Notes under the pieces: model-generated
What the model saw: only the letters and a program-made list of their open reading frames with translations
Database searches by the model: none
Told to the model about the DNA's origin: nothing
Position numbers and translations under genes: made by a program
Source: Escherichia coli
Lineage (GTDB): Bacteria; Pseudomonadota; Gammaproteobacteria; Enterobacterales; Enterobacteriaceae
Length of the DNA stretch: 64,000 nt
NCBI RefSeq assembly: GCF_044324875.1
Contig: NZ_CP172185.1
Strand: one strand, 5' to 3'
Part shown: one piece after another, positions 1 to 64,000 of the stretch
How the letters are laid out: each line of letters begins with the position of its first letter
How positions within the stretch are numbered: the first letter of the stretch is position 1

Positions 1-384
1 GGACAAAAGAAACGCGTCTTTCTGGCGAGAGCGATTGCACAGCAGGGTGATGTGATCCTGCTGGATGAACCTTTTACCGGCGTTGATGTGAAAACCGAAG
101 CCAAAATCATCAGCCTGTTGAGGGAGTTACGCGCGGAAGGCAAAACGATGCTTGTCTCAACGCACAATCTCGGATCCGTCACGACATTTTGCGATTATAC
201 GGTCATGGTCAAAGGCACCGTCCTGGCAAGCGGGCCGACAGACACCACTTTTACAGCCGAGAACCTGGAGCTGGCTTTTAGCGGCGTACTACGCCATGTC
301 ACACTTAAAGGCTCGGAAGAAAGCATTATTACTGACGATGAACGCCCCTTTGTGGCTTATCGACCATCAGCGGTGCAGAGGTAA
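1..384 (+). CDS. sitB: SitB, Mn/Fe ABC transporter ATP-binding protein (3' fragment; 5' end lies outside window)
   Basis: In-frame from base 1; translation carries ABC signature/Walker B region ([11 protein letters not shown]...TMLVSTHNL); followed by two permease genes in sitABCD order. Confidence 0.85.
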
Positions 385-389
385 GAAAG

Positions 390-1247
390 ATGAACGTGCT
401 ACTGGAACCCTTCAGCTATGAATATATGCTCAATGCGATGTGGGTCGCGGCGATGGTCGGCGGTCTCTGCGCTTTCCTGTCATGCTATCTGATGCTAAAA
501 GGCTGGTCGCTGATTGGCGATGCGCTGTCGCACTCTATCGTCCCGGGTGTTGCGGGGGCATATATGCTGGGGCTTCCGTTTTCTCTGGGGGCCTTCTTTT
601 CCGGTGGACTGGCTGCGGGCAGCATGCTGTTTCTTAACCAACGCACTCGCTTAAAAGAAGATGCCATCATCGGCCTGATCTTCTCGTCCTTTTTTGGCCT
701 GGGGCTGTTTATGGTGTCATTAAACCCGACATCCGTAAATATTCAGACCATCGTCCTGGGCAATATTCTGGCAATCGCTCCGGCGGATATCCTGCAACTC
801 ACTATCATTGGCATTGTCTCAGTCATAGTGCTCTTTTTCAAATGGAAAGATCTTATGGTGACCTTTTTCGACGAGAATCACGCCCGTGCTATTGGATTAT
901 ATCCAGGAAGATTAAAAATCCTCTTCTTCACACTGCTGGCGGTATCGACCGTTGCAGCATTGCAAACGGTTGGGGCTTTTCTGGTGATCTGTCTGGTAGT
1001 GACCCCTGGCGCAACAGCATGGTTGTTAACCGATCGTTTTCCCCGCCTGCTCGTGATTGCTGTAACTATTGGCAGTGTAACCAGTTTCCTCGGCGCGTGG
1101 GTCAGTTACTTTCTGGACGGAGCGACAGGTGGAATCATCGTGGTGGCGCAGACACTGCTGTTTCTTTTAGCATTTGTCTTTGCACCCACCCATGGGCTTT
1201 TGGCAAATCGTCAGCGTGCGCATAAGGCGCTGGAGGATCGCTCATGA
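390..1247 (+). CDS. sitC: SitC, Mn/Fe ABC transporter permease
   Basis: 285 aa polytopic membrane protein typical of metal ABC permeases; starts 6 bp after sitB stop. Confidence 0.9.
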   Translation: MNVLLEPFSYEYMLNAMWVAAMVGGLCAFLSCYLMLKGWSLIGDALSHSIVPGVAGAYMLGLPFSLGAFFSGGLAAGSMLFLNQRTRLKEDAIIGLIFSSFFGLGLFMVSLNPTSVNIQTIVLGNILAIAPADILQLTIIGIVSVIVLFFKWKDLMVTFFDENHARAIGLYPGRLKILFFTLLAVSTVAALQTVGAFLVICLVVTPGATAWLLTDRFPRLLVIAVTIGSVTSFLGAWVSYFLDGATGGIIVVAQTLLFLLAFVFAPTHGLLANRQRAHKALEDRS

Positions 1248-2122
1248 TGGCATTATTACTGGAGCCACTGCAGTTCACCTTTATGAGTCACGCACTGCTG
1301 ATTTCACTGGTAGTTTCCATACCCTGTGCGCTGCTGTCGGTCTTTCTGGTCCTGAAAGGTTGGGCACTGATGGGAGACGCGATGAGTCATGCGGTTTTTC
1401 CTGGTATCGTGCTTGCGTGGATACTGGGTTTTCCTCTGGCGGGAGGAGCATTCGTCGCCGGAGTATTCTGCGCGGTGGCGACGGGATACCTGAAAGACAA
1501 CAGCCGAATCAAGCAAGATACAGTGATGGGGATTGTTTTTTCTGGCATGTTTGCCGCAGGTCTGATCTTGTATATTGCAGTCAAACCCGACGTACATCTT
1601 GACCATATTCTTTTCGGCGACATGCTCGGGGTAACCATCGGCGATATAATCCAGACGGTGATTATTGCCGGGCTGGTTACACTTGTTATTAGCGTAAAAT
1701 GGCGGGATTTTTTGCTGTTCAGCTTTGATTATCAACAGGCGCAGGTAAGCGGTTTGCATACGAGATGGCTGCATTATGGGCTGCTGTGCATGGTCTCTCT
1801 GACCATTGTGGCGACGCTGAAAGCGGTAGGTATCATTCTCTCCATTTCTCTGCTCATTGCGCCTGGCGCCATTGCGGTACTCCTGACGCAACGCTTTCAT
1901 ATTGCGCTCCTGCTGGCGCTCGGTATATCGGTAATGGTCTCAATGACTGGTGTATGGCTCTCCTTTTTTATAGACAGCGCACCAGCACCAACGATTGTTA
2001 TCTTATTCACGGTTGTATTCATCCTGACGTTTACCGCTTCCAGCATCAATGCTCACGCGAAGGAAAATGTCGATCCACAGGATCTCCCGACTAGTACAAC
2101 AACCAGAGAGCAACATCTGTAG
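1244..2122 (+). CDS. sitD: SitD, Mn/Fe ABC transporter permease
   Basis: 292 aa permease paralogous to the preceding ORF; 4-bp overlap with sitC. Confidence 0.9.
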   Translation: MMALLLEPLQFTFMSHALLISLVVSIPCALLSVFLVLKGWALMGDAMSHAVFPGIVLAWILGFPLAGGAFVAGVFCAVATGYLKDNSRIKQDTVMGIVFSGMFAAGLILYIAVKPDVHLDHILFGDMLGVTIGDIIQTVIIAGLVTLVISVKWRDFLLFSFDYQQAQVSGLHTRWLHYGLLCMVSLTIVATLKAVGIILSISLLIAPGAIAVLLTQRFHIALLLALGISVMVSMTGVWLSFFIDSAPAPTIVILFTVVFILTFTASSINAHAKENVDPQDLPTSTTTREQHL

Positions 2123-2469
2123 GCACATAGCAGTCATGGAGACAATCTTGTGAAGTCATAGAGTGTCGGGGGAAGGTATTGAAAGTCCCCGACCTCCGAA
2201 GAAAATATGGGCGGCATGATCAGGAAAACACCGTCAGCTCCTGTATAAAGTTATTTGTTGCCACCGTTGCCCAAATCACTCATATCAACAAACGGAATAT
2301 TCAGTTTGAATCCACATTCCATTGTGGGCGTACGAATAGCATCAAGTTTTGCTGTATTGTCAACAACGGATGAAAAGTGGCACTTCCTTGGATTTACCTC
2401 TATATTTCCAGACATCTGTTATCACTTAACCTGTTACTGTCCTTCAACTGCAGGTGATTCAGGGGGGCC

Positions 2470-3115
2470 AGTCTAACCGTTAAGAACACGTTCCCGAGAT
2501 GAGCGTTTCCGTTGTCGCTCATGTAAAACATGTTTTCCAGCTCACTTACTCTTGGTGAAGTCAGGAAACCCGGCGTTAAGGAGCAGATCGTTGAAATGGC
2601 ACATAACGGCGCAGGTGTCCGTGATACCCATGAACACTGAAAATCGGCATCAATACCGTCATACGGACATTAAAAATGTTTTCGCCCCGGCGGATAACAT
2701 CTACGCCAGTCGTTCACGCTGATGTTGCCCTTATCTTTGAAACTTGATGAGCAGTTAAATTTCGTTGGCAGCAAGGCGCAACAACACTGGTCTGCTTACA
2801 ACACTAAATTGCGGTGTGTTGGCTTATTCTTTCGGGCCACGGAATGATGAGACCTGTCGGGAACTGTTAGCCCTGTTGACTTCGTTCTATATCGGCATAG
2901 TGACCAGCAATGACAGGGGCTGCAACGTCAGAGAAGTGACGAAGGAGAAATACCTGACCGGTAAAATATTCACGCAACCTATTGAACTTAACAACCTGCC
3001 CCTCCGCACCCGCATCAAGCGGCTGGCACGTAAAACAATCTGCTTCTCGCGTTCCGTGAAAATCAACGAAAAAGTCATCGGTTCCGTCATTGAAAAGAAC
3101 ATGTTCTACTGATTG
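2470..3115 (+). mobile_element. Degenerate IS1-family element remnant
   Basis: 2765..3112 translation aligns to the C-terminal half of IS1 InsB (...RLARKTICFSRSVKINEKVIGSVIEKNMFY); upstream frame has InsA-like Cys-rich remnants broken by stops. Confidence 0.5.
2765..3112 (+). pseudogene. IS1-family InsB-like transposase, C-terminal fragment
   Basis: Motif-level similarity to IS1 InsB C-terminus; N-terminal half missing. Confidence 0.5.
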
Positions 3116-3411
3116 GAAGCACTACCACATTTTTCATAGAATACCCAAGATCTTAGCGCAGATCAGTTGAAATGTTGGCACCTATGTTACCAATACTACT
3201 CAATGGCTACTACGGCAGTAGGTTTTCGCTTACCTTTTCATACGGGCAATGAAATGAGGATATGCGATAAATTTCAGTCAAAGATACATAAAACAGGCAT
3301 AATGTTATTCAGTGGTGAGCAGTCCGTTCCGGAGACGGAATATCTTTTTAAGGCCGTATATCAGGGTTTTCCCTTGTTATGGTGGCTGAAGGCATGATGA
3401 TGGTGTTTTAA

Positions 3412-4646
3412 TTGCCAAAGGTCACCGCCATGGACGAAAGGTCCCTCTACGCTCATATTATCAACATGACCGCTCCATGGCAGGTTAAATATCTTTCTCT
3501 CGATGAAAACGCCGGTTCTGTTACCGTCACAGTTGGAATCGCTAAAAATGCCCGGTTAGCCTGTCCGACCTGCGGTAAATCCTGTTCTGTTCACGATCAC
3601 CGTCATCGTAAATGGCGTCATCTTGATATCTGCCAGTTCACCACTATTGTCGAAGCCGATGTGCCCCGCATTATGTGCCCGGAGCATGGCTGCCAGACGT
3701 TGCTAGTTCCCTGGGCTGGCCCCGGAAGGCGGTATACGCTGCTGTTCGACTCGTTCTCTCATGGCTGAAAATCAGCACTGTTGATGCTGTAAGGAAACAA
3801 CTTAAGCTCAGCTGGAATGCGGTTGACGGCATTATGACCCGGGCAGTTAAGCGAGGTCTTGCCCGGATAAAAAAGCCATTATCCGCCCGTCATATGAATG
3901 TGGATGAGGTCGCCTTTAAAAAAGGACATTGTTATATAACTGTGATCTCCGATCGCGATGGTCGTGCACTGGCCTTAACGGACGATCGTGGCACAGAGAG
4001 CCTCGCCGGCTATCTTCGCACGCTTACTGACGGGCAGTTGCTGGCTATCAAAACGCTCTCAATGGACATGAATGCAGGCTGTATAAGAGCAGCGCGTATC
4101 CACTTACCCTGTGCGGTTGAGAAAATCGCCTTCGACCGCTTCCATGTAGCAAAGCAACTTGGTGAAGTGGTTGATAAAATCCGTCAGGATGAACATCCAC
4201 ACCTCCCTGTTGAAAGTCGGCGTCAGGCAAAGGGGACCCGCTTCCTGTGGCAGTACAACGATAAATGGATGACCGAATCCAGGCAGGAAAAGCTGATATG
4301 GCTGCGTGCACAGATGAAGCTGACAAGCCTGTGCTGGGCGCTGAAAGAGCTGGCAAAGAATATCTGGAACAGGCCATGAAGTGAGGAAAGACGTAATGAG
4401 TGGGAGAGATTGCTGGCTCTGGCGGCCAACAGTGACATTACTATGATGAAAAACGCCACGAAAACGATAGGAAAAAGGCTGTATGGGATCCTGAATGCCA
4501 TGCGACACCGTGTCTCAAACGGAAACGCGGAGGCGCTTAACAGTAAGCTCAGGCTGCTGAGGATAAAAGCTAGGGGATACCGCAATCGGGAACGCTTTAA
4601 GCTGGGCGTGATGTTCCACTACGGGAAACTGAATATGGCGTTTTGA
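3412..4646 (+). pseudogene. ISL3-family transposase, split into three frames
   Basis: ORFs 3412..3768, 3675..4379, 4410..4646 together give N-terminal zinc finger (CPTCGK...CPEHGC), DDE core (MNVDEVAFKKGHCYITVISD...DRFHVAKQL) and typical C-terminus. Confidence 0.8.
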
Positions 4647-4710
4647 GCCTTCCCACCATGATCAGGGAAGGCCCTTATATCAACATACCTTTGTTTCCAA
4701 AGAATTCCTG

Positions 4711-6912
4711 TCAGAATAATACTGAGTAACTCAGACCAAAGGTGCGGCCCCTGCCTTTGTAGCCGTACAGTGAAGCAGGGCCGTAACCCGGGCTGTAGTA
4801 CAGTGGCGCACGCTGCCCCCAGACAGTGGTGTAGTCACGGTCGAAGAGGTTTTCAATGCTGAAGCTGAGTGTACCCACCGGAAGCTGATAACTGCCAAGC
4901 AAATCGACGATGGTATAGCCATCGACCTTGTAGCCCTGCGCGTCGCTCACGTCAAAGGAGGTGGTGCTCTGCACTCGCAGACTCCACGGGTCCGGTGCCC
5001 AGCCAATGTAGGCTGTCGCTTTTGATGGGCTTGCTGTCTTCACATCGTATTTCTGCCAGGTACCGTTCACTTTCGACTCAGTTTTCAGCACGTTGAAGTT
5101 CACTCCGGTACTCCAGTCAGTATCAGGAATCAGGTAGTCCACCGCACCTTCCACGCCGTAAATACGGCGTTTGTCGTCCACCACACTGATGGTCAGATCT
5201 TTATTCGCCACCACGCTCTTATCAGAAATCGAATAGTAGGCCGCGATTTGGGTGCGCAGATTATTGCCAGTAAAGCGCCAGCCCAGCTCATAAGAATCGA
5301 CTTTCACGCCTTCCAGCTTGCTGTCGCTGACGTTCACACTCTTTGTTAGAGGAAGATGGCCGTTCACTGCAGCACCATAGATGCCGCGACCATAGTATTT
5401 ACCCGGGTCCGGCAGCTCCACGCCCTGGGAGAAGTTGAGCCATGCCTGCTGGCGTTCGGTGATATGCATCAGCAGACCAGCGTTGAACAGGAAGTTGTCG
5501 TAATCGACTGAGCCGCCAGGAATGGCGTCGGCGGATGTAGCCTTCCCGGCGGCAATCTGCCGTTGCTGCGCGTAGCCGATGAAATCATCAATCTTGTTTT
5601 CAGTGTACTGATAGCGTACGCCACCGTTGAGGGTAAAGAGATTATTGATGTCATAGCCTGATTGCAGGAAGACCGCCAGGTTGGTGATGTCATACGACGG
5701 ATAGCGCCCGGTGGTGTAAATCTTCTTGTTGTTCAGCCCTCCGGAAGCGCTTGCTTGAGCCAGGTCGAAGAACATCTGGTTGGAGGTAAAGCGCTCATGA
5801 TCAGCATCCAGCCCCCAGGTGATTTGCCAGCCGTCCATCGGTTTGCTGTTCAGAGTCAGTTTCATGCCGTACTGGTCGGTGTCCTGCTGTGACGAAGAGA
5901 AAGCCGTCACCTGTTTGTTCGCATTTACCGTCGGGAACGGGTAGAATCGCAACGACTCATCGCGGTAGTAAACCTGACCGACCAGCTCCTGTCCCAGGAA
6001 AGCGCTGTCAGAGTACTGCAGGCTGATCAAATGCCGCTCAGTGCCGGGAATACGGTCGGAATTCAGCCCGTTACTGACGAAGGGCGTGCTGGTCCCTCTG
6101 ATGGCAGAGAAGCCTTTCCCGAGATTAAGCCCGTAATCGTCGTCGCCCTGGCTTTTATAGTACTGTGTGATCAACTGAAGCTGCCGGGATTCATCGATGT
6201 TCAACGTTCCAGTTCCCATGATGTCCAGCCGATCGGAGTACTGCAGGCCGGTCTGGGTGTTATCAAGCAGGGTGGCATCGCCGTTACCGTCAAACCAGCC
6301 GCCAAATTTCTGATATGCCACGGAAAGACGTCCGGAGATATGCTCATTTCCGCCGGAGACAGCTCCGGCAATGCGTTCATCGTGATCTTTACTGCTGCTA
6401 AAGCCACTTTTGGTGCCAGCCTCAAACTCCTTCATGGTTTCCGGCTGGCCTTTTTTGCTCACGATGTTGATCAGGCCACCGGTACTGCCGCCGCCATACA
6501 GGGACGTCGCACCGGAGATCACTTCAATATGGTCGATATTAAAAGGATCTATAGAGTCCAGTTGTCGGCTGTCGGTACGTGAAGAGTTGAGACGCACGCC
6601 GTCAACCAGCACGACCAGCGGGCGGCCACGCACATTCATACCGTAGTTGGTGCGGCTCCGGCTGCTGACGTCAAGGCCAGGGATCAGCTGAGCCAGTGCG
6701 TCCTTAAGCTCTTTGCCGCCCTGAATCTGCTGTTCCAGTTCGGCGTTTTCGATAACCCAGGTGGTTTGTGCCATCTCCGCTACGGTGCGATTGCTGCGGT
6801 TGGCAGACACCACGAACGTTTCATCATCGGTTTGTTGAGCGACTGCTGGCGCCATCATGGTAAGAAGCAGTGGGTTGAGAGCCCAAAGCGTATACTTTTT
6901 GCTTATCATCAT
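4711..6912 (-). CDS. iutA: IutA, TonB-dependent ferric aerobactin receptor
   Basis: 733 aa with signal peptide, TonB box region, plug and beta-barrel ending in aromatic residue (…SYSVLF); sits immediately downstream of iucD. Confidence 0.93.
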   Translation of the reverse strand: MMISKKYTLWALNPLLLTMMAPAVAQQTDDETFVVSANRSNRTVAEMAQTTWVIENAELEQQIQGGKELKDALAQLIPGLDVSSRSRTNYGMNVRGRPLVVLVDGVRLNSSRTDSRQLDSIDPFNIDHIEVISGATSLYGGGSTGGLINIVSKKGQPETMKEFEAGTKSGFSSSKDHDERIAGAVSGGNEHISGRLSVAYQKFGGWFDGNGDATLLDNTQTGLQYSDRLDIMGTGTLNIDESRQLQLITQYYKSQGDDDYGLNLGKGFSAIRGTSTPFVSNGLNSDRIPGTERHLISLQYSDSAFLGQELVGQVYYRDESLRFYPFPTVNANKQVTAFSSSQQDTDQYGMKLTLNSKPMDGWQITWGLDADHERFTSNQMFFDLAQASASGGLNNKKIYTTGRYPSYDITNLAVFLQSGYDINNLFTLNGGVRYQYTENKIDDFIGYAQQRQIAAGKATSADAIPGGSVDYDNFLFNAGLLMHITERQQAWLNFSQGVELPDPGKYYGRGIYGAAVNGHLPLTKSVNVSDSKLEGVKVDSYELGWRFTGNNLRTQIAAYYSISDKSVVANKDLTISVVDDKRRIYGVEGAVDYLIPDTDWSTGVNFNVLKTESKVNGTWQKYDVKTASPSKATAYIGWAPDPWSLRVQSTTSFDVSDAQGYKVDGYTIVDLLGSYQLPVGTLSFSIENLFDRDYTTVWGQRAPLYYSPGYGPASLYGYKGRGRTFGLSYSVLF

Positions 6913-6993
6913 TATTCCTCCACACGGGCGGAAAAAATCAGCCCAAAGATGCTGTGTAGCGAGTTAAAGAAGCAGCCTCCGGCTGCGTTTTCC

Positions 6994-8271
6994 CTAGGTG
7001 CCGCTGCGCCACTGAATCAGGGCGGGCGGCATACTGAGATCGAATAAATCACGTCCCATTACACGATTAAGAATACGTGCAGATCTCCATGCCATCAGGC
7101 TGAGCTGAGGTTCGGCGATGCCATGGGTTTGCATACTGGCGTTGACCACGAAGATGTTGTTCTCTTTCGGGCCACTCCATTCCAGAGTGAAGTCATCACG
7201 CACTTTAAAGGTGTTCTTATCGTGCATGGTGATCAGCGGCATCAGTGAGGGAAGTATTTGTGGCAACGCAGAACGGTAACCTGTGGCGAAAATCACCACA
7301 TCACTTTCCAGGCTCTCCCTGCCCTGATCCAGATGATGCTCCATCAGCAACTTCCAGCCAGGACCACTACTTTCCAGAGTTGTTACCGAGCGGCTAGGTA
7401 GCAGACGGATATTTCTTGGTTTTCTCAGAACTTCAAAACGGTGGTACAACTCACGATAAATGGTCAGTAAAGAATCGGCAGTGATGCCATCCGATGTCAT
7501 TTTCTGCTCATCCAGTAACTGATGGCGAATATCTTCCTCCAGTCCGGAGAAGCCTGAAATATATTCAGGTGTAAAATACTCATCAGCAAAAGCAGCCTCA
7601 TCCAGTGCGTTAAAATTATTCCGCCGGGAGATCCAGTTTATTTCCGCCGCTTCTCCCCATTCCCCGCGTAATGCATTAAGGAACAGGTCTGCACCACTCT
7701 GTCCTCCACCAACCACGGTTACCCGTTTTTCACTAAGGTCCGGCCGACGAAGATTCATTTCACTGGCATGGAAACAGGATTGTGTCATATGCTTCACACA
7801 GGGTGGTAAATAAGGTTGTTTTCCTGTACCAAGGCAGATATTGTGGGCAAAATATTCTCCCCGGCTGGTTTGCACCAGAAACAATCGACGTTTTTTATCG
7901 AAATCAATGTTTTCAACGGTATGACTGAAATACAGGTTATTCATATCTTCAGCAGCCCAGCGGAGGTAGTCAGAAAACTCTTCACGGGATACTGTACGTA
8001 GTCTGCTTGTAAGGAAGCGATAGAACTTTTTGTGCTTCACCAGATAGTTAACAAAGCTGTAGGGATTTGTAGGTGCAACAGCACTGACCAGATCTTTCAG
8101 AAAGACGGTCTGCATATGACAATCCGGTACCAGCATACCCGGATGCCAGGAAAAATGAGGATGTTCATCAAAGAAGAGACAGTCCAGTTCTTCGATCTGA
8201 TGTGACAACGCAGCAATGCTGAGATTAAATGGCCCTGTCCCTACACCAATAAAATCGACACTTTTTTTCAT
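6994..8271 (-). CDS. iucD: IucD, L-lysine N6-monooxygenase
   Basis: 425 aa; FAD GxGxxG motif near N-terminus (FIGVGTGPFNLS) and second dinucleotide motif (VVGGGQSGAD); position in operon. Confidence 0.93.
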   Translation of the reverse strand: MKKSVDFIGVGTGPFNLSIAALSHQIEELDCLFFDEHPHFSWHPGMLVPDCHMQTVFLKDLVSAVAPTNPYSFVNYLVKHKKFYRFLTSRLRTVSREEFSDYLRWAAEDMNNLYFSHTVENIDFDKKRRLFLVQTSRGEYFAHNICLGTGKQPYLPPCVKHMTQSCFHASEMNLRRPDLSEKRVTVVGGGQSGADLFLNALRGEWGEAAEINWISRRNNFNALDEAAFADEYFTPEYISGFSGLEEDIRHQLLDEQKMTSDGITADSLLTIYRELYHRFEVLRKPRNIRLLPSRSVTTLESSGPGWKLLMEHHLDQGRESLESDVVIFATGYRSALPQILPSLMPLITMHDKNTFKVRDDFTLEWSGPKENNIFVVNASMQTHGIAEPQLSLMAWRSARILNRVMGRDLFDLSMPPALIQWRSGT

Positions 8272-10010
8272 GATTCATATTCCTGAGTTACCAGCCACAG
8301 CGGATTTTGCAGATCCTCAAGGTAATTCGGCAGCATGCGGCTGCCGCCATCCAGATCAGGCCAGGTCAGTTTTACCGGGTTCAGCACCACGCGAATGATT
8401 TGTGGCCTGAAAAGTGAGAAAAGCGCAAAACGCTCTGACATTTGTGGATGTTTTTTCATGTAATCACTCAACACTGCTGCCAGCAGTTGATAAAATCGCC
8501 GTTCAGGTACGCCAAGACGAACCATCAGTGGCGAAATAAAACGCAGTACTGTCACGAAGTGACCCGTCTGCAAATCATGGATTAAGTAGTCCGCACTCAG
8601 GCGGGATGTAACATCACGAACCTCCTGAGGCAAAGAGTCCATTTCGGGGAACTCTTCTTTCACCAGCCGCATATCGCCCTGGAAGTCTTTCAGCAGAACA
8701 CGCTGTGGAACCCCCTTTTTCATGGCGAGCGTTATATTTTGTCCATGTGCAATAAGCGCGACACCGTAGCGGCAAAGCAGGTGATACAGAGGAACCACGA
8801 CCACCCGGAACAGTTGCGTAAGCCAGGTTTCAGCGTCCAGCCCGGAGCGGTCTATATATGCGCCTGCCAGCGGCTGATCGTTTTCGTCGCACTCCATCAG
8901 TGTTGCCATCAGAACCGGACTTTCATCCGGTTTCAGCCAGCGGCACGGATTCTCCCGCCAGATAACACCAAGCATTTCCTGGTAGCGATAGGGAGCCCGG
9001 GCAAGCGCGGCATAGCCTTCATGGGAGACATAGCCTGCAGCCGGTTCACCAAGGATCACTGCACCGCTTTGCACCAGGGTAGCGTCGGTCGCAAAAACCT
9101 GTTGTAGCCAGCGTGAAGCCAGTGGTCCGGCAGCGATGTATCTGCCAGGAATCCCCCGGTAGCATGAGGTGTTGTAGATGGTCAGCGGCAGCTTGATATC
9201 CAGCCCACCCCGGCGACTGGCGTTGGTCAGGGTACGCAGCGACTGCTGGGCGAGCCACTGGTCGCCAAACTCGCCGAGAGACACCATCCTGCCTTCGGCA
9301 AAATCAGCGATGAAGTCGGTGGCGATTTTTTGCTGCCACTGCCACGGATGTACAGGCAGCGGCAGCCAGTTATGATCCAGTCCGTTTTCCTGCCAGACCT
9401 GACTGAAGCGGGCAAACTCCTGCGGATCCATTGCGGCCGTCAACAACTGATGAATATCCATCTCGTTATCACAGCGCCAGATCATATGTTCACGTTTTAC
9501 CGCCAGCCAGTGCAGTCTAAAGGTGTTGGCATACTCTGGCGCATATCGTTCCAGCGCCTCTTTACCCCAGCCACGGCGACCTTTATTAAAAACGAATTTA
9601 GGATGACCGCTCAGCAGGCATTGCAGGCGGTCGGCACTAAGATTAATCAGGTCACTGGCGCTCAGCCCGCGACGGGCTTTCAGCAGTTGCAGGTCGCCCA
9701 GCAGCGTGGAATACAAATCCTGCATATGCTCAGCAACGGTTGCATCGCTCATTGACAGTACCTGCTTTAGCTGCATCAGCAGCGTCTGAGCCAGTACTGG
9801 CTCGTCCGCGCAGCGCAGAGTTTGAGCATCAATCCAGAGCCAGCCCCAGATACCACGTTCAGCGATGAAGCGCCATTGTGCTCCCGGCAGGTTAATGCAG
9901 TAGCGGTCATCGCCCTGAGATTCCGCGTGGAAAACCTGCTCATACTCCAGCTCAGACAACATTTTTGCCACCAAGCGGCGGTTGACCAAATCCCAGTCTT
10001 TGTGATTCAT
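8268..10010 (-). CDS. iucC: IucC, aerobactin synthase (IucA/IucC family)
   Basis: 580 aa NRPS-independent siderophore synthetase; 4-bp overlap with iucD. Confidence 0.93.
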   Translation of the reverse strand: MNHKDWDLVNRRLVAKMLSELEYEQVFHAESQGDDRYCINLPGAQWRFIAERGIWGWLWIDAQTLRCADEPVLAQTLLMQLKQVLSMSDATVAEHMQDLYSTLLGDLQLLKARRGLSASDLINLSADRLQCLLSGHPKFVFNKGRRGWGKEALERYAPEYANTFRLHWLAVKREHMIWRCDNEMDIHQLLTAAMDPQEFARFSQVWQENGLDHNWLPLPVHPWQWQQKIATDFIADFAEGRMVSLGEFGDQWLAQQSLRTLTNASRRGGLDIKLPLTIYNTSCYRGIPGRYIAAGPLASRWLQQVFATDATLVQSGAVILGEPAAGYVSHEGYAALARAPYRYQEMLGVIWRENPCRWLKPDESPVLMATLMECDENDQPLAGAYIDRSGLDAETWLTQLFRVVVVPLYHLLCRYGVALIAHGQNITLAMKKGVPQRVLLKDFQGDMRLVKEEFPEMDSLPQEVRDVTSRLSADYLIHDLQTGHFVTVLRFISPLMVRLGVPERRFYQLLAAVLSDYMKKHPQMSERFALFSLFRPQIIRVVLNPVKLTWPDLDGGSRMLPNYLEDLQNPLWLVTQEYES

Positions 10011-10957
10011 TACAGACCGACCTCCGTGAAGAAGTGATGACGATCCGCCATCACCATGCGCGAGCGTTTATGTGGGAAGTCGAACTCTTTAATTGTCCGG
10101 TATCCCGCAGGCTCAAGATGGCGGAACAGGCGCTGGTTATCGGTGCGTGGCTCCAGTACTGTGCGCTGCGTACGTGGCTCATTCAGCAGCAGGTAATGTG
10201 TCACCCCGCGCAGCCAGCTTTGCACATAGTGGGCTCCGCGCCATTGCTGTTCACCAACCAGCAGATGCAGGCCACGGTCAAAGGGCTGCCACGAATAGTG
10301 GCGACCAATGCGGTCTTCCGCCGCCCAGTAGATTTCGAAATAACTGAACGGCCGATCGTCGAAACAACCAATCAGCGGGAATGCATGTTTACTGGTGAGC
10401 TGGCGTTCCAGATAGGCGATCTGTACCTCCAGTGAGCCACTTTGCTCCCAGAAATACTCAACGCGCGGATCGTTCATCCAGCGAGTGAAACGTTCTGCAT
10501 CAGAAACGGGATCGGCAATGCGGAAACTCAGCATCCTGCGAATGCGTGGATCGTAACGACGATAAACTTCACCCTGCGGACGGGGGGGGCGCTGCGGGAA
10601 ATAAATCTCACGCTCTGCATCAAAAACCATTTCACCGGAGGCCCGGTTTGCCGGAGAACTCAGCCATAACGGTAACTGCCAGAAAGCGGAACGATGGATA
10701 ATGTCGCTTTGTACCTGTCCGAAAAGCGTCAGCGCCTGTGGCTCCTCACACCATTCGGACCAGGGAAGAACCACTGCTGAAAGTTGTGGTGCGGCGATAA
10801 ATATCTGATCCAGCGCGTCGCACAGCCATCCTGTTGGCAGCTCCCCGGGCCAGTGCAACACCGCGCTATTGTCCAGCCCCCAGCCAAGATTCAGAGGCTT
10901 GTCGAGTTTTTCACAGCGCAGTCCATATCCGCTGTGAACAATGTTTGCCCCAGACAT
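10010..10957 (-). CDS. iucB: IucB, N6-hydroxylysine O-acetyltransferase
   Basis: 315 aa acetyltransferase between iucA and iucC. Confidence 0.92.
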   Translation of the reverse strand: MSGANIVHSGYGLRCEKLDKPLNLGWGLDNSAVLHWPGELPTGWLCDALDQIFIAAPQLSAVVLPWSEWCEEPQALTLFGQVQSDIIHRSAFWQLPLWLSSPANRASGEMVFDAEREIYFPQRPPRPQGEVYRRYDPRIRRMLSFRIADPVSDAERFTRWMNDPRVEYFWEQSGSLEVQIAYLERQLTSKHAFPLIGCFDDRPFSYFEIYWAAEDRIGRHYSWQPFDRGLHLLVGEQQWRGAHYVQSWLRGVTHYLLLNEPRTQRTVLEPRTDNQRLFRHLEPAGYRTIKEFDFPHKRSRMVMADRHHFFTEVGL

Positions 10958-32431: not shown

Positions 32432-33079
32432 TCAGCGACCAATCACCACAACCCGGACGCCATCCCCCTCATCCGCTGTGCTGATCTCCTGCGAAATTAC
32501 CAGTGACCCCACGCGCATTTCACCGTACAGAACGGGCAGAGCATTCCCCTGGGCAACCATGTTTTCCAGTGAGGAGAAATAGGTGTTCTGTTTGCCGTTA
32601 TCCGTGGCTGATACTCCGGGCATTCTGGCTTTCGGTGCCAGCATCTGCGCCACACCACCGAGCACCATACTGGCCCCTGCCGCATACATGCCCGATAAAG
32701 CCGCAGCCCCCAGCCAGCCTGCAGGGTTCCACCATGCCACCGCAATCAGCGCCGCGCCCAGCACTGCCTGAAACACACCACCACGTTTGGCTCCCGCCAG
32801 ACGCGGCACGATGTGGATCACGGCACCATTTGCCAGCGGTTCATTAAGACGGGCTGATAATTCGTTTTCGCCTGTATCACGCCCGGCAATACGCACCTGA
32901 TACCAGCCGTCGCTCAGTTTCTGACGAAACGCAGGGAGCTGCGTGGCCAGCGCCCGGATGGCTTCGGCTCCCGTTTTCACACGAAGGTCGATGCGGCGGC
33001 CAAATCGTTGCAAATCCCCGTAAAGGCAGATGCGTGCCATGCCCGGTGACGCCAGAGGGAGTGTGTGCGTCGCTGCCAT
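32432..33079 (-). CDS. Tail assembly protein (lambda gpI-like)
   Basis: 215 aa immediately upstream of J in lambda gene order. Confidence 0.8.
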   Translation of the reverse strand: MAATHTLPLASPGMARICLYGDLQRFGRRIDLRVKTGAEAIRALATQLPAFRQKLSDGWYQVRIAGRDTGENELSARLNEPLANGAVIHIVPRLAGAKRGGVFQAVLGAALIAVAWWNPAGWLGAAALSGMYAAGASMVLGGVAQMLAPKARMPGVSATDNGKQNTYFSSLENMVAQGNALPVLYGEMRVGSLVISQEISTADEGDGVRVVVIGR

Positions 33080-33720
33080 TTGTCGGTATACCTCTCTCGT
33101 TTGCTCAGTTGTTCAGGAATATGGTGCAGCAGCCCGCCGTCGCCGCAGTAAATGGCGGCATGATTCGGCACCGATGAACCAAAACAGCACAGCAGCACGT
33201 CGCCGGGCTGCGCCTCTGTCAGTGCGACACGGTAAAAACCAGTCGCCTCCATATTGTCAAGATAGAGATTCTGACCTGATTTCCACCAGTCATCATGTCG
33301 GTAAAAATCCGGCAAATCGATACCTGCAAGATGATAGGCATCGCGGAACAGCGTGTAACAGTCCGTCACCCCGTGCTCAAAGCGCCGCCCGGTGAGATGC
33401 GGCACACAGCGGAACTTGTGAATCGTCCCCCGGCAGACCAGCCACCACGGCAAATCACTCTGCACCTGCAGCCGCCGGTCGGCCTCACTCAGCCAGGGCA
33501 GACCACCGGGGTGGCTGTGGACCAGCGCCACAATCTCACCCTGCATTTCTGCCTGCAGCCAGTCCTCCGGCGACATCCGGAAATACGCCTCCGGCTCACC
33601 GGAGATATTCACGCAGGGAAAATATCTTTCCCCCTCCGGCGTTCTCACCACGAAGCCGCACGACTCCGCTGGCGCACATCGCCGGGCGTGCGCCAGAATC
33701 GCTGATTCTGTCTCTGTCAT
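32977..33720 (-). CDS. Tail assembly protein (lambda gpK-like, NlpC/P60 + JAB/MPN)
   Basis: Start refined to MTETESAIL...; HSHPGG motif; conserved position. Confidence 0.75.
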   Translation of the reverse strand: MTETESAILAHARRCAPAESCGFVVRTPEGERYFPCVNISGEPEAYFRMSPEDWLQAEMQGEIVALVHSHPGGLPWLSEADRRLQVQSDLPWWLVCRGTIHKFRCVPHLTGRRFEHGVTDCYTLFRDAYHLAGIDLPDFYRHDDWWKSGQNLYLDNMEATGFYRVALTEAQPGDVLLCCFGSSVPNHAAIYCGDGGLLHHIPEQLSKRERYTDKWQRRTHSLWRHRAWHASAFTGICNDLAAASTFV

Positions 33721-33724
33721 GGAA

Positions 33725-34423
33725 TTACTGCGAAAGTTTGTGAATGGAAAGAAAACCGCCAAAGTTGCCGACGTTATTGCGGAACTTACAGCCACTCAGG
33801 CATTTGCTGCATTTATCCTTCGTGATATCGGACGTCGGCTGGTCATATTCATCCGCGACCGCCGGACCGCTATAACCGCACTCATCGCCGCGATAGGTCC
33901 AGGTGCAGGTGTTGGCCAGCATAATACGTCCCGGAAAAACAGCGCCGTCCGTTTCCGTCGGCGTGGCCAGTACAAAGGTCGCGCTGACCGCTGTCAAATC
34001 ACTGCACTGCTCGATGCGCCAGCGGCTGATCACCTCCTGCTCCGGATCGGCGTCACGGTTTCCGTTGACGAAGTTCACCGCATCCAGAAAACGGGCATAA
34101 ACTTTACGCCGGACCACCGTTCCGCCGACCAGACTCTGCATATCTTCCACCATACCGGTGACCATACCGTACAGGTTAGAAACCGTCAGCGTGGGGCGCG
34201 TACTGGTGCCTTTGCCATTCAGTTCAAAACCACTCCCCTGAATGGGATACGGCTGATACTGTCGCCTCTGCCAGGTGACCGGCTCACCTTTTTCGTTCTG
34301 CTCATTACAGAAAAAATAACGTTCTCCACCGACCTCTGTCAGATCGATTTCCCAGAGCACCACGCTGGCCGACTGCTCCGCACGGGTGCATTCATTCAGT
34401 GTTTCCTGCCGGATATCCTGCAT
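33725..34423 (-). CDS. Minor tail protein (lambda gpL-like)
   Basis: 232 aa, same length and position as lambda L. Confidence 0.85.
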   Translation of the reverse strand: MQDIRQETLNECTRAEQSASVVLWEIDLTEVGGERYFFCNEQNEKGEPVTWQRRQYQPYPIQGSGFELNGKGTSTRPTLTVSNLYGMVTGMVEDMQSLVGGTVVRRKVYARFLDAVNFVNGNRDADPEQEVISRWRIEQCSDLTAVSATFVLATPTETDGAVFPGRIMLANTCTWTYRGDECGYSGPAVADEYDQPTSDITKDKCSKCLSGCKFRNNVGNFGGFLSIHKLSQ

Positions 34424-34752
34424 CAGTTCACCACCTGTTCAAACTCTGCGCTGAACTCAACACGCAGCATACTGACCCGCGACGACCATTTTGCGCAGGT
34501 CACCTTTATCTGCCGCCACTCATAAGGCGGCGTCCACAGAAAGGCCTTCCAGCCCCCGTGCTCAGCCAGAAACGACTCCAGCGCCGTGGCCTCCTCACGG
34601 GGGACAGAAAGCGTCACGCTGTACGTTTTCAGGTCGGCATTCAGCCCGGCAGGCGCTCGCTGGGAATGGCCATCACCAAAGCGCACTTTCCTGACGGAAG
34701 GGGCCGAAGCCACATCCATACCGGGTTTCACTTTCCAGCGGAAGGTCTTCAT
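34423..34752 (-). CDS. Minor tail protein (lambda gpM-like)
   Basis: 109 aa, same length and position as lambda M. Confidence 0.85.
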   Translation of the reverse strand: MKTFRWKVKPGMDVASAPSVRKVRFGDGHSQRAPAGLNADLKTYSVTLSVPREEATALESFLAEHGGWKAFLWTPPYEWRQIKVTCAKWSSRVSMLRVEFSAEFEQVVN

Positions 34753-37310
34753 CGTCCACCTCCGGAGAACAGACCACCATCGCGCATCTGTGCCTGAATT
34801 TCATCACGGGCACCCTTGCGGGCCATGTCATACACAGCCTTCAGCGCCTGTGGTCCAATCTGCCCGTTCGTGCCGTCGTTGTTAATCACCACATGGTTAT
34901 TCTGCTCAAACGTCCCGGACGCCTGCGACCGGCTGTCTGCCATGCTGCCCGGTGTACCGACATAACCACCAGTGGCATAGCCGCGCATCAGCCGGTAGAG
35001 ATTCCCCACGCCAATCCGGCTGGTTGCCTCCTTCGTGAAGACAAACTCACCACGGTGAACAATCCCCGCTGGCTCATATTTGCCGCCGGTTCCTGTGAAT
35101 CCTCCGGTTGAAAAATGGAATTTCGCCGCAGCGGCCTGAATGGCTGTACCGCCTGACACTGATGCGCCACCACCGGCAGCACCGCCAATGGCGCTGCCGA
35201 TACTCCCGACAATCCCCACCATTGCCTGCTTAAGCAGAATTTCTGTCATCATGGACAGCACGGAACGGGTGAAGCTGCGCCAGTTCTGCTCACTGCCGGT
35301 CAGCATCGCCGCCATATTCTGTGCAATTCCATCAAAGGTCTGCGTGGCTGCACTTTTTACCTGCGACATACTGTCCGTGGCGCTCTCTTCCCACTCACTC
35401 CAGCCGGACCTGAGGCCAGCCATCCAGCTCCCGCGAAGCAGGTCTTCAGCCGCCCAGGTCTTTTTCTGCTCTGACATGACGTTATTCAGCGCCAGCGGAT
35501 TATCGCCATACTGTTCCTTCAGGCGCTGTTCCGTGGCTTCCCGCGCTGCCTGCCGGTCAGTCAGCCCCCGGCTTTTCGCATCAATGGCGGCCCGTTTTGC
35601 CCGTTGCTGCTGTGCGAATTTCTCCGCCTGCTGTACCAGTTCGTTCAGCCGTTTCTGGTGTTCAATCTTATCGCCAAGTTCCGCCAGCTGGCGTTTGTAC
35701 TCCAGCGTCTCATCTTTATGCGCCAGCAGGGATTTCTCCTGTGCAGACAGCTGGCGACGTTGCGCCGCCTCCTCCAGTACCGCGAACTGACTCTCCGCCT
35801 TCCACAAATCCCGGCGCTGCTGGCTGATTTTCTCATTCGCTCCGGCATGCTTCTCCAGCATCCGGAGTTCTGCCTGAAGCGTCAGCAGGGCCGCATGAGC
35901 ACTGTCTTCCTGACGATCTCCCGCAGACACCTTCACGCCGGACTGTTTCGGCTTTTTCAGCGTCGCTTCATAATCCTTTTTCGCCGCCGCCATCAGCGTG
36001 TTGTAATCTGCCTGCAGGATTTTCCCGTCTTTCAGTGCCTTGTTCAGTTCTTCCTGACGGGCGGTATATTTCTCCAGCGGTGTCTGCAGCCGTTCGTAAG
36101 CCTTCTGCGCCTCTTCGGTATATTTCAGCCGTGACGCTTCGGTATCGCTCTGCTGCTGCGCATTTTTGTCCTGTTGACTCAGCTGCTCAGCCTTCTTTCG
36201 GGCGGCTTCAAGCGCAAGACGGGCCTTTTCACGATCATCCCAGTAACGCGCCCGCGCTTCATCGTTAACAAAATAATCATCCTTGCGCAGATTCCAGATG
36301 TCGTCCGCTTTCTTAAACGCAGCCTCTGCCTTAATCAGTATCTCCTGCGCGGTATCAGGACGACCAATATCCAGCACCGAATCCCACATGGATTTGAATG
36401 CCCGCGCTGTCCTGTCTGCCCAGGTCTCCAGCGTGCCCATGTTCTCTTTCAGGCGGCGGGTCTGGTCATCAAACCCTTTCGTCGCGGCCTCGTTCGCCGC
36501 CTGCAATGCCCCGGCTTCATCGCCGGAACGCTGCAACTGAGCAACATACGCAATCTGCTCCGCCGTCACGTTATGGAACTGGCGTGCCATCGCTGTCAGC
36601 CCTGACGTCGGGTCTGTGGTCAGCTTCCCGAAGGCTTCAGCGACCTTGTCCACCTCCACGCCGGATGCAGAGGAGAAACGCGCCACACTCTGGCTGATGG
36701 ATGCAATCTGAGCCTCACCGCTTACTCCCGCCTTAACCAGTGCGCTGAGTGACTCGCTGGTCTGGTTAAACGTCAGCCCTGCCGCCTGCCCGGCTCTGGA
36801 CAGGACCAGCATGCGATCTGCCGTCAGACCCGACTGATTGCCGGAAAGGACCAGCGTTTTGTTGAAATCGGACAGGGTTGAGTTGCCCTGATACCAGGCA
36901 TACGCCAGCGCACCGGTCGCCACCGCCAGCGAGGTGGCCCCGACCATCGGCAGGGTGATCGCACCGGCAAGCCCCCTGAACATGGGGATCATCCCGCCGA
37001 AGGAGTCCTTAACCTGCCCCCCCTGTTGCAGCAGGATCAGCCACGGACTTTGCCCGCCTGCAAGCTGCGTGGCCACGTCGGTGAACTGTGCAGGAAGCAT
37101 ACGCATGGCGGCTTTATACTGTCCGACGGAAATCCCCGCTTTCTGTGCAGCCAGCGCCTGCCGGTTCATTGACTGTTCAACGACTGCCGCTGTTTTTTTC
37201 GCATCACTTTCCGTACCGGAAAAATGACGCCTGACTCTGGCCATCTGCTCGTCAAATCTGGCCGCATCCAGACTCAAATCAACGACCAGATCGCCTACCG
37301 GTTCAGCCAT
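34749..37310 (-). CDS. Tail tape measure protein (lambda gpH-like)
   Basis: 853 aa (same as lambda H), coiled-coil rich, Gly-rich C-terminus. Confidence 0.9.
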   Translation of the reverse strand: MAEPVGDLVVDLSLDAARFDEQMARVRRHFSGTESDAKKTAAVVEQSMNRQALAAQKAGISVGQYKAAMRMLPAQFTDVATQLAGGQSPWLILLQQGGQVKDSFGGMIPMFRGLAGAITLPMVGATSLAVATGALAYAWYQGNSTLSDFNKTLVLSGNQSGLTADRMLVLSRAGQAAGLTFNQTSESLSALVKAGVSGEAQIASISQSVARFSSASGVEVDKVAEAFGKLTTDPTSGLTAMARQFHNVTAEQIAYVAQLQRSGDEAGALQAANEAATKGFDDQTRRLKENMGTLETWADRTARAFKSMWDSVLDIGRPDTAQEILIKAEAAFKKADDIWNLRKDDYFVNDEARARYWDDREKARLALEAARKKAEQLSQQDKNAQQQSDTEASRLKYTEEAQKAYERLQTPLEKYTARQEELNKALKDGKILQADYNTLMAAAKKDYEATLKKPKQSGVKVSAGDRQEDSAHAALLTLQAELRMLEKHAGANEKISQQRRDLWKAESQFAVLEEAAQRRQLSAQEKSLLAHKDETLEYKRQLAELGDKIEHQKRLNELVQQAEKFAQQQRAKRAAIDAKSRGLTDRQAAREATEQRLKEQYGDNPLALNNVMSEQKKTWAAEDLLRGSWMAGLRSGWSEWEESATDSMSQVKSAATQTFDGIAQNMAAMLTGSEQNWRSFTRSVLSMMTEILLKQAMVGIVGSIGSAIGGAAGGGASVSGGTAIQAAAAKFHFSTGGFTGTGGKYEPAGIVHRGEFVFTKEATSRIGVGNLYRLMRGYATGGYVGTPGSMADSRSQASGTFEQNNHVVINNDGTNGQIGPQALKAVYDMARKGARDEIQAQMRDGGLFSGGGR

Positions 37311-37737
37311 ACCGGACTCCTCCTGCGATCCCTTCTGATACTGTCATCAGCATTACGTCATCCTCCGTCATGTCCGCCACATCCGGGGAAGCGGGGATAA
37401 CTTCATTCCCGTCCGGGCCAAAGCGGACACCTCCGGCAAGCCCTGCCGCTTTCTGCATCAGCACATCATCTTCAGGCTCTTCGTCAGCCTCGCGCCGGTT
37501 CAGCAAACTGAAATCCAGCGGATGCATATCCGGATCGCTGAAAAACAGGCTGAGCACGGTGTACGTCAGCCCGGAAAAATGCATATCCAGCAGAACATCA
37601 TGAAAATAATGGGTACTGTAAAAGCGGTGCCAGTCGGCATACTCCGTGGATGACATCCCGGCAAGCATGGCGCGCCAGTCGGGTCGCCCCATCTCGCGCG
37701 CCAGTTTCAGGGCAAAACTCAGCTCACCGTCGAACAC
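37303..37737 (-). CDS. Tail assembly chaperone T segment (made as G-T fusion by -1 frameshift)
   Basis: 144 aa in the -1 frame overlapping the 3' end of G, as in lambda. Confidence 0.85.
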   Translation of the reverse strand: MFDGELSFALKLAREMGRPDWRAMLAGMSSTEYADWHRFYSTHYFHDVLLDMHFSGLTYTVLSLFFSDPDMHPLDFSLLNRREADEEPEDDVLMQKAAGLAGGVRFGPDGNEVIPASPDVADMTEDDVMLMTVSEGIAGGVRYG

Positions 37738-38141
37738 TTTCCCGCAGAAACAGGCTCTGCAGGCCCGGCGTCCTCTGCCTGGTCAGGGGCATCATTCACC
37801 ACAAACTCAGACATTCCGGACAGACGTAACACCACGTTTTCAGCATGCGAAATTGCCTCCGTGGGCCAGGTGGTAAGCACTTCCTGCTCAATCTGCGTAA
37901 TGGCTTCATTCATGGACAGCAGCTTTGTCTTCTGCGGATGGTTATGCCACAGAGACATCGCCACCAGAAACGCCCCGCCTCTGATAAGATCCTCTACAGA
38001 CACCTGCAGGTTGCCACTGGATTCAGCCTTTTTTTCCTGCTCTTTCAACCAGGCAAGATGCTCAATACGCTGCAGGGCTGACAGTTCAGAAAGCGTGACG
38101 GTCACGCCGTTATGTTCAAATGATTCGGTTTTCAGGAACAT
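37719..38141 (-). CDS. Tail assembly chaperone G (lambda gpG-like)
   Basis: 140 aa, same length and position as lambda G. Confidence 0.85.
   Translation of the reverse strand: MFLKTESFEHNGVTVTLSELSALQRIEHLAWLKEQEKKAESSGNLQVSVEDLIRGGAFLVAMSLWHNHPQKTKLLSMNEAITQIEQEVLTTWPTEAISHAENVVLRLSGMSEFVVNDAPDQAEDAGPAEPVSAGKCSTVS
37737..37743 (-). promoter_or_regulatory. Programmed -1 ribosomal frameshift slippery heptamer GGGAAAG (G/GT)
   Basis: Minus strand reads ...CTGCGGGAAAGTG... at the G/T overlap. Confidence 0.75.
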
Positions 38142-38156
38142 CGCTGACTCTCCGGA

Positions 38157-38897
38157 TTAACTGGCGGTGACGTTGATTTCTGCAACCGCAGCAAGTTCAC
38201 CATTACCGGATACGACCGGAATGTTGACCCTGCCTGCAGCAACGCCCTTCACGGTGATGGTCATACCACTGACCGACACGGTGGCTTTTGTTTTATCCGC
38301 AGACACCGCACGGAAGCTCTTGTCGGTTGCGCCTTCCGGCTGGAATGCCACGGTCAGCGTGGTGCTCTGCCCTTTCACCACCGAGGTGCTGGCAGGCGTC
38401 ACGGTCATGCCGGTTGCCGCTGTTAGCGTGCTGCGATCTTCTGCCATCGACGGACGTCCCACGTTGGTGACTTTCACCGTGCGGGTGATCACTTCCTTCG
38501 CTGTCACCGCCTTACCGATGCTGCTGACCCAGCCGCGGAACACATCGACCGTGCCGTTCGGGAAGCGGATTTTATAGGCACGGGTATCACCTTCATTAAA
38601 CCACGCCAGCAGCGCCTGCTGCCCCTGCTCTCCGGGCATCCACGCCAGCGTGAAGCTGGTATCTCCGGCGGATTTCTGCCCCTGTCCGGTCGCGGCCCAG
38701 TCCGAATCTTCATCATCGAGATAACTGTCGTCATAGGGCTCAGCGGTCAGTTCGCCGGGCGTCAGGTCTTTAACTTTTGCCAGACGCGACCAGTCAACGT
38801 CTGAAAGCGGGTTCGCATAAGGGTCACCGTTCCCCTTATAAACCCACAGGGTGGTCCCGGCCCCTTTCACCGGTGCCAGAGGATTTGGTGTTGGCAT
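38157..38897 (-). CDS. Major tail protein (lambda gpV-like) with C-terminal Ig-like domain
   Basis: Start refined to [22 protein letters not shown] (246 aa); matches lambda V. Confidence 0.9.
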
Positions 38898-38904
38898 ATC
38901 GTCC

Positions 38905-39300
38905 TCACATTTCATAGGTAATGACATAAGTCAGATCGGCTGAACTCCACAGGCCCGCATCATCGTCGCGCCGGTAGTCATAGCCACTGGCCACCATACT
39001 GGTGATCAAATCTGACAGTGCCGGGATATCGCTCATCACCGGATAAATCCGGGACTCCATCCACGAATCCAGCTCTGAATCCGGCACCTGAGCAGGCAGG
39101 AAAACTTCAATATGCAGCTCCGCCTGCCAGGTATCGCTGTCCAGCTCTTCGCCCGTGTATTCAGCGCCGGTGAGATAAACGGCAACTGCCGGAAAATCCG
39201 CCTCATCAAAAACAGCGGGGCGACCATCAAAAAACGTCGCCCCGGTTTCATGCTTCTCCAGTGCATCCAGTACGGCTGTACGGATATCAGTATTTTTCAT
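38905..39300 (-). CDS. Tail terminator protein (lambda gpU-like)
   Basis: 131 aa, same length and position as lambda U. Confidence 0.88.
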
Positions 39301-39872
39301 CGCTTTATCACAATCCTCAGTTGTTGTTTCAGCGCATAGCTCAGTTCTTTTGGCAGACGTTCGCGTCGGATACGGTTAACGTTCTCATCAAAAGCCTGTT
39401 TCAGTGGGGCCGACATCGGAATTTTCACCACCTGAATGGGAAGACGATTACGCTTTTTCCTTCCCTTATCGTCATTGCCCTTCGCATACCTGGCTTCTGG
39501 CAGACGTTGCATAACATGCCAGCGCCCATTATTCAGTCGCTGGATAAATGCCCGCTGATAACGATGCTGACCGGCTTTGAGTATGCTGTTCGGGCGACGT
39601 CCCAGCATCCTGATCCCCAGCTTAATCACAGGAAGATCGCCGCGGTTAACGATAATTTTTGCGTTCGGATTTCTGACCGTAGCCCGTTTCAGTCTGGATC
39701 GCTCTTTAACAAGTTTTCTCGGCACCCGGGTTTCACGGGCGACCTGAGACGAAGACTGATTAATCGCCGTTGTGGCCACGCGGTTAATGGCCATTGCTGA
39801 CGCACCGGGCACCGCCGTTCTGCTGATACGGCTGAGGTTTTCAACGGCCTGCTCAAGACCCTGTATGGCCAT
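39297..39872 (-). CDS. Tail completion protein (lambda gpZ-like)
   Basis: 191 aa in lambda Z position. Confidence 0.85.
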   Translation of the reverse strand: MAIQGLEQAVENLSRISRTAVPGASAMAINRVATTAINQSSSQVARETRVPRKLVKERSRLKRATVRNPNAKIIVNRGDLPVIKLGIRMLGRRPNSILKAGQHRYQRAFIQRLNNGRWHVMQRLPEARYAKGNDDKGRKKRNRLPIQVVKIPMSAPLKQAFDENVNRIRRERLPKELSYALKQQLRIVIKR

Positions 39873-39883
39873 ACATCCCCCTT

Positions 39884-40246
39884 TCAGCGGCGACGATTAA
39901 CGGCAGGCGGTACGCCCCGCCCAAGCCAGAGATGACAGCTTCCGCCATCATCCGGCGAAACCCGGTCTATCCAGAAGTTTTCCTCACCGATGGTCAGCGT
40001 GTCTCCACGCCGCAGTTGCCGCACATCATCAGTCCGGACAAACAGAGACGGGCTGGAGCCTTCAACGCGCACGCCCTGTCCGGCATAGCTGATATTTTCA
40101 GGGTCATCAAAAACACCACGTATTACTGCGCCGGGCTGCTCACCGGATGTAATGGTGGCTGACGTTCCCATATGCCCGCGTATCGTTTCATCAGCCCGGG
40201 CAATGGCTGTATCAAAACCGTTATCCCTGATATTAATAACTTTCAT
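39884..40246 (-). CDS. Head-tail connector protein (lambda gpFII-like)
   Basis: Start refined to internal Met (MKVINIRDNGFDTAIARADETIRG...); matches lambda FII. Confidence 0.85.
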   Translation of the reverse strand: MKVINIRDNGFDTAIARADETIRGHMGTSATITSGEQPGAVIRGVFDDPENISYAGQGVRVEGSSPSLFVRTDDVRQLRRGDTLTIGEENFWIDRVSPDDGGSCHLWLGRGVPPAVNRRR

Positions 40247-40595
40247 CTGTAACAAGCCCCTCCAGGACAAGTTCCGCAACATTCACTGGATCAACTCTGA
40301 CAGTCATACCTGTAACAACAATCTCCATATCACTGTCATCATGCGGATGTTTTCCCGCCACATGCAGGGTTTTGAGTACACGAACAGTGCTCATTTCATC
40401 CCCGCCAGTGGAGTAGCTATACGTCATCAAATGCCTTTCGTTCTCATCACTCTCCTGGTTTTTGTCCTCTGCTTCCTCTTCCCATTCCGCCACCCGCTGC
40501 GCTATCTCTGCGGCACTCCCGGATATATCCGGCTCACGCCCCAGAATCCGGGCCAGTTCATCAAGCCGTTTCAGATTTTGCTCTTTCGTTGCCAT
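40233..40595 (-). CDS. DNA packaging protein (lambda gpFI-like); start uncertain
   Basis: Acidic ~120-136 aa ORF between E and FII. Confidence 0.7.
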   Translation of the reverse strand: MATKEQNLKRLDELARILGREPDISGSAAEIAQRVAEWEEEAEDKNQESDENERHLMTYSYSTGGDEMSTVRVLKTLHVAGKHPHDDSDMEIVVTGMTVRVDPVNVAELVLEGLVTDESY

Positions 40596-40646
40596 ATCAG
40601 GCCTCTGTGAAAAAAGACACGGGGGCATTTCGCCCCCGCTCACGGA

Positions 40647-41675
40647 TTATTTCACCTGTACCACCACAAACTCATCCGGGTCCGGCAACACCATCAGCGG
40701 CGCGGACTGCGTCATGGTAAATTCACGGGCGGGATCCCCCACCGTCAGCCAGTGTTTCGGATAACGGGAAGAGGCCACCACGCCTTCAGACAACGCCTGT
40801 GCATCCTGAATGGCACCGTAACAACGGATCCCATCTGCAGCAGTATTCCCCAGGACCAGCGTGCCGTCTGGCAGATAACGTTTTTCGGTACCGTCCTCTG
40901 CCACATAAGACGTTTTCGCCACCACAATGGCCAGATCACCGTAATACCCTTTGAAAGACACCACCGCCCCCAGGTCTTTCACTGCCGTTTCGAGTTGCGA
41001 ATTTGAACCGCGACGGGTATCCAGTTTTTCGCGGAACAGCTTAAAACCATTCAGCAGACGCCAGACGGTACCGTCCATAATGGCAATATTCACAAGGCCG
41101 CTGGCCTGGTCGCAGTAGAGGTCAATATCATGCGCAGGATCGAACGTGTCACGATCGTGCTCAGACCATTTTTTACCACTGGCCTGCGTAATGTTATTCG
41201 CCGGCGATCTGCCAAAATCGACCTCAATTTTCTCGAACTGGTCTCCTTCCATGGTGTATTTGCCATACAGCACGGCATTTACCGCCTGCATTTCTTCCAC
41301 CTGGACAATCGCGTACTCTTCCTGTTTGAGGTTATCGGTAATGATACGCAGACGGCGGTAAGCCGGATCGTTCAGTTGAGCCGGATCTTCACCAGGAAGG
41401 CGCTCAACCGCCTGCCGGGAATTAAATTCGTGTTTCGGCTTGACGTAGCCCGGACGCAAGACGCGGGTTTCACCACCACGATGACGCAGCACTTTTCCTT
41501 CAACAACCGGGGAGACATAGGCCGCCACCGGCGTTTTTCCGGTAATTTTGTCCAGCATCACCTCTTCGGTATGGAAATTCACCGTACGACGGAAAAACAG
41601 CTCCAGAAACAGCGCACGAAATTTCACTTTTTGTTCGGTATAACCGAGTAACTGGCGGGTCGTAAACAATCCCAT
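40647..41675 (-). CDS. Major capsid protein (lambda gpE-like)
   Basis: 342 aa; conserved blocks such as GSNSQLETAVKDLG and TGDPAREFTM match lambda E. Confidence 0.92.
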   Translation of the reverse strand: MGLFTTRQLLGYTEQKVKFRALFLELFFRRTVNFHTEEVMLDKITGKTPVAAYVSPVVEGKVLRHRGGETRVLRPGYVKPKHEFNSRQAVERLPGEDPAQLNDPAYRRLRIITDNLKQEEYAIVQVEEMQAVNAVLYGKYTMEGDQFEKIEVDFGRSPANNITQASGKKWSEHDRDTFDPAHDIDLYCDQASGLVNIAIMDGTVWRLLNGFKLFREKLDTRRGSNSQLETAVKDLGAVVSFKGYYGDLAIVVAKTSYVAEDGTEKRYLPDGTLVLGNTAADGIRCYGAIQDAQALSEGVVASSRYPKHWLTVGDPAREFTMTQSAPLMVLPDPDEFVVVQVK

Positions 41676-41732
41676 AAATCAGTTCCTTTCATTCTGAAAT
41701 CAGTCAGGCCACCGCGGTGGCCTGATAACGTG

Positions 41733-42080
41733 TTACGGCAGCGCCGCGTGACTCAGGGCACTCCCGGCAAAGGCGTTGGCCTTTTTGTGTTCATCCACAC
41801 TGTCAGGCCAGCGGATTGCCTCCGTCGCAAAAGTCCCCGACTTGTAATACGTCAGCACCGTCTCTGTGCCTTCAAGCGGCAGTACCAGTATGCCAACCGC
41901 ACCTCCGGCTTTCTGTCCGTCCCAGACCACCAGTTTCCCGGTGGCTTCATCCAGCATCAGGGGCGTCAGTGCCGGTGTTGCCGAGGAAATCCCGCTGCTG
42001 CCTGTGGCGGTGTGAGCCGGATCATTACCGGCAAAAATACGTACTTCCGCACGCTGTTCAGTGATGGTTTTCGTTACCAT
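41733..42080 (-). CDS. Capsid decoration protein (lambda gpD-like)
   Basis: 115 aa; DPAHTAT...TPLMLD...YKSGTF motifs. Confidence 0.9.
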   Translation of the reverse strand: MVTKTITEQRAEVRIFAGNDPAHTATGSSGISSATPALTPLMLDEATGKLVVWDGQKAGGAVGILVLPLEGTETVLTYYKSGTFATEAIRWPDSVDEHKKANAFAGSALSHAALP

Positions 42081-42116
42081 ATTGTCAAAACCTCATATTG
42101 ATGGTCAGCACTGACT

Positions 42117-43622
42117 TCATGGCATGGCCATGAGCATTTTCACGTCCGCATCACCGTCTGCTGACGTCTGTGGCACGCCACCCTGTACCGCTGCCGGTGA
42201 ATGGTTCGCCATGAAATGTTCAAACATGGCGGTTGTGGATGCAGAGACCGGTTCTGCCTTACCTGATCCCGCAGCCAGCACAGCCCGGGCGTTCTCCACG
42301 GTCATTCCCGGGCAGGCAGCCAGCTGTTCAGCCTGCGCCTCAGCCCCTTTTGCCTCATCCAGGGCCATGATCTGATCACGGAGTGATGGTCCGGCATCCG
42401 CCTGCGGTGAAGCTGCCAGGATCGGGCGGGCTTTTTCCACCGTCATCTCCGGCATCGCCGCCAGCGTTGCCGCCAGTTGTTCACGACCTTTCGCCTCTTC
42501 ACACGCCATAATGCGATCGGCTTCACTCTGCGCGGATGCCACCGGCTGCTGTGGTGCCGCCGCGGCCAGGATCTCCCGGGCCTGTTCAACGCTCATGCCC
42601 TGTTGTCCCGCCAGCATCGTGGCAAGCTGTTCACGTCCTTTCGCTTCCTTACTCGTCAGGATCCCCATCACTCGCTGGTTCTCCTGCGCGGCGGCTTCCG
42701 TTGCAGTTAATTGCGGCATAGTGCCTCCTGTATCATGTGTGTACAGCGCCGTGGTCATCACACTGATGGCATCCGACGCATTGACTAATTCATCCGCCAG
42801 CCCGGCCTCAATGCCGGACTGACCTTCAAAAACGGCGGCCTCTGTTCCCGTGACCACATCCACAGACAGCCCGGTATACATCGCCACTTTTTCGGCAAAC
42901 ATCCGGTGTGCCGCATCAATGCGCTGCTGCATGTCCTGACGCACCTCTTCCGGTAAGGCTTCAAACTGATTGCCATCCACCTTGTGCGCCCCGGCATAAA
43001 TCAGCGTGATATCCACACCGGCCTGCGCCAGATGACCGGCATAGCTGAGATGGCTCATCATCACGCCAATGGAGCCGATACGGGATGTCTGGGTAACCAG
43101 CCGTCGGGAGCAGGCCGACGCCAGCAGCATGGCTGCAGAACAGGCCGTGTCATTGCACACTGCCCAGACCGGCTTCTGCTGACGGAGGCGGTAAATCATG
43201 TCAGCGCAGTCAAACGCGCCTGCGGCCTGCCCGCCCGGACTGTCAATGTCCAGCAGTACGCCCCGGACAGCGGTGTCCGCCATTGCCTGCTGAAGACAGG
43301 CGACAATGCCGTCATAGCCTGTCATTCCGGAAAATGGCCGCATACCACCCAGCCGGTGCACCAGCATGCCGGTCACCGGCAGTACAGCAATACCGTTCAC
43401 CACCCGGTAAACACGGGCCGGTCGTTTACCTCCGGCCATGTACTCGTCCGTTTCAGCCAGCATTCCGGGAGCATCAAGCTGTACCTGCTGTTGTGGTACC
43501 GAAAGACTTGCTGCCCCCATCTCGCGCCCGAGCGCGCAAAAGAAAACCCGCGCATAGGCGGGCTCCAGAAGCAGCGGTTCATTGAATGCTGCGGCAATAA
43601 TGTGTGAAAGATTACGTCTCAC
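42117..43622 (-). CDS. Head maturation protease/scaffold (lambda gpC with nested Nu3-like region)
   Basis: 501 aa; S49-type protease N-terminus and Ala/Glu-rich C-terminal part with three EAKGxE repeats. Confidence 0.85.
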   Translation of the reverse strand: MRRNLSHIIAAAFNEPLLLEPAYARVFFCALGREMGAASLSVPQQQVQLDAPGMLAETDEYMAGGKRPARVYRVVNGIAVLPVTGMLVHRLGGMRPFSGMTGYDGIVACLQQAMADTAVRGVLLDIDSPGGQAAGAFDCADMIYRLRQQKPVWAVCNDTACSAAMLLASACSRRLVTQTSRIGSIGVMMSHLSYAGHLAQAGVDITLIYAGAHKVDGNQFEALPEEVRQDMQQRIDAAHRMFAEKVAMYTGLSVDVVTGTEAAVFEGQSGIEAGLADELVNASDAISVMTTALYTHDTGGTMPQLTATEAAAQENQRVMGILTSKEAKGREQLATMLAGQQGMSVEQAREILAAAAPQQPVASAQSEADRIMACEEAKGREQLAATLAAMPEMTVEKARPILAASPQADAGPSLRDQIMALDEAKGAEAQAEQLAACPGMTVENARAVLAAGSGKAEPVSASTTAMFEHFMANHSPAAVQGGVPQTSADGDADVKMLMAMP

Positions 43623-45204
43623 GTGGTGTTGTCTCCTCTTCCGGCCTGCGACTCGCCGCTATCTGCTGCTGATACGCCTGCGCTATCCACACCGGACGTG
43701 AGAGTCCGGCTTTTTCCCGCTCTGCAGATTCCCTGACCTGCTGGCGGAAAATGTCCTGATAATCCTCACCCATCAGCGCCAGCTCTTTCTCATACGTGCT
43801 CAGTCCGGCCTCAATGCGCATCACCGATTCCTGGACCTCCTTGAGCCCGTCAATGGCCATTCTTCCGGCTCCAATCCACTCTGCCCGTGACCAGGATGAA
43901 CGCGCCTGATAAAAATCAAAACGCGCCCGTGGCGGACGAATAATCCCCCGCAGAAGAGCCTCTTCCAGCCAGCAGGAAAACATCTGCGTGGCCAGCCGGG
44001 CCGCAATAAATTTTCGCCGCCCCATAAAATAGCGCCACGACTCATTGGCGGAGGCGCGGGCACTTGAATAACTGACCTTCGAGTAATCACGGGACAACTG
44101 TTCGTAGGAAACGCCAAGACCGGCGGCGATATACCGCAGCAGCGCCTGTTCAAGCGCAGAAAATCCATTGTCTGAATCCTGCGCAGTCTGTAGTTTCAGA
44201 TCATCACCGGGGAAAAGGTGCGGAATTTTGACACCGCCCAGTGTCACGTTATTCGTGTCATACCAGCTGGAGAACTTCTCCAGAATATTAATAAGCGGAT
44301 TATCCTTCTGCCCCTCCGGCGCACCGGCGATATATTCAAAGGCCTTTTCGGTATCAAGTTCACTTTCAATCGTCGCTGCATACATCGCCTTCACTATGGC
44401 TGACTGAAGCTGTGTTGCCTGCAGGGAATCGAGCATTTTCAGCCGTTCCATGACGCTGTAAAACTGATTAGCCCCACGGGTCTGCCCGTCCTCAACCGGC
44501 TCGAAAATATGCAGCATGGCCGGACGCCCGGTGGGAAGTTCACGCGGGATCCGTTCCCATCGTCCACTACCAGAGAGCGGAAAATCATCCTCACAGATAT
44601 GGTACGCAACGGCCCGTCCATGCCGATCGACCTCCACCCCGGCCCGCAGAAAGCGGTTCCCCAAACCGTATCCTGGCGTGTCCACCCGTTTCGGACTCAC
44701 GGCTTTAAAACGCGTACGAAACAGCTGCGTAGTCTCCGCATCCCAGACCGGCTGCACAAAGATTTCGCCGTTAAACGCATGAACGCCCACGCCTTCCCGG
44801 ATAAATTCCGTGAACGTGCGTTTTCCTTCCACGTCGATCTCGCCAGACATCCCTTCGGCGTATTCCGACCAGGCCGCCTCCACCTCATCGACAAAGCTTT
44901 TTGCTGCGGTCTCCCGCATCCCCAGCCAGCGCCAGTTCGGACGGTAGCTGATCAGAAACATATGCCCGACTATGTGATCCTTATGCAGGGCCACCGCATT
45001 AGCCGCTATTCCGTTATTGCGCACCAGATCATCTGCCCGGGCATTCCCCAGACGCAACGCGGGCAGCAGGGCCGCATCGACACTCTGCGCCGGTGGCAAC
45101 CACTCCGCCATTTGCCCGCCAAATCCTGCGCCGCCCCCGTTGTAGCTGAGACTCTCACGAAGCGGAACGCCGTTCACATCAATCAGGACAGGCGTTCTTT
45201 TCAT
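43612..45204 (-). CDS. Portal protein (lambda gpB-like)
   Basis: 530 aa in lambda B position between W and C. Confidence 0.9.
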   Translation of the reverse strand: MKRTPVLIDVNGVPLRESLSYNGGGAGFGGQMAEWLPPAQSVDAALLPALRLGNARADDLVRNNGIAANAVALHKDHIVGHMFLISYRPNWRWLGMRETAAKSFVDEVEAAWSEYAEGMSGEIDVEGKRTFTEFIREGVGVHAFNGEIFVQPVWDAETTQLFRTRFKAVSPKRVDTPGYGLGNRFLRAGVEVDRHGRAVAYHICEDDFPLSGSGRWERIPRELPTGRPAMLHIFEPVEDGQTRGANQFYSVMERLKMLDSLQATQLQSAIVKAMYAATIESELDTEKAFEYIAGAPEGQKDNPLINILEKFSSWYDTNNVTLGGVKIPHLFPGDDLKLQTAQDSDNGFSALEQALLRYIAAGLGVSYEQLSRDYSKVSYSSARASANESWRYFMGRRKFIAARLATQMFSCWLEEALLRGIIRPPRARFDFYQARSSWSRAEWIGAGRMAIDGLKEVQESVMRIEAGLSTYEKELALMGEDYQDIFRQQVRESAEREKAGLSRPVWIAQAYQQQIAASRRPEEETTPRET

Positions 45205-45407
45205 AACCTCACTCCCAGCGGACGACGGCGACGTCGGGTTGTCCCCAGTACCGACTCCGCATCATTGATCGCCCGGTTAAGCTCATCCAGAGAAGCCGCC
45301 GTATATTCAATTCTGCGACCATCTTTCTGGACAGACACCACCCGTTTACCGGTTAATAAATCAAGGCGCGCCTGACGCAGCGCCTGCAGTTCAGCGACTG
45401 TAACCAT
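45201..45407 (-). CDS. Head-tail joining protein (lambda gpW-like)
   Basis: 68 aa, same length as lambda W. Confidence 0.85.
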   Translation of the reverse strand: MVTVAELQALRQARLDLLTGKRVVSVQKDGRRIEYTAASLDELNRAINDAESVLGTTRRRRRPLGVRL

Positions 45408-47319
45408 TCACTCCTCCGGACAGCTTCGCTGCCAGTTCTTTAAGGGTTGGCCGGGTCGTCTCTTCTTCCCGGGATTTTGCCAGTACAGCCAGATCAAGCT
45501 GCCAGCGTTGCACGGACACACGTAATGCCGCGTAGGCATACACCAGGCAGTCCAGCGCTTCGTTACGCCGCTTTTTGTTATCCCACAGCAGACGCATCTT
45601 TCCTTTTTCCCACTTCTCCACAAGCTCTTCCGCGACCAGTTGCTGCGCCTCTGTCTGCGAAAAAATCTCCGGATCATCAGGAAAACGGATAGCATACGAC
45701 GTGGATTCATCCGCAGGCGTGGGAGCGGCTTTCATACGGGCATAGAGAATTTCTTTTGCGGTGTCTGTCCCCACTTCACACAGATACACGCCCCGCTGAT
45801 TGCGGGTTTTTGGCATGGTGATCACCGGCTTGCCATAGACAGATGCGCCTTTTACCGGCAGCACCCGGAAAACACCGTGTTTTTTTGACCTCTGATAAAC
45901 GATTTCTCCATCGATCCCCCCGATGTCCCAGCAGACACGGGAAATGGTCATTTCGGTTCCGTCTGCATGGCAGTATTTTTTGTTGATCGCTGCATCCACA
46001 CGTAACAGCGTCTCTTCCTCATCGGGACGCCCCATAATAATGATTTTATCCACCAGAAAGGCTTCCTCTCCCGGAGCCCATCCCCAGACATACATCTCAA
46101 AACGGTTTCGCTGCGAGTCAATGCCCGCCGTCAGATAAACCACCCGGGCAGGCACCGCCGCCGTGTAACGCACAACCTTATCCATCAGTACCTGGTGATC
46201 GAGTTTTTCGCCCACGGCCTCTTCCCAGGTCTCGCCCAGCGTGGTGTTCACAAAGGTTTTCAGGCCGTTGGGATCTTTCAGTGCATCCAGCCAGTCATAG
46301 ACTATCTGTACCCAGGTGGTGAACGGACTGTACGCCGTCCAGATATGGAAAGTGATGGAGCGCGGCGGCGGAATTTCATCACCCCGGGCGCTGAAAAACA
46401 TCAGGCCGTCACGGGTCCACATCCCCGTGTTTTCACAGATCCACCGCCCGTTACTCTGGTCAAGCTCAGACTGATGGATCACACAGCCATGATGCTCACA
46501 AAGGTAGAAAACGCTTTCGGGGCTGTCCTTCTCCCATTTAAGGCCAAAAGGCGTGGATTCATCGCCAAATTTCAGATACTGCGCCTCCCCACAGTGCGGG
46601 CAGGGCACATAAAAACGCATGAAATGTGCCGACTCGTTAGCGGCTTTTTCGATCTGGCAGGAGCCTTTGATTTTAGGCGTCGAGCCGCGAATGGATTTTG
46701 GCCATACAGAGCCCTCAATACGCTTATCCCCCAGCAGGGTTGGCGAGCCCTCTTTTTCAACATCAGGTTCAAACGATGAGAGTTCGTCATAGCAGACCAC
46801 GTCCACGGATTTTTCACGGTAGTTTTTTGCTGCCGCACCACCCAGGCACCAGAAGCCCACACCCGATGAAAAGCGTTTCAGCGTGAGAGTATTGTCACGA
46901 TGTTTACGCCCCAGCCATGGAGAAAGGTCTTTCAGACATGACACATCCCGAATCGTCGCCTCCACGTGAGACTTCATAAAATCTTCAGCGGCAGAATCCG
47001 TGGGCTGAAAAAGCAGACTGTTTCGGGATTTATGCTCAATAAAATACCCGACCACCCCCAGCAACATCTTTGTATAACCAATACGGGCAGATTTAATCAG
47101 GTTAACAGTGCGAATCAGATCGTTGCCCATACAGTTCATGATGGCGATCTGGAACGGCAGCGTTTTCCATTCTCCCTCACCATATGAAGATTCTTTAGGC
47201 AGATAATAATTTTGATCAGCCCATTCAACTGCCGTCACCGGCAATGCCCTTATCAGGGGCTGTAATGCTGTTGTGACAGCACTCATCATATTATTCAGTT
47301 GTTGCTCTGATATATTCAT
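45391..47319 (-). CDS. Terminase large subunit (lambda gpA-like)
   Basis: Start refined to MNISEQQL (642 aa); conserved blocks match lambda A. Confidence 0.92.
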   Translation of the reverse strand: MNISEQQLNNMMSAVTTALQPLIRALPVTAVEWADQNYYLPKESSYGEGEWKTLPFQIAIMNCMGNDLIRTVNLIKSARIGYTKMLLGVVGYFIEHKSRNSLLFQPTDSAAEDFMKSHVEATIRDVSCLKDLSPWLGRKHRDNTLTLKRFSSGVGFWCLGGAAAKNYREKSVDVVCYDELSSFEPDVEKEGSPTLLGDKRIEGSVWPKSIRGSTPKIKGSCQIEKAANESAHFMRFYVPCPHCGEAQYLKFGDESTPFGLKWEKDSPESVFYLCEHHGCVIHQSELDQSNGRWICENTGMWTRDGLMFFSARGDEIPPPRSITFHIWTAYSPFTTWVQIVYDWLDALKDPNGLKTFVNTTLGETWEEAVGEKLDHQVLMDKVVRYTAAVPARVVYLTAGIDSQRNRFEMYVWGWAPGEEAFLVDKIIIMGRPDEEETLLRVDAAINKKYCHADGTEMTISRVCWDIGGIDGEIVYQRSKKHGVFRVLPVKGASVYGKPVITMPKTRNQRGVYLCEVGTDTAKEILYARMKAAPTPADESTSYAIRFPDDPEIFSQTEAQQLVAEELVEKWEKGKMRLLWDNKKRRNEALDCLVYAYAALRVSVQRWQLDLAVLAKSREEETTRPTLKELAAKLSGGVNGYSR

Positions 47320-47800
47320 CGAGTAAATCCGGTAATTTATCCCCTGCCCGCGCACACTGATTTGCCCCCTTCGCAATAAGGGTTTTCAGATGGTCAAGAT
47401 GGCGCGGTGTTAAATCAGGAAACTGTCGTTGCATGGATAAAGGGATGGAATCAAGCGTACTGGATAACGCCATTGCCAGCTTGCTGAGGGCAAAAATACA
47501 GAATCCGGTGTCAATAAGTTTTCCTTTTGACACCTCATTTTTTAACTGCTGTGTAACAGCCTGTTCTGCTGTCAGTTCCCATCTGGCAATAAGCAATTTC
47601 TCCTCATAGTCGTCTTCGCTATCGCCATCAGGCACATCGTTTTTACTTCTTCTCAGATACGATATGTAAAAATCACGCCAGGCATCCAGATCCAGTTGCC
47701 CTCGCTTATTCGATATCGGGGCACCCGGCAATTTCTGCAGTCTGCGAAGCTGGCGATCGGTCAGACTCAAATGCCTGGCAACTTCAGTCTGCGTAGCCAC
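47291..47800 (-). CDS. Terminase small subunit (lambda Nu1-like)
   Basis: 169 aa; winged-HTH N-terminus; overlaps the start of A as in lambda. Confidence 0.88.
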   Translation of the reverse strand: MATQTEVARHLSLTDRQLRRLQKLPGAPISNKRGQLDLDAWRDFYISYLRRSKNDVPDGDSEDDYEEKLLIARWELTAEQAVTQQLKNEVSKGKLIDTGFCIFALSKLAMALSSTLDSIPLSMQRQFPDLTPRHLDHLKTLIAKGANQCARAGDKLPDLLDEYIRATTE

Positions 47801-47999
47801 TGTTCACCTCGCAAAAAATCTCCCCTCATGCGTTTTAAACATGCATCTTGCGAGCAACTTTATGCAAACGCACGCATATGTCCGGTTTGTTTGTACATTT
47901 TTTGCACATGTCCGGTTCGCAGAAAGCATGTTTTTATATTTTTCATATAGTTAACTTGCAGAGAAACCGGACATGGATCCCGGAAAATTTTCATAAATA

Positions 48000-48035
48000 G
48001 CGAAAACGCGCGAGGTCGACGCCCCGTAACGGGCC
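48000..48035 (-). other. cos site (cosN cohesive-end sequence GGGCGTCGACCT at 48013..48024, with cosB-like flank)
   Basis: Minus strand reads ttacggggcgtcgacctcgcgcgttttcgctatttatgaaaattttccgg, near-identical to the lambda cos region; 224 bp upstream of Nu1. Confidence 0.8.
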
Positions 48036-48174
48036 GGATTGCCGGAAAGGACCCGAAAAAACGAGAATAATTATCACTTACAGCAAGAATCGAATCTGAT
48101 CTATTCTGATGCTTGCTATTATGTGCCGGCACAAGTGCGTCGTTTACCGTCATTTCACACAGAGGCATCATCAA

Positions 48175-48426
48175 ATGAAAATCAGAAATATTCTCGCTAT
48201 CTCCCTTGCAACATCATCCTTCAGTTGCCTGGCATTTAAACCCTCGCCCAATGTGCTACCAGGACCAACGAATCAACTAACTGCGGTAGAAAGTAAAATT
48301 ATCGGACATTTTTATGCCCCACACAGTGCATTACCCGGAACAACCATCACAGGGACATGTGACGCCTCCCCCATTCCGGGATGCACCTGTCCGTTTTGTA
48401 CTATGCTGCGTAGCCAAAACCGATAA
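48175..48426 (+). CDS. Small secreted Cys-rich protein (signal peptide MKIRNILAISLATSSFSCLA)
   Basis: ATG with GAGG-type RBS; hydrophobic leader; opposite strand to the phage late operon. Confidence 0.4.
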   Translation: MKIRNILAISLATSSFSCLAFKPSPNVLPGPTNQLTAVESKIIGHFYAPHSALPGTTITGTCDASPIPGCTCPFCTMLRSQNR

Positions 48427-48790
48427 CATCCGCATTTACCTGGTATTCCATGATGAGTTCACGCAGCGACTGATAGAGGAAGGAAAGATGGTTAGCAAAA
48501 GCAAAGGCGCATTGCCGCCGCATGCTGCAGGCATTGCAACAGACGAGAGCAGATATTTTTGACCAGTTGGAAAACTGCCAGCATACTTTGCCCGAGCATA
48601 TCGCCATCTCATCGGAAACCAGTGCAACTCTTATTCATCGGGTTACACCAGAGAAAAAGAAGAAATGAACAGTGAGGCGTTGTGTGGCATACAACGCCTT
48701 CTTCCATCATTTCTCGTCAGCCATGACAAAAATATAACCGCTGGCTCTTTCATTTTTCTCCTGCTTCCAGCCCCTCTCTACCTGGAAGCA

Positions 48791-49117
48791 TCAGGGACGT
48801 GATGGCGTAAAGATAAATTGTCTCTTCACTCCCTGACGGGGACTATTCTTTTCAAATCTCCATTTCGCCATGGCCTTCACCACTTCATCACGAAACAAAT
48901 TATGAGGCTCTGAGCGGAGAAAAACGATCCGTGTCACAGTCCCGTCAGCACCAATATCGAACTTAACCTCAACCAGCCCCTTGATATAATTTGCTGCAGC
49001 ATATTCCGGATATCGTGGATACACCGTCACTAATTGCCGGGGCTCATCAGCTTTTTGCTGCGAGCATCCCACTGCCAGGGCAGATAACAGAAAAAGTAGT
49101 GAAAGGCGTCTTTTCAT
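48791..49117 (-). CDS. Lipoprotein with TonB C-terminal-like domain
   Basis: Signal peptide plus Cys (MKRRLSLLFLLSALAVGC); C-terminal 75 aa align motif-by-motif with the E. coli TonB C-terminal domain. Confidence 0.6.
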   Translation of the reverse strand: MKRRLSLLFLLSALAVGCSQQKADEPRQLVTVYPRYPEYAAANYIKGLVEVKFDIGADGTVTRIVFLRSEPHNLFRDEVVKAMAKWRFEKNSPRQGVKRQFIFTPSRP

Positions 49118-49548
49118 TTTTATTCCTACGGGTCTTATTCTGACAATATATCCTGTGTTCCAGACTGCCACATCACCACATCCTGTGCCATTATCTGACT
49201 CACATTACATACATCGCATCAGGATACAGTAGTAGCACTTTCTGTAATACAGCTTCCGGTTTCTTCCACCATCGCACCGGACAGGCGACTATGAGGGATA
49301 AACCCGCGAATCATTAACGCGGTAAAAACCCGGTGTACATCGTTTTTGATTATTCCCGCACACTCGCGCAGAAGGAGTTCCCCGTCGGGCTACGGTTTCT
49401 GTTCATACGGGAATACGGCGACTATATAGCGAATGATGTGTCAGGCTTGAATACCTTTATCCGTTAAAAGGGATATCAATTAAGTTATCCCGTACAGGGT
49501 ATAAGCCATTATCAAAGCCACTCTGTAGCGAATGGCTTTTGTAATGGA

Positions 49549-49998
49549 CTATTTAATTAGTGATGCTGCGTATTCGATTAGATATAACTTAGGTGCCAGC
49601 CAGATTTTTAACCATGTCATATTGGTTACTGCACAAATAATAAAAATCCCCCACATAGTCAAAACTCCAACCAATGGCACGATAAGAAGATTAATATCAC
49701 CTTTGCTATCCCAAACCATTGTCGGCCTGTATTTGGGATTTCCCTTCTCCCATGAATATCCTTCATCACCGATTTTACCTGTCTCAACTCTTTGGCACTG
49801 CTTCTTCATAAACCAGAAAACCAGAGGGATTGTTGAAATGGCTATTAATGTTTTAATCAGGCTATCAACCATATTCCATACCAGCAACTGATGAACAACA
49901 TCCGGAATCTGAGCCTGACTGAATGCAATGGCGGAATCAATTCCATCGCTGGCCTTCTTCAATAAATCAACAAGAATTTTATTTGCTTCTTCTTGCAT
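49549..49998 (-). CDS. Small inner-membrane protein encoded in AT-rich DNA (start at internal Met MQEEANKIL)
   Basis: Two or three predicted TM helices; sharp drop in GC at about 50000; upstream part of the 209-aa ORF is a different, GC-rich reading context. Confidence 0.45.
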   Translation of the reverse strand: MQEEANKILVDLLKKASDGIDSAIAFSQAQIPDVVHQLLVWNMVDSLIKTLIAISTIPLVFWFMKKQCQRVETGKIGDEGYSWEKGNPKYRPTMVWDSKGDINLLIVPLVGVLTMWGIFIICAVTNMTWLKIWLAPKLYLIEYAASLIK

Positions 49999-50174
49999 GT
50001 TTATATCCTGTAAGTTGTAAACCGGTTCGAACAAATAAGTTACCAAGAGAGACAAAGATACCGAGCAACCACGGTCGCACACGATGTTTATCGCAGTAAC
50101 CAGAACTGTCTGTGATTGTACCTGCGCATCCACGCTTACGGCAGGCACGTGGGATTCGTGATGGCATAAATACC

Positions 50175-50375
50175 TCACACCCTGTTCAGTTGAATGACGG
50201 GCTGATTCTCGATATGTTCTGCTGTCAGTCTGAAAGTCACAGTGACTGTTGGTGGCTCGCCTCCGCGTGACTCTGTCCTGGCGGAAAGCTGCCCCTCCAG
50301 TAACTCACCATTAACTGCAATCCCATACCCTGCGAAATGTTTACCGCGATAAAGTTTTGCCAGTTGGTAATTCAT
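50175..50375 (-). CDS. Hypothetical small protein
   Basis: 66 aa ORF translationally coupled (ATGA overlap) to the upstream small ORF. Confidence 0.4.
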   Translation of the reverse strand: MNYQLAKLYRGKHFAGYGIAVNGELLEGQLSARTESRGGEPPTVTVTFRLTAEHIENQPVIQLNRV

Positions 50376-50629
50376 TTGCCTGCATCCTCCAGCGACAACC
50401 CAATTCGCCCATGAAGCAATGTGGCCGATACAATCCCGGCATTACACTCAACGATTATATCTTCATCCGTGGCATCCACTTCATATATTCGTGAATAACA
50501 TTCCGTGCATTTACCACTGAATGTACCTTCAGCCAGAACACGACCACGCTGTAAAATCCGGAACGGGATTCTTCCATTAAAGAGCTTTGCGGTTACCAGT
50601 AATTTCTTCATACATTCTCCTGATAACAA
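50372..50629 (-). CDS. Hypothetical small protein with CxxC pair
   Basis: 85 aa ORF starting 6 bp after Rz stop. Confidence 0.4.
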   Translation of the reverse strand: MLSGECMKKLLVTAKLFNGRIPFRILQRGRVLAEGTFSGKCTECYSRIYEVDATDEDIIVECNAGIVSATLLHGRIGLSLEDAGK

Positions 50630-50634
50630 AAAGG

Positions 50635-51117
50635 CTACTTAATGCACTGAGTGCGGATATACTCCTGTGCCCCTTCCAGTTGCTTCTGCATCGTCATCAA
50701 CCGTTCTCTGAGGGTGAAATAATCCCGTTCAGCGGTGTCTGCCAGTCGGGGGCTGGTTGCATTATCCACGCTGGTGGGTCCGGTGGCTTCACGCACGGCT
50801 TCGGAGCAACTGGCATTGACCCGCAGGCGCTTACGGCCAGCGGCAACATCAGCGCGCAGAGTTTCATTTTCAGCTTTCGCATTGGCTAATTCTCTCGAGT
50901 ACTTTGCATCGAGCGCAGCAACATCACGCTGACGCTGCTGCATGTCAGTAATGGTGGCGGTCGCCTGCTTCAGTTCACTGACTTTTTTATCACGCTGTTC
51001 TTTGTAGGCTATGGCGTTATCACGGTAATGATTGACCGCCAACGACAGGCAGACGATGATGCAGATAACCAGAGCATAAATAATCGCGGCGACTCTGCTC
51101 ACTGATCTATCCCCCAA
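50635..51117 (-). CDS. Rz i-spanin
   Basis: 160 aa with N-terminal TM and coiled-coil; near-identical blocks to lambda Rz. Confidence 0.92.
50697..50882 (-). CDS. Rz1 o-spanin lipoprotein, embedded in Rz in +1 frame
   Basis: 61 aa with lipobox and proline-rich core (…[30 protein letters not shown]). Confidence 0.9.
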
Positions 51118-51632
51118 CAGGCTAATGCGCTTTCCTGGTCACGACGAATAACCTGTCCATAGCAGTTATTTGAACGTATGCGGCAATCGCGCCCACCATC
51201 TTTTATCCACCAGCGAATCGCCTCGCATGCGCCCTTACGATCACCGGCATTCAGCCGCTTATAAAACGTCGACGGGAAACACTTACCGGGGCCAATGTTA
51301 TAGGGACAGAATGACGCAATACCCGCTTTCTGTGCTTCGGTCAGTGGAACTTTAATATTGCGCTCCACCCATGCCAGCGCCTTATCACGCTCAATGGCAT
51401 TAACCTGAGCGCATTTTTCCTTCGACAGCTTCATTCCGGGAAAAACGTGTTTTCCATCCACCACCGTGGCACCGCGGCAGATGGTCCATATGCCAGAACC
51501 ATCGCGGTATGCCGTTGTGTGGTTACCCTCTTTTTCGTCCAGAAACTGATCAAGTATCTGAGGAGCAGATGCGCCAGCACCAATCAGCGCCAGAACGGCA
51601 GCCGACAGGCCGTATCTGATTTTTGCGTTCAT
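51099..51632 (-). CDS. SAR endolysin (phage 21-type lysozyme)
   Basis: 177 aa with weakly hydrophobic N-terminal signal-anchor ([16 protein letters not shown]) and lysozyme-like body. Confidence 0.85.
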
Positions 51633-51755
51633 GTATATTTATCAGGATCTAAAGGTTTATAATCCTGGATATATCAGGTATATAATCCAGTACCAGCATG
51701 TCTCATAAACATACCCGTTCAGGAAAACCAAACGACAACAGATGAGGCTTCAGAA

Positions 51756-52133
51756 ATGAACAGTAAAGAAAATTTGCGCAGTAGATTTTTGCAACTAATG
51801 ACAGAAAAAGTTAAATCAGCGCTACTTCCACTTATGGTGGATAATAACGAAGCAACGAGCAGCATCCTTGCAGACCCTTACGGTAAACTCTCGCATAAAA
51901 CGCTGGATATTATTATGAGTGCATTAACACCCCATATGCTTCAACACCTGAAACAAGATATTAACGCATGGGTGAATGAAGAATTGAGCCCCCCCTGTTC
52001 ATGGGACAGACATTATGCATGGCAGCAAAAAATGAGGATTTTCAATTCATTATCACTAAAGTTCAGAGAACCGAAACAGCGTCCCTTCCCTCTGGAATCA
52101 GACAAAAAACAACCTGATCCCACAGGCCCGTAA
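51756..52133 (+). CDS. Hypothetical protein inserted between holin and endolysin on the opposite strand
   Basis: 125 aa ORF with AT-rich upstream region and a downstream hairpin; no recognisable domain. Confidence 0.5.
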   Translation: MNSKENLRSRFLQLMTEKVKSALLPLMVDNNEATSSILADPYGKLSHKTLDIIMSALTPHMLQHLKQDINAWVNEELSPPCSWDRHYAWQQKMRIFNSLSLKFREPKQRPFPLESDKKQPDPTGP

Positions 52134-52213
52134 TATTTTGAATACCGTGATTATTGATATCACAATGAAAGCTATTCCGCACAGTTATGCCCTGCTCCCC
52201 ACGGGGCATGTCT

Positions 52214-52238
52214 CATGAAACGTTCCGGGCGTTTCATG
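52214..52238. terminator. Hairpin between convergent genes (catgaaacg-ttccggg-cgtttcatg)
   Basis: Perfect 9-bp inverted repeat between the 3' ends of the plus-strand ORF and the holin. Confidence 0.4.
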
Positions 52239-52289
52239 TTCCCGGATTTTGTTAAAAGGTATATTATCCCCTCACTCCCGGGATATTCG

Positions 52290-52562
52290 TCATATTTCTT
52301 TTGGTGCCTTTTTCGCAATCTCAGCCACAGCATGTGCCGTAGCCGGAACATTACCGGCATTAGTTCGTTCCAGAATTTCGAGCAATATGCGGGTTCGTTT
52401 TTCCTGCTCCCGTTTGTTAAGGCGATAAGTAAGAACGCCAAGAATGATACTGAACGCCACGCCGATAATAAATCCCCAATCCTGCAGTGACAGGCTGGCA
52501 AAGAACGCAACAAGTCCTGCGCTGCCGTATGCAGCGTTACTGTATCGTTCGTCCATTCTCAT
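52290..52562 (-). CDS. Holin (class II, phage 21 S-like)
   Basis: 90 aa with two TM segments and charged C-terminus, upstream of the endolysin. Confidence 0.7.
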   Translation of the reverse strand: MRMDERYSNAAYGSAGLVAFFASLSLQDWGFIIGVAFSIILGVLTYRLNKREQEKRTRILLEILERTNAGNVPATAHAVAEIAKKAPKEI

Positions 52563-52977
52563 AGTCCCTCACCTCCGCCATCCGACATTACGGACGGCAG
52601 CAAGTCAGAATCTCGTTATAAAAAAGCCGCACGAAGAGGCTGTTTGTTCAGGTATTTTATCCAGTGCGCCGTAAAACCCCGACCTTCAGGGTGTGGAGGA
52701 TGTCAACATCAATAACTGACATTCTGCCCAAAGCTCCCGAAGATTCCCTTTGCACAATTTCACTGACCGGATCTCAGCACAAGCCACAGGGAATGGTCAG
52801 TGTGACGCTCTCTGTGGCCCCTCCTGAAAAGCCCTGTGGTTTAATCGCGACGGACCTGGCGCGGATATGAAGCAGGCCGTGAGCACGAGCCTGGAAATTT
52901 AGTGCCGACTACCGGAATTGAAGTGGTGGCCTGATGGTTACAACTAAACTGTTCTGCCGACTGAGGTAAGTCGGCGC

Positions 52978-53054
52978 TGGACCGCCACCGGGGACTCGAA
53001 CCCCGCACAGTCAGCTTAGAAGGCTGATGCTCTCTCATGATGAGCTAGTGGCGG
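52978..53054 (-). tRNA. tRNA-Arg (anticodon UCU)
   Basis: Folds by eye: 7-bp acceptor (CCGCCAC/GTGGCGG), D arm, anticodon loop CTTCTAA, T arm CGGGG-TTCGAGT-CCCCG. Confidence 0.7.
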
Positions 53055-53055
53055 T

Positions 53056-53131
53056 TGGTGGCCCTTGCTGGATTTGAACCAGCGACCTGGCGATTATGAG
53101 TCGCTCGCTCTCACCACTGAGCTAAAGGGCC
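53056..53131 (-). tRNA. tRNA-Ile2 (anticodon CAU), ileX/ileZ-like
   Basis: GGCCCTTTAGCTCAGTGGTGAGAGCGAGCGACTCATAATCGCCAGGTCGCTGGTTCAAATCCAGCAAGGGCCACCA; very close to E. coli ileX. Confidence 0.8.
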
Positions 53132-53253
53132 GTATGCGGAATAATACTTATGCCAGTTTTGCTCTGCAATACCCTTCCCTGATTAAATCCTGCATATTGG
53201 CCTACACATGGTAAAAGAATTTGAGCGGTCAACAGAAAATTACTCAGGCAATA

Positions 53254-53967
53254 TTAACGCACTCTGACTACATTAATTTCGAAGTCATCAATCTGCCCGC
53301 TATTAAGTATAACGAATGTAGAACTCCCATTACTGTACGATTTCGACAACACCAGCCTGTCATCATAGCGTGCAAGAACATAATACCAGACACTATCATA
53401 GTGGAGCATCTGATATTCCTTCTTAAACTGGGGTTTGTACCAACCGGCAATAAGTGAAAATCCCCAGAAATAGATCATGAATTCGACCATCATACACTCA
53501 ATCCAGTGATGACGAATAAAAGACATTTCCGAAAAACATTTGACTGAAATAAGTCTTCTTCCTGACCTGACAAAAACCGTAATTATTAAGGCAGCAATAA
53601 CGCATAAAACCAATGCATCTAGCGCAACGCGTCGATGAATTACTGAAAACTCCAGAGCAGGCGGAACAAAAAGCAACAATATCGCCAGAAAAAGTCTGAT
53701 AAAACTCAGATCCTGCACATTATTTTTTTGTTTGATCCCCAGGAAGAAAACAACACCGACTCCCCACCCAATCAGGAATATAACAATGACTGTAACGGCA
53801 TAAAAAAGGCTTCTGGCCACATCATCGACACCAGCCCCAACCACCCACCATGGGAAACCATAATAAAAGGATGTACCCCAGCCATAAAAGTAAGCGCTTC
53901 CCCACCCAAGACATCCCATATAAGCAACAAAAAGTGAAGAGTACCTGAGCAGAGTACTGTCATCCAT
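53254..53967 (-). CDS. Aromatic-rich polytopic membrane protein of unknown function (AT-rich cargo)
   Basis: 237 aa with several TM segments and soluble C-terminal domain; lies between Q-like gene and tRNAs. Confidence 0.55.
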   Translation of the reverse strand: MDDSTLLRYSSLFVAYMGCLGWGSAYFYGWGTSFYYGFPWWVVGAGVDDVARSLFYAVTVIVIFLIGWGVGVVFFLGIKQKNNVQDLSFIRLFLAILLLFVPPALEFSVIHRRVALDALVLCVIAALIITVFVRSGRRLISVKCFSEMSFIRHHWIECMMVEFMIYFWGFSLIAGWYKPQFKKEYQMLHYDSVWYYVLARYDDRLVLSKSYSNGSSTFVILNSGQIDDFEINVVRVR

Positions 53968-54103
53968 AGCAACACCATTAACAACTCAAAAACATAACAA
54001 TATATTGCATAACAAATGGAGCTCCATGTAGTCAAGAAGCTTCATAGCAGGAAAAACTCATAGCACAATAGCTATCACATTTAATGTTCTGTGTCTTTTT
54101 CAG

Positions 54104-54134
54104 GTATAAAAAAACCCACTCGGCGGCGGGTTTT
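54104..54134 (-). terminator. Intrinsic terminator downstream of the Q-like gene (candidate tR' of the late promoter)
   Basis: Minus strand AAAACCC-GCCGCCGAGU-GGGUUUU followed by a U-run. Confidence 0.5.
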
Positions 54135-54217
54135 GCTTGATTTGCCATTACGTACAAAATCGGCAGAATATCAAATTCACACGAAATATATGCCTTTTAA
54201 TCTACTTTTGCAATACT

Positions 54218-54892
54218 TTACTGTGAAAATGCCGCCTTTTGTTTTGAACGTGTTCTCGTCACAAACAATAAAGCCTCACTATCCAGCCGGTGAAAAATGT
54301 GTTTCATTGCAATCCAGTGACCAGTAAATGTTTTGGACCAGTTTTTGGCTGTCACTCCCGCCAGTAATGCCAGATCCTGGTATTCGTAACCTTCCTTACC
54401 AAAAATTTCTGCTTTTACTGCCTGCGCCGCCAGCCAGATTAATTTTTTCAGGCGTTCCCGTGTTTTCTCTGCAATTTTCCTGTTGCCACAATGGGCCTTA
54501 AACTCTTCCCATGCCCAGTGGGTTATAGTGACCTGATACTCCCAGCAAATACTCCCGCTGTAACACCACAACAACCAGGCTTTCTGATGTTCTTCAATAG
54601 ACAGAACCGCCCGCCGCCATGATGATGTCGAAAACTCAACCGGGCTGACCAGGGCAATTGATGAGCCTTTCGCCAGCGATTGTTTTCCCGGGATTGGTGG
54701 ATTATCCCGCGTTATCATTTTTCCAGTCACTTCATCGCGGTACCGGATTTTTTTACGCCTGTAACGCCCTGTATCGAACATGGCATTCTCCTGCCAGGCT
54801 TCAAGCTGACCTTTTGTTGCCCCACTCAAATCAGCGGTGGCGATAATGAGCTGCTCACGCACAAACTGTAAATACTGGTTATTCATGCGCAC
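54218..54892 (-). CDS. Late-gene antiterminator Q-like protein (Qin QuuQ-type)
   Basis: 224 aa directly downstream of rusA and upstream of the terminator/lysis region; call is by position and size. Confidence 0.5.
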   Translation of the reverse strand: MRMNNQYLQFVREQLIIATADLSGATKGQLEAWQENAMFDTGRYRRKKIRYRDEVTGKMITRDNPPIPGKQSLAKGSSIALVSPVEFSTSSWRRAVLSIEEHQKAWLLWCYSGSICWEYQVTITHWAWEEFKAHCGNRKIAEKTRERLKKLIWLAAQAVKAEIFGKEGYEYQDLALLAGVTAKNWSKTFTGHWIAMKHIFHRLDSEALLFVTRTRSKQKAAFSQ

Positions 54893-55248
54893 TCCAGTTC
54901 TGTGATTTTTATCCCCAGCCGCCCACCAGGAACGGGCTGACCGCGCACAATATTAATTTCATCAAACTGCTCGTCGTCTATGAATAGTCCGGCATGCGTC
55001 AGTGCATCCAGTGGTGCCTTCAGGATATTGTCCAGGTCGCGGCGGCGCTTATCCGGTGGCTCTGCAATAATTTTTATTGCCAGCCTTCCGGACAGGTTTA
55101 ATTTCAACCGCTGTTGGCGAACAATTAACGCCACATCCCGGCGATAACGTTCACCGACTTTTGATACAAAATATGTGCTGCCACGACGTCGCCAGTAAGT
55201 ATTCACCGTTGGCGGGTAAGGCAAAACAAATTCTATGTGTTCAGTCAT
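54883..55248 (-). CDS. rusA: RusA Holliday-junction resolvase
   Basis: 121 aa; RRRDLDN motif and overall match to RusA. Confidence 0.85.
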   Translation of the reverse strand: MTEHIEFVLPYPPTVNTYWRRRGSTYFVSKVGERYRRDVALIVRQQRLKLNLSGRLAIKIIAEPPDKRRRDLDNILKAPLDALTHAGLFIDDEQFDEINIVRGQPVPGGRLGIKITELECA

Positions 55249-56397
55249 TTATGCATTCCACTTCAGGACGCCCGAATTTTTCGCGTGCATTAAAAAACAA
55301 ATCAACAACAACAGCTGGCTGCCGTGTTTTTCTTCAAATTCTTTTACCCCGGCATGCAGTTCGTTGTGGCATTTACGACACAGCGGAATAACAAATAAAT
55401 CGTCAGCCTTTGTTCCCATCCCTCCCAGTCCATGACCAATGATGTGATGCGGATCATCTGCCTGATTGCCACACGTCATGCATTTCTGCGTTTTTACCCA
55501 GCGCGTGTATACGGGCATCTCTTCCCGTTGTGGTTTCTGGCGCCGGAGATACTGAGCCGGAGAATCGGGATCAACGGTAAGGGTGACCACCTTATTTTCC
55601 TGTGGTCGGTTCTGTTGCTGGTGGGTCGGCAGCACAAGATTTTTTGTGCGCTGTTTCAGTATGCTGGTGGCGGTCTTTTCTCCTGGTATGATGTCGCTTT
55701 CGCGGTATACAGAGCGTATTTTTTCCGCAGGTAATCCCATCGAACGACTCAATACTGTCTCGGGTAGTGCATCCGTCACCTGATTGCACACCGCCCACCA
55801 GCATAATTCAGCCAGCGATAATTCCCGCTCCTGCGTGCCGTTCATTGCATGGCGTATGACGTCAATCATCCATTCTGCCTGGTTTTGTTGAGCAAGTTGC
55901 TCAAGTGATTCGGATGTCTGGTCACGCAGCTGGTTGTCGCAGTGCCAGCACAACACCATCGCTCCGGTACCGTAACGATGTATGACGGTTTCACTGTGAT
56001 GATAGTCACCATGAGGCCACTGGCAGGATTTGACATGACGCAACAGCCAGTCAGACAGTGCACCAGCGCCGCCGGCAGCACGAATCACACGCTCATTGCT
56101 GAAAAATGGGAGTAATGATTTATCTTCCGCCAACGGCTGGCGAACGGCAGGAACGACTCCGGACGGCAGACCGCGCATGCTTTTCGGTTCAGGCTCCACC
56201 AGCACACGCCCCTGCATAAACAAAGGCATCGCATCAGGACCGGGTCTGAAAAGTACAATCCCCAGACGGTGAGCAATTTCAGGTGTCACTAATACCCTCA
56301 CGTTACCTCCAGATCCGTTGCTGGTACGTGCGGGATGGACGCGGTGGGCGTTCGGAATAAGGGAGCCTGACGGAGATGATCCAGTACAGGCGGTCAA
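55249..56397 (-). CDS. DUF968-type protein with C-terminal HNH-like zinc motif (YdfU-like); start uncertain
   Basis: C-terminal CxxC...HHIIGHGLGGMGTKADDLFVIPLCRKCHNELH. Confidence 0.6.
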   Translation of the reverse strand: MTACTGSSPSGSLIPNAHRVHPARTSNGSGGNVRVLVTPEIAHRLGIVLFRPGPDAMPLFMQGRVLVEPEPKSMRGLPSGVVPAVRQPLAEDKSLLPFFSNERVIRAAGGAGALSDWLLRHVKSCQWPHGDYHHSETVIHRYGTGAMVLCWHCDNQLRDQTSESLEQLAQQNQAEWMIDVIRHAMNGTQERELSLAELCWWAVCNQVTDALPETVLSRSMGLPAEKIRSVYRESDIIPGEKTATSILKQRTKNLVLPTHQQQNRPQENKVVTLTVDPDSPAQYLRRQKPQREEMPVYTRWVKTQKCMTCGNQADDPHHIIGHGLGGMGTKADDLFVIPLCRKCHNELHAGVKEFEEKHGSQLLLLICFLMHAKNSGVLKWNA

Positions 56398-56635
56398 GAC
56401 TTAGGTCTTTCTGAAACTCGTAACCACGTCTGCGGTAGTTCTGAATTAGCCACTCTGCCTGTTCTTCAGTACATGGATCATGCCGGAACCAGTCAGATTT
56501 GAATGCGTGTGAATGCCGCCCGTGCCTGCTGGCAAAGACGGCGAGATTATCAGAATTGTGTAATCTGGTATCGTGCGCCATCCGTTGTCTCTGCTGGCGC
56601 AGCAGGTGCCAGTTGTTCAGGCTGGCTGGAGGCAA
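56303..56635 (-). CDS. Hypothetical nin-region protein
   Basis: 110 aa ORF; overlaps the extended start of the next gene so one of the two starts is wrong. Confidence 0.4.
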   Translation of the reverse strand: MPPASLNNWHLLRQQRQRMAHDTRLHNSDNLAVFASRHGRHSHAFKSDWFRHDPCTEEQAEWLIQNYRRRGYEFQKDLSLDRLYWIISVRLPYSERPPRPSRTYQQRIWR

Positions 56636-56716
56636 TATTGTCTCTGATTTCTGTTGTCGTCAACAGGCAGCGTGCTATCATCGAATGGTGTTCTATCCTA
56701 CTCCGTGAGGTTTACC

Positions 56717-56974
56717 ATGCGTACAACCCAACAATTCAGTATTACATTAACTAACGAGATGGCTGACATGGTGCGCTCCCGTGTGGCTTCCGGTGCCTAT
56801 GCTTCAGAAAGCGAGGTCATTCGTGAAGGGCTTCGCGCACTGAATGAGCGCGATAAAGCAATCGAAGCGTGGTTAACGCATTCAGTCGCCCCCTCTCTTG
56901 ATTCTATCCGCGAAAACCCAAACAACGGACGCTCCATTTCACAGGTTCGCGCCGCGATTAGATCCGGGAAGTAG
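56717..56974 (+). CDS. ParD-like type II antitoxin (ribbon-helix-helix)
   Basis: Start at internal Met (MRTTQQFSITLTNEMADMVRSRVASGAYASESEVIREGLRAL); 6 bp before the toxin gene. Confidence 0.7.
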   Translation: MRTTQQFSITLTNEMADMVRSRVASGAYASESEVIREGLRALNERDKAIEAWLTHSVAPSLDSIRENPNNGRSISQVRAAIRSGK

Positions 56975-56979
56975 TCTGC

Positions 56980-57279
56980 ATGACATTTGAAGTCATCATT
57001 ACCCCCGAGGCCGAACAGCAGATAATAAACCTGCACAGATATATAACGGAGAAAGCAGGAGGCGTCATTGCTGACAATTATGCCAATGCGCTTCTTGATT
57101 ATCTTGATGGGTTTTCTGCATTTCCGCATCGGGGCAATAAACGCGATGATATTCGCCAGGGGATGCGGGTAACTCATTTCCGCCACAGAACGATTATTGC
57201 TTTTGCCGTTGATGACAATAAAGTCTTTATCGCAGGTGTTTATCATGGCGGACAAAGTTATGAAACCGATTTCTTATAA
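56980..57279 (+). CDS. ParE/RelE-family toxin
   Basis: 99 aa basic protein immediately downstream of the antitoxin. Confidence 0.7.
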   Translation: MTFEVIITPEAEQQIINLHRYITEKAGGVIADNYANALLDYLDGFSAFPHRGNKRDDIRQGMRVTHFRHRTIIAFAVDDNKVFIAGVYHGGQSYETDFL

Positions 57280-57361
57280 ACTTGTCCCCACAGAATTCCG
57301 GTGTTAGAATAAAATGTCCGCCCGCTCTCTTGCTGGCGGATTCGTAAGCCATATAAATCAA

Positions 57362-57397
57362 AGCTCCCGACTCATGTTTGTGTCGGGAGCTTTTTTC
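57362..57397 (+). terminator. Intrinsic terminator after the toxin gene
   Basis: agctcccgac-loop-gtcgggagc followed by six T. Confidence 0.65.
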
Positions 57398-57483
57398 AAC
57401 GATTTATCCCCAACCGCAAATAGAATACATCACCAGCGCCTCCGCCATTGCAATTCCTGCCGTTGTGAATGCTTCAGGCCAGG

Positions 57484-59926
<2,443 letters not shown>

Positions 59927-59954
59927 TCATGCCCTTCCTGATAATTAATCTCGC

Positions 59955-60131
59955 TCATTCATCGCCCCACTCATCACAATATGCTTCGACCGGAGTTTTT
60001 CCTGCTTCGTAGTCATCACGCCAGGCTTCAGCATCAGCAGCACTTCCACCACGTAACTCTGCATAATCCATTAACAGTTCATGCCATTCTTCAAAACTGA
60101 CGTTGTATTTAGTTGAACCAAAACCAGCCAT
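59955..60131 (-). CDS. Hypothetical small acidic protein (58 aa)
   Basis: Hand-translated ORF below the ORF-track cutoff; its ATG lies 20 nt before the stop of the upstream ORF. Confidence 0.3.
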   Translation of the reverse strand: MAGFGSTKYNVSFEEWHELLMDYAELRGGSAADAEAWRDDYEAGKTPVEAYCDEWGDE

Positions 60132-60306
60132 TTTGTTCTTCCTCTTCGTCTTTTATTTCGTGATATGAGTAATTGCAGTAGTTAAAGAAAATTTCTTTTG
60201 CTTCGTCATGAATTTCATCAGGTGTTGCGTCATCGTCCACTTCGAATACATCCTCAAAATCTCCACCAGCTATTCCAGTTTCAATAATTATTTTGAACTT
60301 TCGCAT
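60109..60306 (-). CDS. Hypothetical small acidic protein (65 aa)
   Basis: ORF in phage early-right region. Confidence 0.35.
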   Translation of the reverse strand: MRKFKIIIETGIAGGDFEDVFEVDDDATPDEIHDEAKEIFFNYCNYSYHEIKDEEEEQNGWFWFN

Positions 60307-60399
60307 TTCACTACCGCCCTTTCGGGTGGCCTCCTGCTGTTCTGAAGGTGCAGAAATCCCTCCGGTTAAGGATTAAATTTTTAACAGTGCTAAATTTAA

Positions 60400-60756
60400 T
60401 TATTCAGTTCTGGATTTTGTCACCCTGCGTATCCGCGCTTTCGCGTTACGCTCAATCTGAATTAGCTTTTCTATATTTTTTCGCCTTTCCCGTTCCTCCT
60501 GGCGCAAGAGCCTTACATCATCTGCCAGTCTGGTTTCTCTTTTCGCCACAGAGAGCATCCAGTCAAATGGCTCCACAACTGCACCGCAGATTTTACAGCG
60601 GACCTGACGCTCTTTTTCGTCAACCCGGACAGAGGCGTGATGACAATATGGTCTTTCCGATGGCTCATAAAGAAAATTAACCTGATTACGTGGGTCATCC
60701 TCTTTTACCGGAAATAAAACAATATTACTTAACTCATCTTCTGCTTTTATTTCCAT
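60400..60756 (-). CDS. Hypothetical zinc-ribbon protein
   Basis: 118 aa with CHH...CxxC motif and basic C-terminus. Confidence 0.45.
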   Translation of the reverse strand: MEIKAEDELSNIVLFPVKEDDPRNQVNFLYEPSERPYCHHASVRVDEKERQVRCKICGAVVEPFDWMLSVAKRETRLADDVRLLRQEERERRKNIEKLIQIERNAKARIRRVTKSRTE

Positions 60757-60809
60757 GCTCCTCTCCTTTGATGCGAATGCCAGCGATAATTGAAGCCTGA
60801 TAGCTAATT

Positions 60810-61265
60810 TTACTCACAGCCCCCCTGATAATTTCCCTGATAAAACGCCAGCACGCGCTGCATAACTTCGCTCTTCCTGCACTCGCAACAGATTATGTTC
60901 TGACGCCTGTCGTAGCGGCGTATTTCTCCGTCTGGTAATGACCAGATAAGGTCAGGATCAACCACAACCGGTTTTTTCACCTTTTCCCTTGATAGTTTTT
61001 TGCGGGCGTTTTGCCAGTCTTTACGCGCCTGCTCAGACGGGAATAATCCGTAGCCTGAATTGTATACATCACCACTGGCAACCAGCTCTCTGGCAAGAAC
61101 GCTCAGCAGATATCTTGTCGCACCTGTTTTCGCTTCCAGTTGTCGTAACGTCTCGCGCCCGCTCTGTCGCACGAGTTCGACAACCTGCCTCTTAATTTTT
61201 TCCCGCTCTTCCTGTGTAAATACTTTTTTCACAAGTCCTCCTGAAAAATCTCCTTCACAATTCAT
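60810..61265 (-). CDS. Hypothetical nin-region protein
   Basis: 151 aa ORF with 4-bp overlap to the P-like gene. Confidence 0.45.
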   Translation of the reverse strand: MNCEGDFSGGLVKKVFTQEEREKIKRQVVELVRQSGRETLRQLEAKTGATRYLLSVLARELVASGDVYNSGYGLFPSEQARKDWQNARKKLSREKVKKPVVVDPDLIWSLPDGEIRRYDRRQNIICCECRKSEVMQRVLAFYQGNYQGGCE

Positions 61266-61725
61266 ACAAAACCAGCCGCTTTCCGGCGTTCATACTCCTG
61301 TTTCAGCAACTCAATTGGCGTTGGTCCCGACGGGCGTTTGGGGGCCGCCAGTTGTCGCCGGACTGGCGGAACGCTGAGGCCCATACCAACATGCTTTGAC
61401 CATTTCGTCAGTTGCCGTTCTGCAAACCGTTTTAACTCCCCTTCGGTCATCTGGCGTTCAATCCCCTTTGAACGCATCTCGAGGCATATGTGATACAGCA
61501 CAGGCTGAGACCACGGGTATTTATCGCTTCCGTCGTATCGCCAGGACTCATTGCGCCAGCGTCGGTACTCCTCCATCACAGCACCCACCGTCAGACCGAA
61601 TGGATTGGCCCCGCTTTCCGGAATCAGTGCCACAAACTCAGCCAGGTCAGGAGGCCATGTTTCACCCGCCCGGCAGCGGTCCATGCACTGGCGGCAGACC
61701 TGCCGGATTTGCTGCTCAGTCATCG
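61262..61725 (-). CDS. Replication protein P-like (helicase loader); start uncertain, ORF could extend to 61927
   Basis: C-terminal region resembles lambda P (YPWSQPVLYHICLEMRSKG...); start set to the Met overlapping the upstream stop. Confidence 0.55.
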
Positions 61726-62726
61726 CGCCAATCTGTGCAATCCAGAGCTTCGAAGGTGCGGCCCCGTTCTTCCGGGTCCAGCGGTCCGAATAAACCTCCC
61801 CCATGAGTTCCCACAGCTTCCAGGCTGTTTCCGTCGCTGATAAATCCGTTTTCACGTTCCCACTGCTCACGTGCTGCCCGAATTTCCTGAACTGCCCGTG
61901 ATGCGGTGCCACCTGGTGCTGCTGCATGGTTCACCCCCTTGCTGACTGGTTTAACCTGCGCCCTGACGTGATTTACGTGACGGGCGAATTTCTGCTCCCA
62001 CTGAACCTGTGTGAACACTTTCCCCTCCGCCATCCAGTAATCCCGGAAGGCGGCAAGTTCAGCAGGTGTAAATTCCGGTTCCGGCAAAGCCGCTCCCCAC
62101 AACGCAGCCCGCCGTCGAAAATCCAGCGACGGATGCCAGCCATCGGCCATCGGAAATTTCCCGATGGGTTCACTCATGCCGTCCAGATATCCGGGCTCCG
62201 TTGCCTGCGATGGCGTACCGTTCGACTCACTGGTCGGAGCACTCTCGCGCACGCGCGCGTTATGTGTGGGGTTTAATTCTTTATCTGTATCTTTATTAGT
62301 TGCCTTTGTGTTTGCGTCATGTTCAAACACCACACCAATATTTGTTTGAACACCTGTTAAATCTCTCTCTTGTTTTGTTTGAACATCTGCTTCCTTTCTG
62401 CTTCTTCTGGCCTGAACAGATGCTTTTCCGGCGGCTGATTTTTTGGTTAATTTTTCCCTGACTGATGCCAGATCTTCCTCAATCCGAAGATGCACCCATT
62501 CATCGCCGTTATCGTGAAAAAACTCCCGCAAGGATGGCTCCACATCAGCCCATCGCTCATTAGTCAGACGGGCAATTTTTGCCAGCCTGTTTTTAGGTAT
62601 TGGCTTTCCTGTTTGCCAGTAATTGAACATCAGCAACAAATATGCACCGTGCTCCTCTGCTGATAAATGCATGGTGTCAGCCAGGTAATCAGCGATGTAC
62701 AGTTGCATGTATGGTAATGCGGCCAT
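61716..62726 (-). CDS. Replication initiation protein (DUF1376/YdaU-like N-terminal domain, O-analogue)
   Basis: N-terminus YMQLYIADYLADTMHLSAEEHGAYLLLMFNYWQTGKPIP typical of DUF1376. Confidence 0.65.
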   Translation of the reverse strand: MAALPYMQLYIADYLADTMHLSAEEHGAYLLLMFNYWQTGKPIPKNRLAKIARLTNERWADVEPSLREFFHDNGDEWVHLRIEEDLASVREKLTKKSAAGKASVQARRSRKEADVQTKQERDLTGVQTNIGVVFEHDANTKATNKDTDKELNPTHNARVRESAPTSESNGTPSQATEPGYLDGMSEPIGKFPMADGWHPSLDFRRRAALWGAALPEPEFTPAELAAFRDYWMAEGKVFTQVQWEQKFARHVNHVRAQVKPVSKGVNHAAAPGGTASRAVQEIRAAREQWERENGFISDGNSLEAVGTHGGGLFGPLDPEERGRTFEALDCTDWRDD

Positions 62727-62796
62727 AATTGCCTCTTCTGATACCGAATTCCTTAATCACGTACTACCGAAAGCGATCCGGTATAACTATTGCCAG

Positions 62797-63222
62797 TCAG
62801 TGCATCACCACAGCATTACCCGCCGGGCCACCACGATTCATCTGATTGAAACCGGCGATTGCCACTGCGATAAAATCATCAGCGTCTCTCACCAGCCGTT
62901 CTCGTGTCTCCAGCAGCTCCCTGAAATAGGCTGAGCTGTGGCTACGCATTCTGGCCACCAGCAAAGGCGGCATTGCCTTTTCGATCGCTGGTAGTAACGC
63001 CTGAATTTTTACAACCGCATCAGGGGTGTCTTTCTCCACCCAGCGGAAAATTTTCTGGGTATTACGGGCCAGGGCTTCGGGATGGCTGTCGTCATACAGT
63101 TCCGGGAACGTCATACCCAGCTCAAAATAAGCCCGGGTTATTTCAGCTGCCGGAACTTTTTCGCCATCAGGACGCGCCCAGGCATTCATCGCCATGCGGA
63201 TGTGTTCATGCTTGATTTTCAT
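62797..63222 (-). CDS. YdaT-like regulator (CII-analogue of Rac-type prophages)
   Basis: 141 aa beginning MKIKHEHI, downstream of the Cro-like gene. Confidence 0.55.
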   Translation of the reverse strand: MKIKHEHIRMAMNAWARPDGEKVPAAEITRAYFELGMTFPELYDDSHPEALARNTQKIFRWVEKDTPDAVVKIQALLPAIEKAMPPLLVARMRSHSSAYFRELLETRERLVRDADDFIAVAIAGFNQMNRGGPAGNAVVMH

Positions 63223-63487
63223 GAATCAAGCTCCTAGTAAGTGGTTGTGTTAACGTTTTGGTATCTTCCAGCTCGGGCCAAATATTCATCCAATCAAAAG
63301 GCCTTAGTTGCTGACGTGTAACTTCACCATTACTGGCTCGCTCAATAAGGACACATAACGATGCCCCTAACATTTGACCTTTACTCAATGCCTTTCTTAG
63401 ATAACCGATGCTAGTACCACACTCACATGCAAACATACGCTGTTCATCTGACGAAAGAGAATTGAGAAATATTCTTAATTCTTCCAT
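63206..63487 (-). CDS. Cro-like HTH regulator (YdaS-like)
   Basis: 93 aa; C-terminal segment ...CVLIERASNGEVTRQQLRPFDW resembles YdaS. Confidence 0.6.
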   Translation of the reverse strand: MEELRIFLNSLSSDEQRMFACECGTSIGYLRKALSKGQMLGASLCVLIERASNGEVTRQQLRPFDWMNIWPELEDTKTLTQPLTRSLIHENQA

Positions 63488-63588
63488 AGCTACTCCTTAG
63501 TAAACACAGCAAAAGAATACCCATAGGTAAACAAAAGTCAATACCCTTGGGTTGTTTACCTTGCGGTAATCGCATCTATTATTTACCT
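63488..63588. promoter_or_regulatory. Divergent promoter/operator region with three copies of an AGGTAAACA-type site
   Basis: cataggtaaaca, ggttgtttacctt and atttacctatgg between divergent regulator genes. Confidence 0.5.
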
Positions 63589-64000
63589 ATGGACAAATAT
63601 GAATTTAGACGACAACAACTCATCAAAATTCGTGATGAGAAATGCGATGGTAAAGCGGTTAACGTGGCCAGAAAGATCGGTCGCGAGCCTTCTTATGTAT
63701 CAAGAATGTTGTACCCAGAGGGGAAAAAAGGAAAAAAACGGATCGCTGATGATATGGTGGAGATTATAGAAGAGTCCTTTGGGTTACCCCGGGGATGGAT
63801 GGATGGTATCGTTTCATCATCAACGAACACAGCCTCCAATTATGAAACAAGGGTTCTAACGCCACGACAACGTATTTTTTTAGATCTCTTAGACGAACTG
63901 CCTGAAAGTGAAGCGGATAACTTATTAAAAACTCTTGAAGAGAAAAAACAGTATTACAATATGATCTACGAAGAAATCCGTAAAAAGAAAGCACAAAACG
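63589..64000 (+). CDS. Putative prophage repressor (HTH), 5' part; continues beyond window end
   Basis: Open frame from ATG 63589 to window edge, divergent from the Cro-like gene; HTH-like segment AVNVARKIGREPSYVSRML. Confidence 0.5.
   Translation, partial: MDKYEFRRQQLIKIRDEKCDGKAVNVARKIGREPSYVSRMLYPEGKKGKKRIADDMVEIIEESFGLPRGWMDGIVSSSTNTASNYETRVLTPRQRIFLDLLDELPESEADNLLKTLEEKKQYYNMIYEEIRKKKAQN

What the first reader, a model, noticed from the sequence alone, without database searches (positions are those of the whole stretch)
2400..4700. Decayed IS1-like and ISL3-like elements between sitD and iutA
The sit and aerobactin loci are joined through IS remnants, which suggests the island was assembled by successive IS-mediated events, as seen on ColV/ColBM-type plasmids and in SHI-2/SHI-3-like chromosomal islands. 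The replicon type cannot be decided from this window.
Basis: partly seen in the sequence, partly recalled or inferred. Interest (0 to 1): 0.35.

Follow-up and report, generated by a model that had tools for sequence, protein, structure and literature searches.

The report
Dead insertion sequences between sit and aerobactin
The 2.6 kb between the sitABCD and aerobactin iron-uptake operons holds broken remains of four insertion sequences; it is an ordinary module boundary in a chromosomal E. coli genomic island that RefSeq already annotates.

Summary
An IS1-family remnant (2490-3126) and an ISL3-family pseudogene element (3364-4674) lie between sitD (ends 2122) and iutA (ends 4711).

Two more unannotated remnants lie at 2358-2497. 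One is an IS21-family terminal repeat. It is split by an 87-bp IS2 derivative that keeps both IS2 ends.

The ISL3 element did not join the two operons. Native iutA-flank DNA lies on both sides of it, and near-identical 8-bp repeats flank it. The real discontinuity is where the IS21-type fragment meets the IS1 remnant, which has lost its first 124 nt.

The replicon can be decided:
- The sitD-to-iutA junction occurs in 50 complete E. coli chromosomes.
- Its left part is 100% identical in 51 chromosomes, including SMS-3-5, where it lies inside the published pheV genomic island.
- It occurs in none of 72,556 plasmids.
- The rest of the window is a lambdoid prophage.

ColV-type plasmids also link sit and aerobactin, but with the aerobactin block in the opposite orientation and with different junctions. 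This is therefore not a recently integrated ColV segment.

RefSeq already annotates both called elements as pseudogenes. The finding is ordinary and of low interest.

The parts
1244..2122 (+). sitD, the last gene of the sit module. It encodes 292 aa against 285 aa on a ColV-like plasmid, because of a 7-nt indel near the 3' end.
   Evidence: ORF. Annotated sitD in SCU-115 and SMS-3-5. BLAST similarity to the plasmid sit allele (95.4%) runs to 2083. A weaker alignment continues to about 2120.
2123..2357 (.). Spacer A, on the sit side, of unknown origin. It contains a hairpin at about 2164-2192.
   Evidence: No match in 72,556 plasmids even with word-11 blastn. Among E. coli genomes it matches only in island carriers. 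No Pfam hit for its ORFs. In strain NRZ14408 an intact IS1414 sits in this spacer.
2358..2388 (+). IS21-family terminal inverted repeat. The outer end is at 2358, facing sitD.
   Evidence: TGTCAACAACGGATGAAAAGTG is identical at 22 of 23 nt to the right terminal repeat of the IS100 copy in this window (59866 inward). It is 92.9% identical over 28 nt to another IS21-type end at 15540-15513.
2389..2475 (.). 87-bp IS2 derivative that keeps both IS2 termini, with about 20 nt of unrelated filler in between. No 5-bp target duplication (TTCCT on the left, AACCG on the right).
   Evidence: 40 of 42 nt match one end of a complete 1331-bp IS2 (L008 1604-2934). About 22 nt match the other end, including a 13/13 core.
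2476..2497 (+). Continuation of the IS21-type fragment, ending in GTTCCCGA. This overlaps the first 7-8 nt of the IS1 remnant.
   Evidence: The 140-bp unit 2358-2497 recurs at 88.6% identity with unrelated flanks in at least 8 other E. coli chromosomes, for example AR_0085.
2490..3126 (+). IS1-family remnant, corresponding to positions 125-766 of a 766-bp element. The right inverted repeat is intact and ends at 3126. The left 124 nt, including the left repeat and the insA start, are missing.
   Evidence: 89.8% identity, 7 gap openings and premature stops against the Shigella plasmid copy annotated as coding. Pfam DDE_Tnp_IS1 E=5.5e-38. No trace of positions 1-124 anywhere in 1900-3400. PGAP calls it 'missing N-terminus'.
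3127..3234 (.). Spacer B, on the aerobactin side, of unknown origin.
   Evidence: Matches only in island-bearing genomes.
3235..3363 (.). Distal part of the native iutA-downstream flank. The ISL3 insertion separates it from iutA.
   Evidence: 93.7% identical to DNA directly downstream of iutA in sat-iutA chromosomal islands such as SK1144 (L006).
3364..4674 (+). ISL3-family element related to ISKox3. It is full length but inactivated, with imperfect terminal repeats (17 of the first 22 nt match).
   Evidence: 96.35% identity over 1315 aligned positions to the ISL3 copy annotated as coding in L004, and about 91% to ISKox3. Lesions: a 4-bp deletion after 3750 and TGG>TGA at 4377-4379. Pfam and NCBIfam ISL3 domains.
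3356..3363 (.). Left flanking octamer GTATATCA.
   Evidence: Matches the right octamer TTATATCA at 7 of 8 positions. Caveat: related loci carry a hairpin here whose arms contain similar octamers.
4675..4682 (.). Right flanking octamer TTATATCA.
4683..6912 (-). Proximal iutA 3' flank (4683-4710) and iutA (4711-6912), which begin the aerobactin module.
   Evidence: Intact 733-aa ORF. The block 4677-14019 is 98.7% identical to a ColV-like plasmid. Plasmid similarity starts at 4677.

Best explanation
The sitD-iutA interval is a non-functional scar of insertion sequences at the boundary between two modules of a chromosomal E. coli genomic island. In strain SMS-3-5 that island is the one integrated at the pheV tRNA gene.

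Shown:
- Four IS families are present. They are an IS21-type terminal fragment, an 87-bp IS2 derivative nested inside it, an IS1-family element lacking its first 124 nt, and a full-length but inactivated ISKox3-like ISL3 element.
- The aerobactin module reaches from iutA out to 3235. The ISL3 element sits inside that module's own 3' flank. It occupies the position of the hairpin found downstream of iutA in related loci, and near-identical octamers bracket it.
- The only place where unrelated DNA is abutted is 2358-2497/2490. There an IS21-type end faces the sit side and is fused to the truncated IS1 remnant, whose intact right end faces the aerobactin side.

Inferred:
- At least one deletion removed most of the IS21-type element, the left 124 nt of the IS1 element and an unknown length of intervening DNA. 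It either started at an IS terminus or ran between two ISs across the 7-8-nt GTTCCCG(A) overlap. This brought sit to within 2.6 kb of iutA.
- The ISL3 element arrived later and was then disabled.
- The whole scar was fixed once, before the block spread. It is 99.8-100% identical in about 50 chromosomes.
- It remains a landing pad for new ISs.
- None of the remnants is likely to have a cellular function. sitD and iutA remain intact ORFs.
For: Identity of the elements.

IS21 end and IS2 derivative.

Missing IS1 left end: no trace of positions 1-124; PGAP 'missing N-terminus'.

ISL3 as an insertion into native flank: DNA on both sides is contiguous in SK1144-type islands; the octamers match at 7 of 8 positions.

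Limits of similarity to other sit and aerobactin loci: 2083 to about 2120 for sit, 3235 and 4677 for aerobactin.

Chromosomal location:
- 50 genomes carry the full junction and 51 are 100% identical over 2340-2500. All listed records are chromosomes.
- 0 of 72,556 plasmids carry it.
- The SMS-3-5 coordinates 3,254,643-3,257,233 lie inside GI-pheV at 3,197,159-3,289,098 (PMC11537424).
- The window contains a lambdoid prophage, and the ORFs scanned against Pfam showed no plasmid rep/tra domains.

Continuing IS accretion: intact IS1414 in NRZ14408 and an intact IS3-family element in XDL.
Against: - No intermediate state was found. There is no genome with the island but without ISL3, and none with a full IS21-type or full IS1 element at this site. 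The order of events is therefore inferred from anatomy only.
- The 140-bp unit 2358-2497 ends at the same right boundary in a second, unrelated locus (AR_0085). This fits a discrete miniature element better than a one-off deletion endpoint, so the exact mechanism of the IS21/IS1 fusion is unresolved.
- The octamers flanking ISL3 may partly pre-exist as arms of the hairpin. About 30-45 bp of hairpin interior is missing, so the insertion was not perfectly clean.
- Spacers A and B have no known relatives. It cannot be shown that they belonged to the sit and aerobactin modules respectively.
- The window's own context beyond 20.8 kb (a prophage) differs from SCU-115. No compared genome covered that stretch well, so its chromosomal site is not established.
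Confidence: 0.8

Rival explanations
1. All the IS remnants are later passengers. sit and aerobactin were already adjacent in an ancestral spacer, and the ISs simply inserted into it one after another without causing the linkage.
For: The ISL3 element behaves exactly this way. New intact ISs have inserted into the same interval in NRZ14408 and XDL. Spacers A and B are unique, so they could be two halves of one old intergenic region.
Against: The IS1 remnant lacks 124 nt, and the missing part is not present to the left of the IS21-type end. At least one deletion of flanking or intervening DNA must therefore have occurred at this point. No empty site joining spacer A to spacer B was found in 5,426 E. 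coli genomes or 72,556 plasmids.
Confidence: 0.15
2. The block is a segment of a ColV/ColBM-type virulence plasmid that integrated into the chromosome through IS1 copies.
For: The aerobactin block 4677-14019 is 98.7% identical to a ColV-like plasmid. Both operons are linked within about 18 kb on such plasmids and are bracketed there by IS1A.
Against: - The aerobactin block has the opposite orientation relative to sit, and crcB is absent.
- The sit allele is only 95.4% identical.
- The IS1-family remnant here is only 35-37% identical in amino acids to IS1A.
- Neither junction is shared, and no plasmid carries this junction.
- No plasmid backbone genes were found in the ORFs of the window that were scanned.
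Confidence: 0.04
3. The two ISL3-family elements at 3364-4674 and about 14271-15455 form a composite transposon that carried shiF-iucABCD-iutA into place next to sit.
For: Both are on the + strand and bracket the aerobactin block.
Against: The two copies share no detectable DNA similarity. The first copy has its own flanking octamers and lies inside native aerobactin flank. Similarity of the aerobactin block to plasmids ends at 14019, before the second copy.
Confidence: 0.01

Closest known systems
GI-pheV of E. coli SMS-3-5 (phylogroup F, ST354), catalogued in PMC11537424; mosaic tRNA-integrated genomic islands in general
   Same: The identical sitD-IS1-ISL3-iutA junction lies inside the published island coordinates. 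The paper describes such islands as gene modules separated by insertion sequences, which is what is seen here.
   Different: The paper does not describe this junction in detail. In the window the block is followed by a lambdoid prophage from about 20.8 kb, unlike SMS-3-5 and SCU-115. The window's own integration site is not visible.
ColV/ColBM-type virulence plasmid iron-uptake region (shown here by p14EC020b, IncFIB/FIC)
   Same: It carries sitABCD and shiF-iucABCD-iutA close together, bounded by IS elements. Its aerobactin block is 98.7% identical.
   Different: The aerobactin block has the opposite orientation relative to sit, crcB lies between the two, and canonical IS1A sits at the edges. 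The sit allele is 95.4% identical, and no junction is shared.
CFT073/SK1144-type GI-pheV shiF_iucABCD_iutA_sat module
   Same: It shares the aerobactin block (98.6%) and 127 bp of the iutA-distal flank (window 3235-3361). It therefore provides the uninterrupted site for the ISL3 insertion.
   Different: sat, not sit, lies beyond iutA. No ISL3, IS1, IS21 or IS2 remnants are annotated there, and the hairpin downstream of iutA is intact.
ISKox3 (ISL3 family) and the 'iso-IS1' of Shigella flexneri pCP301
   Same: These are the nearest named relatives of the two called elements: about 91% and 89.8% DNA identity.
   Different: The window copies are pseudogenes. The IS1-family copy is also truncated at its left end.

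Membership tests
IS1 family | InsB-type DDE transposase domain | tested here: met
   Pfam DDE_Tnp_IS1 E=5.5e-38, profile positions 29-131 of 131. NCBIfam transpos_IS1 scores 53 bits, below the full-length cutoff, as expected for a fragment.
IS1 family | Upstream insA reading frame followed by insB, in an element of about 770 bp | tested here: inconclusive
   DNA aligns to positions 125-766 of a 766-bp element annotated as coding, including most of insA. Seven indels and stop codons break both frames, and the insA start is missing.
IS1 family | Terminal inverted repeats at both ends | tested here: not met
   The right repeat is present and ends at 3126. The left repeat and the first 124 nt are absent from 1900-3400. 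The element is a truncated remnant, not a complete member.
IS1 family | Target-site duplication of about 8-9 bp | not testable with these tools
   The left end is deleted, so there is no pair of flanks to compare.
ISL3 family | DDE_Tnp_ISL3 transposase with an N-terminal zinc ribbon and HTH | tested here: met
   Pfam Zn_ribbon_ISL3 E=1.6e-12. DDE_Tnp_ISL3 E=6.9e-29 and 1.6e-15 in two fragments. NCBIfam transpos_ISL3 covers positions 2-370 across three fragments.
ISL3 family | Imperfect terminal inverted repeats | tested here: met
   GGGTTTTCCCTTGTTATGGTGG against GGGCCTTCCCTGATCATGGTGG. 17 of the first 22 nt match, and the repeats lie at the same positions as in ISKox3 and the L004 copy.
ISL3 family | 8-bp AT-rich target duplication | tested here: inconclusive
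   GTATATCA against TTATATCA matches at 7 of 8 positions. However, related loci have similar octamers in the two arms of a hairpin at this site.
ISL3 family | Intact transposase gene (autonomous element) | tested here: not met
   A 4-bp deletion after 3750 shifts the frame, and TGG>TGA at 4377-4379 stops it. PGAP calls it a pseudogene.
IS2 (IS3 family) | IS2 terminal sequences at both ends | tested here: met
   40 of 42 nt match one end and about 22 nt match the other, compared with a complete 1331-bp IS2.
IS2 (IS3 family) | orfA/orfB transposase and 5-bp target duplication | tested here: not met
   Only 87 bp remain. The flanks TTCCT and AACCG differ.
IS21 family | Terminal repeat beginning TGTCA and matching a known member | tested here: met
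   22 of 23 nt are identical to the IS100 right terminal repeat in the same window.
IS21 family | istA/istB genes | tested here: not met
   At most about 53 bp of IS21-type sequence remains (2358-2388 plus 2476-2497).
ColV/ColBM plasmid virulence region | Same gene order and junctions, on a plasmid replicon | tested here: not met
   The order and orientation differ. No plasmid among 72,556 carries the junction. The ORFs of the window scanned against Pfam showed no rep/tra domains.
Chromosomal tRNA-integrated genomic island (GI-pheV type) | Location inside an island bounded by pheV and a direct repeat, with a P4-type integrase | tested here: inconclusive
   Met for SMS-3-5 by coordinates. The island ends are outside the window, and the SCU-115 and window contexts differ.

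The most novel reading that the evidence does not exclude
sit and aerobactin became tightly linked at least twice independently. One linkage is on ColV-type plasmids. The other is in this chromosomal island, through an IS-associated deletion, with opposite relative orientation, different junctions and a sit allele about 5% diverged. Repeated linkage would point to selection for inheriting the two systems together. This would fit the reported joint contribution of aer and sit to extra-intestinal virulence (PMC10282060). A smaller side possibility is that the 140-bp IS21-end/IS2 unit is a mobilisable nested miniature element.
Probability: 0.25. Interest if true: 0.35.

Novelty: already known. 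Interest (0 to 1): 0.12.

Why it matters
It matters little beyond good annotation.

- The block is chromosomal, not a ColV plasmid segment. This is useful when sit and iuc/iutA are used as plasmid markers in typing of avian and extra-intestinal E. coli.
- The real module boundary is the IS21/IS1 fusion at about 2490, not the ISL3 element.
- The fixed scar is a convenient lineage marker for this island. It is 100% identical over 161 bp in 51 chromosomes.
- The opposite arrangement on ColV plasmids hints that the sit-aerobactin linkage arose more than once. That could be tested with allele phylogenies.

Tried and rejected
1. I first read 2353-2389 as the left inverted repeat of a full-length (774-bp) IS1 element, with a weak 6/9 target duplication. 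I rejected this for two reasons. The 2358-2385 stretch matches IS21-family termini elsewhere in the window. The Shigella reference copy shows that IS1 positions 1-124 are absent.

2. I first read the sitD similarity break at 2083-2085 as a breakpoint inside sitD. A gapped alignment shows weaker similarity continuing to about 2120, with a 7-nt indel. The break is therefore at the gene end.

3. The composite-transposon idea for the two ISL3 elements was rejected because they share no DNA similarity.

4. Spacer A found no relatives in plasmids with word-11 blastn.

5. The IS2-derivative junction found no exact match in 100,044 species-representative genomes.

6. A search for IS1-like sequence downstream of the AR_0085 copy of the 140-bp unit found nothing significant.

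7. Promoter/terminator and inverted-repeat scans of 2050-4800 gave nothing above shuffled expectation that bears on function.

8. I could not find a complete genome collinear with the window beyond 20.8 kb.
Full report
**What is there**

The window begins with the 3' part of sitB, then sitC (390-1247) and sitD (1244-2122) on the + strand. iutA (4711-6912), iucD, iucC, iucB and iucA lie on the - strand, followed by an MFS transporter (shiF type, 12818-14011). The finding concerns the 2.6 kb between sitD and iutA.

**The ISL3-family element**

- The stretch 3364-4674 (1311 bp) aligns end to end with an ISL3-family element annotated as coding on E. coli plasmid pRHB35-C14_2. Identity is 96.35%, with 44 mismatches and one 4-nt gap. 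It is about 91% identical to ISKox3 of Klebsiella and Enterobacter.
- Its three ORF fragments carry Zn_ribbon_ISL3 and DDE_Tnp_ISL3.
- Two lesions disable it: a 4-bp deletion after 3750 that shifts the frame, and TGG>TGA at 4377-4379.
- The terminal repeats are in place; 17 of the first 22 nt match.
- The flanking octamers are GTATATCA and TTATATCA.

**The IS1-family remnant**

- The stretch 2490-3126 aligns to positions 125-766 of a 766-bp IS1-family element on a Shigella flexneri plasmid, which PGAP annotates as coding. Identity is 89.8%, with 7 gap openings.
- The depositors of pCP301 labelled the same element 'iso-IS1'.
- This subgroup is distant from classical IS1: 35-37% amino-acid identity to IS1A/IS1X4.
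- The right inverted repeat ends at 3126. The first 124 nt are found nowhere in 1900-3400.

- 2358-2388 begins with TGTCAACAACGGATGAAAAGTG. This is identical at 22 of 23 nt to the terminal repeat of the IS100 copy at 57912-59866 in this same window. It is 93% identical to another IS21-type end at 15513-15540.
- Immediately after it, 2389-2475 is an 87-bp derivative of IS2. It keeps 40 of 42 nt of one IS2 terminus and about 22 nt of the other, with about 20 nt of unrelated filler and no 5-bp target duplication.
- The IS21-type sequence resumes at 2476 and runs to GTTCCCGA (2490-2497). This overlaps the first 7-8 nt of the IS1 alignment.
- The 140-bp unit 2358-2497 recurs at 88.6% identity, with unrelated flanks, in at least 8 other E. 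coli chromosomes such as AR_0085.
- PGAP annotates nothing there in most genomes.

**Where the modules end**

- Similarity to other sit loci, plasmid or chromosomal, stops at the end of sitD. BLAST stops at 2083-2085, and a gapped alignment continues to about 2120 with a 7-nt indel that gives SitD a different 292-aa tail.
- Spacer A (2123-2357) has no relatives outside island carriers.
- On the other side, the aerobactin block 4677-14019 is 98.7% identical to a ColV-like plasmid and 98.6% to the SK1144 chromosomal island.
- In sat-iutA islands of the SK1144/CFT073 type, the DNA downstream of iutA continues into a sequence 93.7% identical to window 3235-3361. Both flanks of the ISL3 element are therefore native aerobactin flank, and the element is a later insertion into it.
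- At the insertion point the related loci carry a hairpin whose arms contain octamers like those flanking the ISL3 element. The hairpin interior (30-45 bp) is missing from the window. The flanking repeat is consistent with an 8-bp target duplication but is not clean proof of one.
- Spacer B (3127-3234) is again unique.

**How it most likely arose**

The only point where unrelated DNA is abutted is the IS21/IS1 fusion.

- The IS21-type terminus at 2358 is a true element end. The flanks differ between the window and AR_0085 exactly there.
- It faces the sit side. The intact IS1 right end faces the aerobactin side.
- The IS1 left 124 nt is not present to the left of the IS21 end. At least one deletion must therefore have removed it, along with most of the IS21-type element and an unknown amount of DNA.
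- That deletion was either an adjacent deletion from an IS terminus or a deletion between the two ISs at the GTTCCCG(A) overlap. This is inference from anatomy; no intermediate state was found.
- The identical right boundary of the 140-bp unit in AR_0085 is unexplained. It could mean the unit is a discrete miniature element.
- The ISL3 element came later. It is much less decayed (two lesions at 96% identity to its nearest coding-annotated relative, against seven indels at 90% for the IS1 remnant).
- The interval keeps collecting ISs. There is an intact IS1414 in spacer A of NRZ14408 and an intact IS3-family element inside the IS1 remnant of XDL.

**Replicon and context**

- The junction 2100-4720 is covered at 80% or more in 50 complete E. 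coli genomes. The 2340-2500 segment is 100% identical in 51 records, all chromosomes of 4.86-5.71 Mb, from poultry, humans, swine and a wild bird. It is covered in none of 72,556 plasmids.
- One carrier is SMS-3-5. There the junction (3,254,643-3,257,233) lies inside the 91,940-bp GI-pheV at 3,197,159-3,289,098 listed in PMC11537424. That paper describes such islands as modules separated by insertion sequences.
- The window is collinear with SCU-115 only to about 20.8 kb. Beyond that it is a lambdoid prophage:
  - tail fibre, gpJ and tape-measure genes;
  - portal and terminase gpA genes;
  - lysozyme and antiterminator Q genes;
  - lambda-P-like replication gene;
  - tRNA-Arg and tRNA-Met at 52978-53131;
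  - IS66, IS21 and IS100 insertions.
- The 24 larger ORFs downstream of the aerobactin operon that were scanned against Pfam showed no plasmid replication or transfer domains. A chromosomal origin is very likely.

**Comparison with ColV plasmids**

- On p14EC020b (IncFIB/FIC) the order is IS1A-iutA-iucDCBA-shiF-crcB-sitDCBA-IS1A. Relative to sit, the aerobactin block has the opposite orientation to the window, and sitD faces crcB/shiF rather than iutA.
- Plasmid similarity ends at 2083 on the sit side and at 4677 and 14019 on the aerobactin side.
- The sit allele differs by 4.6%.
- The block is therefore not a recently integrated ColV segment, and the linkage in the two settings has different junctions.
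- Chromosomal location of iuc and sit in phylogroups B2, D and F is already documented (PMC10282060).

**Verdict**

IS-scarred modular assembly is supported, but the ISL3 element is not a joiner, the ColV synteny differs, and the replicon can be called chromosomal. The extra anatomy (the IS21 end, the 87-bp IS2 derivative, and the insertion at the hairpin downstream of iutA) is new detail of a familiar kind. Interest is low.

Noticed in passing
window 2358-2497; also L009 5001-5139 (E. coli AR_0085): A 140-bp unit recurs at 88.6% identity with unrelated flanks in at least 8 other E. coli chromosomes. It consists of an IS21-family terminal repeat split by an 87-bp IS2 derivative that keeps both IS2 ends. 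It is unannotated in most genomes. Its IS2/filler junction has no exact match in 100,044 species-representative genomes.
   Followed up: partly
window about 14271-15455; L010 13556-13625: A second ISL3-family pseudogene lies about 260 bp after the shiF-type MFS gene. It is unrelated in DNA to the first ISL3 element. A 70-bp piece of it (84% identity) lies 28 bp downstream of sitD on a ColV-like plasmid. This hints at an old shared IS neighbour of the two arrangements.
   Followed up: partly
window 2085-2122: SitD here is 292 aa, against 285 aa on the ColV-like plasmid. A 7-nt indel near the 3' end gives it a different C-terminal tail. Whether this affects function is unknown.
   Followed up: partly
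window 6938-8271 (iucD): PGAP marks iucD as 'frameshifted' in SCU-115, SMS-3-5 and SK1144. The window has an intact 425-aa ORF (6994-8271), the same length as the iucD that AMRFinder calls on the plasmid. This is probably an annotation-model artefact rather than a broken gene.
   Followed up: no
window 3356-3363 / 4675-4710: Related aerobactin loci have a hairpin directly downstream of iutA. The ISL3 element replaces its interior here, so iutA transcription may end differently or read into the IS.
   Followed up: partly
window about 20700-64000: A lambdoid prophage directly adjoins the island segment. It carries tail fibre to lambda-P-like replication genes, tRNA-Arg(tct) and tRNA-Met at 52978-53131, and IS66, IS21 and IS100 insertions. 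None of the complete genomes compared covered this stretch at 80% or more, and SCU-115 diverges from the window at about 20.8 kb.
   Followed up: partly
L014 (NRZ14408) and L015 (XDL): Other carriers of the junction have additional intact ISs inside it. IS1414 lies in spacer A, and an IS3-family element splits the IS1 remnant. The interval is a continuing IS landing pad.
   Followed up: yes
L001/L002 (SCU-115, NZ_CP054368.1 about 452,650-507,000): In SCU-115 the distal (yee/cbtA-type) end of the island abuts ynjB rather than the pheV region. This suggests a large rearrangement or a different integration site in that strain.
   Followed up: no

Follow-up and report, generated by a model that had tools for sequence, protein, structure and literature searches.

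Three tandem copies of a 41-45-residue unit occupy the scaffold part of an Escherichia coli prophage gene which, by its sequence, is a phage-21-type homologue of lambda C/Nu3 within a lambdoid prophage. The gene lies at 42,117-43,622 on the minus strand of the window, i.e., the whole 64,000-nucleotide stretch of contig NZ_CP172185.1 that was analysed. The three-copy feature is real and was read correctly in the initial annotation of this DNA, but it is already annotated in phage 21 and is very common in E. coli. The main import is therefore that the window carries a phage-21-type head module; what is added to earlier knowledge is a definition of the unit across the family, a prediction of its fold and a natural series of one to five copies.

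Identity and Genomic Context of the Gene

The 501-aa reading frame (GTG start, TGA stop) corresponds to gene 5 of phage 21 and to lambda C, a prohead protease of the S49 family whose C-terminal region is a scaffold; its location on the minus strand had been missed. It overlaps the 3' end of the portal gene (43,612-45,204) by 11 nt and is followed by the decoration gene (41,733-42,080) and the major capsid gene (40,647-41,675), all on the minus strand. This order (portal, protease/scaffold, decoration, major capsid) agrees with that of an annotated, 96-99.7% similar prophage, and the gene occupies the lambda C/Nu3-type position in the head operon. PHROG 53 (“head maturation protease”) is matched by the entire protein (E 3e-223), and the scaffold PHROGs 8399 and 8940 each match it three times. 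Together with a Pfam S49 domain, 52.7% identity to lambda C over 412 aligned columns and the shared synteny, these matches bear out the initial reading of the frame as a C/Nu3 homologue.

Megablast aligned all 1506 nt of the gene with gene 5/6 of phage 21 (M81255.1, OL657228.1) at 96.5% nucleotide identity, and ~19 isolated phage-21-like phages were matched as well. Of 5426 complete E. coli genomes, 2031 contain the gene, at up to seven copies per genome. The copy in NZ_CP033635.1 is 100% identical; equivalence of the whole window with that record was considered and rejected, as the gene alone is identical at 100% and the prophage around it is a mosaic at 96-99.7%.

Elsewhere in the prophage, a tail-fibre reading frame (21,284-22,780, minus strand) contains collagen-like tandem repeats of 45 nt (15 aa), with 13.3 copies at 76% match in 22,006-22,588 and 3.4 copies at 83% match in 21,561-21,715. 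An IS66-family element (~22,849-25,520; annotated as tnpA/tnpB/tnpC in a related genome) has pieces of the tail-fibre gene of the prophage on either side, and the side tail fibre gene is therefore probably disrupted.

Protease Domain and Nested Scaffold Frame

The Peptidase_S49 domain (Pfam PF01343, E 5.2e-36) spans aa 146-291 (42,750-43,187, minus strand). Residue mapping aligns Ser162 and Lys214 with Ser166 and Lys218 of lambda C, so that an S49 domain with both positions kept, as expected of the PHROG 53 type, is present. The aligned residues are taken to be catalytic, as in SppA and gpC, and the full-length product is, on the strength of this homology, an S49 (SppA-like, Ser-Lys) prohead protease.

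A Shine-Dalgarno sequence, AGGAGG (42,724-42,729, minus strand), stands 4 nt upstream of an internal ATG encoding Met302. The in-frame nested reading frame that begins there (42,117-42,719, minus strand; 200 aa; phage 21 gp6/Nu3-like) is annotated as a CDS at the homologous position in M81255.1 and OL657228.1. The phage 21 records mark the same AGGAGG as the putative RBS for gene 6, and M81255 gave the nested scaffold gene 6, with its putative RBS and its start at the Met302 position, as early as 1993. The last 200 residues are very probably also made separately from this site as the scaffolding protein (phage 21 gp6).

In lambda, AGGAGGG and an ATG are found at Met309, which is homologous to Met302, whereas lambda records annotate nu3 from residue 239 of C, a Met that is absent in the 501-aa protein. 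No obvious Shine-Dalgarno sequence precedes residue 239, and the one at residue 309 is strong. Since the nu3 annotation (residue 239) and the phage 21 gp6 start (homologous to lambda residue 309) differ, “scaffold protein” annotations are not equivalent between records. RefSeq/PGAP labels the gene only “S49 family peptidase” and includes no nested scaffold CDS; as the phage 21 records do have one, the scaffold is systematically absent from E. coli genome annotations. The practical point is that automatic annotation omits the nested scaffold protein.

Three Tandem Units in the Scaffold Part

On the minus strand, unit 1 (Tri1) covers aa 314-358 (ENQRVMGILTSKEAKGREQLATMLAGQQGMSVEQAREILAAAAPQ; 42,549-42,683), unit 2 (Tri2) aa 367-407 (EADRIMACEEAKGREQLAATLAAMPEMTVEKARPILAASPQ; 42,402-42,524) and unit 3 (Tri3) aa 414-453 (LRDQIMALDEAKGAEAQAEQLAACPGMTVENARAVLAAG; 42,264-42,383). 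Three helices are predicted in each of units 1 and 2, and unit 3 is additionally delimited by alignment to lambda. A family profile that draws on 74 single-copy homologues and leaves out the window sequence scores the three at 70.8, 61.1 and 46.7 bits (E 3e-24, 4e-21 and 1e-16), i.e., unit 1 is the most canonical and unit 3 the most degenerate. The conserved C-terminal unit of the family, ER.RI...EA.GRE..A..LA....M.V..A...LAAAP, has three matches in the 501-aa protein. Unit 3 adjoins the conserved tail and stands at the place of the single unit of lambda. This tail (aa 454-501; 42,120-42,263, minus strand), defined by alignment to lambda, ARM81ld and 569R10, comprises a helix spanning aa 461-474 (TTAMFEHFMANHS, corresponding to TALDRLM in lambda) followed by a hydrophobic end, KMLMAMP.

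The three EAKGxE-containing repeats reported in the initial annotation are recovered as EAKGRE in unit 1 (aa 326-331; 42,630-42,647), EAKGRE in unit 2 (aa 376-381; 42,480-42,497) and EAKGAE in unit 3 (aa 423-428; 42,339-42,356). Its two near-identical 14-aa copies are likewise found as KEAKGREQLATMLA (aa 325-338) and EEAKGREQLAATLA (aa 375-388), which are identical at 11 of 14 positions and contain an identical run of 9 aa. Self-alignment of the protein, which had been proposed as a check, confirms the repeats: local BLOSUM62 alignments of the unit pairs score 95, 80 and 102 vs. ~26 ± 5 for shuffled sequences (z = 14.1, 10.9 and 14.8, a range of 11-15), and 0 of 1000 shuffles reached the observed score. 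The near-invariant Arg of the GRE motif is kept in units 1 and 2 and lost in unit 3 (EAKGAE), which, with the degeneracy of that unit, hints at redundancy among the copies.

At the DNA level, Tandem Repeats Finder detected no repeat in the scaffold region because the copies are too diverged, while a search with 7-nt seeds recovered three 97-nt cores of 65-70% identity at spacings of 141 and 150 nt. Since the DNA-level repeat is this faint, the repeat is a protein-level one.

The M81255 record contains three repeat_regions named “Tri1 box”, “Tri box” and “Tri3 box”, each described as “function unknown; putative”, a label that has apparently never been followed up. In phage 21 gp5, these boxes cover aa 324-358, 371-407 and 418-455 and fall on the window units at 314-358, 367-407 and 414-453; the repeats noticed from the sequence are thus a rediscovery of an annotated feature. 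The initial annotation had missed both the identity with phage 21 gene 5/6 and its Tri boxes.

The Unit as a Family-Wide Module and its Predicted Fold

A profile of six units, searched against 1.84 billion representative proteins, retrieved 1131 proteins or clusters at E<=1e-3 and 107 at E<=1e-10. Among the best 150 of the 1131 matches, the unit is almost always single, lies ~40-70 aa from the C-terminus and belongs to proteins of ~410-600 aa or to fragments; it is also single in lambda, N15, phi80, HK225, 434 and others. Peptidase_S49 was detected in 10 of 10 long unit-bearing proteins tested, and four genomic contexts, distant ones included, display a portal_2/S49/(decoration)/Phage_cap_E head module. 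Unit-bearing proteins of ~115-200 aa were considered as free-standing scaffold genes, a candidate that was dropped when all three of those examined proved to be truncated genes at contig ends. Separately, a lambda-type C gene is fused with tape-measure or tail-L sequence in P0147 (844 aa) and P0146 (582 aa), as is a phage-21-type gene with tail-fibre-like sequence in P0084 and P0086; these four chimeras are probably deletion fusions in decayed prophages.

In an alignment of 75 sequences, the nearly invariant positions are all inside the unit (consensus AER.RI.GIL.C.EAKGRE.LA..LA..PGMTV..AK..LAAAP), while the tail is poorly conserved. Neither Pfam nor NCBIfam holds a model that covers the unit, and searches of PDB sequences returned no credible match, whether the query was the scaffold or the 75-sequence profile. 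A solved structure or significant fold match for the unit was not found in these searches, nor was a sequence or fold likeness to the C-terminal helix-turn-helix domain of P22 gp8.

AlphaFold2 (AF2) modelling of unit 3 with the tail, using the 75-sequence alignment, placed helices at aa 414-419, 428-435 and 442-452 with unit pLDDT of 90-95; the tail helix (aa 461-474) reached ~80 and the end ~60-65. For the 200-aa scaffold, with an alignment of 7 sequences only, the three-helix pattern was predicted three times at pLDDT 75-85 (unit 1 ~82-85, unit 2 ~77-81), with linkers at 45-65 and a pTM of 0.28. Confident units, low-scoring linkers and a low pTM together suggest beads on flexible linkers instead of one packed domain. 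Each copy is accordingly predicted to form its own small three-helix bundle, with flexible Pro/Gln/Ala linkers in between. The unit is conserved and selected, and going by the models it probably folds independently.

Age of the Triplication and Copy-Number Variation

Between the copies, pS is 0.62-0.65 (near saturation) vs. a pN of 0.21-0.32, giving a dN/dS of ~0.16-0.32. Three other three-unit lineages (P0121, P0122 and P0123), 46-60% identical overall, have copies that match those of the window position for position: their unit 1 shares 83%, 76% and 62% identity with unit 1 of the window protein, vs. 59-69% between the latter and units 2 and 3 of the same protein. Furthermore, a 3-aa insertion, “GIL”, occurs only in unit 1, both in the window and in all three relatives. 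Synonymous saturation, low dN/dS, pairing of copies by position and the unit-1-specific GIL indicate that the triplication is old and has been retained.

Across E. coli lambdoid prophages, the copy number takes values of 1 (lambda), 2, ~2.5, 3 and 4-5, the last in a lineage from STEC/ETEC. Among the reduced forms, a 451-aa variant carries a hybrid of units 1 and 2, formed within the shared EAKGREQ segment, together with unit 3; a 452-aa variant, joined at an 8-nt homology, retains units 1 and 3; and in the 472- and 482-aa variants unit 2 is partly deleted. A census of complete genomes with junction-specific probes of 46-48 nt placed the 482-aa form in at least 56, the 451-aa form in at least 18 and the 452-aa form in at least 1, with 2031 genomes having the gene; the deletion variants are minor beside the three-unit form. 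The one 452-aa context that was inspected is a degraded prophage. A wider occurrence of the 482-aa deletion, in 488 partially matching genomes, was rejected, as most of these represent an allelic “AAPLADAG” ending of unit 2. Both the deletion variants and the 4-5-unit forms were seen in prophages only, and the 4-5-unit form was not found among the isolated phages in the collection.

The STEC/ETEC sister lineage (~104 genomes) shares the head module and has the unit in tandem at the corresponding place, but its 46-aa units are near-identical (units 2-5 are 81-95% identical to each other in nucleotides), and the array is therefore either young or homogenised. Most of these genomes have four units (538 aa, WP_096095873.1), and nine have five (584 aa, WP_250696612.1), for example STEC005; NZ_CP041437.1 (locus 1095-2849) belongs to this lineage. 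Short-read contigs of this lineage all begin inside the array, i.e., the assembly breaks at the repeat. As near-identical arrays break short-read assemblies, copy numbers taken from draft genomes are unreliable.

A 551-aa “4-copy” variant (P0002; LS992828.1, 1501-3156) has N bases at both junction copies and an inexact translation; it may be an assembly artefact and was not counted. The 657-aa variant P0001, which carries a 156-aa duplication including the end of the protease domain, may also be an assembly artefact.

Proposed Role of the Units and Alternative Explanations

Taken as a whole, the observations are best explained by a protease-scaffold of the lambda C/Nu3 kind in which the Tri units serve as protein-contact modules, probably for the capsid protein, and we consider this explanation likely. 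The unit would be the protein-protein contact element of the scaffold, probably directed at the lambda-E-type major capsid protein, and the units, being C-terminal modules of full-length gp5 as well, would bring both scaffold and protease into the growing shell. The tripled unit would provide a longer, multivalent scaffold instead of the disordered linker of lambda, and once the shell has closed the scaffold would be digested by the protease. The role as a contact module is suggested by the unit being the one element common to all scaffolds of the family, by the known contacts of Nu3 and by the ability of Nu3 to drive E polymerisation: according to Medina and co-workers in 2011, purified lambda Nu3 reportedly causes E on its own to polymerise into shells resembling procapsids. 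Contacts of lambda Nu3 are reported with E, C and B and with a second Nu3, the Nu3-E contact being a two-hybrid result in which the unit was not mapped (PMC3224144). That the unit binds the capsid protein specifically is a tentative proposal, somewhat short of probable.

The partner of the units could also be the scaffold itself or the portal. According to the former possibility, which we judge unlikely, the units would be self-association modules that build the scaffold core, and the capsid would be bound by the C-terminal tail through its helix (aa 461-474) and hydrophobic end. In P22 and 80alpha it is the extreme C-terminus of the scaffold that contacts the coat, and the tail helix is conserved among closer lambda-like relatives, both of which speak for such an arrangement, as does the Nu3-Nu3 interaction reported from yeast two-hybrid analysis and a personal communication (PMC3224144). 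Against it stand the poor conservation of the tail in the 75-sequence alignment, where conservation is concentrated in the unit, and the AF2 model (pTM 0.28), in which the three units are not packed together. Binding to the portal (the lambda B homologue), with the units acting in nucleation and extra copies raising the chance of portal incorporation, is considered improbable, even though Nu3 is needed for B incorporation and B, C and Nu3 constitute the initiator complex (literature table in PMC3224144). Phage_portal_2 does always adjoin the gene; however, the unit co-occurs equally with portal, S49 domain and capsid protein, and genomic context therefore cannot pick the partner. A prohead contains ~200 scaffold copies vs. 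one portal, and the reported polymerisation of E alone by Nu3 implies that a contact with E is needed; both points weigh against the portal.

Two further explanations would deny a role to the extra copies or to the protein repeat altogether. If only a single copy matters, the others may be tolerated filler, a neutral “protein minisatellite” generated by unequal recombination. The range of 1 to 5 copies among E. coli prophages, the deletion junctions at short homologies and the loss of the near-invariant Arg in unit 3 are in keeping with this view. Nevertheless, we accord it little likelihood: the lineage is dominated by three copies (of the 2031 genomes with the gene, at least 56, 18 and 1 have the three variant junctions that were searched), synonymous sites between copies are saturated at a dN/dS of ~0.16-0.32, the copies are kept position by position in relatives of 46-60% identity, and in 19 of 19 isolated phages with a match over >=80% of the gene the scaffold region is retained at full length, the alignment running to query position 1506. 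A DNA or RNA signal (regulatory or for recombination) residing in the Tri boxes, with the protein repeat as a by-product, is scarcely credible. M81255 does annotate the boxes as DNA repeat_regions and OL657228 marks two pattern-match CII sites nearby, but the copies are only 60-70% identical in nucleotides, most synonymous sites differ between them although the amino-acid pattern is preserved, no DNA repeat is detected by TRF, and the unit is conserved as protein in >1000 clusters.

The reading of the units as contact modules can be extended to a broader proposal, speculative and on present evidence rather unlikely, in which the Tri unit would represent an unrecognised mini-domain family by which all lambda-type S49 scaffolds bind the capsid (or form their core) and whose copy number of 1 to 5 tunes scaffold valency and length. 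If so, E. coli would offer a natural allelic series for testing scaffold valency against the nucleation and fidelity of procapsids. Likewise, if multivalency holds, the natural 1-5-copy series would be a handy system for relating the number of capsid-binding modules to procapsid assembly.

Comparison With Known Systems

Phage 21 is the closest counterpart. Its gp5 has the same length as the window protein and differs from it at 25 of 501 residues, the differences being allelic substitutions only; for example, unit 2 has EEAKGRE in the window protein and EEANGRE in phage 21, and unit 1 has TSKEAKG and TCQEAKG, respectively. The internal RBS and ATG are the same, and so are the neighbouring genes, namely portal, shp (decoration) and gene 7 (capsid).

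With SppA (PDB 3RST, 4KWB, 3BEZ), the gene shares a homologous S49 catalytic domain (E 1e-15 for 3RST and 4KWB), whereas SppA itself is a membrane-associated housekeeping protease devoid of scaffold units. P22 gp8 provides an analogy: this scaffold, too, ends in a small helical domain, the coat-binding C-terminal helix-turn-helix, which serves as a model for how coat subunits could be recruited.

Lambda gpC/gpNu3 likewise combines an S49 protease with a nested scaffold frame, and the gene order is the same. Lambda has one unit (ENSRIMGILNCEEAHGREEQARVLAETPGMTVKTARRILAAAPQ), after which the homologous tail follows, vs. three in the window protein. The initial annotation held that the protein is about 60 aa longer than lambda C because of the repeats. 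The length is as stated (501 vs. 439 aa, +62) and the net gain does come from two extra units; however, these replace the linker of lambda and are not simply added to it. Relative to lambda C, the two extra units with their linkers add ~100 aa, the linker at the N-terminus of Nu3 is reduced from 47 to 12 aa (-35), the protease part and unit 3 are shorter by 8 and 4 aa, respectively, and the tail has 9 aa more. Where lambda has a 47-aa linker rich in Thr, Ala and Gln, the phage-21-type protein of the window has units 1 and 2 with their linkers (~100 aa).

What the first reader, a model, noticed from the sequence alone, without database searches (positions are those of the whole stretch)
47985..48035. 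cos site nearly identical to lambda, with one substitution in the 12-nt cohesive end
cosN reads GGGCGTCGACCT against lambda GGGCGGCGACCT, and the cosB-like flank is conserved. This defines the packaging origin and the virion genome ends, and marks the genes between cos and Rz as end-of-genome cargo.
Basis: partly seen in the sequence, partly recalled or inferred. Interest (0 to 1): 0.3.

Follow-up and report, generated by a model that had tools for sequence, protein, structure and literature searches.

The report
Prophage cos site with variant sticky end
This is the DNA-packaging start site (cos) of a lambda-type prophage in E. coli: an ordinary feature, but with a rare natural G-to-T change in the 12-base sticky end and a terminase-binding region unlike that of lambda, 21 or N15.

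Summary
On the minus strand, window 48024->48013 reads GGGCGTCGACCT. Lambda and phage 21 both read GGGCGGCGACCT. The 12-mer alone is not significant. The context settles it:
- Phage 21's genome ends align exactly at 48025/48024.
- cosQ (GGGTCCT) sits at -30..-24.
- Both nick sites are flanked by CG.
- Nu1-family and gpA-family terminase genes start 224 bp downstream.

The conserved flank is the cosN-R3 spacer (32/33 to lambda), not cosB. The real cosB (47878-47974) has three exact ATGTCCGGTT repeats. These are the only copies in 64 kb and match no documented specificity (lambda, 21, N15/Monarch). The adjacent 169-aa small terminase has a different N-terminal HTH. It is 100% identical to that of phage PhiR12_1, and the same repeat layout recurs in 79 of 79 related loci.

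G6->T is not a sequencing error. It is a rare allele: 24 of 5,426 complete E. coli genomes, and 1 of 119 unbiased IMG/VR cos sites. It occurs with several cosB types and in PICI cos-rpp sites. It lies at bp 6, next to the bp 7-12 zone where published variants cluster.

No isolated phage in the collection carries it, and this prophage holds several IS elements. Function is therefore inferred, not shown.

The parts
48048..48054 (-). cosQ (GGGTCCT), at cos positions -30..-24; packaging-termination subsite
   Evidence: 7/7 identical to lambda, 21 and PhiR12_1 and at the same offset as the annotated cosQ of phage 21.
48011..48026 (-). cosN, 16 bp: CG|GGGCGTCGACCT|CG. The cohesive end is 48024->48013, and the G6->T substitution is at window 48019.
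   Evidence: Phage 21's genome ends map to 48025/48024. Rotational symmetry falls from 10/16 to 8/16 because the central bp 6/7 pair is broken. The change creates GTCGAC.
47980..48012 (-).
   Evidence: 32/33 identical to lambda, 28/33 to 21, 30/33 to PhiR12_1. A weak IHF-consensus match at bp 30-42 is shared by all four.
47965..47974 (-). R3 core ATGTCCGGTT (bp 51-60), forward orientation; proposed main small-terminase binding site
   Evidence: It is one of only three exact copies in the 64-kb window. It sits at the same offset as R3 of 21 (bp 50-65) and is exact at this offset in 79/79 loci with the same TerS.
47941..47953 (+). Candidate IHF site I1 (TTTCATATAGTTA, bp 72-84, read on the + strand)
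   Evidence: It has 2 mismatches to WATCAANNNNTTR, and lies 2 bp from the I1 position of lambda and 21 (bp 74-86). This is weak evidence in AT-rich DNA.
47908..47917 (+). R2 core ATGTCCGGTT (bp 108-117), inverted relative to R3
   Evidence: The R3-R2 spacing is 57 bp, as between the annotated R3 and R2 of phage 21. It is conserved in relatives.
47878..47887 (+). Third R copy ATGTCCGGTT (bp 138-147), also inverted. In most relatives it overlaps a forward R1-like copy (ATGACCGGTT, bp 146-155), which the window lacks.
   Evidence: 75 of 79 related loci have the forward copy. The window, Ch1, LH50-c, AR_0085 and L021 carry a replaced segment after bp 147, giving a left arm of 224 nt instead of 195 nt.
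47291..47800 (-). Small terminase subunit (169 aa, GTG start), Nu1 family with a divergent N-terminal HTH
   Evidence: Pfam Phage_Nu1 matches residues 49-150 only. Identity to lambda Nu1 is 46% over residues 73-164 only. It is 100% identical to PhiR12_1 TerS. Profile-profile alignment places the N-terminal HTH in register with Nu1. The model gives strand-helix-helix-wing-helix, and the top fold hits are MerR-type wHTH proteins but are not significant.
45391..47319 (-). Large terminase subunit (642 aa), gpA family; the nuclease that would nick cosN
   Evidence: Pfam GpA_ATPase and GpA_nuclease. 94% identical to phage 21 gp2 and 66% to lambda gpA.
48055..48300 (-). Right-end arm upstream of cosQ, phage-21-like
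   Evidence: 240/246 identical to the right end of phage 21, against 136/246 for lambda.
48175..50634 (.). Accessory region between Rz and cos. It holds an 83-aa secreted-looking ORF (48175-48426, +), a TonB_C lipoprotein (48791-49117, -), a membrane protein of phrog_3054 (49549-49998, -), an HNH remnant (49979-50167, -) and small ORFs (50175-50611, -).
   Evidence: A TonB C-terminal domain gene sits in the same place in phage 21.

Best explanation
Window 47878-48054 (minus strand) is the cos site of a lambdoid E. coli prophage whose head and packaging module is phage-21-like.

Proposed mechanism, by analogy with lambda and 21:
1. Dimers of the adjacent 169-aa Nu1-family small terminase bind the ATGTCCGGTT repeats through an N-terminal winged-HTH. 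R3 lies at bp 51-60 and the inverted R2 at bp 108-117. An IHF-type bend between them probably helps.
2. This positions the gpA-family large terminase to nick cosN 12 bp apart, giving 5' overhangs GGGCGTCGACCT.
3. cosQ, 30 bp upstream, serves termination at the next cos.

The R motif and the TerS recognition helix differ from lambda, 21 and N15/Monarch. Packaging specificity is therefore predicted to be a separate class, one that is widespread in Enterobacteriaceae prophages.

The G6->T change is a rare circulating cosN allele. It breaks the central symmetric base pair, 6 bp from either nick, and is probably tolerated by the nuclease. Both ends of one genome are cut from the same sequence, so the ends stay complementary to each other.

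Shown here: the sequence anatomy, the homologies, the conservation across relatives and the allele distribution. Inferred: binding, nicking and current activity.
For: - Exact junction with phage 21's genome ends.
- cosQ, the CG flanks and the spacer are conserved.
- Three exact 10-mers are the only copies in 64 kb, all within 100 bp.
- R3 is exact at the same offset in 79/79 loci with this TerS, and the inverted R2 copy is found in all of them with at most 1 mismatch.
- The R3-R2 spacing equals that of phage 21.
- TerS and TerL families are as expected and the ORFs are intact.
- TerS is 100% identical to that of PhiR12_1, a deposited phage genome whose record names MG1655 as host.
- The N-terminal HTH aligns in register with Nu1.
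- The T allele recurs in independent E. coli genomes.
- The T allele occurs with N15/Monarch-type cosB and with PICI cos-rpp.
- bp 6 variants (T or A) make up 3 of 119 unbiased cos sites, while bp 1-5 are invariant.
- Published work states that TerL nucleases are not highly sequence-specific once anchored by TerS (PMC9026076) and that mismatched cohesive ends are viable (PMC4669245).
Against: - There is no experimental end determination.
- No isolated phage in the 50,697-record collection carries the T allele in any of the three flank contexts tested.
- In this TerS class the T allele is rare (1 of 79). It is linked to variant left arms that have lost the forward R1 copy, which could be decay.
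- The prophage carries IS21-, IS66- and IS256-type insertions.
- The IHF site is only a 2-mismatch consensus match, shifted by 2 bp.
- The fold search for the TerS DNA-binding domain gave no significant hit (best E = 0.3).
Confidence: 0.78

Rival explanations
1. Decaying relic: it is a genuine cos by descent but no longer works. On this view, G6T and the loss of the forward R1 copy are mutations accumulated in a cryptic, IS-riddled prophage.
For: - The prophage holds IS21-, IS66- and IS256-type insertions.
- The forward R1 copy is missing in the window but present in 75 of 79 relatives.
- Related prophages show further cosN damage: TUM9803 reads GGGCGTCGAACT and an O121 strain has a scrambled cosN.
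- No isolated phage in the collection carries the T allele.
Against: - The same T is found on at least four different cosB backgrounds, including PICI cos-rpp, and in 24 genomes. Independent decay would not repeatedly give the same base change.
- TerS, TerL, portal, protease and capsid ORFs are full length.
- PMC4669245 describes lambda's R1 as an accessory, non-critical site.
Confidence: 0.18
2. One reading: a lambda-specificity cos, with cosB conserved with lambda, that lambda terminase would recognise.
For: The interval 47985-48035 is 46/51 identical to lambda, and the spacer at bp 13-45 is 32/33 identical.
Against: - bp 46-224 are 94/179 identical to lambda, with no lambda R sequences.
- The TerS N-terminus shows no similarity to Nu1 by BLAST or Pfam.
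- The right arm and TerL are 21-like.
Confidence: 0.02
3. The site is the cos of a phage-inducible chromosomal island (PICI), or a chance or sequencing artefact, rather than a phage cos.
For: PICI cos sites share cosQ and cosN with lambda-like phages, and some carry the T allele. The 12-mer alone is not statistically significant.
Against: - The downstream genes are TerS and TerL, followed by the full head and tail module, not rpp.
- The junction with phage 21's ends is exact.
- The allele recurs in independent assemblies.
Confidence: 0.02

Closest known systems
Phage 21 cos (OL657228; cosQ, cosN, cosB with R3-I1-R2-R1) with terminase gp1/gp2
   Same: - The right arm is 240/246 identical.
- cosQ is identical.
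- The offsets of R3 (about bp 50-60) and the inverted R2 (about bp 108-117) match.
- TerL is 94% identical.
- A TonB_C gene lies in the right-end accessory region.

   Different: - The cohesive end has T at bp 6.
- The R motif is ATGTCCGGTT, not 21's CATGTCGG-type.
- TerS is 169 aa rather than 182 aa, alignable only over the C-terminal ~100 residues at 40% identity.
- The first 16 residues of TerL differ.

Phage lambda cos (cosQ-cosN-cosB; Nu1/gpA)
   Same: - A 12-nt 5' cohesive end, 11/12 identical.
- cosQ is 7/7 identical.
- CG flanks both nick sites.
- The spacer at bp 13-45 is 32/33 identical.
- The overall layout has TerS and TerL directly downstream.

   Different: - cosB is unrelated in sequence (94/179 identical).
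- TerL is only 66% identical.
- The TerS N-terminal domain is not detectably similar.
- The forward R1 copy is absent.

Escherichia phage PhiR12_1 (PV340549) and the widespread 'Qin Nu1-like' small-terminase class of enterobacterial prophages
   Same: - TerS is identical (169/169).
- The R3, R2 and third R copies carry the same motif at the same offsets.
- TerL is 97% identical.

   Different: - PhiR12_1 has the canonical G at bp 6.
- It has the forward R1-like copy and a left arm of about 195 nt.
- Its right arm upstream of cosQ is different (143/246).

N15/Monarch cos and other natural cohesive-end variants (N15 and phiD326 at bp 9 and 12; Gifsy-1 at bp 8, 9, 11; mEp213/LLS GGGCGGCGCGCT)
   Same: These are natural single- or few-base variants of the lambda 12-mer in lambda-like phages. 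They are tolerated because both ends of a genome come from the same cos (PMC4669245, PMC12315714).
   Different: - The published variants lie at bp 7-12. This one is at bp 6, in the half that PMC4669245 describes as under selection.
- N15's R3 (GAGGTTGTTGTT) and its TerS N-terminus are unrelated to the window's.

Membership tests
Lambda-like cos site (12-nt 5' cohesive ends) | 12-bp cohesive-end sequence with strong identity to GGGCGGCGACCT | tested here: met
   11/12 identical, with T at bp 6.
Lambda-like cos site (12-nt 5' cohesive ends) | Conserved CG dinucleotides flanking both nick positions | tested here: met
   CG|GGGCGTCGACCT|CG at 48026->48011. The criterion is taken from PMC4669245.
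Lambda-like cos site (12-nt 5' cohesive ends) | cosQ heptamer about 30 bp upstream of the nick | tested here: met
   GGGTCCT at -30..-24, 7/7 identical to lambda and 21.
Lambda-like cos site (12-nt 5' cohesive ends) | Complex cosB: repeated R sequences with R3 near bp 50-65, an inverted R2, and an IHF site between them | tested here: met
   R3 at bp 51-60, inverted R2 at bp 108-117, and a third copy at bp 138-147, all exact and conserved in relatives. The IHF site is only a weak consensus match. The forward R1 is absent in the window.
Lambda-like cos site (12-nt 5' cohesive ends) | Nu1-family TerS and gpA-family TerL genes directly downstream | tested here: met
   Pfam Phage_Nu1, GpA_ATPase and GpA_nuclease.
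Lambda-like cos site (12-nt 5' cohesive ends) | Virion DNA actually ends here with a 12-nt 5' overhang | not testable with these tools
   This needs virion DNA end sequencing or read-based terminus analysis.
Lambda packaging specificity (cosB-lambda / Nu1) | R sequences and TerS recognition helix matching lambda | tested here: not met
   bp 46-224 are 94/179 identical to lambda. The TerS N-terminus is not aligned by BLAST or Pfam.
Phage 21 packaging specificity | R sequences and TerS recognition helix matching phage 21 | tested here: not met
   The R motif differs. TerS aligns only over residues 64-166 at 40% identity. TerL is nevertheless 94% identical.
N15/Monarch packaging specificity | R3 GAGGTTGTTGTT-type and an N15-type TerS DNA-binding domain | tested here: not met
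   N15's left end and gp1 were compared. The motif differs, and only the C-terminal part of TerS aligns, at 43% identity.
PICI cos-rpp | An rpp gene starting about 100 bp after cosN, no R repeats and no terminase genes | tested here: not met
   The downstream genes are TerS and TerL, and three R repeats are present. A true PICI example, L017, was seen for contrast.

The most novel reading that the evidence does not exclude
Two linked claims. First, G6T is a functional cohesive-end allele at a left-half position that circulates among lambda-like phages of several cosB classes and among their PICI parasites. This would refine the published view that only bp 7-12 are free to vary. Second, the ATGTCCGGTT cosB with its Qin-type TerS is a fourth lambda-like packaging specificity that has not been characterised experimentally, although it is very common in E. 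coli prophages.
Probability: 0.45. Interest if true: 0.4.

Novelty: new member of a known kind. Interest (0 to 1): 0.27.

Why it matters
For annotation, it fixes the predicted virion ends, the strand and the packaging direction of this prophage. It also corrects the assumption that lambda-like cosN implies lambda-like specificity.

More broadly, packaging specificity decides which co-resident prophages and islands can be mobilised by which terminase. The accessible literature documents only three lambda-like specificities (lambda, 21, N15; PMC4669245). A very common fourth class would matter for predicting the transfer of prophage-borne genes.

The bp 6 allele is a small natural experiment on how much sequence the TerL nuclease needs at the centre of cosN. 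It also creates a one-base mismatch whenever a T-allele cos and a G-allele cos bound one packaged genome.

Tried and rejected
- The statistical significance of the 12-mer alone is not above chance. The case rests on context.
- Sequencing error is rejected, because the allele recurs.
- Lambda, 21 and N15 specificities were each tested and not met.
- I first read the cosB layout as R3 forward followed by two inverted copies, as if that were a property of the whole class. One search showed that most relatives also have an overlapping forward R1-like copy. The layout lacking it is specific to the window's variant arm.
- No isolated phage with the T allele was found in the window-type, Monarch-type or PICI-type flank contexts.
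- The sequence search of TerS against solved structures found nothing meaningful. The fold search gave MerR-type wHTH proteins at the top, but with E >= 0.3, so the wHTH assignment rests on the model topology and on the profile alignment.
- Vahanian et al. 2017 (the cosN natural-history survey) and Feiss et al. 2015 (Virology, N15 cosB) are not held in the library. I could not check whether a bp 6 variant or this cosB class is already catalogued there.
- No complete E. coli RefSeq genome contains the window's exact cos haplotype. The best match is 98.5% over 331 bp, and 78% coverage of the 51-mer.

Full report
**1. Observation**

The pattern GGGCGGCGACCT, searched with mismatches, finds GGGCGTCGACCT once, on the minus strand at window 48024->48013. 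Lambda (NC_001416) and phage 21 (OL657228) both begin with GGGCGGCGACCT, so the window differs at bp 6, G->T.

A 12-mer with one mismatch is not significant in 128 kb of two-strand sequence. At <=2 mismatches there are 3 matches against 5.5 expected. The context makes the case:
- A search of the phage collection aligns the last 274 bases of phage 21 at 95.7% to the window, ending exactly at 48025, next to the first base of the 12-mer.
- cosQ GGGTCCT lies at -30..-24, at 48054->48048.
- CG dinucleotides flank both nick positions.

It is 46/51 identical to lambda.

**2. Anatomy**

Identity by segment, window against lambda / 21 / PhiR12_1:

| Segment | lambda | 21 | PhiR12_1 |
|---|---|---|---|
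| Right arm, -276..-31 | 136/246 | 240/246 | 143/246 |
| cosQ | 7/7 | 7/7 | 7/7 |
| Cohesive end | 11/12 | 11/12 | 11/12 |
| Spacer, bp 13-45 | 32/33 | 28/33 | 30/33 |
| bp 46-224 | 94/179 | 100/179 | 137/179 |

cosB proper is not conserved with lambda or 21.

In cosB, the 10-mer ATGTCCGGTT occurs exactly three times, and these are the only copies in the whole window:
- bp 51-60, forward (47974->47965);
- bp 108-117, inverted (47908-47917);
- bp 138-147, inverted (47878-47887).

The first two sit at the offsets annotated for R3 (bp 50-65) and the inverted R2 (bp 107-122) of phage 21. A 2-mismatch IHF consensus match lies between them at bp 72-84. Lambda and 21 have I1 at bp 74-86. This match is weak evidence.

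**3. Genes**

Directly downstream on the minus strand lie the packaging and head genes:
- a 169-aa ORF (47800->47291, GTG start);
- a 642-aa ORF (47319->45391);
- W, portal, protease, decoration and capsid homologues, then tail genes.

Pfam assigns the 642-aa protein to GpA_ATPase plus GpA_nuclease. It assigns the 169-aa protein to Phage_Nu1, but only over residues 49-150. TerL is 94% identical to 21 gp2 and 66% to lambda gpA.

TerS aligns with the known small terminases only in its C-terminal part:
- lambda Nu1, residues 73-164 (46%);
- 21 gp1, residues 64-166 (40%);
- N15 gp1, residues 59-164 (43%).

The N-terminal ~60 residues hit nothing significant in Pfam or in PDB sequences.

An AlphaFold model built from 22 homologues (mean pLDDT 75) gives strand, helix 4-10, helix 15-22, loop/wing, helix 38-55. 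The top Foldseek hits are MerR-type winged-HTH proteins, RacA, BldC and an excisionase, but none is significant (best E = 0.3). Profile-profile alignment with a lambda/21/N15 Nu1 alignment runs from residue 4 to the end. It puts QTEVARHLSLTDRQLRRLQK opposite KKQLADIFGASIRTIQNWQEQ of Nu1.

I read this as a diverged Nu1-type wHTH with a different recognition helix. That matches the different R motif. The step from sequence to DNA binding is inference.

**4. Relatives**

- TerS is 100% identical to that of Escherichia phage PhiR12_1. That is a deposited phage genome whose record names MG1655 as host. Its cos has the same R motif but the canonical G at bp 6.
- IMG/VR holds 241 loci that encode this TerS.
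- In the 79 usable loci of the best 80, R3 is exact at bp 51-60 in all, and the inverted R2 copy is found in all with at most 1 mismatch. 78 carry G6 and one carries T6.
- In 75 of 79, the inverted copy at bp 138-147 overlaps a forward R1-like copy (ATGACCGGTT, bp 146-155). This gives the lambda-like order R3 forward, R2 inverted, R1 forward.
- The window, E. coli Ch1, LH50-c, AR_0085 and IMG/VR L021 share a variant arm. In it the sequence after bp 147 is replaced, the forward copy is lost, and the distance to the TerS start is 224 nt rather than 195 nt.
- Homologues of this TerS at 60-80% identity occur in Klebsiella, Salmonella, Citrobacter and Enterobacter. Some sources name it 'prophage Qin Nu1-like'.

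**5. The T allele**

- It is in three of the closest E. coli prophages. TUM9803 adds a second change (GGGCGTCGAACT), and an O121 strain has a scrambled cosN.
- The T contigs carry at least four cosB types:
  - the window's type;
  - an N15/Monarch-type with GGTTGTTGT repeats;
  - a type with AGATCC..TTCT repeats;
  - a PICI cos followed at bp 102 by an RppC homologue (E = 1.7e-32 to PDB 6hlk).
- A 51-nt query centred on the T forces any 28-nt seed to include it. It hits 24 of 5,426 complete E. coli genomes at 33 places, up to 4 per genome, many from poultry. The wider cos region matches about 4,300 genomes.
- A scan anchored only on cosQ, TTACG and the 3' CGCG leaves the 12-mer free. It gave 119 sites: 111 canonical, 5 GGGCGGAAGGCG, and one each of GGGCGACGCGCT, GGGCGACGACCT and GGGCGTCGACCT. 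Variation was at bp 6-10 and 12; bp 1-5 never varied.

G6T is therefore a rare but real circulating allele. bp 6 behaves as the edge of the variable zone.

**6. Literature**

Feiss et al. 2015 (PMC4669245) report the following:
- N15 and phiD326 differ from lambda at bp 9 and 12, and Gifsy-1 at bp 8, 9 and 11.
- Mutations in bp 7-12 have little effect, while left-half mutations such as G2C are harmful.
- cosQ and the left half appear to be under selection.
- Genomes with mismatched cohesive ends are viable.
- Only three lambda-like specificities (lambda, 21, N15) are documented.

Other papers add:
- mEp213/LLS has GGGCGGCGCGCT (PMC12315714).
- Murialdo and Feiss 2022 (PMC9026076) state that 10 of the 16 cosN bp are rotationally symmetric and that TerL nuclease centres are not highly sequence-specific.

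G6T lowers that symmetry from 10/16 to 8/16 by breaking the central pair.

I could not read Vahanian et al. 2017, the survey of natural cosN variation. Prior description of a bp 6 variant cannot be excluded.

**7. Functional status**

For activity:
- the packaging and head ORFs are intact;
- TerS is identical to that of a deposited phage;
- the T allele is shared across unrelated cosB backgrounds, including PICIs that depend on helper TerL.

Against activity:
- IS21-, IS66- and IS256-type elements lie in the prophage;
- the forward R1 copy is lost;
- no isolated phage in the collection carries the allele.

I put about 0.78 on 'genuine cos of a distinct cosB/TerS class with a tolerated rare cosN allele', and about 0.18 on 'decaying relic'.

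**8. Cargo claim**

Rz (50635-51117) and the embedded Rz1 are followed, towards cos, by:
- small ORFs of phrog_2571 and phrog_10235;
- a truncated HNH gene;
- a membrane protein (phrog_3054);
- a TonB_C lipoprotein;
- on the opposite strand, an 83-aa ORF with a signal-peptide-like N-terminus and no family.

Phage 21 has bor and a TonB C-terminal domain gene in the same place, and lambda has bor. Calling this a right-end accessory region is reasonable. No function was tested.

**9. Verdict**

This is an ordinary feature, a lambdoid prophage cos. One mildly interesting detail remains: a rare allele at bp 6 of the cohesive end that is shared with PICIs.

Noticed in passing
IMG/VR loci, e.g. L017 9530-10310, L022 1388-2276, L033, L041, L048: Many contigs carry two lambda-type cosN sites in converging orientation, 740-870 bp apart. 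In L017 the first is a PICI cos followed at bp 102 by an RppC homologue. The second, inverted one has N15/Monarch-type R repeats. Both carry the T allele.
   Followed up: partly
window 57999-59800; 22844-25459; 26382-28800; 16332-17492: Several insertion sequences lie in or next to the prophage: IS21-type (rve + IstB) in the early region, IS66-type and a second rve/Mu-transposase-type element between J and the tail-fibre genes, and an IS256/Mutator-type transposase. The prophage may be defective.
   Followed up: partly
window 48175-48426 (+): An 83-aa ORF lies 150 bp from the nick on the strand opposite the late genes. It has a signal-peptide-like N-terminus and a Cys-rich C-terminus, and matches no Pfam or PHROG family.
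   Followed up: partly
window 49979-50167 (-): A 62-aa remnant of an HNH endonuclease (phrog_144, N-terminal 33 residues only) lies between Rz and cos. The equivalent gene in E. coli strain 135 is annotated as an incomplete HNH endonuclease.
   Followed up: partly
window 52978-53131 (-): Two tRNA genes (Arg-tct and a CAT-anticodon tRNA, annotated tRNA-Ile in a near-identical prophage) lie between Q and the lysis genes. Phage 21 has tRNA genes at the same place.
   Followed up: no
window 18373-19968 (-) and 21284-22780 (-): A YadA-anchor adhesin-like protein (531 aa) and a collagen-repeat tail-fibre-like protein (498 aa) lie at the distal end of the tail region.
   Followed up: no
E. coli genomes (e.g. 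LH50-c, 4 places): Some genomes hold up to four separate T-allele cosN sites, and many T-allele hosts are poultry isolates. This suggests that the allele spreads among co-resident elements or within one host population.
   Followed up: no
L009 (E. coli TUM9803) and L011 (O121 strain): The closest relative, TUM9803, has a second cohesive-end change (GGGCGTCGAACT) and a group II intron in the same prophage. The O121 locus has a scrambled cosN (GGGCGGGAGCGGCGCAG) next to the same R3 motif.
   Followed up: partly

What the first reader, a model, noticed from the sequence alone, without database searches (positions are those of the whole stretch)
48175..49998. Envelope-targeted cargo between Rz and cos: lipoprotein with TonB C-terminal-like domain, AT-rich membrane protein, small secreted Cys-rich protein
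This is the position where lambda carries bor. Three genes here encode exported or membrane proteins with no virion function. The lipoprotein (48791..49117) aligns motif-by-motif with the TonB C-terminal domain, which normally contacts the TonB box of outer-membrane receptors. A periplasmic decoy of that domain could block TonB-dependent uptake of phages, colicins or siderophores, which would be a superinfection-exclusion mechanism I do not know to be described. The neighbouring membrane protein sits in DNA of much lower GC than the phage backbone.
Basis: partly seen in the sequence, partly recalled or inferred. Interest (0 to 1): 0.72.

Follow-up and report, generated by a model that had tools for sequence, protein, structure and literature searches.

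The report
Phage-borne TonB look-alike lipoprotein
A crippled lambda-like prophage in E. coli carries three small envelope-protein genes between its lysis genes and its DNA-packaging site; the main one is an outer-membrane-anchored copy of the receptor-gripping end of the iron-uptake protein TonB, which probably interferes with TonB-dependent entry routes, and although it is common and already annotated its function has never been tested.

Summary
All three genes are real and under purifying selection.

- **TonB_C lipoprotein, 48791-49117(-).** It has a lipobox signal peptide, a 7-9 residue tether and a TonB C-terminal domain (Pfam E=3e-13; 40% identical and 0.6-1.0 Å rmsd to E. coli TonB CTD). 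It lacks TonB's membrane anchor and proline-rich spacer.
- **How common it is.** It is in phage 21 and in 1615 of 5426 complete E. coli genomes, annotated "TonB family protein". It was reported as a lysogen-expressed moron ("TonB fragment") in LF82. I found no functional study.
- **Family.** It belongs to a clade of small TonB_C lipoproteins, not to recent tonB fragments.
- **Decoy idea.** Plausible but untested. Engineered periplasmic TonB fragments are dominant negative. AlphaFold docked the FhuA TonB box as a strand and did not dock a scrambled control. However, TonB's receptor-contact residues Q160, R166 and V226 are replaced.
- **Cys-rich gene, 48175-48426(+).** It is real but usually unannotated. 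A Fur box beside cosQ precedes it, and published CFT073 ChIP-exo and Δfur data hit that exact site.
- **Membrane protein.** It is a separately mobile, AT-rich phage gene of unknown function.

The three genes are not one cassette.

The parts
48013..48024 (-). cosN cohesive-end site (AGGTCGACGCCC on the + strand; one mismatch to lambda/21)
   Evidence: Read from the sequence. The phage 21 record ends exactly at 48025 in the alignment. Compared with the lambda right end.
48048..48054 (-). cosQ (GGGTCCT on the late strand)
   Evidence: Matches the annotated cosQ of phage 21 (locus 24-30) and the lambda right end.
48062..48076 (.). Fur-box-type 7-1-7 palindrome CGAGAATAATTATCA, about 100 bp upstream of the Cys-rich gene
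   Evidence: With at most 2 mismatches it is one of only two such loci in the 64-kb window; the other is the aerobactin promoter. Expected by chance: 0.14. The diverged homolog L016 has a perfect match, and so does lambda. The CFT073 Fur ChIP-exo peak 1424699-1424711 falls on the orthologous palindrome (PMC10164565).
48175..48426 (+). Small exported Cys-rich protein (83 aa), antisense to the late operon. It has a signal peptide with an invariant lipobox-like SFSC and a C-terminal motif GTCDASPxPGC[TS]CPFCTMLRS.
   Evidence: Homologs at 58-77% identity in three genera. pS 0.76-0.81 against pN 0.17-0.23. Lipobox rule met. No Pfam, PHROG, NCBIfam or PADLOC family. Not annotated by PGAP or in the phage 21 record.
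48522..48668 (+). 48-aa ORF downstream of the Cys-rich gene; a possible second gene of the leftward unit; reality uncertain
   Evidence: Annotated by PGAP. phrog_4843. The three window-versus-phage-21 differences inside it fall at codon positions 1 or 2, so there is no sign of constraint.
48675..48699 (.). 9-bp GC-rich hairpin between the convergent + and - units, followed by a U-rich tract on the minus strand; terminator-like
   Evidence: Seen in the sequence and in the fold. The simple terminator scan did not call it.
48791..49117 (-). TonB_C lipoprotein (108 aa): signal peptide 1-17, lipid-modified Cys18, tether 19-25, TonB C-terminal domain 26-104
49137..49145 (-). Candidate extended -10 element TGTCAGAAT, 20 nt upstream of the ATG (TGTTAGAAT in allele 2); Shine-Dalgarno AGGA at 49124-49127
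   Evidence: It is a conserved block in otherwise diverged upstream DNA of the two alleles (alignment A1; sequence). This is inference only: the promoter scan found no more sites than chance. Autonomous transcription of the ortholog in LF82 lysogens supports an own promoter.
49230..49560 (.). Conserved lambdoid non-coding-looking element upstream of the TonB_C gene
   Evidence: Found in 111 phage records, including lambda-like and 434 right ends. It is conserved between the two TonB_C allele contexts. No Rfam match. A 16-bp indel against phage 21 breaks the short ORFs in it.
49549..49998 (-). AT-rich two-segment membrane protein (149 aa, phrog_3054), function unknown
50066..50167 (-). Truncated HNH/DUF8602 pseudogene, apparently cut by insertion of the AT-rich membrane-protein gene
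   Evidence: PGAP annotation of a 99.7% identical locus; ORF translation.
50635..51117 (-). Rz i-spanin with embedded Rz1 (50697-50882), the upstream boundary of the moron region
   Evidence: ORFs; PGAP 'lysis protein'; synteny with phage 21 spanins.

Best explanation
**What it is.** The gene at 48791-49117(-) is a lysogenic-conversion gene (a moron). [quoted passage not shown]

**Proposed mechanism.** There it displays a TonB C-terminal domain on a 7-9 residue tether, level with the periplasmic face of TonB-dependent transporters. It has no inner-membrane anchor and no link to ExbB/ExbD, so it cannot transduce energy. I propose that it binds TonB-box strands by beta-augmentation. The strands could belong to transporters such as FhuA, FepA, Cir and BtuB, and/or to incoming colicins that carry their own TonB box. 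By doing so it competes with the cell's TonB and damps TonB-dependent entry of phages, colicins and microcins into the lysogen, at some cost to siderophore and B12 uptake.

**Shown.**
- Domain identity and fold.
- Lipobox and a non-Asp residue at +2.
- Purifying selection.
- Autonomous transcription of a 96%-identical ortholog in lysogens.

**Inferred.**
- Outer-membrane location.
- TonB-box binding.
- Competition with TonB.
- The protective phenotype.

**The neighbours are separate morons.**
- The Cys-rich gene encodes a small exported protein, probably a lipoprotein. It is very likely repressed by Fur and switched on in iron starvation.
- The AT-rich gene encodes a phage membrane protein of unknown role that was inserted here secondarily.
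For: **Domain and fold.**
- Pfam TonB_C E 3e-13.
- The best solved relatives are E. coli and Salmonella TonB CTD, aligned without gaps at 40% identity.
- AF2 domain pLDDT >90, superposing on 1U07, 2GSK_B and 2GRX_C at 0.6-1.0 Å.
- The YP motif and the aromatic residues equivalent to F180, F202, W213, Y215 and F230 are kept.

**Architecture.**
- The lipobox, with S/T/A at +2, is conserved across the E. coli alleles, a Klebsiella phage homolog (41% identity) and many ~110-aa relatives.
- The tether is uniformly short.

**Selection and spread.**
- dN/dS 0.12 with dS ~1.5.
- Present in 1615 of 5426 complete E. coli genomes in two alleles.
- Found in four different phage backbones, always between the lysis cassette and terminase.

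**Expression.** The LF82 Perceval ortholog is transcribed 8-fold above prophage background. Its level is constant across conditions, while the flanking Rz and terminase genes stay at background (PMC9928086).

**Precedent.**
- Periplasmic TonB fragments 33-239, 103-239 and 122-239 inhibit TonB-system activity, and ompT(ss)-TonB(33-239) abolishes ferrichrome transport (bioRxiv 10.1101/2020.01.05.895219).
- Phage outer-membrane lipoproteins Llp and Cor already act on the periplasmic face of FhuA.

**In-silico docking.** I fused the domain through a GS linker to FhuA residues 1-21.
- With the real peptide, AF2 made a strand of exactly DTITVT (pLDDT 62-69, pTM 0.68).
- With a scrambled peptide of the same composition, the peptide stayed at pLDDT 44-49 with only a short 3-residue strand at its C-terminal end (pTM 0.62).
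Against: - **No experiment** links this protein to any TonB-dependent phenotype. Ten full-text searches found none.
- **Changed contact residues.** The lipoprotein clade systematically differs from TonB at positions TonB uses toward receptors: Q160 becomes Y/L/H, R166 becomes Y/H/V, and V226 in strand beta3 becomes an invariant K/R. The last residues (KINGTTEIQ) are missing. The partner or its specificity may therefore differ.
- **Weak docking evidence.** The AF2 signal has modest confidence (pLDDT <70). I could not inspect which strand the peptide pairs with. AF2 may simply recall TonB-receptor complexes.
- **Fitness argument.** A strong general block of iron and B12 uptake would be costly, yet the gene sits in about 30% of E. 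coli genomes and is expressed constitutively.
- **Non-phage relatives.** Small TonB_C lipoproteins of the same clade also sit in ordinary chromosomal neighbourhoods, which suggests a cellular role that need not be exclusion.
- **From memory.** Very short isolated TonB fragments (77-86 residues) were reported not to inhibit FhuA in vivo.
Confidence: 0.45

Rival explanations
1. The domain targets the energy transducer rather than the receptors. It would heterodimerise with the C-terminal domain of the cell's own TonB, or bind ExbD's periplasmic domain. That would trap TonB at the outer membrane and poison the Ton cycle.
For: - TonB CTD fragments crystallise as dimers; 1U07 is among the best structural matches.
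- The paper read notes that the inhibition by periplasmic TonB fragments was attributed to receptor blocking before the ExbD-TonB periplasmic interaction was known.
- The changed Q160/R166/V226 positions fit a partner other than a receptor TonB box.
Against: - A 7-9 residue outer-membrane tether places the domain far from ExbD.
- The AF2 fusion test showed a TonB-box-specific strand.
- The phenotypes would largely coincide with those of the main model, so the sequence cannot separate the two.
Confidence: 0.12
2. It is an envelope or virulence moron unrelated to TonB traffic. It would be an outer-membrane lipoprotein in the manner of Bor/Iss, using the TonB_C fold merely as a scaffold, for example to bind peptidoglycan or a host factor.
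For: - It sits next to bor/iss in phage 21, Perceval and CFT073.
- Chromosomal cousins lie in housekeeping neighbourhoods.
- TonB's receptor-contact residues are not conserved.
Against: - The only function known for TonB_C domains is binding of TonB-box-type strands.
- There is no match to Lambda_Bor or any other family.
- Unlike Bor, it is not induced in macrophage conditions.
Confidence: 0.2
3. It is an accessory of lysis, an o-spanin-like or spanin-regulating lipoprotein, as its PHROG label 'Rz-like spanin' and its constant place after the spanin genes would suggest.
For: - phrog_1267 is labelled Rz-like spanin.
- The position directly after the lysis cassette is conserved in four phage lineages.
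Against: - The prophage has its own Rz/Rz1.
- In the window, pseudogenes and other cargo separate the protein from the lysis genes.
- It has no C-terminal transmembrane segment and no Rz1-type sequence.
- It is transcribed in lysogens while Rz is silent.
- The slot between lysis and packaging genes is the classical moron slot (bor in lambda).
Confidence: 0.05
4. It is a decaying fragment of a captured tonB gene with no function, as the record labels 'TonB fragment', 'partial tonB-like' and 'truncated TonB-like' imply.
For: These labels appear in several records. The protein lacks the N-terminal two thirds of TonB.
Against: - dN/dS 0.12.
- A conserved, purpose-built lipoprotein signal peptide replaces the TonB N-terminus in homologs down to 35-45% identity.
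- The family forms its own clade apart from enterobacterial TonB.
- It is transcribed.
Confidence: 0.02
5. The three genes work together as one envelope cassette.
For: - The TonB_C gene and the Cys-rich gene travel together, at 95-99% identity, in 1223 genomes and 7 phage records.
- Both touch on iron biology: a TonB domain and a Fur box.
Against: - Each gene also occurs without the others. TonB_C allele 2 and the Klebsiella homolog lack the Cys-rich gene. The Cys-rich gene occurs without TonB_C in L016/L017 and in Salmonella.
- In other phages the membrane-protein gene sits after gene N, and it also occurs in virulent phages.
- The full trio occurs in only 15 of 5426 genomes.
- The TonB_C and Cys-rich genes are convergent, with a hairpin between them.
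Confidence: 0.08

Closest known systems
C-terminal domain of E. coli TonB (PF03544; PDB 1U07, 1XX3, 2GSK chain B, 2GRX chain C)
   Same: Same fold (rmsd 0.6-1.0 Å), 40% identity without gaps. The YP motif, the aromatic core and the edge strand beta3 that pairs with TonB boxes are all present.
   Different: - No N-terminal transmembrane anchor and no proline-rich spacer, so no coupling to ExbB/ExbD.
- A lipoprotein signal peptide takes their place.
- Q160, R166 and V226 equivalents are replaced, and the last ~5 residues are missing.
- It branches in a separate clade.
Engineered periplasmic TonB fragments (signal sequence fused to TonB 33-239, 103-239 or 122-239), which are dominant negative
   Same: A TonB C-terminal domain delivered to the periplasm without energy coupling. 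These fragments inhibit TonB-system activity and ferrichrome transport.
   Different: - Those are laboratory constructs: soluble, longer and overexpressed.
- This is a natural phage gene. It is outer-membrane tethered, consists of the domain only, and is expressed at a modest constitutive level.
Superinfection-exclusion lipoproteins Llp (T5) and Cor (phi80, N15, HK022, mEp167)
   Same: Small phage-encoded outer-membrane lipoproteins that act from the periplasmic side on a TonB-dependent transporter (FhuA) to block phage and colicin entry.
   Different: - Unrelated fold and sequence.
- Llp and Cor are specific for FhuA and act allosterically.
- A TonB mimic could in principle address any TonB box.
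- cor sits near the tail genes, whereas this gene sits between lysis and packaging genes.
Bor/Iss lipoprotein of lambda-like phages
   Same: Same genome slot, outer-membrane lipoprotein, expressed in lysogens, immediate neighbour in phage 21, Perceval and CFT073.
   Different: - No sequence or domain relationship.
- Opposite orientation.
- Bor is strongly induced in macrophage conditions, while the TonB_C gene is not.

Membership tests
TonB_C domain family (PF03544 / TIGR01352) | Significant match to the family profile | tested here: met
   Pfam i-E 3.2e-13 over model positions 2-70 of 79. TIGR01352 scored 48.6 bits against a cutoff of 27.1.
TonB_C domain family (PF03544 / TIGR01352) | The alpha/beta fold of the TonB C-terminal domain | tested here: met
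   AF2 pLDDT >90 over the domain. Foldseek probability 1.00, rmsd 0.6-1.0 Å, TM-score (normalised to the target) 0.84-0.90 to E. coli TonB CTD structures.
TonB_C domain family (PF03544 / TIGR01352) | Binding of a TonB-box strand by beta-augmentation | tested here: inconclusive
   In the AF2 fusion, the FhuA TonB box DTITVT became a strand at pLDDT 62-69, against 44-49 for a scrambled peptide. The pairing partner could not be inspected. Binding assays are needed.
TonB energy transducer (TonB proper) | N-terminal transmembrane anchor that couples to ExbB/ExbD | tested here: not met
   Residues 1-18 are a cleavable lipoprotein signal peptide (AVGC|S). NCBIfam TonB equivalog models scored 46-67 bits against cutoffs of 265-448.
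TonB energy transducer (TonB proper) | Proline-rich periplasm-spanning spacer | tested here: not met
   Only 7-9 residues lie between Cys18 and the start of the domain.
Bacterial lipoproteins sorted to the outer membrane | Lipobox with an invariant Cys after a hydrophobic signal peptide; no Asp at +2 (the Lol rule, established knowledge) | tested here: met
   A PROSITE-type rule matched in the window protein, in all E. coli alleles, in the Klebsiella phage homolog and in many ~110-aa relatives. The +2 residue is S, T or A. Lipidation and localisation themselves cannot be tested here.
Cor/Llp FhuA-blocking exclusion lipoproteins | Llp/Cor fold or sequence family | tested here: not met
   The fold is TonB_C. 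No other PHROG, Pfam or PADLOC family matched.
Cor/Llp FhuA-blocking exclusion lipoproteins | Inactivation of a TonB-dependent receptor and exclusion of phages that use it | not testable with these tools
   Needs plating and uptake assays.
Spanins (PHROG label of phrog_1267) | o-spanin gene embedded in or next to an i-spanin gene, or a u-spanin with a C-terminal transmembrane segment | tested here: not met
   Rz/Rz1 lie separately at 50635-51117. The protein has no C-terminal hydrophobic segment and is a TonB_C domain.
Morons (autonomously expressed prophage cargo) | Transcribed in the lysogen independently of the flanking late genes | tested here: met
   Literature data for the 96%-identical ortholog LF82_160: 8-fold above prophage background, with flanking Rz and terminase genes at background (PMC9928086). 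Not measured in the strain of the window.
Fur regulon (applies to the Cys-rich gene 48175-48426) | Fur box at the promoter, Fur occupancy, and derepression in a fur mutant | tested here: met
   - The motif at 48062-76 has 2 mismatches to the 7-1-7 consensus, with 0.14 expected by chance in the whole window. It is a perfect match in a diverged homolog.
- The CFT073 ChIP-exo peak lies on the orthologous palindrome under iron-replete conditions.
- The adjacent leftward unit is up 2.3-2.9 log2 in Δfur.
- Caveat: I could not map the old locus tags of that unit onto the ORF with certainty.

The most novel reading that the evidence does not exclude
The cos-proximal module would be an iron-tuned gate on TonB-dependent transporters. 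A constitutively made, outer-membrane-tethered TonB mimic occupies TonB boxes. The convergent, Fur-repressed, Cys-rich small lipoprotein is switched on in iron starvation, which is when FhuA, FepA and Cir are up-regulated and the cell is most exposed to TonB-dependent phages, colicins and microcins. That protein would act as a second blocker, Llp/Cor-like in logic. Together they would form a previously unrecognised, host-mimicking, broad-spectrum exclusion system carried by about a quarter of E. coli strains.
Probability: 0.15. Interest if true: 0.85.

Novelty: new variant of a known kind. Interest (0 to 1): 0.62.

Why it matters
- **A different exclusion logic.** If the decoy model is right, a large fraction of E. 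coli, including CFT073, LF82 and O157:H7 (second allele), carries a prophage gene that imitates the host's own energy transducer. It would blunt every TonB-dependent entry route at once. The known receptor-specific blockers Cor and Llp work differently.
- **Practical consequences.** It would affect phage-therapy host range, colicin and microcin ecology in the gut, and susceptibility to siderophore-conjugated antibiotics.
- **Easy to test.** One 327-bp gene, standard phage, colicin and uptake assays, and classical strains (phage 21 lysogens) already exist.
- **Separate gains.** The work uncovers a conserved but largely unannotated gene next to cos. It also ties a published Fur ChIP-exo peak to a specific palindrome that even lambda carries beside cosQ.

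Tried and rejected
- **Rfam** on 47800-50700 at E≤1: nothing. The conserved 330-bp element is therefore not a known RNA.
- **PADLOC** models: no hit for any of six proteins.
- **Family searches.** Pfam, NCBIfam and PHROG gave no informative family for the Cys-rich protein. Pfam and NCBIfam gave none for the membrane protein, which has only a PHROG of unknown function.
- **Promoter and terminator scan:** no more sites than in shuffles. The candidate -10 element and the terminators rest on conservation and manual reading only.
- **A Fur box upstream of the TonB_C gene itself:** by eye only half-sites (about 10 of 19 matches), and neither Fur-motif scan hit there, so I rejected it. The gene was also absent from the CFT073 Fur regulon tables that I could read.
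- **Inferring the prophage's receptor from its tail gene J,** to test self-exclusion: abandoned, because IS21- and IS66-type elements follow and interrupt the tail region.
- **Window versus phage 21 substitutions** were too few to judge the Cys-rich ORF (5 differences). Distant homologs settled it instead.
- **Minus-strand ORFs annotated in phage 21 and by PGAP** (window 48401-48607) change frame through a 1-bp indel between strains. I do not regard them as established genes.
- **Ten literature searches** found no functional study of the TonB_C lipoprotein. The library lacks most subscription journals, so absence is not proof.
- **Old CFT073 locus tags** C_RS07340 and C_RS26755 could not be mapped to coordinates with the tools at hand.
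Full report
**Setting.**
- The window is E. coli chromosome (99.6-99.9% identical to several complete genomes). It carries a lambda-like prophage whose late genes run on the minus strand.
- In late-gene order the layout is:
  - holin, lysozyme, Rz/Rz1 (50635-51117);
  - two small ORFs and a truncated HNH/DUF8602 pseudogene;
  - a membrane-protein gene (49549-49998);
  - a ~330-bp conserved element;
  - the TonB_C lipoprotein gene (48791-49117);
  - two hairpins;
  - two plus-strand ORFs (48522-48668 and 48175-48426);
  - cosQ (48048-54) and cosN (48013-24);
  - Nu1-type small terminase (47291-47800) and large terminase.
- This is the slot that bor occupies in lambda.
- The prophage is defective. 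IS21- and IS66-type elements follow and interrupt the tail gene J.

- Pfam TonB_C matches at i-E 3.2e-13, and NCBIfam tonB_Cterm scores above its cutoff.
- The closest solved proteins are the C-terminal domains of E. coli and Salmonella TonB, aligned without gaps over 80 residues.
- An AlphaFold model has pLDDT >90 across the domain. It superposes on 1U07, 2GSK chain B and 2GRX chain C at 0.6-1.0 Å.
- Residues 1-18 satisfy the lipoprotein rule (AVGC|SQQ). By the established Lol-sorting rule, Ser at +2 means outer-membrane sorting.
- TonB's membrane anchor and proline-rich spacer are absent, and NCBI's TonB equivalog models fall far below cutoff. It is therefore a TonB_C-domain protein, not a TonB.

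**It is a functional, widespread gene, not a fragment.**
- Against a 70%-identical allele, dN/dS is 0.12 with dS ~1.5.
- The gene occurs in 1615 of 5426 complete E. coli genomes. The window's allele is in 1224 of them. A second allele is in 391, including O157:H7.
- It also occurs in phage 21, ev017, Perceval, ECOR-derived phages, Stx1a phages and a Klebsiella phage (41% identity).
- An exhaustive search of 1.8 billion representative proteins found many ~105-135-aa relatives with the same lipobox-plus-TonB_C architecture.
- Phage copies always lie between the lysis cassette and terminase, in four different backbones.
- Other members sit in ordinary chromosomal neighbourhoods and on a plasmid.
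- A neighbour-joining tree puts the phage proteins with these small lipoproteins, apart from enterobacterial TonB. Labels such as "TonB fragment" are therefore misnomers.

**Expression.**
- The supplementary table shows log2 values of about 5-6.6 in all conditions. The flanking Rz and terminase genes stay near background, and there is no induction in macrophages, unlike bor.
- A conserved TGTyAGAAT block 20 nt upstream of the start codon is a candidate extended -10 element. This is inference only.

**Mechanism.**
- The only known activity of TonB_C domains is to capture TonB-box strands.
- A copy on a 7-9-residue outer-membrane tether, uncoupled from ExbB/ExbD, should compete with TonB.
- That competition works in principle: periplasmic TonB fragments are dominant negative.
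- Phage lipoproteins Llp and Cor already attack the periplasmic face of FhuA.
The domain was fused through 20 Gly-Ser residues to FhuA residues 1-21, or to a scrambled peptide of the same composition.
  - With the real peptide, exactly DTITVT became a strand (pLDDT 62-69, pTM 0.68).
  - The scrambled peptide stayed at pLDDT 44-49 with only a short 3-residue strand at its C-terminal end (pTM 0.62).
  - This is supportive but weak evidence.
- Against a simple mimic, the clade replaces Q160 (with Y/L/H), R166 (with Y/H/V) and V226 (with an invariant K/R), and lacks the C-terminal tail.
- By my recollection of the 2GRX and 2GSK papers, Q160 and R166 contact receptors.
- A total block of iron uptake would also be hard to reconcile with carriage in about 30% of strains.
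- I therefore put 0.45 on "TonB-box competitor that damps TonB-dependent entry".
- The remainder goes to TonB/ExbD poisoning, an unrelated envelope role, and a small share to lysis.

**The Cys-rich gene is real and probably iron-regulated.**
- It has no PHROG, Pfam or NCBIfam family, and neither PGAP nor the phage 21 record annotates it.
- Full-length homologs at 58-77% identity exist in E. coli, Citrobacter and Salmonella. They share an invariant signal-peptide Cys18 (a lipobox-like SFSC) and the C-terminal motif GTCDASPxPGC[TS]CPFCTMLRS.
- Synonymous sites are saturated while pN is 0.17-0.23.
- It occurs beside cos without the TonB_C gene (L016/L017), and in Salmonella in a PPC - Cys-rich - Bor - omptin string.
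- About 100 bp upstream, just inside cosQ, lies CGAGAATAATTATCA.
  - With at most 2 mismatches to the Fur 7-1-7 consensus, the only other hit in the window is the aerobactin promoter. The expected number by chance is 0.14.
  - The diverged homolog L016 and lambda itself have perfect versions.
- CFT073 carries the same module.
  - The published Fur ChIP-exo peak P53 (1424699-1424711, iron-replete) falls on that palindrome (PMC10164565).
  - The adjacent leftward unit rises 2.3-2.9 log2 in Δfur.
  - I could not map the old locus tags to the ORF. However, the intact ORF is the first gene leftward of the peak.

**The membrane protein.**
- It has 149 aa, two hydrophobic segments, GC 0.387 and dN/dS 0.11.
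- It belongs to phrog_3054, of unknown function.
- In HF4s and Salmonella phage Oslo it lies right after gene N, and in Oslo it lies beside sieB.
- Full-length relatives at 28-35% identity occur in virulent E. coli, Vibrio, Salmonella and Pseudomonas phages.
- Here it appears to have been inserted into an HNH gene. The full three-gene arrangement exists in only 15 of 5426 genomes.

**Verdict.**
- The gene is known and annotated, but its function is open and cheaply testable.
- If the decoy model holds, it would be a new variant of phage outer-membrane exclusion lipoproteins.

Noticed in passing
window 48062-48076; L018 (lambda) just inside cosQ; L019 (CFT073) 2494-2509: A Fur-box-type palindrome sits immediately inside cosQ in this prophage, in phage 21/CFT073-type prophages and, as a perfect TGATAATGATTATCA, in lambda itself. 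In lambda a 64-aa ORF follows it on the strand antisense to the late genes. A published CFT073 Fur ChIP-exo peak lands on it. Iron control of cos-adjacent leftward transcription in lambdoid phages seems not to have been discussed.
   Followed up: partly
window 48175-48426 (+): A conserved, selected gene for a small exported Cys-rich protein is missing from PGAP annotations and from the curated phage 21 record. Those records instead annotate short ORFs on the opposite strand, and the frames of those ORFs shift between strains.
   Followed up: yes
window 49230-49560: A ~330-bp conserved element between the lysis genes and cos is found in 111 phage records, including lambda-like and 434 right ends. 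Between the two TonB_C allele contexts it is better conserved than the gene downstream of it. It has no stable ORF and no Rfam match. Function unknown.
   Followed up: partly
window 4711-12745 (-) and 12724-12744: Five consecutive ORFs of 733, 425, 580, 315 and 595 aa match the sizes and order of the aerobactin operon (iutA-iucDCBA). A 1-mismatch 19-bp Fur box lies at its start. It served as an internal positive control for the Fur-motif scan. The identity rests on ORF sizes and my own knowledge, not on a search.
   Followed up: no
window 22844-28800: IS66-type (22844-25459) and IS21-type (26382-28800) elements lie directly after the tail gene J and appear to truncate it (J is 28871-32371). 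The prophage is therefore defective, yet it keeps its envelope cargo intact.
   Followed up: no
phrog_1267 (protein at window 48791-49117): The PHROG family that holds the TonB_C lipoprotein is labelled 'Rz-like spanin'. This is most likely a propagated mis-annotation, caused by its lipoprotein nature and its position after the spanin genes.
   Followed up: partly
L011 4001-4390; L007 4001-4402; L009 2329-2670: Small lipobox-plus-TonB_C proteins of the same clade also occur outside phages. One is on a plasmid-like contig after stbA/stbB and near Qat defence genes. Others are in chromosomal neighbourhoods (next to ahpCF and a GST gene; next to Usp and an acetyltransferase). No function is known for any of them.
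   Followed up: partly
L014 3504-6121 (Salmonella): The Salmonella homolog of the Cys-rich gene lies in a same-strand string of outer-membrane or virulence-type cargo: a PPC-domain protein, the Cys-rich protein, Bor, and an omptin protease.
   Followed up: no
window 49549-49998 versus L012 and L013: In other temperate phages, the AT-rich membrane-protein gene sits immediately after antiterminator gene N, and in Oslo it lies beside sieB. That is a classical slot for exclusion genes. Full-length relatives also occur in large virulent phages.
   Followed up: partly

Follow-up and report, generated by a model that had tools for sequence, protein, structure and literature searches.

An HNH endonuclease gene remnant at a packaging-module junction in an Escherichia coli prophage

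Gene content of the late region

The window analysed here, by which we mean the whole 64,000-nucleotide stretch of Escherichia coli contig NZ_CP172185.1, contains a lambdoid late region whose genes, as discussed below, lie on the minus strand. The lysozyme gene (51632-51099) is followed by Rz with Rz1 embedded in it (51117-50635) and by two small open reading frames (ORFs) of 79 aa (50372..50611; PHROG 2571) and 66 aa (50175..50375; PHROG 10235), both of which accompany an HNH endonuclease gene in intact relatives. The 62-codon ORF that is the subject of this study (49979..50167) comes next. It starts with ATG, has a GAGG Shine-Dalgarno motif (50176-50173) 5 nt 5' of that codon, and is chimeric, with 29 codons of an HNH gene followed by 33 codons of read-through.

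The ORF overlaps by 20 nt the start of an AT-rich gene for a 149-aa membrane protein with two transmembrane segments (49549..49998; PHROG 3054, E=6e-61), so that its stop codon falls 17-19 nt past the ATG of that gene. In N15-like plasmid prophages and in phage PhiR46_1 the membrane gene, called cargo in a preliminary description of this DNA, likewise separates the lysis genes from Nu1. Next are a predicted 108-aa lipoprotein gene with a TonB_C domain (48791-49117; PF03544, E=3e-13) and a lambda-like cos region (48013..48052; GGGTCCTTTCCGG...GTTACG, then GGGCGTCGACCT) with a cohesive-end-like 12-mer at 48024-48013. We take this region to resemble lambda cosQ/cosN (GGGCGGCGACCT). The terminase genes are of lambda type, the small one belonging to the Nu1 family (47291..47800; PF07471 Phage_Nu1, E=1e-18) and the large one to the gpA family (45391..47322; PF05876 GpA_ATPase, E=1e-53; PF20454 GpA_nuclease, E=3e-70).

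The first 29 codons derive from an HNH endonuclease gene

The preliminary description reported a 62-codon minus-strand ORF whose N-terminus resembled phage HNH endonucleases, and proposed a profile search and a comparison with prophages that retain a full-length gene. The ORF is present with the N-terminus as quoted, and both comparisons show the resemblance to be homology. Residues 1-33 match the PHROG 144 profile, annotated as HNH endonuclease (E=1.1e-7). Residues 1-29 (MPSRIPRACRKRGCAGTITDSSGYCDKHR; 50081..50167) share 28 of 29 amino acids with intact 116-aa HNH proteins, while residues 30-62 are unrelated to them. At the nucleotide level the 5' end is ~98% identical to intact HNH genes in other E. 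coli prophages, and a pairwise alignment with an intact gene has only 2 mismatches in the 120 nt preceding the break.

The genomic context agrees. The 1,574 nt from 51648 to 50075 share 96% identity with the Stx1d prophage of strain 2014C-3075 (L002), in which the lysozyme, Rz, 79-aa and 66-aa ORFs recur and are followed, at exactly the same site, by an intact 116-aa HNH gene. The alignment ends inside that gene, and the shared neighbours and nucleotide identity identify the ORF by position as orthologous to the full-length genes. That it could be a chance reading frame with a superficial HNH resemblance might be argued from its shortness and from scans of both the 62-aa ORF and its 29-aa HNH part against Pfam and NCBIfam, which returned zero families. 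We give this reading practically no weight, as it is refuted by the nucleotide identity, the conserved gene order and the PHROG 144 match; the scans are empty, as expected, since the break precedes the HNH domain.

In the intact protein (MPSRIPRACRKRGCAGTTTDSSGYCDKHRGEGWVQHQRG...) the catalytic domain, PF01844, spans residues 66-112 (E=2e-17), and it was detected in the intact relative only. Thus, 29 of 116 codons are kept and the catalytic HNH domain is absent; neither Pfam nor NCBIfam recognises in the 62-aa ORF the beta-beta-alpha-Me fold with its [CxxC]2 zinc site. What the stub retains is the N-terminal zinc ribbon (CxxxxC...CxxH), with the ligands C9-x4-C14 and C25-x2-H28 present. The combination of an N-terminal zinc ribbon and a C-terminal HNH domain defines the 'Group 1' HNH nicking enzymes of Xu & Gupta 2013 (PMC3592412). 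Compared with this packaging-associated class, that of HK97 gp74, the stub represents the 5' end, has the same ribbon and stands at the same place, the end of the lysis region, but lacks the residue 66-112 domain.

The ORF is shorter than its intact homologues and loses homology to them past the break, as expected of a pseudogene. Its last 33 codons read through foreign non-coding DNA, made up of a repeat and the leader and start of the membrane gene. We conclude that it is very probably a functionless 5' remnant of a phage HNH endonuclease gene of the packaging-associated class. To judge from its sequence, the 62-aa product cannot act as a nuclease. Its own start codon and ribosome-binding site survive, and a 62-aa peptide consisting of the zinc ribbon and 33 junk residues would probably be made if a late transcript exists.

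We also considered whether the ORF is a working small gene, encoding either a stand-alone zinc-ribbon peptide or a leader that couples or tunes translation of the membrane gene. The intact Shine-Dalgarno motif, the ATG, the open frame of 62 codons and the position of the stop codon just inside the membrane gene would all fit, and stand-alone zinc-ribbon proteins adjoin some phage HNH genes (PMC3592412). Against this, residues 30-62 come from non-coding repeat and leader DNA that is untranslated in this frame in relatives, the window has no partner HNH gene, and the predicted fold of the junction RNA is no more stable than shuffled sequences (z=+1.5). Sequence variation that could show purifying selection on the ORF is lacking, as the 15 copies in the database do not differ from one another across the junction. 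The NCBI annotation pipeline PGAP moreover treats the locus as a pseudogene. We therefore regard a working gene as very unlikely, and an effect of the stub on membrane gene translation as conceivable but unsupported.

The 15 copies were retrieved by megablast of positions 49400-50700 against 5,426 complete E. coli genomes, and all have the same arrangement at 99.8% identity. In 14 of these 15 near-identical RefSeq genomes PGAP labels 102 nt 'HNH endonuclease; incomplete; missing C-terminus' (in strain 135, L001:4533-4634), and in the fifteenth it calls a partial 'DUF8602 domain-containing protein'. The reading as a truncated remnant, already put forward in the preliminary description, is thus borne out, and the locus is an ordinary one that public genomes already annotate as an HNH pseudogene. 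The 62-aa ORF ought to be annotated neither as a gene nor as an HNH endonuclease.

The break lies at a five-nucleotide microhomology

Pairwise alignments place the last HNH-homologous base at 50080, that is at codon 29 plus 1 nt, or at 50075 if a 1-nt gap is allowed. The preliminary description had let the remnant end where GC content drops, at about 50000. The drop is real, from 0.50 (50000-50299) to 0.41 (49700-49999) and 0.38 (49550-49849), but the homology stops earlier, about 80 nt upstream of both the drop and the membrane gene ATG (49998). None of the sequence beyond the break in the Stx1d prophage of strain 2014C-3075 was found in the window.

On the other side of the break, the window can be compared with an IMG/VR contig (L043), in which a DUF4406-like gene is followed by TTTCTCGC, an 18-nt repeat and a 64-nt leader, after which comes the membrane gene. 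Gap-free colinearity between window and contig starts at 50084 and extends through the membrane gene (89% identity across 519 nt), with the repeat at 50063..50080 and the leader at 49999..50062. Alignments to L002, L004 and L043 locate the crossover in the motif TCGTG (50080..50084, minus strand), which is common to HNH codons 28-30 (CATCGTGGC) and to the sequence that borders the repeat on its left in N15-like phages (TCTCGTGTGCGACC). The HNH parent reads AAACATCGTG followed by GCGAAGG, the repeat parent TTTCTCGTG followed by TGCGACC, and the window AAACATCGTG followed by TGCGACC. A microhomology of 5 nt is typical of illegitimate recombination.

As the window is colinear with L043, one join is enough to account for the junction. 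We had considered two events, a join of the HNH gene to the repeat and the deletion of an 861-bp gene at TGTC, and dropped this reading since L043 has the repeat directly before the membrane gene. The 861-bp gene stands between repeat and membrane gene in L004 (2074-2934), in L003 (4350-5210) and in N15-like plasmids; in L003 and L004 it matches no Pfam family. Neither the window nor L043 has it, and TGTC is common to the two ends of this indel.

An orphan centromere repeat adjoins the break

The SopB centromere sites of N15 are said to have been described by Ravin & Lane in 1999. In Table 4 of PMC7205306, the one and indirect source for the N15 repeat positions and functional data used here, the sites IR1-IR4 of the N15 plasmid prophage all have the form GTGCGACC-NN-GGTCGCAC. 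The 18 nt that abut the stub, GTGCGACCGTGGTTGCTC, match this consensus at 16 of 18 positions and lie directly upstream of the membrane gene, as do perfect copies in N15-like phages. Both mismatches fall in the right arm, so that the window copy is a decayed form; a scan of the window allowing up to 3-4 mismatches found no second copy. The perfect form, GTGCGACCGTGGTCGCAC, lies just upstream of the membrane-gene cassette in relatives.

A 46-kb N15-like plasmid, pEC21Z151-46K (L129), agrees with this identification. It carries four perfect copies and one near-perfect copy (7889, 10332, 14711, 17751 and 17971), has the membrane gene flanked by lysis genes and Nu1, and encodes a protelomerase, the CyRepA1 replication protein, SopA and ParB. 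When its SopA, SopB, TelN and RepA were used as tblastn queries against the window nothing was found, and none of the four is annotated in the twin prophage of strain 135. Unlike N15, this twin has integrated into the chromosome beside ompW, and it has a complete lambda-like set of head and tail genes. With no SopA/SopB encoded in the window, the centromere repeat is an orphan and probably inert.

Outside this locus the repeat is common. An exact-match scan of IMG/VR recovered it in at least 120 stretches with at least 82 distinct combinations of flanks, and in up to four copies per 10 kb among the matches listed. The sequence comparisons suggest that N15-like plasmid prophages frequently exchange DNA with integrated ones.

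ParB-type proteins spread along DNA and silence nearby promoters. It is conceivable, although we think it extremely improbable, that the orphan repeat may still bind the SopB of a co-resident N15-like plasmid prophage and so damp a rival's late expression or packaging. Were this true, SopB would sit in the late operon just before the membrane gene and cos, and the plasmid prophage could dampen its integrated rival; equally, the chromosome could titrate SopB and so destabilise the plasmid.

Other roles for the 18-nt hairpin were discarded. A terminator was rejected, as the terminator scan found none and the sequence is an N15 SopB site, and an RNase III site or a generic hot spot at module boundaries was dropped once that match had been made.

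The packaging genes differ across the junction

Phage HNH genes commonly adjoin cos and the terminase genes (PMC3592412), and intact relatives of the stub follow this pattern. Their HNH genes precede a P27-type small terminase (Terminase_4) and an HK97-like large terminase (TerL_ATPase/TerL_nuclease), with cos and the terminases next to the HNH gene. In strain 2014C-3075 a minus-strand ORF separates the HNH gene from the P27-family small terminase and the large terminase behind it, and in phage phi467 the order is Rz, HNH, small terminase, large terminase, portal. In contrast, the stub adjoins Nu1 and gpA genes, and the terminase families in the window are Phage_Nu1 and GpA_ATPase/GpA_nuclease in place of the P27-type and HK97-like ones.

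The preliminary description proposed that the membrane gene replaced the rest of the HNH gene. A replacement is evident, but the incoming DNA begins with the decayed N15-type centromere repeat and not with the membrane gene, and the exchange took in the whole downstream packaging module as well as the rest of the HNH gene.

A module swap would account for these observations as follows. The ancestral late operon would have comprised lysozyme, Rz/Rz1, the 79-aa and 66-aa ORFs, the 116-aa HNH gene, and P27-type small and HK97-like large terminase genes, with an HNH protein of that class helping terminase to cut cos. A single illegitimate join at TCGTG (50084-50080) would then have connected HNH codon 29 with DNA from a different lambdoid lineage, bringing in the N15-type SopB repeat, the membrane gene, the TonB_C lipoprotein gene, a lambda-like cos and the Nu1/gpA genes, so that an HNH-type packaging module was replaced by a lambda-type one. 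According to PMC9410871, which cites Kala et al. 2014, cutting of cos by the HK97 terminase is promoted by the HNH protein GP74, and lambda lacks such a protein. Because lambda-type packaging uses no HNH protein, the loss of the catalytic domain would have been free of cost and the stub could have persisted, as the leftover of the helper nuclease of an old HNH-dependent system.

Several points weaken this account. The 5-nt microhomology could be a coincidence. For this subgroup the functional link between HNH protein and terminase would rest, by analogy, on gene order and family resemblance, HK97 gp74 being without the N-terminal zinc ribbon. The closest relative of the right-hand side of the junction is only 89-90% identical, and the exact parents were not found. 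Both the direction of the event and the involvement of two phages rather than one deletion are our inference.

An internal deletion in a single ancestral prophage whose intact HNH gene was followed, at some distance downstream, by the repeat and membrane cassette would produce the same junction as recombination between phages. Short microhomology at the junction is typical of either process, and at least 20 of the repeat-bearing IMG/VR stretches also encode full-length HNH homologues, so that both can share one genome. Among the matches listed, however, loci with both have the repeat hundreds to thousands of bases from the HNH gene and never have the repeat and membrane gene directly downstream of it. 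A chimeric query found none of 5,426 E. coli genomes with the HNH 3' part within ~770 nt of the repeat-membrane 5' region; this search for an intermediate reached ~770 nt, and a deletion over a longer distance is compatible with it. The terminase type also differs across the junction, which argues against a deletion. Overall, we consider an internal deletion unlikely.

The HNH gene is carried by ~975 of the 5,426 E. coli genomes, but the junction by only 15, and all 15 copies are 100% identical over the 101 nt spanning the join, in keeping with one event. A second, independent HNH stub is found on IMG/VR contig 2778261458_000009 (L017; IMGVR_UViG_2778261458_000009; 1-367, minus strand). The gene concerned is a different HNH homologue (60% aa identity) that breaks off near codon 49, where it joins the 3' end of a widespread non-coding pre-cos segment, followed by a perfect centromere repeat and a lambda-like cos. 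On the sequences compared, HNH stubs thus seem to be scars that recur when lambda-type packaging modules displace HNH-type ones.

In lambdoid phages, mosaic module exchange takes a form that the locus shares in part: homology breaks sharply between the lysis and packaging modules, with morons (the membrane protein and TonB_C lipoprotein genes) in between. Unlike the usual exchange, the break lies inside a gene and not at a gene boundary, and so leaves a visible pseudogene, and the join has only 5 nt of microhomology. As a routine recombination scar of mosaic phages, the stub has little importance in itself. Its value is modest and lies in a precisely mapped swap of a lambdoid packaging module, joined inside a gene at a 5-nt microhomology, in which the centromere repeat marks the incoming DNA as kin to N15-like linear plasmid prophages.

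Further observations

At 50381 the window has one A more than strain 135 (L001), and the other 14 twins are also one base shorter. With the extra A, the two small ORFs of 79 aa and 66 aa are read separately with an ATGA overlap, which is also the arrangement in the Stx1d prophage of strain 2014C-3075; without it, PGAP calls a single 89-aa protein and no 66-aa ORF.

A stretch of the window from 47237 to 48008, covering cos and the 5' part of the Nu1 gene, has no alignment to the otherwise 99.8%-identical strain 135 prophage, and the terminase genes beyond it are just 94.7% identical to that prophage. The match of the window Nu1 protein to its Pfam profile starts at profile position 62. A further mosaic joint at the DNA-binding end of the small terminase is what these comparisons point to. 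Between the membrane gene and cos, the TonB_C lipoprotein gene is moron-like.

No family was matched in an Rfam scan of 47700-51000, and a promoter and terminator scan of the stub region gave no signal above background. Downstream of the membrane gene is a non-coding segment of ~180-300 nt (49242-49547 in the window, minus strand; 1841-2020 in L004). Two copies are present in L003 (4001-4304 and about 5790-6076). The segment at 49242-49547 occurs in 3,180 of the 5,426 E. coli genomes, mostly without an annotated feature, and in N15-like plasmids it is bracketed by two centromere repeats. The repeat itself is often paired 220 nt apart among the IMG/VR matches listed (L008-L127), and it is also present in chromosomally integrated lambdoid prophages, L003 being an example.

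Q and the lysis genes are separated by two prophage tRNA genes (52978-53131, minus strand). ARAGORN identifies them as tRNA-Arg(tct) and a tRNA with a CAT anticodon labelled Met, while PGAP annotates the latter as tRNA-Ile, which suggests that it is of the lysidine-modified Ile2 type.

What the first reader, a model, noticed from the sequence alone, without database searches (positions are those of the whole stretch)
50175..50629. Two translationally coupled small genes immediately after Rz
ORFs of 85 and 66 codons follow Rz with ATGA overlap. The first has a CxxC pair. They lie in phage-like GC content and are probably conserved accessory lysis or late genes of unknown function.
Basis: seen in the sequence. 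Interest (0 to 1): 0.3.

Follow-up and report, generated by a model that had tools for sequence, protein, structure and literature searches.

The report
Two small prophage cargo genes after Rz
Two real but ordinary small phage genes of unknown function sit between the lysis genes and the DNA-packaging genes of an E. coli lambdoid prophage; they come from two separate gene families that recombination placed side by side, and nothing shows they take part in lysis.

Summary
On the minus strand, Rz (50635-51117) is followed by ORF g1 (50372-50629 from TTG; the conserved start is the ATG at 50611, giving 79 aa, with an AGGAG Shine-Dalgarno 5 nt upstream). g1 is followed by g2 (50175-50375, 66 aa), and the two overlap in ATGA.

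Both are genuine genes:
- They have family-wide homologs: g1 matches phrog_2571 and g2 matches phrog_10235, both of unknown function.
- dN/dS is 0.26-0.56 for g1 and 0.10-0.31 for g2.
- AlphaFold models are all-beta or mostly beta, with pLDDT 78 and 84.

They are not a conserved pair:
- g1 occurs in 1243 of 5426 complete E. coli genomes, and 1145 genomes keep the Rz-g1 junction.
- g2 occurs in 97 genomes, always glued to the start of an HNH endonuclease gene.
- Only 29 genomes join g1 to g2.
- The window's g1 C-terminal tail is lineage-specific and predicted disordered, so the ATGA overlap looks like a mosaic joint.

The second Cys of the CxxC is not conserved. Neither protein has a membrane segment, a signal peptide, its own promoter, or a match to any toxin-antitoxin or defence family. 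Deposited phage genomes lack both genes and keep a 27-nt g2 remnant.

In other genera both families lie in the variable slot between the spanin gene and a glycosyltransferase-HNH-terminase block.

Verdict: dispensable late-operon cargo of unknown function. Low interest.

The parts
51099..51632 (-). Endolysin (R-type phage lysozyme), context gene
   Evidence: Pfam Phage_lysozyme 1.7e-24; phrog_7 5.5e-62
50635..51117 (-). Rz i-spanin. The ORF list gives a TTG start at 51117; RefSeq relatives annotate a 468-nt gene, equivalent to 50635-51102.
   Evidence: Pfam Phage_lysis 2.3e-50; phrog_13 2.3e-76; annotated 'lysis protein' in near-identical genomes
50697..50882 (-). Rz1-like o-spanin lipoprotein ORF embedded in Rz in another frame
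   Evidence: ORF list: [20 protein letters not shown]..., a lipobox-like LAVSAC read from the sequence; 'Rz1 family lipoprotein' is annotated at this place in relatives
50617..50621 (-). Shine-Dalgarno AGGAG, 5 nt upstream of the g1 ATG
   Evidence: Read from the sequence; retained as AGGAG or GGAG in the four other genomes aligned across the Rz-g1 spacer
50372..50611 (-). g1: a 79-aa soluble all-beta protein that matches the central domain of PHROG family 2571. Residues 66-79 are a lineage-specific tail.
   Evidence: phrog_2571 5.6e-24; 58 homolog clusters and 46 representatives in the exhaustive search; AF2 pLDDT 78 with six strands and residues 69-79 below 50; dN/dS 0.26-0.56
50372..50375 (-). 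ATGA overlap: g2 start and g1 stop
   Evidence: Read from the sequence; the same in strain 2014C-3075, where RefSeq annotates both genes
50386..50390 (-). GGAGG Shine-Dalgarno for g2, 10 nt upstream of its ATG, lying inside the g1 tail codons
   Evidence: Read from the sequence. The GGAGGATGCA..AATG block is shared with strain M15, where g2 has no g1 upstream
50175..50375 (-). g2: a 66-aa soluble protein of four beta strands and one short helix, PHROG family 10235
   Evidence: phrog_10235 6.4e-29; 116 clusters across Enterobacterales; AF2 pLDDT 84; dN/dS 0.10-0.31; the g2-HNH junction is kept in 97 of 97 E. coli genomes that have g2
50080..50167 (-). Remnant of an HNH endonuclease gene: the first ~29 codons, starting 7 nt after the g2 stop, with GAGG overlapping the g2 stop. 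Homology to intact HNH genes ends near 50080.
   Evidence: phrog_144 HNH 1.1e-07 over residues 1-33 only; the alignment with intact HNH genes breaks after GATAAACATCGTG; RefSeq marks it as a partial pseudogene

Best explanation
g1 and g2 are two unrelated, real, dispensable small cargo genes of a lambdoid prophage. They lie in the hypervariable slot between the lysis cassette and the packaging genes.

Shown:
- g1 is a soluble six-strand beta-sandwich protein. In E. coli it is inherited with the 3' end of Rz.
- g2 is a soluble small protein, mostly beta strands. In E. coli it is inherited with the 5' end of the HNH endonuclease gene that precedes HK97-type (P27-family) terminase genes.
- In the window's lineage, recombination joined an [S-R-Rz-g1] block to a [g2-HNH...] block inside the last codons of g1. 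This gave g1 a new, disordered 14-residue tail that contains g2's ribosome-binding site, and it created the ATGA overlap.
- A later exchange cut the HNH gene after about 29 codons and installed lambda-type Nu1/A terminase genes.

Inferred:
- Both genes are transcribed only as read-through of the Q-antiterminated late transcript, because no promoter-like or terminator-like site lies between Rz and g2.
- g1 is translated from its own strong Shine-Dalgarno. g2 is translated from its own GGAGG, helped by termination-reinitiation at ATGA.
- Both proteins act in the cytoplasm late in infection by binding a partner macromolecule. They are not membrane-acting lysis effectors.
- For g2, the most likely partners are products of the neighbouring block (HNH/terminase or, in other genera, the glycosyltransferase pair). 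For g1, the most likely partner in other lineages is the phrog_4280 protein that usually follows it.

The biochemical function of both remains untested.
For: Real genes: homologs, dN/dS below 1, confident compact models, strong ribosome-binding sites, and both annotated by RefSeq in strain 2014C-3075.

Unrelated to each other: BLASTP finds nothing and hhalign gives probability 0.1%.

Separate inheritance:
- g1 is in 1243 genomes, and 1145 keep the Rz-g1 junction.
- g2 is in 97 genomes, and all 97 keep the g2-HNH junction.
- Only 29 genomes have g1 joined to g2.
- g2 occurs without g1 behind different lysis cassettes (G749 and M15).
- g1 occurs without g2 in an O157:H7 prophage whose late region resembles Stx-converting phages, in H-19B, and in 20 Stx-converting phage records.

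Mosaic joint: the g1 tail HGRIGLSLEDAGK is absent from the 74-aa family. Residues 69-79 have pLDDT below 50. The GGAGGATGCA..AATG block is shared with M15, where g2 has no g1 upstream.

Dispensable: PhiR49_2, Evi and vB_EcoM-606R7 join Rz to HNH. PhiR49_2 keeps only a 27-nt internal g2 fragment flanked by microhomologies.

Cargo slot in other genera: both families sit between the spanin gene and a GT486-GT199-HNH-TerS block. HK542 has a different small ORF in that position.

No own signals: the promoter and terminator scan finds nothing on the minus strand between 50175 and 51200. No Rfam match lies there.
Against: - No expression data were available, so late read-through and coupling are inferred from sequence alone.
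- The tight Rz-g1 linkage (92% of genomes), and the position of several diverged g1 relatives just after spanin genes (L006-9), would also fit a lysis-related role.
- Genome counts are not independent events, because many genomes share the same prophage by descent.
- I did not confirm that the phage records lacking the genes form plaques.
Confidence: 0.6

Rival explanations
1. Accessory lysis genes: g1, alone or with g2, tunes holin, endolysin or spanin action, for example as a cytoplasmic regulator of lysis timing.
Against: No transmembrane segment, lipobox or signal peptide (sequence). Phage genomes without the genes are deposited as complete. g1 relatives also lie upstream of the holin beside a GrlR-like gene and next to Ail/Lom-like and BamE-like genes. 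g2 follows HNH, not the lysis cassette, and is found behind three different lysis cassettes. The XepA score is no better than those for carbohydrate-binding modules or FlgD.
Confidence: 0.12
2. g2 is a functional accessory of the neighbouring packaging-proximal block: a helper of the HNH-terminase cos endonuclease, or a partner or substrate of the glycosyltransferase pair. In this window, whose HNH gene is truncated, it would be an orphaned relic.
For: - The g2-HNH junction is kept in 97 of 97 E. coli genomes, with a 7-nt gap and the HNH Shine-Dalgarno over the g2 stop.
- g2 is directly adjacent to or overlaps HNH in Klebsiella phage KpF5, Yersinia phage P840 and metagenomic locus L015.
- In Citrobacter, Enterobacter and Serratia prophages g2 heads a g2-GT486-GT199-HNH-TerS array, and the 111-aa form overlaps the GT start by 13 nt.
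- g2 shows strong purifying selection (dN/dS 0.10-0.31).
Against: Only about 10% of E. coli genomes with this HNH 5' end have g2 (97 of 975). HK542, mEp390 and ECP1 have the GT-GT-HNH block with no g2 homolog detected by tblastn. HK542 carries a KilA-N/HK97 gp73-like ORF in that slot instead. The slot is narrow, so adjacency is partly forced. No structural or sequence similarity points to any DNA-binding or packaging protein.
Confidence: 0.2
3. The two overlapping small genes form a toxin-antitoxin, defence or anti-defence pair.
For: Two small genes with a 4-nt overlap is a typical toxin-antitoxin layout. Phage cargo slots often hold defence and counter-defence genes. g1 relatives have a recurrent small neighbour (phrog_4280) in five diverged lineages.
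Against: No hit in PADLOC, Pfam or NCBIfam for either protein. The g1-g2 pairing is rare (29 genomes), and each gene exists alone in many genomes. No own promoter was found. The genes were lost cleanly by deletion in phage genomes. No anti-defence library was available, so the anti-defence reading is untested rather than excluded.
Confidence: 0.08

Closest known systems
PHROG family 2571 (unknown function); full-length members are ~280-286 aa, e.g. the gene at 18054-18914 of Escherichia phage PhiR46_1
   Same: g1 matches profile positions 98-172 at E 5.6e-24. It shares the conserved pattern F.V.Q.G..L......SGK......Y.V.A.D. Those genes also lie between Rz and the terminase genes.
   Different: g1 is only the central ~70-residue beta-sandwich domain, standing alone. 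It lacks the family's N-terminal region (residues ~1-95, not characterised here) and the ~120-residue C-terminal region. The window's copy has a 5-residue loop deletion and a novel 14-residue tail.
PHROG family 10235 (unknown function), e.g. the Klebsiella phage KpF5 gene at 3767-4081
   Same: g2 covers the whole 67-column profile at E 6.4e-29. The position just upstream of an HNH endonuclease and the terminase genes is the same.
   Different: Many members outside E. coli are 98-112 aa, with an added C-terminal extension, and are followed by two glycosyltransferase genes. The window's copy is the short form, and its HNH neighbour is truncated.
Morons of lambdoid phages (bor, lom and the HK97/HK022 morons; Juhala et al. 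2000 and Hendrix et al. 2000, from my own knowledge)
   Same: Presence/absence polymorphism between otherwise near-identical phages, location at a module boundary in the late region, and dispensability.
   Different: Classical morons carry their own promoter and terminator and often differ in GC content. No such signals were found here, and GC is ordinary.
HNH endonuclease + terminase cos-packaging module of HK97-like phages (gp74; PMC3592412; Kala et al. 2014, from my own knowledge)
   Same: g2 sits in the slot just upstream of HNH, the position that the HK542 record's note describes as similar to HK97 gp73.
   Different: g2 has not been shown to take part in packaging. It is present in only about a tenth of E. 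coli genomes with this HNH. The window's prophage uses lambda Nu1/A-type terminase genes and keeps only an HNH stub.

Membership tests
PHROG 2571 (g1) | Significant match to the family HMM | tested here: met
   E 5.6e-24, but only profile positions 98-172 of 291. Full-length members score 1e-144 to 1e-164.
PHROG 10235 (g2) | Significant full-length match to the family HMM | tested here: met
   E 6.4e-29 over positions 4-66 of 67
Phage lysis proteins (holin, antiholin, spanin) | Membrane association: a transmembrane segment, SAR domain or lipoprotein signal | tested here: not met
   Neither sequence has a hydrophobic run of 15 or more residues or a lipobox (translations). The models are soluble beta proteins.
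Phage lysis proteins (holin, antiholin, spanin) | Constant association with the lysis cassette across relatives | tested here: inconclusive
   g1: 1145 of 1243 E. coli genomes keep the Rz junction, but relatives also lie upstream of the holin or near lom. g2 is found behind three unrelated lysis cassettes and always with HNH.
Phage lysis proteins (holin, antiholin, spanin) | Loss changes lysis | not testable with these tools
   Needs deletion mutants. The only indirect hint is that deposited phage genomes lack both genes.
Type II toxin-antitoxin pair | Conserved co-occurrence of the two genes | tested here: not met
   29 joined copies against 1243 genomes with g1 and 97 with g2
Type II toxin-antitoxin pair | Homology to a known toxin or antitoxin family, or to a defence protein | tested here: not met
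   No Pfam, NCBIfam or PADLOC hit at E up to 1
Moron (autonomous transcription unit) | Presence/absence polymorphism between related phages | tested here: met
   Rz is joined directly to HNH in PhiR49_2, Evi and 606R7
Moron (autonomous transcription unit) | Own promoter and terminator | tested here: not met
   The consensus scan finds none on the minus strand between Rz and the g2 stop. The scan is crude, so this is weak evidence.
Zinc-binding CxxC protein | Conserved Cys pairs | tested here: not met
   C38 is L or G in most homologs. C35 is replaced by A, T, S or V in distant homologs.
HNH-terminase packaging module accessory (g2) | Constant adjacency to HNH | tested here: inconclusive
   97 of 97 in E. 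coli and direct adjacency in KpF5, P840 and L015. But g2 is separated from HNH by two GT genes in other genera and is absent from about 90% of E. coli genomes with this HNH.

The most novel reading that the evidence does not exclude
The g2 family (phrog_10235, 116 clusters across Enterobacterales) is an unrecognised small working partner of the block it always heads. That block is either the HNH-terminase cos-cleavage machine or the GT486/GT199 glycosyltransferase pair, which has homologs in more than 500 mycobacteriophage records. Separately, g1 together with the phrog_4280 protein that follows it in five diverged lineages forms a conserved two-gene accessory system. Under this reading the window shows a hybrid in which each gene has lost its usual partner.
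Probability: 0.2. Interest if true: 0.45.

Novelty: new member of a known kind. Interest (0 to 1): 0.17.

Why it matters
It matters little for this window: these are routine 'hypothetical' phage genes, and proteins matching both at over 96% identity are already annotated in RefSeq. The useful outcome is a correction. The apparent coupled pair is a recombination joint between two modules, not an operon-like unit, so it should not be listed as a lysis accessory or a toxin-antitoxin candidate.

Two modest leads come out of the comparison. First, g2-family genes head a widespread g2-glycosyltransferase-glycosyltransferase-HNH-terminase array in Enterobacterales prophages. Second, g1-family genes are repeatedly followed by a phrog_4280 gene. 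Either lead could guide functional work on very common but uncharacterised prophage genes; g1 relatives are in 23% of complete E. coli genomes, including O157:H7 strains.

Tried and rejected
- **g1 and g2 as paralogs.** By eye both contain AKL[FY].G...F...G..L.EG. BLASTP found nothing and hhalign gave probability 0.1%, so this was rejected.
- **One frameshifted gene.** Rejected: each family has its own start and stop in many genomes, and no fused homolog exists. The 89-aa g1 in the 15 closest genomes comes from a 1-nt deletion near the g1 3' end.
- **Curated family and structure libraries.** Pfam, NCBIfam, PADLOC and PDB sequence searches gave nothing for either protein.
- **Fold searches.**
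  - g2 against BFVD gave nothing at E below 0.1.
  - The afdb50 library was unavailable.
- **RNA elements.** Rfam found none in the region.
- **Literature.** Searches by protein accession, PHROG id and phage name found nothing on these genes.
- **Zinc-binding CxxC.** Rejected on conservation.
- **Signal peptide in g1.** The sequence begins MKKLLVTAKL, but it is followed by charged residues and is modelled as a beta strand, so this was rejected.

Full report
**1. What is there**

All the relevant genes are on the minus strand. Reading in the direction of transcription:
- the endolysin (51099-51632; Pfam Phage_lysozyme 1.7e-24);
- Rz (50635-51117; Pfam Phage_lysis 2.3e-50), with an embedded Rz1-like lipoprotein ORF (50697-50882);
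- a 23-nt spacer containing AGGAG five bases before an ATG at 50611;
- ORF g1, ending in TGA at 50372-50374;
- ORF g2, starting at the ATG at 50375-50373, which is the ATGA overlap, and ending at 50175;
- seven bases later, an ATG at 50167 opening an HNH endonuclease gene. Only its first ~29 codons are homologous to intact HNH genes.

The '85 codons' figure comes from the mechanical TTG start at 50629. Nearly all homologs start at the Met equivalent to 50611, so the protein is 79 aa.

**2. Are they genes?**

Yes, on four lines of evidence:
- g1 has 58 homolog clusters in the word-indexed search. It has 46 representatives at 50% identity in the exhaustive profile search, down to about 35-40% identity.
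- g2 has 14 clusters with a single-sequence query and 116 with a profile. These span Escherichia, Salmonella, Citrobacter, Klebsiella, Enterobacter, Serratia, Raoultella, Hafnia, Pantoea, Rahnella and Rouxiella.
- Nei-Gojobori estimates give dN/dS 0.26-0.56 for g1 and 0.10-0.31 for g2 where dS is not saturated. Distant homologs have saturated synonymous sites but retain the protein.
- AlphaFold2 on the family alignments gives a six-strand all-beta fold for g1 (pLDDT 78, pTM 0.63, residues 69-79 below 50). For g2 it gives four strands plus a short helix (pLDDT 84).

RefSeq annotates both genes, with the 4-nt overlap, in strain 2014C-3075.

**3. What the families are**

- g1 matches only the central part (positions 98-172 of 291) of PHROG 2571. 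g2 matches PHROG 10235 end to end. Both are 'unknown function'.
- Pfam, NCBIfam, PADLOC and PDB sequence searches find nothing.
- g2 has no structural neighbour in PDB or BFVD.
- The two proteins are unrelated to each other.
- In the CxxC, C38 is Leu or Gly in most close homologs, and C35 is replaced by A, T, S or V further out. It is not a metal site.
- Neither protein has a hydrophobic segment or a signal peptide.

**4. They are not a conserved pair**

Counts are among 5426 complete E. coli genomes.

| Feature | Genomes |
|---|---|
| g1-like DNA (up to 6 copies per genome) | 1243 |
| Rz-g1 junction kept | 1145 |
| g2 | 97 |
| g2-HNH junction kept | 97 of 97 |
| This HNH 5' end, with or without g2 | 975 |
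| g1 joined to g2 | 29 |

Examples of each gene without the other:
- Strain G749 has Rz, an opposite-strand GNAT gene, then g2-HNH-TerS(P27)-TerL-portal.
- Strain M15 has a different lysis cassette (two holins and an M15 peptidase), then g2-HNH.
- An O157:H7 prophage (strain PA20) whose late region resembles Stx-converting phages has Rz-g1(74 aa), followed by other genes and a different HNH.
- H-19B and 20 Stx-converting phage records carry the same g1 type.

These are counts of genomes, not of independent events.

**5. The overlap is a mosaic joint**

- The usual g1 is 74 aa and ends ...LLPVY...LQPVC or similar. The window's g1 follows that family to about residue 65. It then has HGRIGLSLEDAGK, which no 74-aa member has and which is modelled as disordered.
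- Those tail codons contain g2's GGAGG ribosome-binding site.
- The block GGAGGATGCA..AATG upstream of g2 is shared with strain M15. There g2 has no g1 upstream and is preceded by what looks by eye like a hairpin followed by a T-run.
- The simplest reading is recombination between an [..Rz-g1] block and a [g2-HNH..] block within the end of g1.
- A second exchange cut HNH near 50080 and brought in low-GC cargo: a phrog_3054 membrane protein (49549-49998) and a TonB_C lipoprotein (48791-49117). It also brought lambda-type Nu1/A packaging genes.

**6. Dispensability**

- Phages PhiR49_2, Evi and vB_EcoM-606R7 join Rz directly to HNH.
- In PhiR49_2 a 27-nt internal piece of g2 (codons for YRGKHFAGY) survives between the two joints. 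Both joints show short microhomologies (CTTT..ATCG and CAGGGTrTG). g2 was therefore present and was then deleted.
- I did not verify that these deposited phages form plaques.
- In the 15 closest RefSeq genomes a 1-nt deletion eight bases before the g2 ATG extends g1 to 89 aa, and the annotation pipeline then drops g2.

**7. Context in other genera**

- Diverged g1 relatives lie after a DUF2570/LysC spanin cassette (L006-9). They also lie upstream of the holin next to a GrlR-like gene (L019), and near Ail/Lom-like and BamE-like genes (L021).
- In five diverged lineages (L005, L006-9, L021/22, L023 and E. coli SBF22) the g1-family gene is followed directly by a phrog_4280-family gene of about 70 aa. 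At least 35 E. coli genomes keep that junction. The window has no such gene.
- g2 relatives in Citrobacter, Enterobacter and Serratia prophages, and in the unassigned metagenomic loci L013 and L014, head an array: g2, a ~486-aa glycosyltransferase (phrog_1579), a ~197-199-aa glucosyltransferase (phrog_854), then HNH, TerS and TerL.
- g1-family genes occur upstream of the same array in L005 and L023.
- Phage HK542 has the GT-GT-HNH block with a different small ORF (KilA-N/HK97 gp73-like) in that slot.
- The 486-aa enzyme also hits 543 Mycobacterium phage records.
- The spanin-to-HNH/terminase interval is therefore a variable cargo slot, and g1 and g2 are two of its interchangeable occupants.

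**8. Expression and mechanism (inferred)**

- No sigma-70-like promoter and no intrinsic-terminator-like site lie on the minus strand between Rz and the end of g2. No Rfam family matches there.
- The genes should therefore be read through from the late promoter under Q antitermination. An antiterminator Q gene, two tRNA genes and a holin gene lie upstream.
- g1 has a strong Shine-Dalgarno of its own. g2 has GGAGG 10 nt upstream plus the ATGA overlap. The HNH stub has GAGG over the g2 stop.
- I commit to this reading: soluble late-expressed cargo proteins that act by binding a partner, not lysis effectors. For g2 the partner is probably a product of the HNH/terminase/GT block. For g1, in other lineages, it is probably the phrog_4280 protein.
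- What is shown: that they are genes, their separate inheritance, the mosaic joint and their dispensability.
- What is not shown: transcription, coupling and any binding partner.

**9. Rivals**

- A lysis-accessory role is kept at about 0.12, because of the tight Rz-g1 linkage.
- g2 as a true HNH/terminase or GT partner is at about 0.2.
- A toxin-antitoxin, defence or anti-defence pair is at about 0.08. Anti-defence could not be tested for lack of a library.

**10. Verdict**

The genes are new members of known, uncharacterised phage gene families. Interest is low (0.17).

Noticed in passing
window 50080-50167 (-), and 47291-50080: The HNH endonuclease gene is cut after about 29 codons. The packaging genes that follow are lambda Nu1/A type, which do not use HNH. 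This looks like a module swap that left an HNH stub (RefSeq marks it as a partial pseudogene).
   Followed up: partly
window 48791-49998 (-): Low-GC (36-41%) cargo lies between the HNH stub and the terminase genes: a 149-aa membrane protein (phrog_3054, 49549-49998) and a TonB_C-domain lipoprotein (48791-49117; Pfam TonB_C 3.8e-13). PHROG files the lipoprotein under 'Rz-like spanin' (phrog_1267), which looks like a mislabel.
   Followed up: no
window 52978-53131 (-): Two tRNA genes, Arg(TCT) and Met/Ile(CAT), lie in the late region upstream of the holin, as I recall from many lambdoid and Stx-type phages.
   Followed up: no
window 51633-52562: The holin gene (52290-52562, minus strand) is separated from the endolysin by about 650 bp. 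That gap holds an opposite-strand ORF (51756-52133, plus strand), which relatives annotate as a truncated pseudogene.
   Followed up: no
L005, L006-L009, L021-L023, L038: In five diverged lineages, g1-family genes are followed immediately by a ~70-aa phrog_4280-family gene (MFVAxGLKxDPDNxGWVLGWAVVR..PWHLVGVYATK). This is a recurrent two-gene unit of unknown function. It is absent from the window.
   Followed up: partly
L013, L014, L025-L036, L037 (HK542): A conserved block sits just after the lysis genes in many Enterobacterales prophages and in phages HK542, mEp390, ECP1 and ENT39118: a ~486-aa glycosyltransferase (phrog_1579), a ~198-aa glucosyltransferase (phrog_854), HNH and TerS. The large enzyme also matches 543 Mycobacterium phage records by tblastn. 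This raises the question of whether these enzymes glycosylate virion proteins in enterobacterial phages.
   Followed up: partly
L002 (PhiR49_2) about 3062-3110: A 27-nt internal fragment of g2 survives between Rz and HNH, flanked by short microhomologies. It is the footprint of two small deletions that removed the cargo.
   Followed up: yes
L003 / L024, equivalent to window about 50383: The 15 closest RefSeq genomes carry a 1-nt deletion (GGATGC-GGCA) that extends g1 to 89 aa (WP_032304101.1). It also makes the annotation pipeline drop the intact g2 ORF.
   Followed up: yes
[not shown]
   Followed up: no

Follow-up and report, generated by a model that had tools for sequence, protein, structure and literature searches.

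The locus and its lysis genes

What is a gene on the opposite strand doing between the holin and endolysin genes of an Escherichia coli prophage? The question arises from a 64,000-nucleotide stretch of E. coli contig NZ_CP172185.1 (assembly GCF_044324875.1), hereafter the window. A sequence-only reading had noticed that S and R lie about 650 bp apart here, with a plus-strand ORF between them, and had suggested that this ORF might interfere with or regulate lysis. The surrounding genes are the late genes of a lambdoid E. coli prophage and are encoded on the minus strand (Table 1). The layout described by that reading is borne out by the ORF list, in which the gap between S and R measures 657 bp (51633–52289) and the ORF within it runs on the plus strand. 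Its premise that S and R normally adjoin also holds: S overlaps R in phage PhiR46_1, which carries the same holin family as the window, and in other relatives the two are parted by same-strand genes only.

The sequence-only reading had allowed that the true holin start might lie elsewhere, the gap then being coding sequence of the cassette itself. This does not apply. The S product, named 'phage holin family protein' by PGAP, shares its start (M-R/K-M) and its end with the 90-aa holin of PhiR46_1, and the gap is therefore not concealed holin coding sequence. The translation of R contains a Gly/Ala-rich, SAR-like N-terminal segment and an E-8-D-5-T motif, and is 86–95% identical to the lysozyme found beside nearly all relatives of the plus-strand gene.

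Two further observations concern the late genes. The holin begins M-R-M (52554–52562; M-K-M in PhiR46_1), a dual-start motif like that of lambda S, which would yield holin and antiholin forms. The 'moron site' between Q and S, where stx is located in Stx phages, is here taken up by the gene for the 237-aa membrane protein and two tRNA genes, assigned by ARAGORN as tRNA-Met(CAT) and tRNA-Arg(TCT); PGAP names the CAT tRNA of a related prophage tRNA-Ile.

Table 1. Features of the S–R locus in the window and, where a locus handle is given, of related loci.
Feature	Coordinates	Strand	Evidence or remark
RusA gene	54883–55248	minus	late region
Q-like antiterminator gene	54218–54892	minus	late region; PHROG 304
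Gene for 237-aa multi-pass membrane protein	53254–53967	minus	late region; PHROG 1521
Two tRNA genes	52978–53131	minus	late region, 3′ of the 237-aa membrane protein gene
Holin S, 90 aa	52290–52562	minus	PHROG 1350 'holin', full length, E 3e-29
Spacer, plus-strand gene stop to holin stop	52134–52289		two adjacent hairpins
PHROG 1853 family gene, 125 aa, ATG start	51756–52133	plus	ORF list, PHROG match
104-aa core of this ORF	51756–52067	plus	family alignment
21-aa read-through extension of this ORF	52068–52133	plus	family stop after ...KFR absent
GAGG	51744–51747	plus	8 nt 5′ of ATG
TATAAT, perfect	51681–51686	plus	about 70 nt 5′ of ATG; conserved in O157-type and L004 relatives
Second TATAAT, window-specific	51658–51663	plus	sequence
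Divergent intergenic region, endolysin start to plus-strand gene	51633–51755		123 bp, 36.6% G+C
Endolysin R, 177 aa, T4-lysozyme type	51099–51632	minus	PHROG 7 'endolysin', E 5.5e-62
Rz spanin, downstream end of lysis cassette	50635–51117	minus	PHROG 13 Rz-like spanin, E 2e-76
Rz1, embedded in Rz	50697–50882	minus	lipoprotein-like ORF in ORF list
PHROG 1085 gene	L009 3292–4098 (minus); L004 3924–4592; L015 4338–4895; L096 3501–4289	late strand	
Upstream stem-loop of the second type	L009 2891–2929; L074 3924–3961; L015 3925–3963; L012 1333–1373; L096 (minus) about 4705–4667		

The ORF is a protein gene under purifying selection

Homology search and structure prediction had been proposed as checks, and both gave clear results. 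The translation matches the PHROG 1853 family (E 4.3e-41), with residues 1–102 on profile positions 57–158 of 159. Full-length members of this family are 104–106 aa long and align without indels down to 48% identity (eight relatives aligned). A search of 5.8 billion proteins returned 15 clusters at 90% identity, every one an E. coli hypothetical protein, and a profile search of 1.84 billion representatives returned only 20 clusters at 50% identity; AFDB contributes members from Shigella and Salmonella. Among the five loci compared, dN/dS was 0.15–0.32 with dS from 0.5 to saturation, and 0.19 between the window and O157 copies. The changes fall mostly at third codon positions, which are close to saturated. 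This bias, together with the low dN/dS, identifies the plus-strand protein, rather than an RNA or the complementary strand, as the target of selection.

AlphaFold2 models the protein as a compact five-helix bundle (pLDDT 89.9, pTM 0.81), for which no informative structural match was found. The model is all-helical and soluble (GRAVY −0.4 to −0.7), in keeping with an apparent lack of a signal peptide or transmembrane segment. We also agree that the protein has no recognisable domain, since neither Pfam nor NCBIfam gave a match; there was likewise no PDB sequence match. PADLOC defence models did not match it at E up to 0.1, nor did they match the PHROG 1085 partner described below, and Rfam contained no RNA family for the window region or the related loci. 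A full-text literature search found no paper on the PHROG 1853 family or on an opposite-strand gene between S and R, and surveys of the Stx-phage lysis region do not mention it (PMC8136144, PMC10462455). We conclude that the ORF is a genuine protein gene, whose soluble product of about 104 aa, predicted to be a five-helix bundle, is under purifying selection.

The gene is a frequent occupant of a variable slot

Of 5,426 complete E. coli genomes, 673 (about 12%) have a DNA relative at the same place (about 80% identity over 51645–52066). The arrangement is thus not unusual, and the gene is a common add-on rather than an oddity; only four of 50,697 phage records carry it. In O157:H7 strain FRIK2455 its neighbours, with the gene again on the opposite strand between them, are a class II holin and the same lysozyme. 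It is orf6 of the Stx2-converting phage 86 and is also found in an Stx2a phage, each with a complete lysis cassette (S, R and Rz–Rz1 around orf6 in phage 86). Phage 86 is inducible with orf6 inside this complete cassette, so that the gene is compatible with normal lysis. We then considered a set of 89 loci drawn from IMG/VR and elsewhere. The gene faces against the late operon in all 89 and is directly divergent from the lysozyme gene in 86. It accompanies at least four holin families (Phage_holin_2_1, 2_3, 3_1 and PHROG 1350) and several lysozyme types, and sometimes lies upstream of the holin, which counts against a specific regulator of one holin or endolysin.

The holin–endolysin junction of E. 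coli lambdoid prophages is a recognized variable slot. A YdfR/DUF1327 gene occupies it on the late strand in mEp460 and Tritos. In phage Evi, a 98-aa opposite-strand ORF (PHROG 25324; L007 2761–3057) occupies the corresponding place and diverges from the same lysozyme gene, which suggests that the site repeatedly takes opposite-strand insertions. The Evi ORF was rejected as a homologue of the plus-strand gene (hhalign probability 0.1%).

Small RNAs are also encoded near the lysis genes of such prophages. The known prophage anti-sRNAs and Pas sRNAs lie between nanS-p and S (PMC4104026; bioRxiv 10.64898/2026.05.13.724894). We rejected the identity of the present locus with either, as those map upstream of S and the codon pattern here is protein-like. 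In several related Salmonella and E. coli prophages, HicA/HicB pairs are found between Q and the lysis region (L015 6195–6833; L096–L101 at about 2237–3367), and L015 has in addition two copies of the STnc100 sRNA (5532–6062).

A convergent PHROG 1085 gene is a recurrent but not an obligate neighbour

The 3′ end of the plus-strand gene abuts or overlaps that of a late-strand PHROG 1085 gene in 35 of the 89 loci, and all the deeply divergent lineages sampled, from E. coli, Salmonella and a metagenome contig, show this adjacency. It persists across lineages that are just 30–50% identical, and the gap to the convergent gene in lineages other than that of the window is 9–16 bp, or the two overlap. 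In three lineages the position of the gene pair is upstream of the holin, not in the S–R interval. The uncharacterized PHROG 1085 proteins, which are limited to E. coli and Salmonella prophages, share at the C-terminus a conserved domain of some 110 aa with H-x-H, GRCM, DNPPFK and YLKG motifs, and have N-termini of DUF1327/YdfR or coiled-coil type. They gave no PDB, NCBIfam or PADLOC match, and their AlphaFold2 model is poor (pLDDT 62). This recurrent convergent neighbour hints at a functional link between the two genes.

Each gene is nevertheless found without the other. The partner is missing in 52 of the 89 loci that have the plus-strand gene, the latter is missing in 37 of 85 partner-centred loci, and PHROG 1085 is kept alone in many E. 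coli and Salmonella prophages; the two are therefore not an obligate pair. In the O157 type a degenerate PHROG 1085 remnant is detectable (E 1e-4), while the window has no trace of the partner. Within the partner-less O157-type clade the ORF was intact in 48 of 48 copies, with 10 synonymous and 4 conservative non-synonymous polymorphisms, from which we conclude that the plus-strand gene is maintained by itself.

Loci of the order S–partner–R that lack the gene have a 42-bp spacer before R (L127 3433–3474, L157 3355–3396). This spacer retains the final codons and stop of the missing gene (reverse complement ...GGCAACAGATAA), which suggests, from the sequence, that the gene was once there and was deleted exactly between short GATT(T)ATC repeats.

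Upstream region, spacer and hairpins

The region upstream of the ORF had been described as AT-rich, and at 36.6% G+C, against 51.8% for the whole window, it is. A putative promoter lies at the conserved TATAAT box (51681–51686). On the plus strand, a consensus scan found no full sigma-70 promoter upstream of the ORF, because no good −35 element is present in 51633–51755, and no canonical terminator downstream of it. In TUM9803, the sole relative compared base by base, GC stands where the window has AT at 51662–51663; this AT creates the second perfect TATAAT, which precedes the conserved box by 23 bp.

An 18-mer, TCAGGTAT(A/T)T(A/T)ATCCAGT, occurs twice with two mismatches. The copy at 51674–51691 includes the putative −10 box, and that at 52648–52665, which was found in this prophage lineage only, is about 90 nt upstream of the holin start. 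No equivalent pair arose in 100 shuffles of the window, and weaker copies are found at 51651–51668 and 52255–52272. The repeat may be the scar of a recombination event or a regulatory box common to both sites.

Other lineages (phage 86, L010, L074, L015, L012 and Salmonella L096) have a second type of upstream region. In place of the TATAAT box, a conserved stem-loop, CGCCAGTG...CACTGGCG, followed by a U-run, lies about 60 nt before the ATG. Its variants form G–U wobbles on the plus strand only, that is, in the sense of the gene. No Rfam family matches the stem-loop, which the window does not contain; it may be a 5′-UTR structure, an attenuator or a small-RNA terminator.

The sequence 3′ of the ORF varies between lineages, and the spacer at 52134–52289 is specific to this prophage lineage: among 5,426 E. 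coli genomes only 19 contain it. A search of the spacer for vestiges of the PHROG 1085 gene or of an earlier endolysin gave nothing. The perfect 9-bp hairpin pointed out in the sequence-only reading is exact, CATGAAACG (52214–52222) pairing with CGTTTCATG (52230–52238) across a 7-nt loop, and the window contains only seven perfect 9-bp hairpins of this type. As plus-strand RNA it would form 11 pairs (−11.9 kcal/mol), and a second hairpin (52186–52210; −12.9 kcal/mol) lies immediately 5′ of it. No canonical U-run follows either hairpin, and the folding of a 176-nt spacer sequence showed no significant gain over shuffled sequences (z −1.0 and −1.75).

A lost stop codon lengthens the window copy

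In the window the stop codon of the family, after ...KFR, is replaced by GAA. Because of this loss, reading continues for 21 residues, which form the C-terminal extension. The exact 125-aa protein is encoded on 488 public contigs (UniProt A0A2Y0YWC2, 'uncharacterized') and in 19 of 19 matching complete genomes. Across 19 complete E. coli genomes, many of them chicken-derived, the region from S to R is 99.5–99.7% identical. In one genome, that of strain TUM9803, the PGAP annotation of the locus is a pseudogene ('missing C-terminus'). The ORF contains two homopolymers, C7 at 51989–51995 and A6 at 52027–52032, and public assemblies include frameshifted variants at the C7 run (P0004, P0005) and at the A6 run (P0002); these could be sequencing errors or could mark slippage-prone sites. 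The window copy is thus a partner-less variant with a 21-aa extension, and it is probably still functional.

What is the gene for?

We think it somewhat probable that the ORF is an accessory 'moron' gene of E. coli, Shigella and Salmonella lambdoid prophages, an independent transcription unit on the opposite strand within the lysis slot. Genes that adjoin in relatives are here parted by it, as the overlap of S and R in PhiR46_1 shows; similarly, 42 bp separate the PHROG 1085 gene from R in L127 and L157, and the gene is located between them in phage 86. Its composition is distinct, the ORF core having 39% G+C compared with 52% for R and 48% for the holin gene. As for signals of its own, the TATAAT box is shared by three lineages with no recognizable −35, and the two downstream hairpins are without a U-run. 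In the lysogen, with the late operon silent, the gene would be transcribed from its own promoter, with the −10 box at 51681–51686. Following induction, polymerase starting at pR′, modified by Q and resistant to terminators, would cross the 657-bp gap and its hairpins and so allow expression of R and Rz, and this head-on transcription would shut the plus-strand gene down. Expression of the gene in the lysogen is probable by analogy with bor, and the same analogy suggests its later silencing. The product would be a small protein of the cytoplasm, acting in binding or regulation to the advantage of the lysogen or the prophage, and not part of the lysis machinery. A plain moron reading leaves the link with PHROG 1085 unexplained.

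This bears on the proposal with which we began, that the gene might interfere with or regulate lysis. As a regulator or 'safety catch', its product could modulate the pinholin/SAR-endolysin pathway or the PHROG 1085/YdfR-type slot protein, for example by neutralizing leaky lysis functions in the lysogen or by blocking lysis by superinfecting lambdoid phages. The gene is always in or beside a lysis cassette, and it abuts PHROG 1085, itself in the S–R or pre-S slot, in 35 of 89 loci and in all deeply divergent lineages; we regard this recurrent partner as the best lead for a role in lysis control. However, the gene opposes the late operon and is therefore not co-expressed with S and R, its protein has no transmembrane segment, the holins beside it come from at least four families and the lysozymes are of several types, and the partner is missing from 52 of 89 loci and occurs without the gene in 37 of 85. 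Co-transcription, membrane association and specificity for one holin or endolysin, by which an antiholin or lysis regulator would be recognized, are replaced here by an opposite-strand gene, a soluble bundle and several holins. A lysis regulator is thus rather unlikely. We give little credence to the more particular version in which the PHROG 1853 protein, with or without PHROG 1085, is expressed in the lysogen as a cytoplasmic 'safety catch' or exclusion factor against premature or foreign lysis and is turned off by head-on late transcription. If the partner were instead one half of a toxin–antitoxin or immunity pair, the window would hold an orphan antitoxin. Such a pair might be expected from an adjacency that persists between lineages at 30–50% identity and from orphan copies that stay intact, but the layout is convergent and not operonic, neither protein matches a PADLOC model, and the partner persists alone in many E. 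coli and Salmonella prophages. We reject this reading as very improbable because the gene and its partner separate freely in both directions.

The remaining alternatives deny the protein a main role, either in the window or altogether. The window copy might be a decaying remnant, a pseudogene whose 3′ end was corrupted after the loss of the partner, as the lost stop codon and 21-aa extension, the missing PHROG 1085 gene, the PGAP annotation in TUM9803 and the frameshifts at C7 and A6 in P0002, P0004 and P0005 would allow. Yet the 104-aa core is fully intact, the exact 125-aa sequence recurs on 488 contigs and in every matching complete genome, dN/dS relative to the O157 copy is 0.19, and purifying selection continues in the other partner-less lineage. 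Decay is possible, and as an account of this copy it is weak and improbable. A role at the RNA level, with the protein secondary, would involve transcriptional interference or antisense pairing with the S–R late mRNA or the 3′ end of the holin message. The plus-strand transcript would meet the holin gene head-on, no canonical terminator follows the ORF, and in other lineages the convergent gene is 9–16 bp away or overlaps. Against this stand the protein-like substitutions, with third positions nearly saturated and dN/dS well below 1, the lack of an Rfam match, and the DNA 3′ of the ORF, which is unconserved between lineages; we consider it quite unlikely that RNA is the principal product.

As it stands the finding is of small import, in that the occupant of the S–R slot is a widespread, catalogued and uncharacterized gene. 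It merits a modest follow-up because the family is present in about 12% of complete E. coli genomes, including prophages of EHEC O157:H7 and an Stx2 phage, and because it has a confidently predicted fold without an informative match and is kept by selection even where it stands alone. Should the protein be shown to act on lysis or on superinfecting phages, it would be a new lysogen-side regulator of a well-studied pathway that also releases Shiga toxin.

Comparison with known systems

Like the plus-strand gene, the antiholins lambda S107 and P1 LydB and the releasin of phage Mu are encoded within lysis cassettes. S107 and LydB are read from the strand of the lysis genes and expressed together with them, and they either associate with the membrane or are specific for a single holin or endolysin. 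Mu releasin is likewise encoded on the lysis-gene strand, co-expressed, and membrane-associated or holin/endolysin-specific (PMC9239132). The plus-strand gene shares none of these traits of strand, co-expression, membrane association or specificity. The YdfR/DUF1327 genes (ydfR of Qin, gp55 of mEp460, and that of Tritos) occupy the same slot next to the same lysozyme, but their family is unrelated, they share the strand of the late operon, and their expression probably goes together with that of the lysis genes. The Evi protein (VUF53393.1) is a singleton in the phage collection.

A closer likeness in kind is that to bor (and lom) of lambda, morons that the prophage expresses. The likeness is that of a small opposite-strand gene by the lysis genes, with its own regulatory region, which is putative in the window, and a differing base composition. 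bor is found on the opposite strand beside Rz in related loci, and is reportedly expressed in lambda lysogens (Barondess and Beckwith 1990). Its position is after Rz, whereas the plus-strand gene is between S and R; moreover, Bor is an outer-membrane lipoprotein with a signal peptide, in contrast to the predicted soluble helical bundle, to which it is related neither in sequence nor in fold.

The nearest counterparts are the homologues themselves, orf6 of phage 86 (YP_794053.1) and WP_000138558.1 of O157:H7 (PHROG 1853), which are 48–80% identical with the same core length and are likewise encoded on the opposite strand, divergent from a 177-aa lysozyme gene within the lysis cassette. Compared with phage 86, the window copy has no PHROG 1085/YdfR-type gene beside it, is accompanied by another holin family, and carries the 21-aa extension.
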